From assembly GCA_040752415.1 (NCBI GenBank), contig JBFMGU010000128.1, positions 1 to 30,250 of the forward strand: DNA of 30,250 nt, given 5' to 3'. This DNA is from Myxococcota bacterium (GTDB lineage Bacteria > Myxococcota > JACRCW01). Shown here one piece after another: positions 1 to 30,250 of the stretch (positions are counted from its first letter, which is position 1; each line of letters starts with the position of its first letter). Both the position numbers and the translations under genes were made by a program. The notes under the pieces are model-generated. The model did not search any database. It was not told the origin of the DNA and saw only the letters and a list, made by a program, of their open reading frames with translations.

Positions 1-354
1 CGGCTGGCGGAGGAGCGCTATCAGGCGCTTGCCGACACGGACCCGCTCAAGGCCGTCCTGGGCAAGTTGCTCAGCGACGACGATGGGCAGCCCGCGCCGA
101 CCGCCGCCGCCACTCCCTCCGTCCACGGGGGGCAGGACGTGTGGGCCGCCGTGGACGCGCTCCGCCAGCGGGATGAGTACCTGTTCAAGGGCATTCAGAC
201 CGTTGACGCGCGCTCCGCGGCGGCGATGCAGGAAGCACAGCGCCTCGCTGCCAAGGCCGTGGAGCTCCAAGAGCTGCTCAACCTGGTGCTGGAAGAAGTT
301 CACACCAACACGGCCATGCTCAAGAGCCTCAGGGAGAGGCTTCCCGAGCCGTGA
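1..354 (+). CDS. Hypothetical coiled-coil protein, 5' partial
   Basis: Frame is open from base 1 to TGA at 352-354; GC3-rich codons; heptad-like C-terminal half (AMQEAQRLAAKAVELQELLNLVLEEV). Confidence 0.65.
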   Translation, partial: RLAEERYQALADTDPLKAVLGKLLSDDDGQPAPTAAATPSVHGGQDVWAAVDALRQRDEYLFKGIQTVDARSAAAMQEAQRLAAKAVELQELLNLVLEEVHTNTAMLKSLRERLPEP

Positions 355-404
355 CCAACAACCCAACCCGTCGTCACTGACGACACAACAAGGAGAGGAA
401 AGAG

Positions 405-608
405 ATGGCACGCAACGCAAGCAAAGTGGTGGACATGCTCTTGGAGCACCGGCTGACTGACCGGGACATCCAGGCGCGTAACCAGGGCATCAAGGATCGT
501 CTCGACAAGATCGGGCTGCTCCTCAACGCCATGAAGGCCAAGTGGAACGCGGTGAACACCCACGCGCCCATCACGGAGCCTGACTACGACGTCAAGGACT
601 TCACGTGA
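405..608 (+). CDS. Small hypothetical protein (67 aa), element cargo
   Basis: Strong purine-rich SD (AAGGAGAGG) just upstream of the ATG; typical high-GC codon usage. Confidence 0.7.
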   Translation: MARNASKVVDMLLEHRLTDRDIQARNQGIKDRLDKIGLLLNAMKAKWNAVNTHAPITEPDYDVKDFT

Positions 609-638
609 TCGGCGCCCTGATGAAGGGAGCACGCTGCC

Positions 639-1622
639 ATGCAGACGCATCACCACAGCCGCCAATGGCGCCGGAGCGTGGAGACCGCGCTTGTGGCCCT
701 GGCCCTCCGCGGGCGACCACCCGCGGAGGGCACAAGGGCCCCCGTCGCCGACGCACTCAAGCGCAAGAGCTACGTGGCCCCGGTGGACGGCAATGACAGC
801 ACCGCCACGGGGAGCACCACCAAGCCGTTCAAGACGCTGGCGGCTGCCGTAGACCGAATGGGCAAACCCCTGTCGCAGGCAGACTTTGAGGCGCCGTGGG
901 TGATTGAAGCGCTCCAGCCCGGCCGGCTGGACGATGACGCGCCGTTCATCAGGATCCCCACCCGTCGGGTCACGCTCCGGATGCCGGGCGTGTTCCTGCC
1001 CTCCGCCGTCGAGTTCACGGTTCGGGACGCAGACAAGCATGGCTCCAGCTTCATGGCTGAGCTGGCGCTCCTGGGCGGGCCGCCAGGGCGCTTTGGCGGG
1101 CTGGGGGTGCCACCCACGGACGCGTTCCGGATTCGCAATCCTGCGGGCAATGCGTTGCTCGTGGACGGGGAAAGGCAAGGCGTCCTTGTCCGCATGGACG
1201 GGGTGGTGCTGGCCGGCCACTTCCTCCACGCATTCTCCGGTGCCGCGGGCACCGTTGGTGTCACGCTGGAGGCGTCGCGAACGATCTTCAGCGGCGTAAC
1301 GCTCGGCCCTGGGATCGGCGCCGTGCTGGGCGGCCCCACCGCGTCCAAGTGTTACGCGTGGCTCCGAGAGTGCGTGGTGGGCGCCAAGTACGGGTTGGAG
1401 CTGCGGGCGCTCTTGGAGGCCGCGGGATGCTACTTCGGCGGCCCAGTGACGGCGCAGGACGCGCCCGCTGACGTCGTCATTGGCGTGACCGATTGCATGT
1501 GGCTCCACGGCTCATCGTGGACAGGGCCCGCGGGCTCCATGCTCGTCGACCGGGTCACGGACTATTGGCTCACCAAGAACGGGATCGCGGTGTCCCCTGG
1601 CGCCAAGCGGGTGATGGGGTGA
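639..1622 (+). CDS. Hypothetical protein with a DUF1565/pectin-lyase-like (right-handed beta-helix) N-terminal motif
   Basis: SD AAGGGAG upstream; motif YVAPVDGNDSTATGSTTKPFKTLAAAV matches the YV..GND..GS..PFKT cap of beta-helix proteins; stop lies 4 nt before the next gene. Confidence 0.6.
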   Translation: MQTHHHSRQWRRSVETALVALALRGRPPAEGTRAPVADALKRKSYVAPVDGNDSTATGSTTKPFKTLAAAVDRMGKPLSQADFEAPWVIEALQPGRLDDDAPFIRIPTRRVTLRMPGVFLPSAVEFTVRDADKHGSSFMAELALLGGPPGRFGGLGVPPTDAFRIRNPAGNALLVDGERQGVLVRMDGVVLAGHFLHAFSGAAGTVGVTLEASRTIFSGVTLGPGIGAVLGGPTASKCYAWLRECVVGAKYGLELRALLEAAGCYFGGPVTAQDAPADVVIGVTDCMWLHGSSWTGPAGSMLVDRVTDYWLTKNGIAVSPGAKRVMG

Positions 1623-1626
1623 CGCC

Positions 1627-1969
1627 ATGGTCTTTGAGGACGCTTTCCGAAACATGCTGCGCGACGAGATGCGCACGGTTGTGCGTGAGGAAGTGCGGGA
1701 AGCCCTACGCAACGCCAGCCCCGCCCATGCTGTCAGCGAGTCCAACGGCCACGACGAGTATCTCTCGACGGCGGGACGCCGCGCGATACGCCAATGTCAG
1801 TGGCAAGACGGTCCGCTGCTGGATCCGGGAAGGGAAACTCCGCCGATACCGCGCGGGCCGCCTCCTGCGCGTCAAGCGCAGTGAGCTGGACGCACTGATG
1901 GGCGCGGAGGCGCCAGCAACAACTGAGCGCGCGGAGGACATTGCTGCGCGCATCTTGGGAGGAAGGTGA
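1627..1969 (+). pseudogene. Excisionase-family HTH DNA-binding protein, split by a one-base frameshift (real lesion or sequencing error)
   Basis: One frame gives MVFEDAFRNMLRDEMRTVVREEVREAL...DEYLSTA; the next gives DAARYANVSGKTVRCWIREGKLRRYRAGRLLRVKRSELDALM. Removing one G from GGG at 1773-1775 fuses them into a 113-aa HTH_17-like protein. Confidence 0.8.
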
Positions 1970-1973
1970 CGTC

Positions 1974-3437
1974 ATGGGGTACGTCTTCCAACGCGGTAAC
2001 AAGCTGTGGATCGGCTACGACTTCGACGGTAAGCGCTACCAGAAGGCCACGGGCCTCAACGTCGGAGAAGAGGCGAAGGCGCGCACCGTCCTGAAGAAGA
2101 TTGAAGCCCGGTTGGGCGCGACCGCTCGGGCCGAGGAGGAGGCAGGCGCCGAGCTGACGGTGGCGGAGTACGCCAAGCTGTGGATCAAAGCGCGGCGCAC
2201 CCGCGGGGTGGGGACCGTGGACGACGACGAGACACGGCTTCAAAAGCACGCGTTGCCCATCATTGGCACGATGCATCTTCACGACGTGAAGGTCCGCCAC
2301 ATTCGGGATCTGGTTCACAAGCTCGCCGCTGCAAAGACGCTGGCGCCGCGCAGCGTGCGGCATGTCTACGGGCTGTTGCACACGATGTTCAAGGACGCGC
2401 TTATCGACGAGCTGATCGAGGTCAACCCCTGCGTGCTCCGTCGTGGTGACCTGCCAAAGAAGATCGACAAGGACCCGGAGTGGCGGCCCACCGCGATTTT
2501 GACCCGCCAGGAAGTTGAGCAGGTCATTTCGGACCCGCGGATTGCTGAGGAGCGCCGGGTCTTCTACGCCATCAGCGCCCTCGCTGGGCTGCGCCCTCCG
2601 GGTGAGGTGTCCGGCTTGCGCTGGCGCGCCATTGACACAACCGTGACGCCGCTGGGGCGCATCACGGTGGCCGCCTCGTTCAACACCAAGAAGAAAGCTC
2701 TCAAGACGGTGAAGACGGAACAGCCGCGCACGGTGCCCATCCACCCGACGCTTGCGATCCTCTTGGAGCATTGGCGCACGCACGGCTTTGTGGAGTTGAC
2801 CGGGCGCAAGCCGGAGCCGGACGATCTGGTGATTCCTCGTCGTCGGAATGCCCAGGAGGCGCGCGACGGAACCATTGTGAACGAGGCGTGGCACATTGAC
2901 CTGACGCGGCTCGGGCTCCGGCCCCGTCGTCTCTATGACCTCCGCCGCACGTTCATCACGCTGTTGCGGGAGGACGGCGGTCGCAAGGACGTTGTCGAAT
3001 GGATGAGCCACGGACAGCGCGGAGACATCGTCGACGTCTACACAGTGATTCCCTGGCCGCTGCTCTGCGAGGAAATCCTGAAACTGCGGGTCCGGCTCCC
3101 GGAGGCGCCCGCTGCGTCGCTCGCCGCGCCCCCGCCGCCGTTGGCCGCTGAAGCCGCCACGGGCGCAGCCGCGCGGACCCCCGGCCCGGCATCGCAGCCC
3201 TCGGCCACTGAGGCCGGAGCCAGCGCCAACGCCGCAGCCGCGCCAATGGACAGCCCTGCGCCGCAGCCGCCGGCCGCTCAAGACGGAGGCAGCGCAAAAA
3301 GCGAAGCGGCCACGCGTACGGAAGGGGCTTCCGACGGTGGCCGCTTACAGCCTGCTGACATGGTCACGCAACTTGTTGATCTTACAGGTGCAACACAAAT
3401 GATCCCAGCGGGAATCGAACCCGCGTTTGCGACGTGA
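1974..3437 (+). CDS. int: Tyrosine recombinase/integrase (487 aa from ATG 1974)
   Basis: SD GGAGGAAGG before the ATG; arm-binding-like N-terminus; SAM-like domain (LAPRSVRHVYGLLHTMFKDA...NPC); catalytic motifs GLR..GE, VKT, YDLRRT, MSHG, DVYT; Ala/Pro-rich C-terminal tail. Confidence 0.93.
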   Translation: MGYVFQRGNKLWIGYDFDGKRYQKATGLNVGEEAKARTVLKKIEARLGATARAEEEAGAELTVAEYAKLWIKARRTRGVGTVDDDETRLQKHALPIIGTMHLHDVKVRHIRDLVHKLAAAKTLAPRSVRHVYGLLHTMFKDALIDELIEVNPCVLRRGDLPKKIDKDPEWRPTAILTRQEVEQVISDPRIAEERRVFYAISALAGLRPPGEVSGLRWRAIDTTVTPLGRITVAASFNTKKKALKTVKTEQPRTVPIHPTLAILLEHWRTHGFVELTGRKPEPDDLVIPRRRNAQEARDGTIVNEAWHIDLTRLGLRPRRLYDLRRTFITLLREDGGRKDVVEWMSHGQRGDIVDVYTVIPWPLLCEEILKLRVRLPEAPAASLAAPPPPLAAEAATGAAARTPGPASQPSATEAGASANAAAAPMDSPAPQPPAAQDGGSAKSEAATRTEGASDGGRLQPADMVTQLVDLTGATQMIPAGIEPAFAT

Positions 3438-3471
3438 GAGGCCGCCGTCCTAACCGCTAGACGATGGGACC
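3400..3471 (-). tRNA. tRNA-Glu (anticodon CTC), CCA not encoded; probable integration site
   Basis: Reverse complement GGTCCCATCGTCTAGCGGTTAGGACGGCGGCCTCTCACGTCGCAAACGCGGGTTCGATTCCCGCTGGGATCA folds as a cloverleaf; anticodon arm GCGGC-CTCTCAC-GTCGC; T loop GTTCGA. Confidence 0.96.
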
Positions 3472-3529
3472 ATCCGACCGGCCGCGTCTCTAACGCAGCC
3501 GGCCCTCACTGCCAAGCGATAAATGCACC

Positions 3530-3603
3530 TGGTTGGGGAACTAGGATTCGAACCTAGATAAACGGAATCAGAATCCGTTGTCCTGCCATTAGACGATTCC
3601 CCA
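3530..3603 (-). tRNA. tRNA-Gln (anticodon CTG), CCA encoded
   Basis: Reverse complement TGGGGAATCGTCTAATGGCAGGACAACGGATTCTGATTCCGTTTATCTAGGTTCGAATCCTAGTTCCCCAACCA; U1-A72 pair typical of Gln. Confidence 0.97.
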
Positions 3604-3616
3604 TCAACCTTGGCCA

Positions 3617-4054
3617 TCACCTGGACTTCTTCTTCTTCTTGCCCTTCTTGTCTCCCTTGTCATCAGCCTTGTCCTCCGCCTTGGCCGGCTTGGCTTCCAC
3701 CGGGCGCGGGATGATGAACATGCGGATCTCTCCGCTGGTCCCTCCCACCTGGTAGATGTTGATGCCTTCCCAGTTGGACTTGGGATTGCTGCTCTCCACG
3801 TGGAGGTACTTGGCTGCCGGGATGTTGATTTCCCGATGCCACTTGGTCTGCGCGGAGGGGAGGTTGCGGGAGAAGAACTTCAACGTCTCATCCCAGTTCA
3901 GCGGGGAGATGTACCGACACTCCTTGCTGTCCTCCGCCACCTTCTTGCTGTTCTGCGGCAGGCTCAAGCCGTGGCAGGTAGGCTTGGATTCCGCGGCGTG
4001 GGTCAGGGCGGGGATGCCCATCACCAGCAGCGCTGCCGTCATCACGCGAACCAC
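3617..4054 (-). CDS. Exported hypothetical protein with a Lys-rich C-terminal tail (start GTG 4054 or ATG 4042)
   Basis: Signal-peptide-like MTAALLVMGIPALTHA|AES; GC3-rich codons; core WEGINIYQ...EIRMFIIP. The ORF-track extension to 4189 runs through a promoter-like region. Confidence 0.75.
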   Translation of the reverse strand: MVRVMTAALLVMGIPALTHAAESKPTCHGLSLPQNSKKVAEDSKECRYISPLNWDETLKFFSRNLPSAQTKWHREINIPAAKYLHVESSNPKSNWEGINIYQVGGTSGEIRMFIIPRPVEAKPAKAEDKADDKGDKKGKKKKKSR

Positions 4055-4108
4055 GTGACACCCAGTCCCTATGCGGTTTTTCAAAGACCCGTCCGTGAGG
4101 ACGGCGCT

Positions 4109-4138
4109 CCAATACGGCACGCCCAGAATGGCTGTCAA
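4109..4138 (-). promoter_or_regulatory. Putative sigma70-type promoter for the hypothetical gene and tRNA-Gln/tRNA-Glu
   Basis: Minus strand TTGACA-18 nt-TATTGG in the intergenic region. Confidence 0.45.
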
Positions 4139-4185
4139 GCGGGACCTGACGAGGCCAGGGCGATGATCTGACGAAGTGCGGGTGC

Positions 4186-5133
4186 TCATGCAAACAGGGT
4201 GGAGACGGATTCACCGGTGTGCACGCGGCGCACGGCTTCACCAATCAACGTGGCCACGGAGAGCTGGCGGATCTTCTTGCACGCACGACCCGCCGGCGTC
4301 AGCGCAATGGTGTTGCTGACCACGACCTCACCGAGCGGGCTGTTGGTGATGCGCTCCAGCGCGGGGCCGCTCAACACCGGGTGCGTGGCGTACGCGTTCA
4401 CCGTCAGCGCGCCCGCGTCCATGATCGCCTTGGCCGCCTGCGTGAGCGTGCCGGCGGTGTCCACCATGTCATCCAGGAGGATGGCGTGGCGGTCCTTGAC
4501 GTCGCCAACCATGTGCATGACCTCGGCCACGTTGGGCGCGGTGCGACGCTTGTCCACGAAGGCCACCGTGGCGTTGAGCCGCTTGGCGTAGGCACGGGCG
4601 CGCTCCACGCCGCCGGCGTCGGGGCTGACAATGACCATGTTGCCGGCCTTGTGGCGCTCCCGGAGGTCATTGAGCAGCACCGGCATGGCGTACAGGTGAT
4701 CAAAGGGCATGTTGAAGAAGCCCTGGATCTGACCGGCGTGCAGGTCCATGGAGATGACGCGCGTGGCGCCGGCCGCCGCCAGCAGGTCCGCCACCAGCTT
4801 GGCCGTGATGGGCGCGCGCGGGGCCACCTTCCGGTCCTGTCGGGCGTAGCCGAAGTAGGGGATGACCGCGGTGATCTCGTCGGCGCTGGCGCGCTTGAGG
4901 GCGTCAATGAACACCAGCAGCTCCATGAGGTGCTGGTTCACCGGCGTGGAGGTGGACTGGATGACAAAGGCGTGCAGGCCGCGCACGCTCTCGTCCACGT
5001 CGATCATGACCTCGCTGTCGCTGAACGCGCCCACGCGAGCGCGCCCCTGCGGCACGTCCAGGTAGCTGCAGATCTCCTGGGCAAGGAGCGGGTTGGCGTT
5101 CCCAGTGAAGATCCGGATGTCCCGCACGGTCAT
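4186..5133 (-). CDS. prs: Ribose-phosphate pyrophosphokinase (315 aa)
   Basis: Motifs FTGNANP, FSDSEV, PYFGYARQDRK, MDLHAGQIQGFF, VSPDAGGVERAR, DDMVDTAGTL. True start is ATG 5133; the longer ORF runs through a tRNA. Confidence 0.98.
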   Translation of the reverse strand: MTVRDIRIFTGNANPLLAQEICSYLDVPQGRARVGAFSDSEVMIDVDESVRGLHAFVIQSTSTPVNQHLMELLVFIDALKRASADEITAVIPYFGYARQDRKVAPRAPITAKLVADLLAAAGATRVISMDLHAGQIQGFFNMPFDHLYAMPVLLNDLRERHKAGNMVIVSPDAGGVERARAYAKRLNATVAFVDKRRTAPNVAEVMHMVGDVKDRHAILLDDMVDTAGTLTQAAKAIMDAGALTVNAYATHPVLSGPALERITNSPLGEVVVSNTIALTPAGRACKKIRQLSVATLIGEAVRRVHTGESVSTLFA

Positions 5134-5170
5134 GTGAAGCTCCCGCGGCGCGTCGCGCTGGAAGGGCACA

Positions 5171-5242
5171 TTGGGGCGGCAGGATTCGAACCTGCGAATG
5201 CGGGAATCAAAATCCCGTGACTTACCGCTTGTCGACGCCCCA
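5171..5242 (-). tRNA. tRNA-Gln (anticodon TTG), CCA not encoded
   Basis: Reverse complement TGGGGCGTCGACAAGCGGTAAGTCACGGGATTTTGATTCCCGCATTCGCAGGTTCGAATCCTGCCGCCCCAA; tRNA-Gln directly upstream of prs is a widespread arrangement. Confidence 0.97.
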
Positions 5243-5266
5243 GCAATGCGCCGCGCTGCGGGACGG

Positions 5267-5295
5267 CAAATAGGACGCTGCGGCAGGTGGGTCAA
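5267..5295 (-). promoter_or_regulatory. Putative sigma70-type promoter for tRNA-Gln-prs
   Basis: Minus strand TTGACC-17 nt-TATTTG followed by a GC-rich discriminator-like stretch, about 25 nt upstream of the tRNA. Confidence 0.5.
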
Positions 5296-5354
5296 CACCC
5301 CAACGCCCGCGTTCCAGCCATCCCGCGCGCCGCGCCCACCCTGTAGCGGCTACA

Positions 5355-7898
5355 ATGCCTCGCTGCATGCGGGATCCCACCCCTGCCAGCCCCCCGCGCG
5401 CCGCCCGTGGAATCCTGCGTGCCGGCGCCGCGTTGGCGTTCCTCCTGGCGTCAGCGCAGGCCTGGACGTACCCGGGCGGGATCGTCGGCTACAGCGGGCA
5501 GGGCGGGCAGTGGTGCCTGGCGTGTCACAACTACCAGAACGCCAACTACGTGGTGCGCGTGGAGATCCCGCCGGGGCCGTACACCGTCCACAACACGTAT
5601 GAGCTCACGTTCGTGGGGCGGCGCACGTCGTCGTTCCAGGCGGGGATGAACGCCGCGGTGGAGCGGGGCACGCTGTCCAAGCCGGCCAATGAAGGCACCG
5701 ACCTGGACGTCACCGGCAATGAGGGCCGACACCGCTCCCCGCGCAGCTCCACCGCCACCGCTGACGGCGCGTACGAGGTGCGCTGGCGCCTGCTGTGGCG
5801 TCCCCCCGCGCTGGGCTCCGACGAGAACAACGTGGTCCGCATCTTCTGGGCCAGCAACGGGCGCAACACCAACAGCACGCGGATGGCCAACGTGCTCACC
5901 GACGGGGGCACGTGCCAGAGCAACAACTCCAGCGGGTGCGGCATCCCGGTGACCGTGGAGCGCCTGCCGTGTACCGACGACGACGATGACGGCTACTTCC
6001 CCACCGCGTGCCTCTCCGACGTGGCCTTGGGGGGCGGAGACTGCGACAACGCCAACGCGGACCGCTCGCCGGCGCTGACCGAGCGCTGCAACGGGGTTGA
6101 CGACGACTGCGACGGCCAGACCGACGAGGGCTTCTCCGTGGGCGGCCTGCCGCCGGGCTCCACCTGCGACGGGAACGACGCGGACGCGTGCCTGGATGGG
6201 ACGGTGACCTGCGCCGCGGATGGGTTGTCGTCGAGCTGCGTGGAGACGGTGGACAACACGGAGCGGTGCAACGGCGGTGACGACGACTGCGACGGCCTTA
6301 CCGACGAGGGCTACACCACATCGACCGGCCAACCGCTGGGCGCCGCGTGCGATGGGAACGACCTCGATCAATGCGCCACGGGAGTGGTGGAGTGCGTTTC
6401 GCTGACGGCGGCGGCGTGCGTGGAGGGCGGGCCCAACCACTCCGAGACGTGCAACGGCCAGGATGACGACTGCGACGGTCTCACCGACGAGATCTACAGC
6501 GGCCTGGGCACCGCGTGCGACGGGACCGACGCCGACCGCTGCCTCAACGGAGTCCGACAGTGCAAGGCGGATGGCACGGGGACGGAATGCGTGGAGACGG
6601 TGAGCTACCTGGAGTCGTGCAACGGCGCGGATGATGACTGCGACGGTTTCACCGACGAGAACTACTTCACGCTGGGGCAGCCGTGCGACGGGGCGGACAC
6701 CGACCGCTGCCTGCAGGGCACGTCCACGTGCAAGGCGGATGGCACCGGCGTGGAGTGCGTGAACGAGGTGCAGTCTTTCACCGAGCAGTGCAATGGGCAG
6801 GATGATGACTGCGACTTCCTCGTCGACGAAGGGTGCGTGCCGGACGCGGGGCCACCTCCCGACGCGGGCAGCGTGGTTGTCGACGCCGGAAGCAGTGAGC
6901 GGGATGCGGGCGTGGCCGTGGATGCCTCCTCCCCCGACGCCGCTCCCTGCGGCCTTCCCTACGAGCTGTGCAACGACGCGGACGACGACTGCGACGGGGA
7001 CACCGACGAGGACTTCCCGGACAAGTACGCGCCCTGCGACGGGGAGGACTCCGACCTGTGCCAGAGCGGCGTCATGGTCTGCACGGCGACGGGAGACGCC
7101 ACGGAATGCGTGGAGCCCATCACGTACACCGAGCTGTGCAACGGCCAGGACGACGACTGCGACGGCGAGGAGGACGAGGGCTACTTCTACCAGGACCTCC
7201 CCGTGGGCCAGCCCTGCGACAGCGCCGACAGCGACCGCTGCGCCAACGGCTCGGTGACCTGCACGGAAGGCGGGCTGGGCACCGTGTGCACGGAGAGCGC
7301 CACGTTCACCGAGACCTGCAACAACGTGGACGATGATTGCGACGGAGCGCTGGACGAGGGGTTCCCGGGCCTGGGCCTGATCTGTGATTCCGACGACGAG
7401 GACCAGTGCTCACTCGGCAACATCCGCTGCAACGAGGCGGGGAACGGCCTGCGGTGCGTCGAGGACGTGCACCCGCAGGAGGTCTGCAACGGGGTCGACG
7501 ACAACTGCGACGGCATCACCGACCCGGACTGCGCGCCCGACGCAGGAGCGCCCGATGCGTCGACGACGGATGCGAGCCAGCCGGACGCCGCGACCCCGGA
7601 TGCCGGGTTCGATGCCGCTGTGGTGGACGCGGGCTGGGATGCGTCGGTGTTGGATGCGGGGAATGATGTCGATGCCGCGGATGCGGCGGATGCAGGGCAG
7701 GGGGATGCCTCGTCGGCGGATGGGTCTGGGCGGCCCTTCCTGCGACGCGATGCGGACGCTGGACTACCGCCGGAAGTCACCGTGGTGGGGGCCGCGCAGG
7801 GATGCTCCTCGTCGGGAGACGCGGGTTGGGGGGCGTGGGTGGTGGTGTTTGTGCTGCGGCGGTTGCGACCTACTTCGTCCACAACTCGCCCAGGCTGA
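5355..7898 (+). CDS. Large surface protein: signal peptide, CxxCH + Reeler-like N-terminal domain, nine MopE-like (putative metal-binding) Cys/Asp repeats, DAG-rich linker, MYXO-CTERM-like anchor
   Basis: AALAFLLASAQAWT signal; WCLACH; nine E.CN..DD[DN]CD...D units; C-terminus GCSSSGDAGWGAWVVVFVLRRLR. Start could be 5355 or 5367. Confidence 0.85.
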   Translation: MPRCMRDPTPASPPRAARGILRAGAALAFLLASAQAWTYPGGIVGYSGQGGQWCLACHNYQNANYVVRVEIPPGPYTVHNTYELTFVGRRTSSFQAGMNAAVERGTLSKPANEGTDLDVTGNEGRHRSPRSSTATADGAYEVRWRLLWRPPALGSDENNVVRIFWASNGRNTNSTRMANVLTDGGTCQSNNSSGCGIPVTVERLPCTDDDDDGYFPTACLSDVALGGGDCDNANADRSPALTERCNGVDDDCDGQTDEGFSVGGLPPGSTCDGNDADACLDGTVTCAADGLSSSCVETVDNTERCNGGDDDCDGLTDEGYTTSTGQPLGAACDGNDLDQCATGVVECVSLTAAACVEGGPNHSETCNGQDDDCDGLTDEIYSGLGTACDGTDADRCLNGVRQCKADGTGTECVETVSYLESCNGADDDCDGFTDENYFTLGQPCDGADTDRCLQGTSTCKADGTGVECVNEVQSFTEQCNGQDDDCDFLVDEGCVPDAGPPPDAGSVVVDAGSSERDAGVAVDASSPDAAPCGLPYELCNDADDDCDGDTDEDFPDKYAPCDGEDSDLCQSGVMVCTATGDATECVEPITYTELCNGQDDDCDGEEDEGYFYQDLPVGQPCDSADSDRCANGSVTCTEGGLGTVCTESATFTETCNNVDDDCDGALDEGFPGLGLICDSDDEDQCSLGNIRCNEAGNGLRCVEDVHPQEVCNGVDDNCDGITDPDCAPDAGAPDASTTDASQPDAATPDAGFDAAVVDAGWDASVLDAGNDVDAADAADAGQGDASSADGSGRPFLRRDADAGLPPEVTVVGAAQGCSSSGDAGWGAWVVVFVLRRLRPTSSTTRPG
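6080..7530 (+). repeat. Coding repeat array: nine MopE-like units (ExCNGxDDDCDGxxDE), mostly spaced 56-63 codons apart
   Basis: Recurring tgcaacggc..gacgacgactgcgacgg..accgacga nucleotide motif, in frame within the CDS. Confidence 0.85.
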
Positions 7899-8427
7899 GC
7901 TCCACCTCCTCGAACGGCGGCGCGCGCACCAACGCGTCTTCCGCCCACACGCCCAGCTCAAGCCATTTTCCGTCGACAAGTCGGTGCACCATGAGCGTGC
8001 GCGCGTCGACGTCAATGAACCAGAGGAAGGGCAGGCCGCTACGCGCGTAGAAGGGGCGCTTCACGCTCAGGTCGTATTGGCGATTGGAGGGCGACAGAAC
8101 CTCGCAAATCCAGTCCGGAATGGTGGTGAACTTCGCGGGTAGTTCCGGCAGCCGCTCCTTTCGCCACCCCGCGACGTCGGGCGAGAACTCTGGTGAACCA
8201 GGCTGCTCAATGCCCGGCTCAAGCAGGAGCCACCATCTGCCTGGTCCGCCGGCCCCACAGTCGTAGGTGTCGAAGAGGCGCCGGTAGATGAGGCTGCCGA
8301 CACGCTTGTGTCGTGGGCTCGGTCGTGGCTGGGTGTACAGCGTGCCTTCGATGTTCTCACCCTTGATGCCGGGCGGAAGATCCTCGAGGTCACGATACGT
8401 CGCTGGCGACTTGTTCTGGGCGGCCAC
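7870..8427 (-). CDS. Uma2 family putative endonuclease (PD-(D/E)XK fold)
   Basis: ATYRDLEDLP...GENIEGTLYTQPRP, PDVAGWRKERLP, PDWICEVLSPS, PFLWFID, RAPPFEEVEL; probable GTG start at 8427. Confidence 0.92.
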   Translation of the reverse strand: MAAQNKSPATYRDLEDLPPGIKGENIEGTLYTQPRPSPRHKRVGSLIYRRLFDTYDCGAGGPGRWWLLLEPGIEQPGSPEFSPDVAGWRKERLPELPAKFTTIPDWICEVLSPSNRQYDLSVKRPFYARSGLPFLWFIDVDARTLMVHRLVDGKWLELGVWAEDALVRAPPFEEVELSLGELWTK

Positions 8428-8482
8428 GATGCGGTGATCCTGACCTGCGACCAGACATGCCGCAACCGCGTCGTGCTTGCGC

Positions 8483-10033
8483 TCAGGCGCGGGTGAGTCC
8501 ACCGGCCAGGTGCATGGCCATGGCCATCACCGTCATCTGCGGATTCACGCCCAGGCTCGAGGGGAAGATGCTTGCGTCCATGACGTAGAGGTCCTTCACG
8601 CCGTGCACGCGGCCCTCCGGGTCCACCACGCCCTGACCCGGGTCCGCGTTCATCCGGCACGTCCCCATGGGATGGCTCGCGTAGAGCTGCAGGAAGTCGG
8701 TGGCCTGCATGTCGTCGGTGAGCGCGCCAAGCGCCTCGGCCTCCGTCTTCACGAAGTCCGCGCCCTTGCGGCCAGGCAGCACCTCGCGCGCGCCCGCCGC
8801 GAAGTGCAGCTTGCACAGCCAGCGCATCCCGTGGATGCCGTTGCGACGATCGTCGTCGTGGAGCGTGTAGCGGATGCGCGCGCGCCAGCCGTCTCCCAGT
8901 CCCACCGAGCCCACGCTGCGGTCACGCAACATGCCGCCCGCGCTCCCCAGGTGGTTGGCCTGCTTCATCCGCGCCAATCCCTGCGGCCCCGCGAAGCCAA
9001 TGAGCTGGTAGTAGAGGTCCAGCGAGACGTTGAAGGTCTCCAGCAGCACGTTTGGATTGTCGGGCAGCTCGGCGAACGCGCCTTGCGGGACGCCGGACCA
9101 GGGCTTGATCTCCTCGTCATACAGCGCCACGCCCGTCACGCCAGGATGCATGCTCAGGTGCTGGCCCACGTGGCCGCTCTTCGTGCCCACGTCGCTGCGC
9201 AGCAGGATGAGCGGCGTGCCAATGCTCCCCGACGAGAGAATGGTCCTCCCCGCCGTGATGGCTGCGTTGCCCACGACGTTGTGGTTCTCATCCAGCAGAT
9301 CCACGTTCACGCCGGTGCAACGTCCCGACTCCACGCGCAGCCCCGCCACCCGTGCGCGTGGCAGCACCTCCGCCCCGGCATCCTCCGCCTGCGAGAGGAA
9401 ATTCTTGTCCACGCTCCACTTGCCGCCCGACGGACAGCCCATGTGGCAAACGCCGCAACCCGTGCAGCCGGGCGCGTTCCGACGGATGAAGCCGCGCGTC
9501 AGCCCCAGCCTCTCCGCGCCACGCAGGAACACCAGGTTGTTCTGTCGTGCAATCCCCGGGTGCGTCTCCACCACGCCAATGGTGGCCTCCACCTCGTCGT
9601 AGAGGGCCTTCATGCGCTCGGTGGTCAGCCACCTGATTCCCGCGGTCTCGCGCCATTCCGTGAGCCGCGCGTCGGGGGCGCGGAAGCAGATGCCGCTGTT
9701 GATAACCGTGGAGCCACCCACCACGCGACCCGCCGGCAGCGGCGCAATCACCGAGCCCTCGAACACCTGCAGCCCGCGGTCACGGTAGAGGTTCCGCAAG
9801 GACCACGGCATGTCCTTCCCGGTGAACTGCGGCCCGCCGTGTCGCCCGCCCTCCTCGAGAACCAGCACCTTGAGGCCTGCGCGCGCCAGTGTCCGCGCCG
9901 CCGCCGCTCCACCCGCGCCCGAGCCCGCAATGACGACGTCAACGGTGACCTGTTCACCGCGCCGCGCCTTGTCCGCCAGCTCGGTGCTGCGCGGGGTGGC
10001 GCCGGGAACCAGGATGGGAAGCCGCGCGCTCAT
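8483..10033 (-). CDS. GMC family FAD-dependent oxidoreductase
   Basis: DVVIAGSGAGG FAD motif, GRVVGGSTVINSG, Cys cluster CTGCGVCHMGC, ASHPMGTCRM, DASIFPSSLGVNPQMT. Confidence 0.95.
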   Translation of the reverse strand: MSARLPILVPGATPRSTELADKARRGEQVTVDVVIAGSGAGGAAAARTLARAGLKVLVLEEGGRHGGPQFTGKDMPWSLRNLYRDRGLQVFEGSVIAPLPAGRVVGGSTVINSGICFRAPDARLTEWRETAGIRWLTTERMKALYDEVEATIGVVETHPGIARQNNLVFLRGAERLGLTRGFIRRNAPGCTGCGVCHMGCPSGGKWSVDKNFLSQAEDAGAEVLPRARVAGLRVESGRCTGVNVDLLDENHNVVGNAAITAGRTILSSGSIGTPLILLRSDVGTKSGHVGQHLSMHPGVTGVALYDEEIKPWSGVPQGAFAELPDNPNVLLETFNVSLDLYYQLIGFAGPQGLARMKQANHLGSAGGMLRDRSVGSVGLGDGWRARIRYTLHDDDRRNGIHGMRWLCKLHFAAGAREVLPGRKGADFVKTEAEALGALTDDMQATDFLQLYASHPMGTCRMNADPGQGVVDPEGRVHGVKDLYVMDASIFPSSLGVNPQMTVMAMAMHLAGGLTRA

Positions 10034-10548
10034 CCGGGCACTCCTTCCGGGCGGGGGCGCACGTCGTCACAGCCCATTCCCCATCCCACCGCGGCCTGCA
10101 CCTTCGCGTCGCCGAAGAAGAACATGGCGCACAACACGCGCACGCCGCTGACGCCCAGACCAAACAGCCCGCCCTCGTCCTCCCAGCGACGCAGCAGCGT
10201 CACGCGCTGATCCACGGGCAGCGTCGAGAAGCCGCCCAGGCCCTCCAGGTGCGGGCGCTTCTCCAACAGCCGCATCATGAGCTTCAGCAGCATGCGCTCC
10301 CGGGGGAACATGTTGGCCGCGTAGGCGTCGGTCTTCTGCGCCACGCCCACGTCGACAGGACCAACGCCCAGCACGTCCCTGGGGAAGAGCGCGTCGGTGA
10401 TGGCCTGCAGCGTGGTGAACTCGCGCGTGCTGAACGCAAGCAGCCCCTCGCCGGGGGGCAACGGCGCCAGCATCCCCGCGCCCACCGCCAGCGCGGCCGC
10501 GCCACCACCCAGCGCGGTGCCAAGGAAGACCCTCCGGGAAAGCTTCAT
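10030..10548 (-). CDS. Tat-signal small subunit (gluconate 2-dehydrogenase subunit 3-like), partner of the GMC enzyme
   Basis: MKLSRRVFLG twin-arginine motif; FSTLPVDQRVTLLRRW; 4-nt overlap with the GMC start. Confidence 0.8.
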   Translation of the reverse strand: MKLSRRVFLGTALGGGAAALAVGAGMLAPLPPGEGLLAFSTREFTTLQAITDALFPRDVLGVGPVDVGVAQKTDAYAANMFPRERMLLKLMMRLLEKRPHLEGLGGFSTLPVDQRVTLLRRWEDEGGLFGLGVSGVRVLCAMFFFGDAKVQAAVGWGMGCDDVRPRPEGVPG

Positions 10549-10638
10549 GCGCGCGTCATCTCTTCCGCCCACGGTGGGGCGTGCTACGCATACACCACAA
10601 GTGCCGGGGGCCGCGCCTTCCCCCCGCAGGAGTCATCC

Positions 10639-11145
10639 ATGCTCGAGCTCTACAACTTCATGGAATCCAACCATGACGGCCTGGTGAGCAACCTGCTCGG
10701 CAAGGTCCCCAAGGAAGTTCCCGCCTACAGCCGCCTGCCGCGCAATGAGCTCAAGCAGTCCATCGAGCACCTGCTGGAGGCCTACACCGACCTCCTCGTC
10801 ACGGGTCAGGACGAGGGGCTGCGCGCGTTCTTCAAGTACATTGCCAAGGTGCGCTCCGCGCAGAGCTTCAAGCTCTCCGACGTCATGCGCGCGCTCCTGT
10901 GCTTCCCACCCGTCATCCGCCGCATGCTCCAGGATGAGTACCGCGACAAGGATGGCGACGGACTGGCCGGCTTCAACAAGGCCATGGAGAAGATTGAATC
11001 CACCTGCTTCCAGAGCGCCTGCACCTTCGTGGACATCTTCCAGGAGTACCTGGACAGCCGCATCAAGGAGCACAACGACTATCTCAACGAGAAGAACAAG
11101 CAGCTGGGCGTGGACCTCAGCAAGTTCATCCTGTTCCGCGGCTGA
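10639..11145 (+). CDS. Standalone all-helical cytoplasmic protein, RsbRD N-terminal (globin-like sensor)-like
   Basis: SD AGGAG before ATG 10639; strongly biased codons; VPAYSRLP..EL and IAKVRSAQSFKLSDVMRAL resemble the RsbRD_N pattern. CDS is confident, the family call less so. Confidence 0.7.
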   Translation: MLELYNFMESNHDGLVSNLLGKVPKEVPAYSRLPRNELKQSIEHLLEAYTDLLVTGQDEGLRAFFKYIAKVRSAQSFKLSDVMRALLCFPPVIRRMLQDEYRDKDGDGLAGFNKAMEKIESTCFQSACTFVDIFQEYLDSRIKEHNDYLNEKNKQLGVDLSKFILFRG

Positions 11146-11204
11146 TCCCGGGATCCGGGAACCCCGGCGGACGCCCATCCTCGGCGCCCCCGGCCACCGC
11201 CAAG

Positions 11205-11221
11205 TTGAAAACGCCTTTCAA
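11205..11221. promoter_or_regulatory. Fur-like operator (distal)
   Basis: TTGAAAACGCCTTTCAA, an imperfect 17-bp palindrome matching the WTGAAAATNATTTTCAW-type Fur box recalled for deltaproteobacteria; AT-rich in a roughly 70% GC background. Confidence 0.65.
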
Positions 11222-11315
11222 TTTCGCTGACCGCACGCGCGCTTGCGACGCGGCGACGAATTCCTTGCGCCGACGCACTTTTGTCGCGATCCGCACCGGC
11301 GCGGCCGGAGCGATT

Positions 11316-11351
11316 TTGATATTGACTTTCAATTTCAGGACGGCCTAGGTT
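11316..11351 (+). promoter_or_regulatory. Overlapping Fur-like boxes covering the -35 of a putative sigma70 promoter
   Basis: TTGATATTGACTTTCAA (11316-11332) with a second box offset by 6 bp; TTGACT (11322)-18 nt-TAGGTT (11346). Confidence 0.7.
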
Positions 11352-11402
11352 GGCACCCTGTGGTCAGGTGTCCCACGGCGGTGGGCGCGGGAGGAGGTTC
11401 CG

Positions 11403-12080
11403 GTGAGCAGCGGGTGGTTGTTGGCGCACGGACTGGCCCTGGTGCTGGCGGGGACGGATGCCCTGCCGGTGCAGCAGGCGGCGGCCTCGTCCGTGGTGTC
11501 GCAGCGTTCCGTGAGGGCGGCGGTGGGCGCGCTGGAAGTGGTGACGCGGCAGCCGGGGCTCCCGGTCCTCGTCGACGGTGACCTGCGTGGTCGGACGCCG
11601 GTGCGCGTGGATGGGCTCTCTCCGGGGCTGCACCGTGTGCAGGTGGGTCGTCAGGGCGCGGACATGGTGATCCAGGAGGTGCTCATCCAGCAGGGCACCA
11701 CCGTGAAGCTGGAGCCGGCCCTGGCTTCCGTCGTCACCGCGCCCGTGACGGCGCCGGTGCGCACGGGGTTGGACGCGCTCCCCGGGAAGGCCACGTTGTT
11801 GTCCATGGCCACCCAGCCGTGGGCCTACGCGTCGGCCGCGCTGTGCGGCGTCTCCTTGTTGGGCGCGGGGATCCTCTGGACCTCCACGCCGCAGAAGATG
11901 CCGGTTCTGGGGCGTCCGCCCGTCGAGCTGAACAACCTGCAGTTCCAGGCGCTGCGCTGGGGCGCGCTGGGGCTGGTGGCTACCTCCGCCGCCGCCACCG
12001 TGGTGCTCTTCATCCTCCCCGCGTTGCCCATCCTGCGTGACAGCGCGGACCAGGGCGGCGCAGCCAACTCCAACCGTTGA
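11403..12080 (+). CDS. PEGA domain protein with signal peptide and two C-terminal hydrophobic segments
   Basis: SD GGAGGAGG, GTG start; GALEVVTRQPGLPVLVDGDLRGRTPVRVDGLSPGLHRVQV is a PEGA signature. Confidence 0.85.
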   Translation: MSSGWLLAHGLALVLAGTDALPVQQAAASSVVSQRSVRAAVGALEVVTRQPGLPVLVDGDLRGRTPVRVDGLSPGLHRVQVGRQGADMVIQEVLIQQGTTVKLEPALASVVTAPVTAPVRTGLDALPGKATLLSMATQPWAYASAALCGVSLLGAGILWTSTPQKMPVLGRPPVELNNLQFQALRWGALGLVATSAAATVVLFILPALPILRDSADQGGAANSNR

Positions 12081-12101
12081 TCTTCAACCAGGGTTCCTGC
12101 C

Positions 12102-14888
12102 GTGAGACGCCTACTCCTGGTGATGGCCTTGCTGTCGTCGGGAACGGCACATGCGCAAGCGGACGGCGGTGTCACCGCGCCCTCCGTCAAGCCGCCACGC
12201 CTGGTCTTCCAGCCCCGCGCCGACTTCCCGCTGCAAGCGCTCCGCGGTGAGCCGGCACGCACGTGCACGTTGCGCGTGACCGTCGACGAGGCGGGCGAGG
12301 TCGCTCGCGTGGAGGTGGTGGACACCGCCGGCGAGGAGCTGGACTGGGTGGCCATGGGCGCGGTGGCGTCCAGCGAGTTCGAGCCCGCCGAGGTGGACGG
12401 GGTTGCCACGCCCGTGCAGGTGGACCTCAAGCAGACGTTCACCGCCGGCGCGGCGCAGGTTCCCGACGCGGGAGTGCCGCCACCCGTCGAGGAAGTGGAC
12501 GCCGGACCCGCGTGGGCGCAGACCCCGCTGCCGCCGCCGTTCAGCGTGCAGGAGATGGCCTCCTTCTCGGGTGTCGTCGTGGACATGCAGTCCCGTCAGC
12601 CCCTTGGCGACGTGGAGGTCTACGTCCGGGTCTCCGAGGAGGAACCCATGGTGACCACCACCGACGAGCAGGGACGCTTCAGCCTCTCCCTGGTGCCGGC
12701 GGGCAGCTACCTGGTGGCGCTCACCGCAACCGGCTACGAGCAGTTCTCCACGACGGAAACCTTCCAGGCCGGCGAGCAGGTCCAGGCCACCTATGAGCTG
12801 CGCGCGCTGCGGGCCACGGCGTTCGAGACGGTGGTGCGCGACACCATCCGCCGCGTGAGCAAGGTGTCCATGGTGGTGGGCTCGGTCAGCCGCGTCGACG
12901 AGAAGGACCTGGTGGCCATGGCGCCGCAGAGCGGCAATGAGGTGCTGCGCACGGTGCCGGGCGTGATTGTCGTCGAGGAGGAGGGCGTGGGGTTGCGGCC
13001 CAACATCGCCTTCCGCGGGCTCAATCCCAACCGCAGCTCCAAGATCCTCGTGCTGGAAGACGGCGCGCCGGTCTCGCTCAATCCCTACGGTCGCCCCGAG
13101 GCGTATTACACGCCACCCATTGAGCGCATGGCCGGTCTCGAGGTGGCCAAGGGCAGCGACTCCATCCTGCATGGCCCGCAGACCATCGGCGGCGTGCTCA
13201 ACTACATCACCGCCGACCCGCCGCAGAAGCTCACCGTCATCAGCGACGCACGCCTGGGCACCTACGGCTACTGGCTCGGCCACTTCGCCATTGGCAACAC
13301 GCACGGGCCGGTGGGGTACCGCCTCGACGTCGTGCACCGGCGCTTCGTGGGGCCGCGTCACCTGGATCTCCAGCTCGTCGACGTGGCCGGCAAGGTGCGC
13401 GTGGCCTGGACTCCCGCCGCGGTCAGCACCTTCAAGCTCAACGTCTACGACGAGGATTCCGCCGCCACCTACCTGGGCCTCACCACGCCGCTGTACGAGG
13501 CCAACCCGTATGCCAGCCCCGCCATCCACGACCGCTACCTGATCCGTCGCTACAGCGGCGCCATCAACCACGACCACGCGCTCAACCGCTACGTGCGCAT
13601 CCAGGGGCTCCTGTACGGGAACAACATCGACCGACGCTGGTCGCGGCAGGACTACGACCGCGTGGACCGTGGCACCGCGTATGAGCGCATTGTCACCGCG
13701 CCGGGGCGCGAGCCCGACGACGACGGGGGCACGCTGTACTTCAAGGACAACCTGGTGCACCGCAACCGCGAGTACTGGGTGGCGGGCGTGGAGCCGCGGC
13801 TTATCCTGCGCATCCCGCTGCGCTACGTGGAGAGCGAGATCATCAGCGGCATCCGCCTGCACTACGAGCGCGCGCGGGAGGTGCGCCAGGAATCACCGCT
13901 GGGCTTCCGCTCCGGCGAGGTGATGGACGACGAGGACCGCACCGGCGTGGCGGTGGCCCTGTTCGCGCAATACCGCCTCACGCTCTTTGACACGCTGCGC
14001 ATCACGCCCGGTTTGCGGGTGGAGAACTTCTGGGCGCGTCGTCACATCCTGCGACAGCGGGTGCCCGCGGGTGGCACGTTCACCGGTCAGGACGTCGACG
14101 TGGCGAACAACAGCTACGTCTACGGCATCATCCCCGGGCTGGGTGTGGCGTACTCGCTGCTCGAGGGGCTGATGTTCTACGCGGGCGTGCACCGCGGGTT
14201 TGCGCCGCCGCGCAGCGCGGATGCCATTTCCCCGTCGGGGGAGGACCTCAAGCTGGAAGCGGAGCTGAGCTGGAACCTGGAGGCGGGAACGCGCCTGGCG
14301 CTGGGAGATTGGCTGCGCGCGGAGGGTGGCGTCTTCCTCATTGACTTCGAGAACCAGATCATCGCGCCCACGGAATCTGGCGGCGCCACGACGAGACGGC
14401 TGGAGAACTCGGGACGCAGTCGCCACACGGGACTCGAGGCCACGGTGACGTGGGACCTGGCGCGCCTGACGGGCTGGAAGTTCGAGCTGCCCTACAGCAT
14501 CAGCTACACGCTGGTGGAGGCGCGCTTCACCGCCGGCCCGTACGACGGAAACCGCGTGCCGTACGCGCCCCAGCACGTGGTCAGCTCCAACATCCGCTTC
14601 GTGCACCCGCTGGGCTTCAACATGCAGCTCACCGGCACGTACCTGAGCCCGCAGTACACTGACCCGGAGAACACCAAGGTCATCTCCGCCGACGGGACCA
14701 CGGGGCCCATTGGACGTCAGCTCATCGTCGACGGGCGCGTGGCCTACACGTTCGCGCCGCTGGGGCTCACCGGGTACGTGAGCGGGAAGAACCTGTTGGA
14801 CCAGAAGTACATCGCCTCGCGGGTGCCGGCCGGCGTGCAGCCGGGACCGCCGCGGCAGTTCATTGTGGGAGTCCGTGGAGAAATCTGA
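12102..14888 (+). CDS. TonB-dependent receptor, FecA-like plug/barrel, with N-terminal TonB_C-like and carboxypeptidase-regulatory-like domains
   Basis: Signal peptide ending AHAQA; KPPRL...LRVTVDEAGEV...FEPAEVDGVATPV (TonB_C); SGVVVD...TTTDEQGRFSLSLVPAGSY; plug EVLRTVPGV..EEEGVGLRPNIAFRGLNPNRSSKILVLEDG; terminal KNLLDQKYIASRVPAGVQPGPPRQFIVGVRGEI. Confidence 0.95.
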   Translation: MRRLLLVMALLSSGTAHAQADGGVTAPSVKPPRLVFQPRADFPLQALRGEPARTCTLRVTVDEAGEVARVEVVDTAGEELDWVAMGAVASSEFEPAEVDGVATPVQVDLKQTFTAGAAQVPDAGVPPPVEEVDAGPAWAQTPLPPPFSVQEMASFSGVVVDMQSRQPLGDVEVYVRVSEEEPMVTTTDEQGRFSLSLVPAGSYLVALTATGYEQFSTTETFQAGEQVQATYELRALRATAFETVVRDTIRRVSKVSMVVGSVSRVDEKDLVAMAPQSGNEVLRTVPGVIVVEEEGVGLRPNIAFRGLNPNRSSKILVLEDGAPVSLNPYGRPEAYYTPPIERMAGLEVAKGSDSILHGPQTIGGVLNYITADPPQKLTVISDARLGTYGYWLGHFAIGNTHGPVGYRLDVVHRRFVGPRHLDLQLVDVAGKVRVAWTPAAVSTFKLNVYDEDSAATYLGLTTPLYEANPYASPAIHDRYLIRRYSGAINHDHALNRYVRIQGLLYGNNIDRRWSRQDYDRVDRGTAYERIVTAPGREPDDDGGTLYFKDNLVHRNREYWVAGVEPRLILRIPLRYVESEIISGIRLHYERAREVRQESPLGFRSGEVMDDEDRTGVAVALFAQYRLTLFDTLRITPGLRVENFWARRHILRQRVPAGGTFTGQDVDVANNSYVYGIIPGLGVAYSLLEGLMFYAGVHRGFAPPRSADAISPSGEDLKLEAELSWNLEAGTRLALGDWLRAEGGVFLIDFENQIIAPTESGGATTRRLENSGRSRHTGLEATVTWDLARLTGWKFELPYSISYTLVEARFTAGPYDGNRVPYAPQHVVSSNIRFVHPLGFNMQLTGTYLSPQYTDPENTKVISADGTTGPIGRQLIVDGRVAYTFAPLGLTGYVSGKNLLDQKYIASRVPAGVQPGPPRQFIVGVRGEI

Positions 14889-16421
14889 ATGCGCATGCAA
14901 CGGATGACATTCACGCTGTTGTCGACGGTGCTGGCCTGGGGCCATCCCGCTGTCGCCGCGGCTGTCGAGAAGAGCACGCGTTCCACCCCCATTCCCTCCG
15001 CGCAGGAGCTCGCGGAGAACGTGGACCTGCTGGGCGGCGCGGTGGAAACGGAGCTGATTTTCCAGGAGGTCTCCGGCGGGCGTCCCTCCGTCGTCAACGG
15101 CGCGGTTTCCGACGGAGCGGCGGACCTCATGATTCGCGTGGAGCTGCGCACGCGTGTGGACGGTGTGATGGGCATGCTGAAGGCGGGCGAGACCGTTCCC
15201 TACCAGCGCGTGCGCGTCACCATCGAGAATCTCACCACCACCGACGTCGACAAGACCCTCACCGTGGAGCTGCCGCCGCAGGTCACGCGTGCGCACGGGT
15301 GGAGCTACGCCAGCAACATCCTGCTGCCTCCCCAGCAAGGCACCACCAATCCGTTCGAGGACCAGTACCGCATCACCGTCACCGTCCAGCCGCGCGAGAC
15401 CATGGTCCTGCACGACGACGCCACGCCGCCGAGTCCGCTCTGGCGCAGTGCATCACCCCTGACCGCCATCGACGAGGACACGGTGAGCTTCGCGGGCGTG
15501 ACGGCGCTGCCGGCGGGGAATGTCGACGAGGCCACGGCGCGGACCACCGCGTTCACCAGCGCCAAGGGCCTGCTCTCCACCGACGTCGCCGGGGCGCGCA
15601 CCGTCTTCACCACCACGCTGCAGCCCTGGATGCTGGGGCTCGAAGACGCCACGCTCTACGCGGCCTCGCACGGTCTGACCACGGAAGTGCTGGCCGACCT
15701 CGAGGACAATCCGCGTCTGGCGCTGGAGCAGCAGACCGTGCGCGGCGACTGCAACCGCGACGGAATCCAGGGTGCCGAGTGCCAGCAATGGGCGGACAAG
15801 GGCATGCAGCGCGGATTCGTGATGGCGGTGCTGGCGCACATGGATGCTGCGTTGCAGCGTGTTGACGACGGGGATCTCTCCCTGACGGCGGGCGCCGCCC
15901 ACGAGTGGGACCTGGCGTGGGGATACTTCCAGGCGGTCCGCTCCACCGCGGTGAGCCGGGAGACCAACTGTCTCACTGGCCCTCCCGCGGAGCTGACGCT
16001 GCAGGATTGTGCGATGGTGGCCGCGCTGGATGACGCCTTTGTCGACGGCATGAACGCCATCCTCCTCGACGACGGGAACGGGCTGGGCGGGTTTGCGCGC
16101 ACCGTCGAGACGCGGCTGGTGAAGGTCTACTACTACGCCACCACGCGCTACCTGATGAAGATGCTGAAGGCGGTGGCTGACGTCGTCACCTATAACAGCG
16201 CGCGCGCTGAGGGCCGTGCCTTCTCGACGAGCATTGCCCACACGCTCCCGGCCGCGGACCGCACCGCGGTGGACCAGGCCTTCGCCGTGCGTGACCCGGC
16301 GAGCTTCAATGCCGCCGTCGCTGTCGACGTGGTGAGCCGGCTCAACAACGCGCTGGAGGGCACGCACCTGGGTGCCGCCGAGCTGTTGGATCCCCAGGAC
16401 ATGACGGAGGTGGTGCCATGA
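14889..16421 (+). CDS. Exported fusion protein: P19/Tp34 (Iron_transport)-like N-terminal domain plus FEA1/DUF4856-like helical domain
   Basis: Signal peptide; GETVPYQRVRVTIEN...YASNILLP...YRITVTVQP..VLHDD (P19-like); QWADKG...HEWDLAWGYF...RY...RAEGRAF (FEA1/DUF4856-like). Starts at the base after the receptor stop. Confidence 0.7.
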   Translation: MRMQRMTFTLLSTVLAWGHPAVAAAVEKSTRSTPIPSAQELAENVDLLGGAVETELIFQEVSGGRPSVVNGAVSDGAADLMIRVELRTRVDGVMGMLKAGETVPYQRVRVTIENLTTTDVDKTLTVELPPQVTRAHGWSYASNILLPPQQGTTNPFEDQYRITVTVQPRETMVLHDDATPPSPLWRSASPLTAIDEDTVSFAGVTALPAGNVDEATARTTAFTSAKGLLSTDVAGARTVFTTTLQPWMLGLEDATLYAASHGLTTEVLADLEDNPRLALEQQTVRGDCNRDGIQGAECQQWADKGMQRGFVMAVLAHMDAALQRVDDGDLSLTAGAAHEWDLAWGYFQAVRSTAVSRETNCLTGPPAELTLQDCAMVAALDDAFVDGMNAILLDDGNGLGGFARTVETRLVKVYYYATTRYLMKMLKAVADVVTYNSARAEGRAFSTSIAHTLPAADRTAVDQAFAVRDPASFNAAVAVDVVSRLNNALEGTHLGAAELLDPQDMTEVVP

Positions 16422-17182
16422 GACTCGCGAGCCTCCTGATGATCCTGGTGACGCTCGCTTCCGCCGGTTGCGACGAGTGCGAGTATTCCGCGGAGTGCAG
16501 TGGCGTCGACGCGAGCATCACGCGCAGCGACGCGGGCACCGGGACGCCGACGCCAGCGAGTGTCGCCGTCGAGCGTGCGGTGACGTTGGTGGAGCGGCCC
16601 ATTGCCAACGGCCTGGCGTCGCTGAAGCTGGAGATCCTCCCGCCGCAGGACGTGGAGGCGCCCCCGGGCTTGCCTCTGGGGGACTTCCTGGCGTCGGGCA
16701 GCGCGGACATCTGGATCCACGCCAACATTCGCTACAGCGCGGCGCTCGTCGGTGGCCGCAACGTGGGGGACATGGTGCCGTACCTGCGCGTGGGACTGGA
16801 GATCACCAACGAGGATGACGGTCGCCGGCTCAGCACCAACCTGGTGCCGGTGGTTTCCGTCGCCAACGGGGTGTTCTACGCGCGCAACCTCTCGCTTGGC
16901 AGCAGCGTGGGAGCCGCCACCTCCCATTACAGCGTGCGCGTGGTGATTCGCCGTCCAGCCCTCCTCGGCGCGGACGCGGACGCTGTGTCGCCAGGAATCG
17001 TGATTGGCGAGGACATGGTTGGCGCGGAGGCAGGGACGTTCCTCGACGACGTGGCCACCGTGATCACCAGTCACTTCTCGCTCGATGATCTGCGCGAGCA
17101 GCAGGTTTCCACGGGAACCGGAGGGACGCCGTCCACGGGCGGGACCAGCAGCTCGTCCGGTGGGGGATACATCGCGCCCTGA
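16418..17182 (+). CDS. Lipoprotein with P19/Tp34-like domain and a Ser/Thr/Gly-rich tail
   Basis: Lipobox SAG|C18; SADIWIHANI...GDMVPYLRVGLEITNE...NLVPVV...GVFYARNLSL...HYSVRVVIRRP; ATGA overlap with the upstream gene. Confidence 0.7.
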   Translation: MRLASLLMILVTLASAGCDECEYSAECSGVDASITRSDAGTGTPTPASVAVERAVTLVERPIANGLASLKLEILPPQDVEAPPGLPLGDFLASGSADIWIHANIRYSAALVGGRNVGDMVPYLRVGLEITNEDDGRRLSTNLVPVVSVANGVFYARNLSLGSSVGAATSHYSVRVVIRRPALLGADADAVSPGIVIGEDMVGAEAGTFLDDVATVITSHFSLDDLREQQVSTGTGGTPSTGGTSSSSGGGYIAP

Positions 17183-18603
17183 TGGAGTCTCGTCGTCGTG
17201 CCGCGGTGGCCGTGGGCCTGTTGACGCTGGTGGCGACGGCGGCGCGAGTGGCTCTCCGCGCGCGAGGTCTCGAGGGATTCGACTCCGTTGGCTTCGCACA
17301 GGCGCTGCACAGCTACGATCTCACCGCGCGGACGCCACATTTTCCCGGCTATCCCGTCTACATCCTGGTCGCGCGCGTCTTCAGCGCACTGGGATTCTCC
17401 GACGTCGACGCGCTCATCCTTCCCGGCGCGTTGGGCTCGGCGCTCCTGGTGCCCGCGTGCGCGTGGACCGCGTGGCGCCTCGCGGATGAGCGGGCGGCGG
17501 TGGTGGCCGCGCTGCTCACGTCGGTGATGTCGGGTCTGCACCTGGCGGCCGCGCGTCCGCTCTCCGAGGGCCTGGGTGTGGTCCTGCTGGGAGTGGCGGG
17601 CGCGCTCTGTGTGGATGCGTACGTGGCCCGTCGTGCACGCAGCGCGGGAGCCGCTGGTGTGGTGCTAGGGCTGATGCTGGGCGTGCGACTGGCGTGGTTG
17701 CCCGCGGCGGTGGGGTTGGCCGCGCCGCTCGTCGTGAGACGCGTGGAAGGGCACGCGCTGCTGCTGGGCGGCGTCTTGGGCGTGCTGGGCTGGGCGGTGC
17801 CCATGACGTTGGTCGTCGGTTGGGGCGACCTGCTGGCCAGCGCGGAACGTATGCTCACGGGACACTTCACGTCGTGGGGCGGTTCCGTGGCGTCGGAGGA
17901 CCTAGACCTCCCGCGGTTGCTGGCGGTGCTTTGGGGGGTGTGGGCCCACGGGTTGGGCGGACCGTGGTCCGGCGACGCGATGACGACGTCACGCGCGATT
18001 GCCGGTGCGGGACTCCTGCTGGCGTGGGTGCTGCTCCCGACCGCACGGCGTCATGCGGGCGGCCTGCCCCTGTGGGGCGCGTGTGCCGGTGCGTTGGCCT
18101 ATCTCGTCGTGGGGGCGAATCCCGACAACCCTCGTCACGTCACGCAGCTCCTCGTCCCCCTGGTGCCGCTGCTGGGAATCGGCTTGACGAGGATCCGCGC
18201 GGGAGCAGTGATCGTGGCGGGTTTGCTCGGCCTTCCGACGATTTCCGTCGCGGTGGAGCAGGCCACCGTGCTGAATCCCGCGGAGCAGTCCGCGCTGTTC
18301 ATGGCCACGTTGCGTCCGTCGGAGGGGCTGCGCTTCTACGGGTGGACCACCATGCGCACCGTCCGCGCCCGCGCCCCCCTCGTCGACGCGCGCCTGGTGG
18401 AAACGCTTCCTGCCGCCGTGGACGACCTGCGTCAGCATCCCGTGCCTGCGCGCACCTGGGTCTTCTTTGACAGCCGCCTGAAGGACAAGCGCCGCAAGGA
18501 TTTCGACTTCACGCCGGTGGAGACCTTTCGTCGCAGTCCGTACGTCGACCCCGCCGGCGCGGCCATCACCATCTACCGGTACCAGGGCGAGCGTCAGCGA
18601 TGA
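17182..18603 (+). CDS. Polytopic membrane protein, GT-C fold glycosyltransferase-like (PMT_2/DUF2723-like)
   Basis: First loop EGFDSVGFAQALHSYDLTARTPHFPGYPVY; ARPLSEGLG; LGLMLGVR; NPRH; about 10-12 hydrophobic segments; TGATG overlap with the upstream gene. Confidence 0.75.
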   Translation: MESRRRAAVAVGLLTLVATAARVALRARGLEGFDSVGFAQALHSYDLTARTPHFPGYPVYILVARVFSALGFSDVDALILPGALGSALLVPACAWTAWRLADERAAVVAALLTSVMSGLHLAAARPLSEGLGVVLLGVAGALCVDAYVARRARSAGAAGVVLGLMLGVRLAWLPAAVGLAAPLVVRRVEGHALLLGGVLGVLGWAVPMTLVVGWGDLLASAERMLTGHFTSWGGSVASEDLDLPRLLAVLWGVWAHGLGGPWSGDAMTTSRAIAGAGLLLAWVLLPTARRHAGGLPLWGACAGALAYLVVGANPDNPRHVTQLLVPLVPLLGIGLTRIRAGAVIVAGLLGLPTISVAVEQATVLNPAEQSALFMATLRPSEGLRFYGWTTMRTVRARAPLVDARLVETLPAAVDDLRQHPVPARTWVFFDSRLKDKRRKDFDFTPVETFRRSPYVDPAGAAITIYRYQGERQR

Positions 18604-18622
18604 TTTTGAATTTCAATATCAC
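18600..18622. promoter_or_regulatory. Tandem Fur-like boxes (distal), overlapping the upstream stop codon
   Basis: ATGATTTTGAATTTCAATATCAC: two 17-mers offset by 6 bp. Confidence 0.65.
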
Positions 18623-18690
18623 GCAGACTTTGCGCAGGTCGGACTGAAGCTCGGGGAAACCCTGCCAATCCACGACGTCAGTACCCGAGC

Positions 18691-18746
18691 TTGACAGCCG
18701 TTGATACGGCCCGATATCAGGGCCTGAAAATGAAATTCAATTTCAA
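18691..18746 (+). promoter_or_regulatory. Sigma70-type promoter with tandem Fur-like boxes over the predicted start site
   Basis: TTGACA (18691)-18 nt-TATCAG (18715); CTGAAAATGAAATTCAATTTCAA at 18724-18746. Confidence 0.72.
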
Positions 18747-18762
18747 CATGAGGAAGGCGACG

Positions 18763-19728
18763 ATGCGAGTCACGTTCTGGGCAGGTTCTTTGTTGTTCTC
18801 TGCGGCGGTGGGGATGGGATGCGGGACCACGGGAGACGGAGATGGCACCACGTCCAGCTCGGGCGGCGCCTCCTGTGATGCCAATGCCAGCAGCTACGCG
18901 CCGTTCAGCGCGGCCAATTTCACCACGGAGCAGGCGCAGGTGGCCGCGTACGGGCGCATCAGCGCGCTGCGCAAGACGGCCACGTTTGCCAAGAGCGACT
19001 TCACCGCGCTGAAGACCGACTACGACACGCACTTTGCGTCGGCGGTGCAGGGACTCACCGGCGTGCCCAGCTGGGAGAACGCCAACGTGGGCACGGAGAT
19101 CCACACGCTCATCAACAACGCCATCAACCGCGGCCTGGACACCAACGACACCACCGACATCGCGGAGCTGGGGCAGATCATCGAGAAGAGCCTGATTCGC
19201 TACCTGTACCTGGCCACCTACTCCCGCGTGATGACGACGAGCGGCGACGCGCAGGCCAACTGGGACAAGGTGTTTGGCATCTACGGTCGCAGTGAGGACG
19301 GGGCCACCAGCGCTGGCATCTCCGGCTCGGTGAAGGGCCGCGACGACAACTACTCGCTCACCAACAACGACAAGGTGTTCAGCGCGCTCATCAAGGGCCG
19401 CTGCGCCATCGTTGACGGCGACAACGCCGCGCTCACCGCCGCCCGCACCGAGATCACCACCGCCATGGACGAGAGCATGGCGTACTCCGGCGCGCGCTAC
19501 TTCAAGAAGATCTCCGAGGGCGGCGCCACGCGCGTGGACCTCGCCGAGGGCGGCACGTACTGGTACGCGGTGGAGCGTCGGATGCAGGCCGCGGACGCCG
19601 CCACCATCCGCGCCTGGGTGGACGCACTGATGCCCGGCGGCGCACGTGAGGATGAGCTGCCCGACGTCGACGGCGCTTCCACCGCGCTGGGACTCATGCG
19701 CTCCAACTTCTCGCTCCCCGCGCTCTGA
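18763..19728 (+). CDS. Lipoprotein, FEA1/DUF4856-like, probably iron-regulated
   Basis: SD GAGGAAGG; signal ending VGMG|C; GQIIEKSL...ANWDKVFGIYG...KGRDDNY...VFSALIKGRCAIVDGD...ARYF...LAEGGTY. Confidence 0.75.
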   Translation: MRVTFWAGSLLFSAAVGMGCGTTGDGDGTTSSSGGASCDANASSYAPFSAANFTTEQAQVAAYGRISALRKTATFAKSDFTALKTDYDTHFASAVQGLTGVPSWENANVGTEIHTLINNAINRGLDTNDTTDIAELGQIIEKSLIRYLYLATYSRVMTTSGDAQANWDKVFGIYGRSEDGATSAGISGSVKGRDDNYSLTNNDKVFSALIKGRCAIVDGDNAALTAARTEITTAMDESMAYSGARYFKKISEGGATRVDLAEGGTYWYAVERRMQAADAATIRAWVDALMPGGAREDELPDVDGASTALGLMRSNFSLPAL

Positions 19729-19731
19729 ACG

Positions 19732-20928
19732 CTACGCCGCCACGGTGAGGGGACGCTGCGCCCGACGGTCGCGCTCCGACCAGTAGCGACGGACCCACAC
19801 CGGGCGCACGTCCTCCACCCGTCGTGACAGCACGGCCCGCGTCCACTCGGTGAGCCGTGCGTTTCCCTCCGCGAACGCCTGCGCGGGTGAGGGCGGGTTC
19901 GCCACCCAGAGCTGCTCCAGAGCGTCCCGCTCCGACGAGAACAGCGGCAGCAGCTCGGCGGGATTGCACATCACCGCACGGTGCAGCGCCTCGTGTCGCC
20001 ACCACAGCGAGTCATCCGCCACGTCGGTGGGAGTGCCCGCGTTCATGGGCTCCGCCACGCGCACCGGCTTGAACAGCGACGTGCACGGTGCCGCCGTGCC
20101 GGTGACCCAGTGTGAATCCCCGTCGGGACGCAGCCGCGCCACCCAGCTGGACGTCGTCTGCGAGCTCGCCGCGATGCCACCGCCGTGCATGCATGGTGCG
20201 GACATGGCGCCGTTGAGGAACGCGTAGTCCGGCCACGGACCGTGAGCGCCGTGGTCGCGCAGCAGGGACATCATCTGCCCCACGCCGGTTGCGCCCTGCG
20301 CCAGGGACTGGGTGCGTGCTCGTCGGACAGCGCAGGCGGAGACCGTGGTCTTCAACCAGTCCGAGTGCTTCTCCGCGAACCCCGGAATGGTGAGCCCGTT
20401 GGAGATGCCGCGCGCGCCGCGCACCTCCTCGGTGGCCCAATGCGCGCCGGCGGTCTCCAGCACCGTGGCGCCACGTCGGTCCGCGACGATGAAGCTGTTG
20501 TGATACGTGAACGCGCGATCCTCGTGGCCGCAGCCGCCGCCTTGTCCGTGGGTCTTGAGCAGCGTGGTGATGACGTCGAGGGCCTGGTGCCGGTCGGCGG
20601 CGCGCTCCAATGCCAGGCGGAGCAGGTCCATTCCGGTGAGCCCGGTGCGGGCGTAGGGCTCGCGCGTGAAGACCGCCTCGTTGCCGATGATGACGCCGTG
20701 CTCGTTGGCGCCAATCTCCGCGCCCCACATCCAGAACGGTCGACTCAGCAGCGTGGCGTGTGTGCGGGCCACCTGCGGAATCTCCACGTGGGTGCACCGA
20801 ACGGTGCTGCCCGCGGCGTGCTCGCGCGCAGGGTGCCACTCGAGGAGCTGGGCCTCGTTGGGGTCGCGGTCGGAGTTCTTGGCGAACAGCACGCCATCCG
20901 GCTGCACGACGACAACGGTGTCACACAT
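19732..20928 (-). CDS. Secernin-like C69 family peptidase (Ntn hydrolase)
   Basis: N-terminal MCDT nucleophile, FAKNSDRDPNEAQ, LSRPFWMWGAEIGANEHGVIIGNEAVFT, LTGMDLLRLALER, YHNSF, PCTSLFKP, LWWRHE. Confidence 0.93.
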   Translation of the reverse strand: MCDTVVVVQPDGVLFAKNSDRDPNEAQLLEWHPAREHAAGSTVRCTHVEIPQVARTHATLLSRPFWMWGAEIGANEHGVIIGNEAVFTREPYARTGLTGMDLLRLALERAADRHQALDVITTLLKTHGQGGGCGHEDRAFTYHNSFIVADRRGATVLETAGAHWATEEVRGARGISNGLTIPGFAEKHSDWLKTTVSACAVRRARTQSLAQGATGVGQMMSLLRDHGAHGPWPDYAFLNGAMSAPCMHGGGIAASSQTTSSWVARLRPDGDSHWVTGTAAPCTSLFKPVRVAEPMNAGTPTDVADDSLWWRHEALHRAVMCNPAELLPLFSSERDALEQLWVANPPSPAQAFAEGNARLTEWTRAVLSRRVEDVRPVWVRRYWSERDRRAQRPLTVAA

Positions 20929-20931
20929 GGC

Positions 20932-21930
20932 TCAACCCGCCCGCCACGGGATGCGCAACACCACGTCGCCGCCCTCCAGGAGTACCGCGTCGCCTTCCAC
21001 GCGTGCGCGACCCCGCACCTCGCCACCGCGTGTGATGGGCACGGTGGTTCCGTTCACCAGCGACACCATGACCAGCTCAACCGGCCCATAGGTGGCGTTG
21101 GGATGCGTGGTGAGGGTGAGCGGCAGCACCACGTGGTTCTCGTCGAGGAACGCGGGCACGCTGAGCGGCTCGGCAATCTCCAGCTTCAACGCCACGGCTC
21201 CGGGCTCATCTCCCTGGATTCGCAGCATGCGGAACTGCGGCGTGTCACCAACGCGCATCTCCAGCGCAATCATGTTTCCCGACGGAGAGAACGCCCCGCA
21301 CACGCGGGAAGGCGCGGGCGAGGGACCCAGCAAGCGCTTCACCGTCCCGCTCTCGAGGTCCAACAGCTCCAGGGAGCCATCACATCGTTCCTCTCGTGCG
21401 TCCATGAACAGCGCGCGCTTGCCGTTCACGTCGAGCGCGAGCACGGGCGCGAGGTGCGGGTTCATCCCAGCTGCAAATCCGGCCGCGCGCGTGCGGGTCC
21501 TCGTCGGGAGGTCCACGCGGTGCAACGTCTTCCCCGGGACGTCGGCCACCAGCGCGGTGGTGCCGTCGCCACTGACGCCCACGGTCTGACCGGGAACGCG
21601 CATCACCACCGTTTCTCCGTCGATGAACAGCACCTCCTCGACGAGTGCCGGAATCCGCCCCGGCTGTCCCCGGTGCACCGCGACGAGACCGCCCGCCGCC
21701 ACGGGGTTGACGTGGAAGGACTGCCGTGAGTCCAACACCAGCGGCCGCGCGTCCTTCCCGCCTTCCTCGACGTAGACGCCCGGCGCCACGCTCCCCTCCG
21801 CGCGGAACACCAGCGCTCCGTCGTGGCGGATGACCTGGCTGACCCGCGCGCCCTTCTGCGCGAGGCGCGGGATGATGACCTCGGGGGCCTGGAACGCGGG
21901 GAGGCCGCTGACCTTAAGCTGGAGCGTCAA
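20932..21930 (-). CDS. Hypothetical beta-propeller-like (TolB/WD40-like) protein
   Basis: SD GGGAGGGA then TTG at 21930; blade-like motifs VSGDGTTALV, LDVNGKRALF, FSPSGNMIAL, FLDENHVV; overlaps the upstream stop and ends 3 nt before the secernin-like gene. Confidence 0.65.
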   Translation of the reverse strand: MTLQLKVSGLPAFQAPEVIIPRLAQKGARVSQVIRHDGALVFRAEGSVAPGVYVEEGGKDARPLVLDSRQSFHVNPVAAGGLVAVHRGQPGRIPALVEEVLFIDGETVVMRVPGQTVGVSGDGTTALVADVPGKTLHRVDLPTRTRTRAAGFAAGMNPHLAPVLALDVNGKRALFMDAREERCDGSLELLDLESGTVKRLLGPSPAPSRVCGAFSPSGNMIALEMRVGDTPQFRMLRIQGDEPGAVALKLEIAEPLSVPAFLDENHVVLPLTLTTHPNATYGPVELVMVSLVNGTTVPITRGGEVRGRARVEGDAVLLEGGDVVLRIPWRAG

Positions 21931-22834
21931 CGCGCGTCCCTCCCGCCAGCTTGTGCCGCTTGGGCACCACCTCGACGATCTTCGTCCCCAGGCTCTCGAA
22001 GATCTGCGCGCGACCATTCCCCGCGTCGGGGAGGTTGAGCAGCGCGGGTTCCGTGAGCCCGGGCTCGCGCGGAATCACACCGTCGCCGGGGGTGCCGTAG
22101 TAGTCGGTGGTCTTGAGCGCTTTCCACGAGCGGTCAAAGTCCGCCGCGCGCCACACGTGGTCCTTCTCCACGCCCCAGCCGTGCTTGGCAATGAGATACC
22201 GCTCGCCGTTCTGCTCGAAGTAGCCCTCGATGACGGCGTAGTGCGCGCGCTGACCGCCGTAGTCGCCGGGGTTCCCGTTCCAGTCGACGTCGAACGCCAC
22301 GATGGCGGGATGTCCCTTGTCCAGCACTTTGTAGAGGTCCTCCAGCGTGGCGCGCTCATGCACCGAAGCGGCGTACCCGAAGTGCGCTGCCGTCTGCGCC
22401 AGCTGCTTGGCGGTGAACATCTCACCCTGCGACGTGAAACCCGCCTTCTTCGCGTAGTCCAGCACGCGCTCGTCGGTGGTGGGGGCGAAGTTGAAGTTCT
22501 TGCCCTGTCCGTGCAGGTCCGCGTCGGAGATGAGCGGCGCGGCGTTCTTGGGATTCTTGATGTGCCAGGAGTCCATCACCATGCCCAGCGCGTAGAGTCC
22601 GCACGTCGGTCCAATCTGCACGCGCTGCGGCACGTCCGCCTTCTTGGCCCGCGCAATGATCTCCGCACGCGTGATGCCCGTGGTGCGCGTGGTGCCGGGG
22701 GCGTTGATCTCCATGCCGTCGGGGGCGCGGAGTGGTGTCGAGGGCGTGGTGACGGGGGTAGGCCGCGTCACCGTGGGGGTGAAGCCGGGATTGGAAAGCC
22801 GTCCGGGCTGGGGCCGCAGGGTCACGGGAGGCAT
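21914..22834 (-). CDS. Papain-like (C39-like) cysteine protease resembling eukaryotic ACTMAP
   Basis: QIGPTCGLYAL (Cys78), GFTSQGEMFT, VAFDVDWNGNP...GQRAHYAVIEG (His198), YLIAKHGW; Pro/Thr-rich N-terminal extension with no signal peptide. Confidence 0.8.
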   Translation of the reverse strand: MPPVTLRPQPGRLSNPGFTPTVTRPTPVTTPSTPLRAPDGMEINAPGTTRTTGITRAEIIARAKKADVPQRVQIGPTCGLYALGMVMDSWHIKNPKNAAPLISDADLHGQGKNFNFAPTTDERVLDYAKKAGFTSQGEMFTAKQLAQTAAHFGYAASVHERATLEDLYKVLDKGHPAIVAFDVDWNGNPGDYGGQRAHYAVIEGYFEQNGERYLIAKHGWGVEKDHVWRAADFDRSWKALKTTDYYGTPGDGVIPREPGLTEPALLNLPDAGNGRAQIFESLGTKIVEVVPKRHKLAGGTRVDAPA

Positions 22835-22926
22835 GGCGCGACACGCTAGCAGGGCGTGTTGCGTCGCAGAAGAGCGCGACGTTCAGACGCTTGACCTCCT
22901 TTCTCCGCACGACCGACAAAGCGCCC

Positions 22927-24222
22927 ATGTTGCTCCGTCTCGCCGCGGTTGTGGCCCTCACGCTGACGTTCCCCACGACGTCGCGCGCGGATGCGTCGCC
23001 ACAACAGGCAGTGGCCGTGTTCCCGGTTTCCGTCGTCGTCGCTGACCTGGACCCCACGGCTTCCAGCACGCTGCTCACCAACGCTCTGACGCTGAAGTTG
23101 ACCCAGCAGGAGGTGTTCACGGTCATCAGCGCCGACGAGGTGGCCGCGCTGGTGCAGAACGAGGCCAACCGCATCCAGATGGGCTGTGAGGAGACCTGTC
23201 TCGCCGAGCTCGCGGGGGCGTTGGGCGCACGGTTGCTGGTGACCGGGGAGGTGAACCGCGTCGGGAGCACGCTGGTCTGGAGCGTCAGCCTCATCGACCA
23301 GTCCAACGGCACCGTGGTCCGCCGCGTCAGCGTGAAGGGCAGGTCCGTGCAATCGCTCAACGCGCAGGCGGAGGAGGTTGCCAACGTCATCGCGGGCAAG
23401 TCGGAGCAGTTGGTTCTCGAGGGGGAAGGCGCGCAGGAACGGCTGGGTTTCGTCGACAAGAAGGATTTCCGGGAGTTCGTGACGTACCGCAACGCGGTTC
23501 CTCAGCTGAGCACGTCCGACGCGCTCACGCAGTTCATCATCGAGCGCAACTCGGAGAGCCCCCGACTCGCGGTTCTCGAGGCGGGACTCCTTTCCAGTGC
23601 GGCATTGTTGGCGGCGGCCGCCGGCGTCATCCTGGTCATGTTCGGTCCGCTGGCCGCGTTCAACGACGTGGCGAACTCCGAGCTGGAGGAGCCGGTCAAC
23701 CTGTGGCTTGCGGGTCACGGCGCGCTGTTGGGCGCGGTGGCGTTGGGGCTGGGAGTGGCCGGCTTTGTCGTCGTCATCTGGGACCTCTTGGACATTGGCG
23801 CGGTGCGCGTGCGGTCGGATGGTTGCTGCCGGGATGACTCACGCATCGTCGAGGCGGCGCGTGATGACTCGGTGCAGCGGGCGTCCGCGTTGGCCGTGGT
23901 GCTCTCCAGCGTGGGGGCGGTGGCGCTGATTCCCATCTTCCTCGTCGGAATCCTGGTGCCCAGCGAGACGGCCATCACCGGCCTCCAACTCTTCGAGAAC
24001 GCACAAGGTCTCAAGCCCGGCACCCTGGAACCGCCCTTCACGCTGCGACTCATCCCCGGCGTCCCCACGTGCCCGTGCCTGCCCATCTGCGGCCTCGGGA
24101 CCTTCGCGGTGGTGACGTGCTGGCCTCTTGTCGTCGGAGCGCCATTGGGGCTGGGCCTGTTGCTCCGACCGGGTCCCGCGCCCGTGGAGGACGTGAGTGA
24201 GGACGAGGGAGGTCTGAAATGA
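22927..24222 (+). CDS. Membrane protein, paralog A: signal peptide, CsgG/FlgO/DUF2380-like periplasmic domain, about four TM segments
   Basis: ATG 22927; GCEETCLAELAGALGARLLVTGEVNRVG; IIERNSES; DGCCRDD; hydrophobic C-terminal half. Confidence 0.75.
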   Translation: MLLRLAAVVALTLTFPTTSRADASPQQAVAVFPVSVVVADLDPTASSTLLTNALTLKLTQQEVFTVISADEVAALVQNEANRIQMGCEETCLAELAGALGARLLVTGEVNRVGSTLVWSVSLIDQSNGTVVRRVSVKGRSVQSLNAQAEEVANVIAGKSEQLVLEGEGAQERLGFVDKKDFREFVTYRNAVPQLSTSDALTQFIIERNSESPRLAVLEAGLLSSAALLAAAAGVILVMFGPLAAFNDVANSELEEPVNLWLAGHGALLGAVALGLGVAGFVVVIWDLLDIGAVRVRSDGCCRDDSRIVEAARDDSVQRASALAVVLSSVGAVALIPIFLVGILVPSETAITGLQLFENAQGLKPGTLEPPFTLRLIPGVPTCPCLPICGLGTFAVVTCWPLVVGAPLGLGLLLRPGPAPVEDVSEDEGGLK

Positions 24223-25583
24223 TCACGCTCACGACGCTGCTCATGGTGACCATGGCGCAATCCCCGGCGACGTCCACGGAGCCGCAGCGTCGTGCGGTGG
24301 TCCTTCCGCTGCAGTTGCGCGCGGATCCTCCGGAGGACGTGCGGGTGGCCGCGCCCGGCGTGGAACGCGCTCTCACCGACGCGGTGGCGCGACACGCTCC
24401 GTTCCCCGTGGTCGGCCGCTCCGAGCTTGCGGCACTACTCAATGTCGAGGTGCGACAGCAGCTCACGGGATGCAACGCGGACTCGTGCATCGCCGAAGTG
24501 GCCGACGCGCTGGGTGCGGAGCTGGCCGTCATCCCCAAGCTGGACCTCGCCCACGGCGTGTGGACGTTGCGCACCTCGCTCGTCGAGCGGAGGACTGCGT
24601 CCGCGTTGCGTCGCGCTGGCGTGCAGGCGCGCTCCCTGGATGCGCTGGTGAACTCGCTGGACTCGGTGGCCCGCCAGCTCGTTGGCGGACCGGGCGCCTC
24701 GCTCTCGGATTCCAGGCTCGCGGAACGGCTCGGCACCGACGCGGAAGGCATGGCCCTGCTCCGTCAGCGGGTGGCGGCCGCGCCCGACGTCGACGTGGCG
24801 GAGACCTGGACGGACATCATCATCGAGCGCAACCGCGAGTCACCCGTGCTGGCGCTGTTGGAAGCGGCGGCGTTCCCCGCCGGGGCCGCGTTGCTGTGGC
24901 TGGTGACGCCGTGGACGGGAATTCCGCTCGGGATCGTCGTGGGCGCGGGGCTGGGGCTGGCGGCGCCACCGCAGATCACGCTGTTGCCCTTGTTCGCGGC
25001 GTTCGTGATTCCGGTCGTGGCGCAGGGGGTGTTGCTCATCCCGATCGGCGCGTCTCTCGTCGTGGCGGTGATCGACGCCTTGGACCTTGGGCGCGTGCCG
25101 GTCTGGCGTCAGGGGTGTTGTCGCGACGAGACGCGTGTGCGCGCCGCCACGGATCCTTCCATGGGTCACCGCGCGGCGGCGGTGATTGCCGCGTTGGGTG
25201 GCGTGGCGCTGGGGATGCTCGTCGTGGCGCACCCGTTCCTGGTGCTCCCTGCGGCCCTGCTCGGCGCCGTCGTGGGCGTGGGCGCGCAGGCGGCGCTGGG
25301 ACCGGGTGTGTGGGGGCCCGCCATCGTCCTCGACGCCACGCTCAGCACCGAGCCCGCCAAGCCGGCCGCGCTGGCCTTTGCGTCCTCGGCGTGGGTGGGG
25401 ATGGCGATCGTGCCACCGTTGATGGCGGCGTCCTTCGTGACAGCGGTGATGCTGATGCTGACGGAACGCTCCCGCCTCGTCGACGAGGAGCCGCCCGCGG
25501 TCACTTCGCCACGGCCTGCCGCGTCAGGTACTCCGCCATCGCCTCGCCAAACGCCGGCAGATCAGGCGGGCGCCGGGAAGTGA
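24219..25583 (+). CDS. Membrane protein, paralog B, same architecture
   Basis: SD GGAGG, ATGA overlap; GCNADSCIAEVADALGAELAV; IIERNRES; QGCCRDE. Confidence 0.75.
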   Translation: MITLTTLLMVTMAQSPATSTEPQRRAVVLPLQLRADPPEDVRVAAPGVERALTDAVARHAPFPVVGRSELAALLNVEVRQQLTGCNADSCIAEVADALGAELAVIPKLDLAHGVWTLRTSLVERRTASALRRAGVQARSLDALVNSLDSVARQLVGGPGASLSDSRLAERLGTDAEGMALLRQRVAAAPDVDVAETWTDIIIERNRESPVLALLEAAAFPAGAALLWLVTPWTGIPLGIVVGAGLGLAAPPQITLLPLFAAFVIPVVAQGVLLIPIGASLVVAVIDALDLGRVPVWRQGCCRDETRVRAATDPSMGHRAAAVIAALGGVALGMLVVAHPFLVLPAALLGAVVGVGAQAALGPGVWGPAIVLDATLSTEPAKPAALAFASSAWVGMAIVPPLMAASFVTAVMLMLTERSRLVDEEPPAVTSPRPAASGTPPSPRQTPADQAGAGK

Positions 25584-26043
25584 TCAGGTTTCCGTCGACG
25601 ACCACGGGCTCGTCGCGCCAGATGGCGCCGGCGTTTTCCACGTCGTCACGGATGCCTGGGGTGGAGGTCATGCGCCGGCCGCGCAGCACCTTGGCGCTGA
25701 TGAACACCCATGGCCCGTGGCAGATGGTGGCCAGCATGGCGCCGCGGTCGTCGAGCTCGCGGATGATCAGCAGCAGGTTCTGCATCCGGCGCAGCTTGTC
25801 CGGAGCCCAGCCGCCCGGGACCATGATCCCCGTGAAGTCCTTGCTGCGCATGTCGGTGAGTGCCGCGTCGGCTTCCAGCGGGTAGCCGTGCTTGCCGTGG
25901 CACCGTTTTCCATCGGGAGTGGCCAGCACCACCCGCGCCCCCAGCGATTCCAGGCGCAGCTTGGGGTACCAGACCTCCAGGTCCTCGTATTCGTCGGCAA
26001 CGGGAAACAGGATGCGATGGCTTGAGAGCGTGGTAGGCGTCAT
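25501..26043 (-). CDS. PfpI/DJ-1 family (type 1 glutamine amidotransferase-like) protein
   Basis: EYEDLEVWYP, GKHGYP, VPGGWAPDKLRR, ICHGPW, VVVDGNLITSRRPPDLPAF. Confidence 0.95.
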   Translation of the reverse strand: MTPTTLSSHRILFPVADEYEDLEVWYPKLRLESLGARVVLATPDGKRCHGKHGYPLEADAALTDMRSKDFTGIMVPGGWAPDKLRRMQNLLLIIRELDDRGAMLATICHGPWVFISAKVLRGRRMTSTPGIRDDVENAGAIWRDEPVVVDGNLITSRRPPDLPAFGEAMAEYLTRQAVAK

Positions 26044-26109
26044 GCCTGATTACTAACGGAGGGGGAGGGCGGCGCTCAAAGGCTTCACCCTCCCAAGGAG
26101 CTTGACGGC

Positions 26110-28113
26110 GTGCTGGGTCTTCGGTGGCGGGTGGTGGCTGCGCTGCTGGCCAAGGAGGGTCGTGAGGTCCTCCGTGACCGTCGCACGCTCCTGCTGACCC
26201 TGGTGGTCCCGGCCGTCGTCTACCCGCTGCTCATTGCGTCCATGGGGCAGATGACCGCCGCCGCCGTGGCCAGCCTGCGCGCGCGTCCCGTCACCGTGGC
26301 CGTCTCCACCAACCTCCCCCCCGACGTGCTGGACGGCCTCAAGGATGCCGACAACGTCACGGTGCGCGAGTCCGAGAGTCCCGAGAAGGACGTGCGCGAG
26401 GGCGAGGTGCGCGCGGGCCTGGAGCCCATGCCGCCACCGCCCGGCACATCCGGCGACGGCGTGCGCATGTTCATGGACGCCGCCAACGACGAGAGTCGCG
26501 CCGCCGCCGACCGCGTGGAGCAGGCGCTGGACAAGGTGCGTGAGCAACGGCTGCAGGGCCGCCTCGCGCGCCTGGGTGTCGACGAGGCCTACCTGCAACC
26601 GCTCCCCGTGGAGAAGCGCAACACCAGCGCGCCGGAACGGATGAAGACCTATGCCGCCGCGCGCATGCTTCCGTTCCTGCTCATCGTGCTCTCGCTGGTG
26701 GGCGCCACCGCCGCCGCCGTCGACACCACCGCCGGTGAGCGCGAGCGCGGCACGTTGCTCACGCTCATGACCGCACCGGTGCGCGCCGGGGAGGTGGCCG
26801 CGGCCAAGCTGGTGACGGTGGCGGGTGTGGCGCTGGCGGCGGGACTGGCCAACATGCTCTCGCTGGGCTTCACCCTGGCCAGCAGCATGGCCACGTCCAT
26901 GCAGTTCTCGCTGGCGCTCTCTCCACGACTCATCGCCGGCTGCCTGCTCGCGCTGGTCCCGACGACACTGTACGGCGCCGCGCTCCTCCTCGGGCTCGCT
27001 GCATTGGGGCGCACGTCGCGGGAGGCGCAGACCGCCACCGCGCCGGCGTTGTTCATTGGCCTTGGTCTCGCCGCGGTGGTGGCCATCCCCGGCGTGCAGG
27101 CGCAACCGATGTTCAACGCGTTGCCGGTGGCGGGCCCCGCGCTCCTGATGCGCGACCTGCTGATGGGCGACGCCACGCTCCCCCAGGCGCTCACCGTCAT
27201 CGTGTCCAGCCTGGTGACGTTGTGGCTCCTCGTCAGCTTTGCAGCGCGCGTGCTGATGAGTGAGCCCATGGTGAGCTCGCAGGTCTCCACCGCGGCGGTG
27301 ATCCGGGATCTCTCCGGCGGCACGCGACCCACCACGCTGTCCGCCGCCATCCTTGCCGCCACGCTGCTGGCCAGCACGGTGTACGTGGCGCCGTGGATGC
27401 AGCGGAAGGATCTCATCTGGGGCCTGGTGGGCACGCAGCTGTGCCTGGCGGGACTGGGCGCGGGCCTGCTCCTTGCCCTGCGCCTCGACGTCAAATCGCT
27501 CCTGGGCCTGCGCCTCCTCCCGCCGTGGCGGGCGGTGGCCAGCGCCGCGCTGTTTGGTCTTTCGCTCGGCGTTCCTCTCGCCATGGCGGAGGCGTGGCTG
27601 GTGAAGGTGAGTGGCCTGGAGGAGGCGCTGAAGGGCCTGGAGGAGGCGTTCCGTGAGCTGTTCGAGACGCGGCTGGACACCGTGACCGCGGTGCTCGTCC
27701 TCGGCGTCATGCCCGGGATCTTCGAGGAGCTGGCGTTCCGCGGCGCGTTGCAGGGTGTGCTGCTCAAGGTGACGCGCGCGCGTCGGGCGGTGGTGCTCCA
27801 AGCGGTGATCTTTGCTCTGGCCCACCAGAGCGCCATCCGGTTTCCGCCCACGTTCGTCCTCGGGATCATCCTTGGCCTGCTGCGGCTGCGCAGTGGCAGC
27901 GTCGTGCCCGGCATGATCCTGCACACGTTGCACAACGGGCTGGTGGCGGTGGTGCTGACGGCAACCGGGGCCAGCGCCACGCTCGACGAAGACGCCGTGC
28001 GCACGCTGCTCGGTGATCCGCGGCTGGTGGTGGGGATCGTGGTGTCGCTGCTGATGGGGACGTGGCTGCTCTACCGCACCCGTCCGCGCGTCAGCGACGA
28101 CGGAAGAACGTGA
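26110..28113 (+). CDS. ABC-2 type permease (NatB-like) fused to a CPBP/Abi intramembrane protease domain
   Basis: SD AAGGAG; KEGREVLRDRRTL, DTTAGERERGTLLTLMTAPV, SREAQT; CPBP motifs EELAFRG, FALAH, HTLHN. Confidence 0.9.
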   Translation: MLGLRWRVVAALLAKEGREVLRDRRTLLLTLVVPAVVYPLLIASMGQMTAAAVASLRARPVTVAVSTNLPPDVLDGLKDADNVTVRESESPEKDVREGEVRAGLEPMPPPPGTSGDGVRMFMDAANDESRAAADRVEQALDKVREQRLQGRLARLGVDEAYLQPLPVEKRNTSAPERMKTYAAARMLPFLLIVLSLVGATAAAVDTTAGERERGTLLTLMTAPVRAGEVAAAKLVTVAGVALAAGLANMLSLGFTLASSMATSMQFSLALSPRLIAGCLLALVPTTLYGAALLLGLAALGRTSREAQTATAPALFIGLGLAAVVAIPGVQAQPMFNALPVAGPALLMRDLLMGDATLPQALTVIVSSLVTLWLLVSFAARVLMSEPMVSSQVSTAAVIRDLSGGTRPTTLSAAILAATLLASTVYVAPWMQRKDLIWGLVGTQLCLAGLGAGLLLALRLDVKSLLGLRLLPPWRAVASAALFGLSLGVPLAMAEAWLVKVSGLEEALKGLEEAFRELFETRLDTVTAVLVLGVMPGIFEELAFRGALQGVLLKVTRARRAVVLQAVIFALAHQSAIRFPPTFVLGIILGLLRLRSGSVVPGMILHTLHNGLVAVVLTATGASATLDEDAVRTLLGDPRLVVGIVVSLLMGTWLLYRTRPRVSDDGRT

Positions 28114-28750
28114 ACTCGCCACTCATGTCGTCGGCCAGGCGGTCGAATGCGGCGGGGCCGAAGAGGTAGCCGTATTCCTCGCCGTGCGCGCGGGCCCAGG
28201 CCTGCAGGTAGCGCTTGAGGTCACCCGTCTCCGGGCGGGCTTCTTCTTTCTCGGCGGGGGCCACCTCCACGCCGGGCGTGGGCGGTTCCGGCTCGGGCGG
28301 GAGCTCCAGGTTCCAGGGCGGCGCCTCCTCCGCCTCCACCTTGTGGAGCCGACACCAGTCCATGATGAACTGATGCGCCAGCACGTCGCGGAAGGTGAAC
28401 CAGCGCTTACGCTCGTCGGCGTATTGCGTGACCACGTCCTTGAACCGACGGAACGCGCCCTTTCCCACGATGCTGTCCTGCAGCCGCTCGCGCAGCTCGG
28501 CGTGCTGCACCGTGGAGATGAACTTCTCCATCATGCGGTACTGCTCCCGGCTGGGGATGGGCTCGATGCGCAGGAAGTTGTCCGGGGCGGCGGCCACGCG
28601 CTGGCCGGCCGGGTCGGAGGGATCCTCGCCAATGAGGGTCACCACCTCGCCGGTGGTGCGGTCCAGGTAGCTGCGCGCGTCGGGAGAATGGTTCTCGAAC
28701 GCCGCCTCCAGGCTCATCCAGTCCACGCGGATCTTCCGGTTCTCACTCAC
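28091..28750 (-). CDS. UPF0158 family protein
   Basis: LEAAFE...SYLDRTTGEV, SREQYRMMEKFI, GKGAFRRFKD, ERKRWFTFR; GTG start with SD GAGGGAG. Confidence 0.9.
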   Translation of the reverse strand: MSENRKIRVDWMSLEAAFENHSPDARSYLDRTTGEVVTLIGEDPSDPAGQRVAAAPDNFLRIEPIPSREQYRMMEKFISTVQHAELRERLQDSIVGKGAFRRFKDVVTQYADERKRWFTFRDVLAHQFIMDWCRLHKVEAEEAPPWNLELPPEPEPPTPGVEVAPAEKEEARPETGDLKRYLQAWARAHGEEYGYLFGPAAFDRLADDMSGEFTFFRRR

Positions 28751-28767
28751 GGCCACTCCCTCACGCG

Positions 28768-29139
28768 TCACACCACGGCGCGCAGGATGAAATTCAGGTC
28801 CATCTCCAGCTGGTCCCGCACCAGGATGCGCTCCGCACCCGCCTCACGAACCGCGCGGAACGCGCCCTCCTCCACGCGCGCCAGGAACGCCACCATGGGC
28901 ACGTTCTTGAGCGTGGCGTCGGCCTTGGCCTTGCGGATCAGCGCGGGAACGGCGGCACCCGCGTCGCCATCCGCCAGCACCAGGCGCACCGGTCCGGCGT
29001 CCGCGTGCAACGTGGCGTCCGCCTCCGCCGGCACCACCCGCACCTGCAGCGAGAGCCGCTCCGCCGTGGTGCGCAGGGCGCCCGCCAGGCGCGCGTCCCC
29101 GCCCACCAGCAGCACAACGCCCTTGTGGTCCTGGCTCAT
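28768..29139 (-). CDS. Atypical single-domain response regulator (receiver-like)
   Basis: Receiver-like pattern VVLLV / VRLVLAD / LKNVPMVAF / VREAGAERIL; the acidic pocket and conserved Lys look degenerate. Confidence 0.7.
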   Translation of the reverse strand: MSQDHKGVVLLVGGDARLAGALRTTAERLSLQVRVVPAEADATLHADAGPVRLVLADGDAGAAVPALIRKAKADATLKNVPMVAFLARVEEGAFRAVREAGAERILVRDQLEMDLNFILRAVV

Positions 29140-29190
29140 GGCCCGACTTGGTAACGCCCTCAGGCCGTCTTTGACCAGCGCTCGCCGTGC

Positions 29191-30250
29191 TCACCCGTGC
29201 GGCGCAGGTGCGCTTCCGTCGGACATCTCCGCGCCCCCATCCTCCGTCCCGACGAGCCCGCCGTCCCCGCCGTCGTGGGAGGCGTCCGGGGTGCCGGCGT
29301 CGGGCGGGTCGGGGCGTGGGTCCGGGATGGCGGCCAGGGCCTCAATGAGCTGCGCGCAGGCCCGCCGGCTGGCCATCTCGCGCACGCCGGTAACCATGCG
29401 CCCGCGACGGATCACCAGCGACTCCCGGTGCGTCTCCACGTCGAGGAGGCTGAGCACCACGGCGTCTCCCAGGCGGAACGGGCTCACCGTGAGGAAGTCC
29501 TCCATGGCCGCGGACTGCACGGCTTCGCTGGCCGTGGAAGCGGCCTTCTCGTCGGCAAGGCGCATCACCAGCGCGGTGACCTGCACGCCGTCCTGGCACT
29601 CATGTCGACTCACCACCGCCAGCCCACTCAGCCCGCGCACCGGCGCCCCCGCCACCACGCGCGCCGTGCCCGGCACCATGAACACGTCGGGAGACAGCCG
29701 CGCCAGGACGGCCTCTCCGTCGGCGGGGAGCGCGCGGGCCACCTGCGCCGCCAACGCGTGCGCGTGTGCGGTGGGCTCCACCTCCCGCGGCGCGTAGATC
29801 CACCCCAACCGTGAGCCCTTGAGCACCAGCAGGCGGACGCGCGCGGTGTCTCCCGGGAGTGGTCGGTCGTCGGACAGCGCCGGCGGATCCACCCCGCGGA
29901 TGCCGCGTGGCTCCTCCTTGCGGTCCAGGTCAAACGCGCACCGGGCCCCATCCGGATCCGCAAAGCCCAGCAGCACCACCACCAGCTCCACCCCGGATCC
30001 CATCCCGTACCGAGCGCGCGCCGCCTCCTGGATCCCGCACGCCACCAGGGGTGGGGCCACCTCCCCCAGGAAGCCCGCCATCCCTTCCCCACGAACCCAT
30101 TCCGGCTCATCCCGCCTCAGCGGCGGGTCACCCTCCGGCAACAGCGCCGCCAGGCCCTCCAACGCGGGTTTGGGGGGCGGGGGCTGGGGTTTGGGCTTGC
30201 TGCTGCTGCACGCCAGCTCACCCGCGGTCAGCCCCGCCAAAACCAAGGCC
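29191..30250 (-). CDS. Putative lipoprotein, 5' partial, with a DAG-rich C-terminal tail
   Basis: Hydrophobic stretch ending ELA|C followed by a Pro-rich linker; the frame runs to the window edge. Confidence 0.65.
   Translation of the reverse strand, partial: ALVLAGLTAGELACSSSKPKPQPPPPKPALEGLAALLPEGDPPLRRDEPEWVRGEGMAGFLGEVAPPLVACGIQEAARARYGMGSGVELVVVLLGFADPDGARCAFDLDRKEEPRGIRGVDPPALSDDRPLPGDTARVRLLVLKGSRLGWIYAPREVEPTAHAHALAAQVARALPADGEAVLARLSPDVFMVPGTARVVAGAPVRGLSGLAVVSRHECQDGVQVTALVMRLADEKAASTASEAVQSAAMEDFLTVSPFRLGDAVVLSLLDVETHRESLVIRRGRMVTGVREMASRRACAQLIEALAAIPDPRPDPPDAGTPDASHDGGDGGLVGTEDGGAEMSDGSAPAPHG

Follow-up and report, generated by a model that had tools for sequence, protein, structure and literature searches.

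The 30,250-nt window analysed here, the whole stretch of contig JBFMGU010000128.1 from a Myxococcota bacterium (assembly GCA_040752415.1), encodes on its reverse strand a cysteine peptidase which, as supported by profile, pairwise, and alignment comparisons, is a true bacterial representative of the ACTMAP-like family (PF21646). Its gene runs into that of a seven-bladed beta-propeller protein, and the two products probably form a two-protein trimming module. Bacterial members of the family are already recorded by Pfam and automatic annotation, and thus the homology itself is not new; the translational coupling to the propeller gene and the confinement of the propeller to genomes that hold the protease are. 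Bacterial ACTMAP-like proteins were not the subject of any paper retrieved in a literature search.

A bacterial member of the ACTMAP-like family

The protease gene (P0001; 21914..22834, reverse strand) extends from an ATG start to a TAA stop and, according to the ORF listing and its translation, encodes an ACTMAP-family (clan CA) cysteine peptidase of 306 aa. The start codon is preceded by an in-frame TGA at a distance of 49 nt, and the N-terminus "MP.." is kept in homologues. The AF2 model of the protein has a pLDDT of 92.2 and a pTM of 0.84. The N-terminal region (aa 1-55; 22670..22834, reverse strand) consists of a conserved start "MPP..", a Pro/Thr-rich low-confidence linker, and a conserved "RAPDGMxxNAP" segment, with pLDDT values of 46-84 over aa 1-50. 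It is followed by the core ACTMAP-like_C domain (aa 69-205; 22220..22630, reverse strand), for which the Pfam envelope and the genome profile search gave the same coordinates, and which carries the predicted nucleophile Cys78 (codon 22601-22603, reverse strand) and His198 (codon 22241-22243, reverse strand) as well as Gln73, GEMF (137-140), and FDVD (181-184). The C-terminal part of the fold (aa 206-306; 21917..22219, reverse strand; pLDDT 95-99) includes (H/Q)G at 218-219, Trp228, and Ser236, all common to eukaryotic ACTMAPs in the alignment, together with an insert of ~35 aa (about 244-278) and a "KIVEVVP" strand that are typical of the close bacterial clade. Neither a signal peptide nor a lipobox was visible in the protease when the aligned N-termini of 43 loci were compared, and a scan of positions 19400-23100 returned 0 promoters and 0 terminators.

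The preliminary description of this DNA had recognised four motifs resembling those of human ACTMAP, in the same order and behind a Pro-rich N-terminus. All four are found in this order in the 306-aa reading frame, behind the Pro/Thr-rich first 55 residues: QIGPTCGLYAL (aa 73-83, including Cys78), AGFTSQGEMFT (131-141), HPAIVAFDVDWNGNP..GGQRAHYAV (175-201, including His198), and YLIAKHG..HVW (213-228). Axolotl ACTMAP (P0333) has the equivalent pattern IQEGPQCGLVAL, RGYTAQGEMFS, and PVLVPYDEDCNHEP..GGHRAHWAA. The PF21646 model ACTMAP-like_C matches the protease with 72.9 bits (cut-off 27; E 3.9e-20) over profile positions 2-120 of 121, and with 67.5 bits in the whole-genome scan, whereas the sibling clan families Peptidase_C39_2 (29.9 bits), BtrH_N (15.3), and Peptidase_C39 (14.8) all score below it, bearing out the earlier proposal that the match exceeds generic C39 motifs. 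Using the single protease sequence, phmmer retrieved 292 representative proteins at E<=1e-3 from a library of 1.84 billion proteins, and reached named animal, chytrid, and protist ACTMAPs with E-values from 1.6e-11 to 7.5e-7, "actin maturation protease" being a UniRef or NCBI label in these matches. Judged by the PF21646 E-value and the 292 representative relatives, the motif set is far beyond chance. BLASTP against the axolotl and Drosophila ACTMAPs yielded 28% identity and an E-value of 2e-14 in each case. NCBI names close homologues "C39 family peptidase", while no NCBIfam family scored above its cut-off for either the protease or its propeller partner. PADLOC and PHROGs likewise gave no match for the two proteins, so that neither membership of a known defence system nor descent from phage is supported.

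About 15 signature positions are common to 43 bacterial and 25 eukaryotic sequences. Q73, C78, G137, and H198 are present in every row of both groups (43/43 and 25/25), and E138 (42/43) and D182 (41/43) are nearly invariant in bacteria and complete in eukaryotes (25/25 each). G79 and G194 are also kept in the bacterial rows, as are F140, P189, and W228 (42/43 each) and D184 and S236 (41/43 each), and all of the listed residues recur in 22-25 of the 25 eukaryotic rows. Together with the profile score and the phmmer matches to named ACTMAPs, these shared positions support the proposed relationship to the eukaryotic family. Position 218 is a histidine in bacteria and a glutamine in 17 of the 25 eukaryotic ACTMAPs, as in the human "SKQG" given in the preliminary description; this difference makes any assignment of the third catalytic residue tentative.

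One concern, raised beforehand, was that the best profile and structure matches might be ordinary C39-like peptidases. At the profile level the scores speak against this, as does the ESM Atlas search, in which the second-best cluster was a chordate "Actin maturation protease" (TM 0.59, 208 aligned) and ordinary C39 clusters ranked lower (TM about 0.5). Among solved structures, however, the nearest are C39-like and other clan CA peptidases, led by 3erv of Bacillus anthracis (Z 15.1, rmsd 2.8, 160 aligned), 6mpz (Z 13.7), and 5xe8 (Z 13.4); no ACTMAP entry was found by sequence or structure in the PDB copies searched. A PDB sequence search with the single protein gave nothing relevant, and the profile gave a cathepsin L-like entry (1.3e-7), PeiR (3.9e-4), and LahT (0.01). 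The protease resembles the C39-like peptidases, which include the PCAT, ComA, and LahT peptidase domains, further in matching PF13529 (Peptidase_C39_2) above its cut-off, but this score is 43 bits under that of the ACTMAP-like model, and the protease differs from them by its ACTMAP-specific motifs and C-terminal extension.

Position relative to eukaryotic ACTMAPs and actin

In two family trees, both quick and unrooted, all 17 and all 15 named eukaryotic rows fell on one side of a branch (SH-aLRT 96 and 98, respectively), and the protease grouped with the Myxococcota rows across that branch. Of the relationship that had been proposed for phylogenetic analysis, family membership stands, but the trees place the protease apart from the eukaryotic clade, among the bacterial sequences beyond the deepest split of the family, and on this evidence it is not an ACTMAP orthologue. 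The eukaryotic side of the family includes chytrid, amoebozoan, and cryptophyte members.

The best match to the actin model PF00022 in the organism's own 11-Mb genome scores 42.8 bits and covers only profile positions 28-190. As PF00022 also matches in 7 of 14 control bacteria, this score would correspond to the level of bacterial actin-fold proteins, and the search revealed no eukaryote-type actin in the genome. Endogenous actin was rejected as a substrate of the protease on this ground.

A translationally coupled beta-propeller gene

Sequence reading and an AF2 model identify the partner gene (20932..21930, reverse strand) as encoding a seven-bladed beta-propeller of 332 aa, in which no signal peptide is visible. 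Its TTG start at 21930 overlaps the end of the protease gene by 17 nt and is preceded, at a distance of 7 nt and inside the protease coding sequence, by the Shine-Dalgarno-like GGGAGGG (21938..21944, reverse strand), which was read directly. In 15 loci, the partner homologue starts between -19 and +2 nt from the protease stop. As read from the DNA, this arrangement indicates that the protease is translationally coupled to the propeller gene.

The AF2 model of the partner (pLDDT 92.7, pTM 0.91) has about 28 strands folded into seven four-stranded blades, and compares with many seven-bladed propellers at VIA Z-scores of 19-21 and with known propellers at Foldseek E-values of about 1e-8 to 1e-7. 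Pfam PD40 matches only one of the 16 partners. The best rows in the ESM Atlas search were S9 peptidase propellers, including a "dipeptidyl aminopeptidase/acylaminoacyl peptidase" (TM 0.69-0.73), with TolB at 0.57; this likeness to S9 enzymes is not specific, because Z-scores of 19-21 are common to dozens of unrelated seven-bladed propellers. No fused propeller-peptidase was found: when the partner profile was aligned by hhalign with the N-terminal parts of P0137 and P0142, the probabilities were 0.4 and 0.1, and the long homologue P0137 has only a sub-threshold PQQ_2 match (23.6 vs. 27.6 bits). No longer relatives of the partner were found either, which by the nature of that search is weak evidence.

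A partner HMM detected the propeller in 15 of the 18 close-clade protease loci, the exceptions being L021, L023, and L027, and it is also missing from all 24 loci L028-L051. Across the phylum, the HMM matched 16 of 401 genomes, all of them among the 32 that hold the protease, and none of the 369 genomes without it; one genome (G001) has an extra partner copy. Sequence divergence is much faster in the partner than in the protease, with mean pairwise identities of 30% and 66%, respectively, and the partner occurs in a long (~330 aa) and a short (~230 aa) form. Both forms keep an N-terminal tail, (H/S)(R/K)L-x4-LP, that is much better conserved than the partner as a whole (L 14/16, P 14/16, R/K 12/16, L 12/16), and the first 10 residues look flexible given their pLDDT of 56. 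Fast evolution of the partner also fits an inhibitor or immunity protein.

Distribution, fusions, and gene neighbourhood

In the phylum of the window, the protease family is patchy, being present in 32 of 401 genomes. Its named relatives are mostly Myxococcota, and the 42 related loci come almost entirely from Myxococcota-type MAGs; the host itself is described as a soil-type myxobacterium. Thus, the ACTMAP-like family is wider than its eukaryotic side, with a coherent and well-conserved bacterial branch that, among the genomes searched, is concentrated in Myxococcota and keeps the signature residues.

Two types of fusion occur among the 150 representatives listed. Two metagenomic proteins (P0146 and P0149) are VgrG spikes with Phage_GPD, Phage_base_V, and Gp5_trimer_C domains that end in a C-terminal ACTMAP-like domain (E about 1e-26 to the query), and in three others a GNAT acetyltransferase is fused to an ACTMAP-like domain, linking the family to N-terminal acyl chemistry. 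These fusions offer two independent leads, one to a delivered effector and one to a coupling with N-acetylation.

Conservation over many loci is limited to one neighbour, the propeller, which forms a cluster of 15 loci plus the window, while the other real clusters of flanking genes comprise at most four loci. When the related loci were searched by tblastn, nothing matched the Ntn hydrolase, the DUF2380-like genes, or nine further ORFs of the window.

A proposed two-gene module and its alternatives

We favour, with a probability of roughly one half, a cytoplasmic clan CA peptidase that works with the propeller as a two-gene module and makes a limited N-terminal cut, the propeller being its dedicated substrate or a presenting or regulating subunit. 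The protease would act as a signal-less, papain-fold cysteine peptidase in the cytoplasm, with Gln73 as the oxyanion residue, Cys78 as the nucleophile, and His198 as the general base, and would have no action on actin of its own cell. By analogy with ACTMAP, it may cut at or near the N-terminal end of a protein, and it may engage the propeller through the conserved, flexible N-terminal tail of the latter. The gene coupling and the strict co-occurrence of the partner with the protease are consistent with such a module. As the protease also occurs without the partner, in 3 of the 18 close-clade loci and in L028-L051, the propeller cannot be the only substrate of the family. An N-acylated bacterial substrate, as also suggested beforehand, is a plausible candidate. 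In a more far-reaching version, which we consider improbable, the pair would be the prokaryotic counterpart of ACTMAP and actin: the peptidase would take off the acylated first residue (formyl-Met or acetyl-Met), or a short N-terminal tail, from the co-translated propeller and thereby switch its function, eukaryotic ACTMAP would have descended from such bacterial N-terminal maturases, and the homologues fused to VgrG would carry this type of cleavage into other cells.

The main rival explanation is a toxin-immunity pair, with precedents in the C39-type antibacterial toxins StbD-CT/StbI (CDI) and Cpe1 (type VI), which cleave GyrB/ParE, and in staphopain/staphostatin. Here, competitor or prey cells would receive the peptidase as an effector, while the propeller encoded downstream would stay in the cytoplasm and shield the producer as an immunity protein or inhibitor; we regard this as possible but doubtful. 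C39 peptidase toxins that act on bacteria, together with immunity proteins located in the cytosol, are described in a preprint (bioRxiv 10.64898/2026.05.07.723447). As in these systems, a gene for a clan CA C39-like peptidase, with a flexible linker before the peptidase domain, is followed by a gene for a cytosolic protein, and the toxin structure from the preprint, 8ssk, is a neighbour of the protease fold (Z 12.7, rmsd 2.2, 129 aligned). The VgrG-fused homologues P0146 and P0149, the patchy spread of the protease, and a fast-evolving second gene that overlaps the first and exists in two forms would also fit. Unlike these toxins, however, the protease has no delivery domain: it contains only the ACTMAP-like and C39_2 domains and lacks PAAR, VgrG, Rhs, and CdiA domains, a signal peptide, and a lipobox. 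Its 332-aa propeller partner is unlike StbI, a small beta-sheet immunity protein, and intact protease genes often stand without it. Orphan immunity genes are common for such toxins, but partner genes without the protease are absent (0/369 genomes), and PADLOC and PHROGs are blank. Type VI delivery in this clade is unsupported, as VgrG (PF05954) was found neither in the organism's own genome (96.8% complete) nor in five other pair-holding genomes (0/6), and TssC (PF05943) was not found in its own genome. These findings also bear on the earlier suggestion of an effector acting on actin of predators or prey, i.e. an exported enzyme that removes the N-terminal residue from the actin of eukaryotes. 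Family membership, the conserved signature residues, and the VgrG-fused homologues elsewhere would agree with it, but the protease has no export signal or delivery domain, eukaryote-type actin was not found in the genome, and type VI genes were not found in the six pair-holding genomes searched, so that this reading is unsupported. It would also leave the co-encoded cytoplasmic partner unexplained and sits poorly with a protease outside the eukaryotic clade; we consider it highly improbable.

In a further alternative, the propeller would gate or regulate access, limiting which peptides or N-termini reach a separately encoded catalytic site as in S9 oligopeptidases, acylaminoacyl peptidases, and tricorn; translational coupling and strict co-occurrence would suit a stoichiometric complex of this kind. 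Acylaminoacyl peptidases release N-acylated amino acids, and in these enzymes and prolyl oligopeptidase a seven-bladed propeller is likewise associated with a peptidase. The S9 propellers heading the ESM Atlas matches of the partner and VIA ties with the S9 peptidase 5yzm (Z 20.2, 16% identity) and tricorn 1n6d (Z 19.9) point in the same direction. S9 enzymes combine both parts in one chain and use a serine alpha/beta hydrolase for catalysis, whereas the peptidase described here has a cysteine papain fold and a gene of its own; PD40 is restricted to one of 16 partners, no fused form was found, and many ACTMAP-like family members function without a propeller, making this explanation rather unlikely. 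Hardly credible is an ordinary C39 peptidase that processes double-glycine leader peptides, for which one could cite weak matches to Peptidase_C39 and the peptidase domains of PCAT or ComA: the 14.8 bits for PF03412 are below the cut-off of 22, the protease is not fused to an ABC transporter, the scanned ORFs of the window include none, and neither a conserved small peptide gene nor a double-glycine leader gene was found near the protease among the neighbours of related loci. The same low probability applies to a recent eukaryote-to-bacterium transfer or contamination, against which stand the GC content of the protease gene (0.67-0.69, the same as its flanks), the 42 related loci of almost exclusively Myxococcota-type MAGs, and the well-supported split from the eukaryotic sequences.

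Comparison with ACTMAP and staphopain operons

Human ACTMAP cleaves N-acetyl-Met (or N-acetyl-Cys) off the N-terminus of actin, with C132 as its nucleophile, as stated in two sources (PMC13367750; PMC11735805), and is cytosolic according to the former. A review names profilin 2 and NAA80 as partners of ACTMAP and states that the maturation of the actin N-terminus, cleavage step included, occurs only in animals (PMC11735805). The protease of the window resembles animal ACTMAP (C19orf54) in belonging to PF21646, with about 28% identity to the axolotl and Drosophila proteins over the catalytic domain, in the Gln/Cys/His, GEMF, (F/Y)DxD, AH(W/Y)A, (H/Q)G, Trp (Trp228), and Ser (Ser236) positions that it shares with eukaryotic members, and in the Pro-rich, disordered N-terminus before the catalytic domain; in having no export signal, it is comparable to the cytosolic ACTMAP. 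It differs by a His at position 218, where ACTMAPs usually have Gln, and a Trp instead of Lys at position 220, by the additional C-terminal insert of ~35 aa, by its dedicated propeller partner, and by a genome without eukaryote-type actin. As a small, well-folding bacterial homologue with a candidate client, it would make the structure and specificity of ACTMAP-type enzymes easier to study and could reveal a type of N-terminal processing that is new for bacterial proteins.

Staphopains are made with signal peptides and pro-peptides, and staphostatins fold as small barrels of eight strands, unlike the protease, which has no signal peptide, and its seven-bladed partner. In staphopain-staphostatin operons, the gene of a papain-fold cysteine protease is transcribed together with the next one, which encodes an all-beta protein without a signal peptide, a layout that the pair described here resembles, and staphopains are among the fold neighbours of the protease (8oig, Z 11.9; 1cv8 and 1pxv by Foldseek).

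Assignment of the protease to the ACTMAP family

The protease gene (P0001; 306 codons by ORF listing and translation) occupies positions 21914–22834 on the minus strand. The predicted start, an ATG at 22834, is sound: no start codon lies between it and an in-frame TGA 49 nt upstream, and an N-terminal 'MP..' is common to its homologues. The GC content of the gene (0.67–0.69) equals that of the remainder of the window. A preliminary description had proposed a bacterial relative of the actin maturation protease (ACTMAP, C19orf54) based on four motifs, all of which were found in the order given there: QIGPTCGLYAL (containing Cys78), AGFTSQGEMFT, HPAIVAFDVDWNGNP..GGQRAHYAV (His198), and YLIAKHG..HVW, preceded by a Pro/Thr-rich N-terminus. 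Across the family (loci L010–L050 and window positions 22670–22834), N-termini mostly start with 'MP' and a further two to four residues (Pro, Leu, Val, or Ile), followed by a Pro/Thr/Ser-rich linker and a conserved segment that differs by clade ('APDGMxxN' in close-clade proteins, 'RPDPLAVTxANGTxF' in those of the Myxococcaceae/Archangiaceae clade).

Residues 69–205 match the Pfam family ACTMAP-like_C (PF21646; E 3.9e-20, 72.9 bits vs. a cut-off of 27), with Peptidase_C39_2 far below at 29.9 bits, so that at the profile level the protein is not best described as an ordinary C39-like peptidase. Peptidase_C39 scored 14.8 bits, under its own cut-off, and no NCBIfam family exceeded its cut-off. 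A phmmer search with the protease as single query against 1.84 billion representative proteins gave 292 matches at E ≤ 1e-3, including proteins that exact look-ups found to be named 'actin maturation protease' by UniRef/NCBI, from beetles (P0224, 9.1e-9; P0263, 7.5e-7), rotifers (P0233, P0235), and the bug Lygus (P0265). Further matches came from chytrid fungi (P0199, 1.6e-11; P0240; P0252), the amoebozoan Clastostelium (P0221), the cryptophyte Rhodomonas (P0262), and a protist MMETSP transcript (P0277). In BLASTP comparisons, the protease shared 28% identity with both axolotl and Drosophila ACTMAP (E 2e-14 each). When 43 bacterial sequences (42 related loci and the window) were aligned with 25 named eukaryotic ACTMAPs, Q73, C78, G79, G137, G194, and H198 were invariant in bacterial and eukaryotic rows, and E138, F140, D182, D184, P189, A197, W228, and S236 nearly so. 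At position 218, 42 of the 43 bacterial sequences have His, and the eukaryotic ones have Gln (17) or His (7). The likeness to ACTMAP therefore extends well past the Cys/His motifs of the C39 clan, bearing out the preliminary description on this point.

The AlphaFold2 model (132-row alignment; mean pLDDT 92.2, pTM 0.84) shows disorder only in the first ~30 residues. An ESM Atlas structure search ranked a chordate 'Actin maturation protease' cluster second after the protein's own (TM 0.59, 208 residues aligned), with ordinary C39 clusters at ~0.5. PDB sequence searches with the protease found no ACTMAP entry; the solved structures closest in fold are those of C39-like and other enzymes of clan CA, in agreement with Foldseek (E about 1e-4). 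They include 3erv (Z 15.1, rmsd 2.8, 160 residues aligned), the primitive phytochelatin synthase 2btw (Z 14.3), LahT (6mpz, Z 13.7), PCAT1, ComA, PeiR, the Citrobacter CdiA-CT peptidase toxin 8ssk (Z 12.7), and staphopain C (Z 11.9). We conclude that the protein belongs to the ACTMAP family as an intact cysteine peptidase with a papain fold.

Pfam and automatic annotation already imply this homology, and our literature search on ACTMAP, C19orf54, and PF21646 found no paper on bacterial members. In the accessible part of a chemical-probe paper (PMC13367750), which gives C132 as the ACTMAP nucleophile, the mention of bacteria is limited to a resemblance of the ACTMAP AlphaFold model to bacterial cysteine proteases. 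New here are the protease–propeller module described below and the strict co-occurrence of its two genes.

Phylogeny and distribution

Two quick, unrooted maximum-likelihood trees were calculated, one with 92 rows (including 14 related loci out of the 42 and every full-length representative with the Cys motif, 60 in all) and a second with 80 rows, obtained by dropping 21 rows and adding nine domain pieces. In both, a branch (SH-aLRT 96 and 98) separates every named eukaryotic row from the window protein and the Myxococcota rows. Ten rows on the eukaryotic side are unlabelled, and all that could be named by look-up are eukaryotic. The window protein is thus not an orthologue of animal ACTMAP. 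The chytrid, Clastostelium, Rhodomonas, and MMETSP proteins are non-animal family members that group with the animal ACTMAPs, in contrast to the restriction of actin N-terminal maturation to animals stated in the consulted portion of a review (PMC11735805). Plants lack ACTMAP according to an excerpt of PMC13557074.

A word-indexed search retrieved 200 relatives, and PF21646 was present in all 120 listed; the named ones among these are 'C39 family peptidase' or 'hypothetical' proteins of Myxococcota-type MAGs. Scanning one genome per species yielded the 42 related loci, which, where named, belong to Myxococcota, 'Deltaproteobacteria', Myxococcaceae, Archangiaceae, Polyangium, and one Terriglobia MAG. 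In the window's phylum, PF21646 occurs patchily, in 32 of 401 genomes (e.g. 13/172, 7/11, and 4/20 in three families). In the phylum of the Terriglobia genome it was detected in 1 of 201 genomes, the seed genome itself. None of 14 well-known control genomes has it. The window's genome (11.0 Mb, 520 contigs, 96.8% complete) carries a single copy of the protease gene. Its best match to the actin model PF00022 reached 42.8 bits and covered profile positions 28–190 only, and the model also matches in 7 of 14 control bacteria; hence, no eukaryote-type actin was seen in this 96.8% complete genome.

A beta-propeller gene coupled to the protease gene

Directly downstream on the same strand lies the only flanking gene kept across many loci, as no other flanking-gene cluster spans more than four. 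In the window, it encodes a 332-aa protein (TTG start at 21930 to 20932, minus strand, from the sequence read), shares 17 nt with the end of the protease gene, and is preceded by GGGAGGG 7 nt upstream of the TTG. In 15 related loci, the distance between protease stop and partner start is −19 to +2 nt. An HMM found it in 15 of 18 close-clade loci (L010–L027) and in none of the 24 loci L028–L051. The three close-clade loci lacking it (L021, L023, and L027) have a convergent glycosidase-like gene (as in L021) or msrA after the protease gene instead. In genome G087, which has two protease copies, the partner accompanies the copy at L026 but not that at L021. Within the window's phylum, the partner occurs in 16 of 401 genomes, all among the 32 protease holders, and in none of the 369 protease-free genomes. 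Protease and propeller thus form a translationally coupled, strictly co-occurring pair. The only extra partner copy seen among the 401 genomes is a second, unlinked one on another contig of G001 (C145:36009–36926, minus strand, 245 bits); G001 and the window's genome belong to the same family.

The partner has no signal peptide and no Pfam, NCBIfam, PADLOC, or PHROGs family, save for PD40 (Pfam) in 1 of 16 members. It is modelled as an all-beta, seven-bladed propeller (pLDDT 92.7, pTM 0.91), for which structure searches, including Foldseek, returned only ties among many propellers (Z 19–21); its Atlas model is closest to S9 peptidase propellers (TM 0.69–0.73), a likeness that may serve as a lead only. 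Long (~330 aa) and short (~230 aa) forms share a conserved N-terminal tail, (H/S)(R/K)L-x4-LP. Over the same 16 loci, mean pairwise identity is 30% for the partner vs. 66% for the protease, i.e. the partner evolves much faster.

Fused relatives and possible function

Five long metagenomic proteins among 150 listed representatives carry informative extra domains. Two (P0146, 908 aa; P0149, 847 aa) are type VI VgrG spikes (Phage_GPD, Phage_base_V, Gp5_trimer_C) with an ACTMAP-like/C39_2 domain at the C-terminus, 'evolved VgrG' effectors of this peptidase family whose architecture shows that the domain can act as a delivered effector. The other three (P0150, 990 aa; P0253, 522 aa; P0210, 496 aa) combine a GNAT acetyltransferase with one or two ACTMAP-like domains. 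In the second tree, P0150 and the two VgrG fusions fall on the bacterial side, and P0210 and P0253 on the eukaryotic side with long branches. As the ACTMAP step in animals immediately precedes the GNAT enzyme NAA80, the GNAT fusions look like Rosetta-stone fusions of these two steps. Among distant homologues of the protease, some carry a signal peptide or a membrane anchor.

The window protease is predicted to be cytoplasmic from the absence of any export signal. We give about even odds to it making a limited N-terminal cut, as ACTMAP does; the propeller would be its dedicated client or regulator, possibly engaged via the propeller's own conserved flexible tail. An N-acyl-linked chemistry would agree with the GNAT fusions. 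The main alternative, suggested by the C39 toxins StbD-CT/StbI and Cpe1 as presented in the part of the preprint available to us (bioRxiv 10.64898/2026.05.07.723447), is a toxin–immunity pair. The fast evolution of the partner, the patchy protease distribution, and the VgrG-fused relatives speak for this reading, but the protease itself has no delivery domain, and a matching machine was not found in the genomes searched: VgrG and TssC were not detected in the window's genome, nor VgrG in five other pair-holding genomes. Intact proteases without the partner exist, orphan partner genes were not found, and the partner is large and propeller-shaped, all of which also argue against this alternative.

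Neighbouring genes

A 398-aa Ntn-type hydrolase starting with 'MCDT' (19732–20928, minus strand) has weak AAT/C45 matches (Pfam PF03417, 22.5 bits; NCBIfam C45_proenzyme, 27.4 bits). Its start lies 3 nt past the partner stop, so that it is probably co-transcribed with the partner in the window; tblastn gave no match to it in related loci. Divergent from the protease gene are tandem paralogues (22891–24222 and 24219–25583, plus strand; 4-nt overlap; 31% identity over 336 aa, E 2e-26), which both carry a DUF2380-like domain at the N-terminus, then hydrophobic segments and the motif 'GCCRD' in common. Finally, positions 12102–19728 (plus strand) look like an iron-uptake cluster. Its TonB-dependent receptor (928 aa) has a CarboxypepD_reg domain and, unusually, a TonB_C domain at the N-terminus; the other products are two proteins of Fe2+ transport (PF10634) and, by weak matches, a TMEM260-like membrane protein and an FEA1-related lipoprotein.
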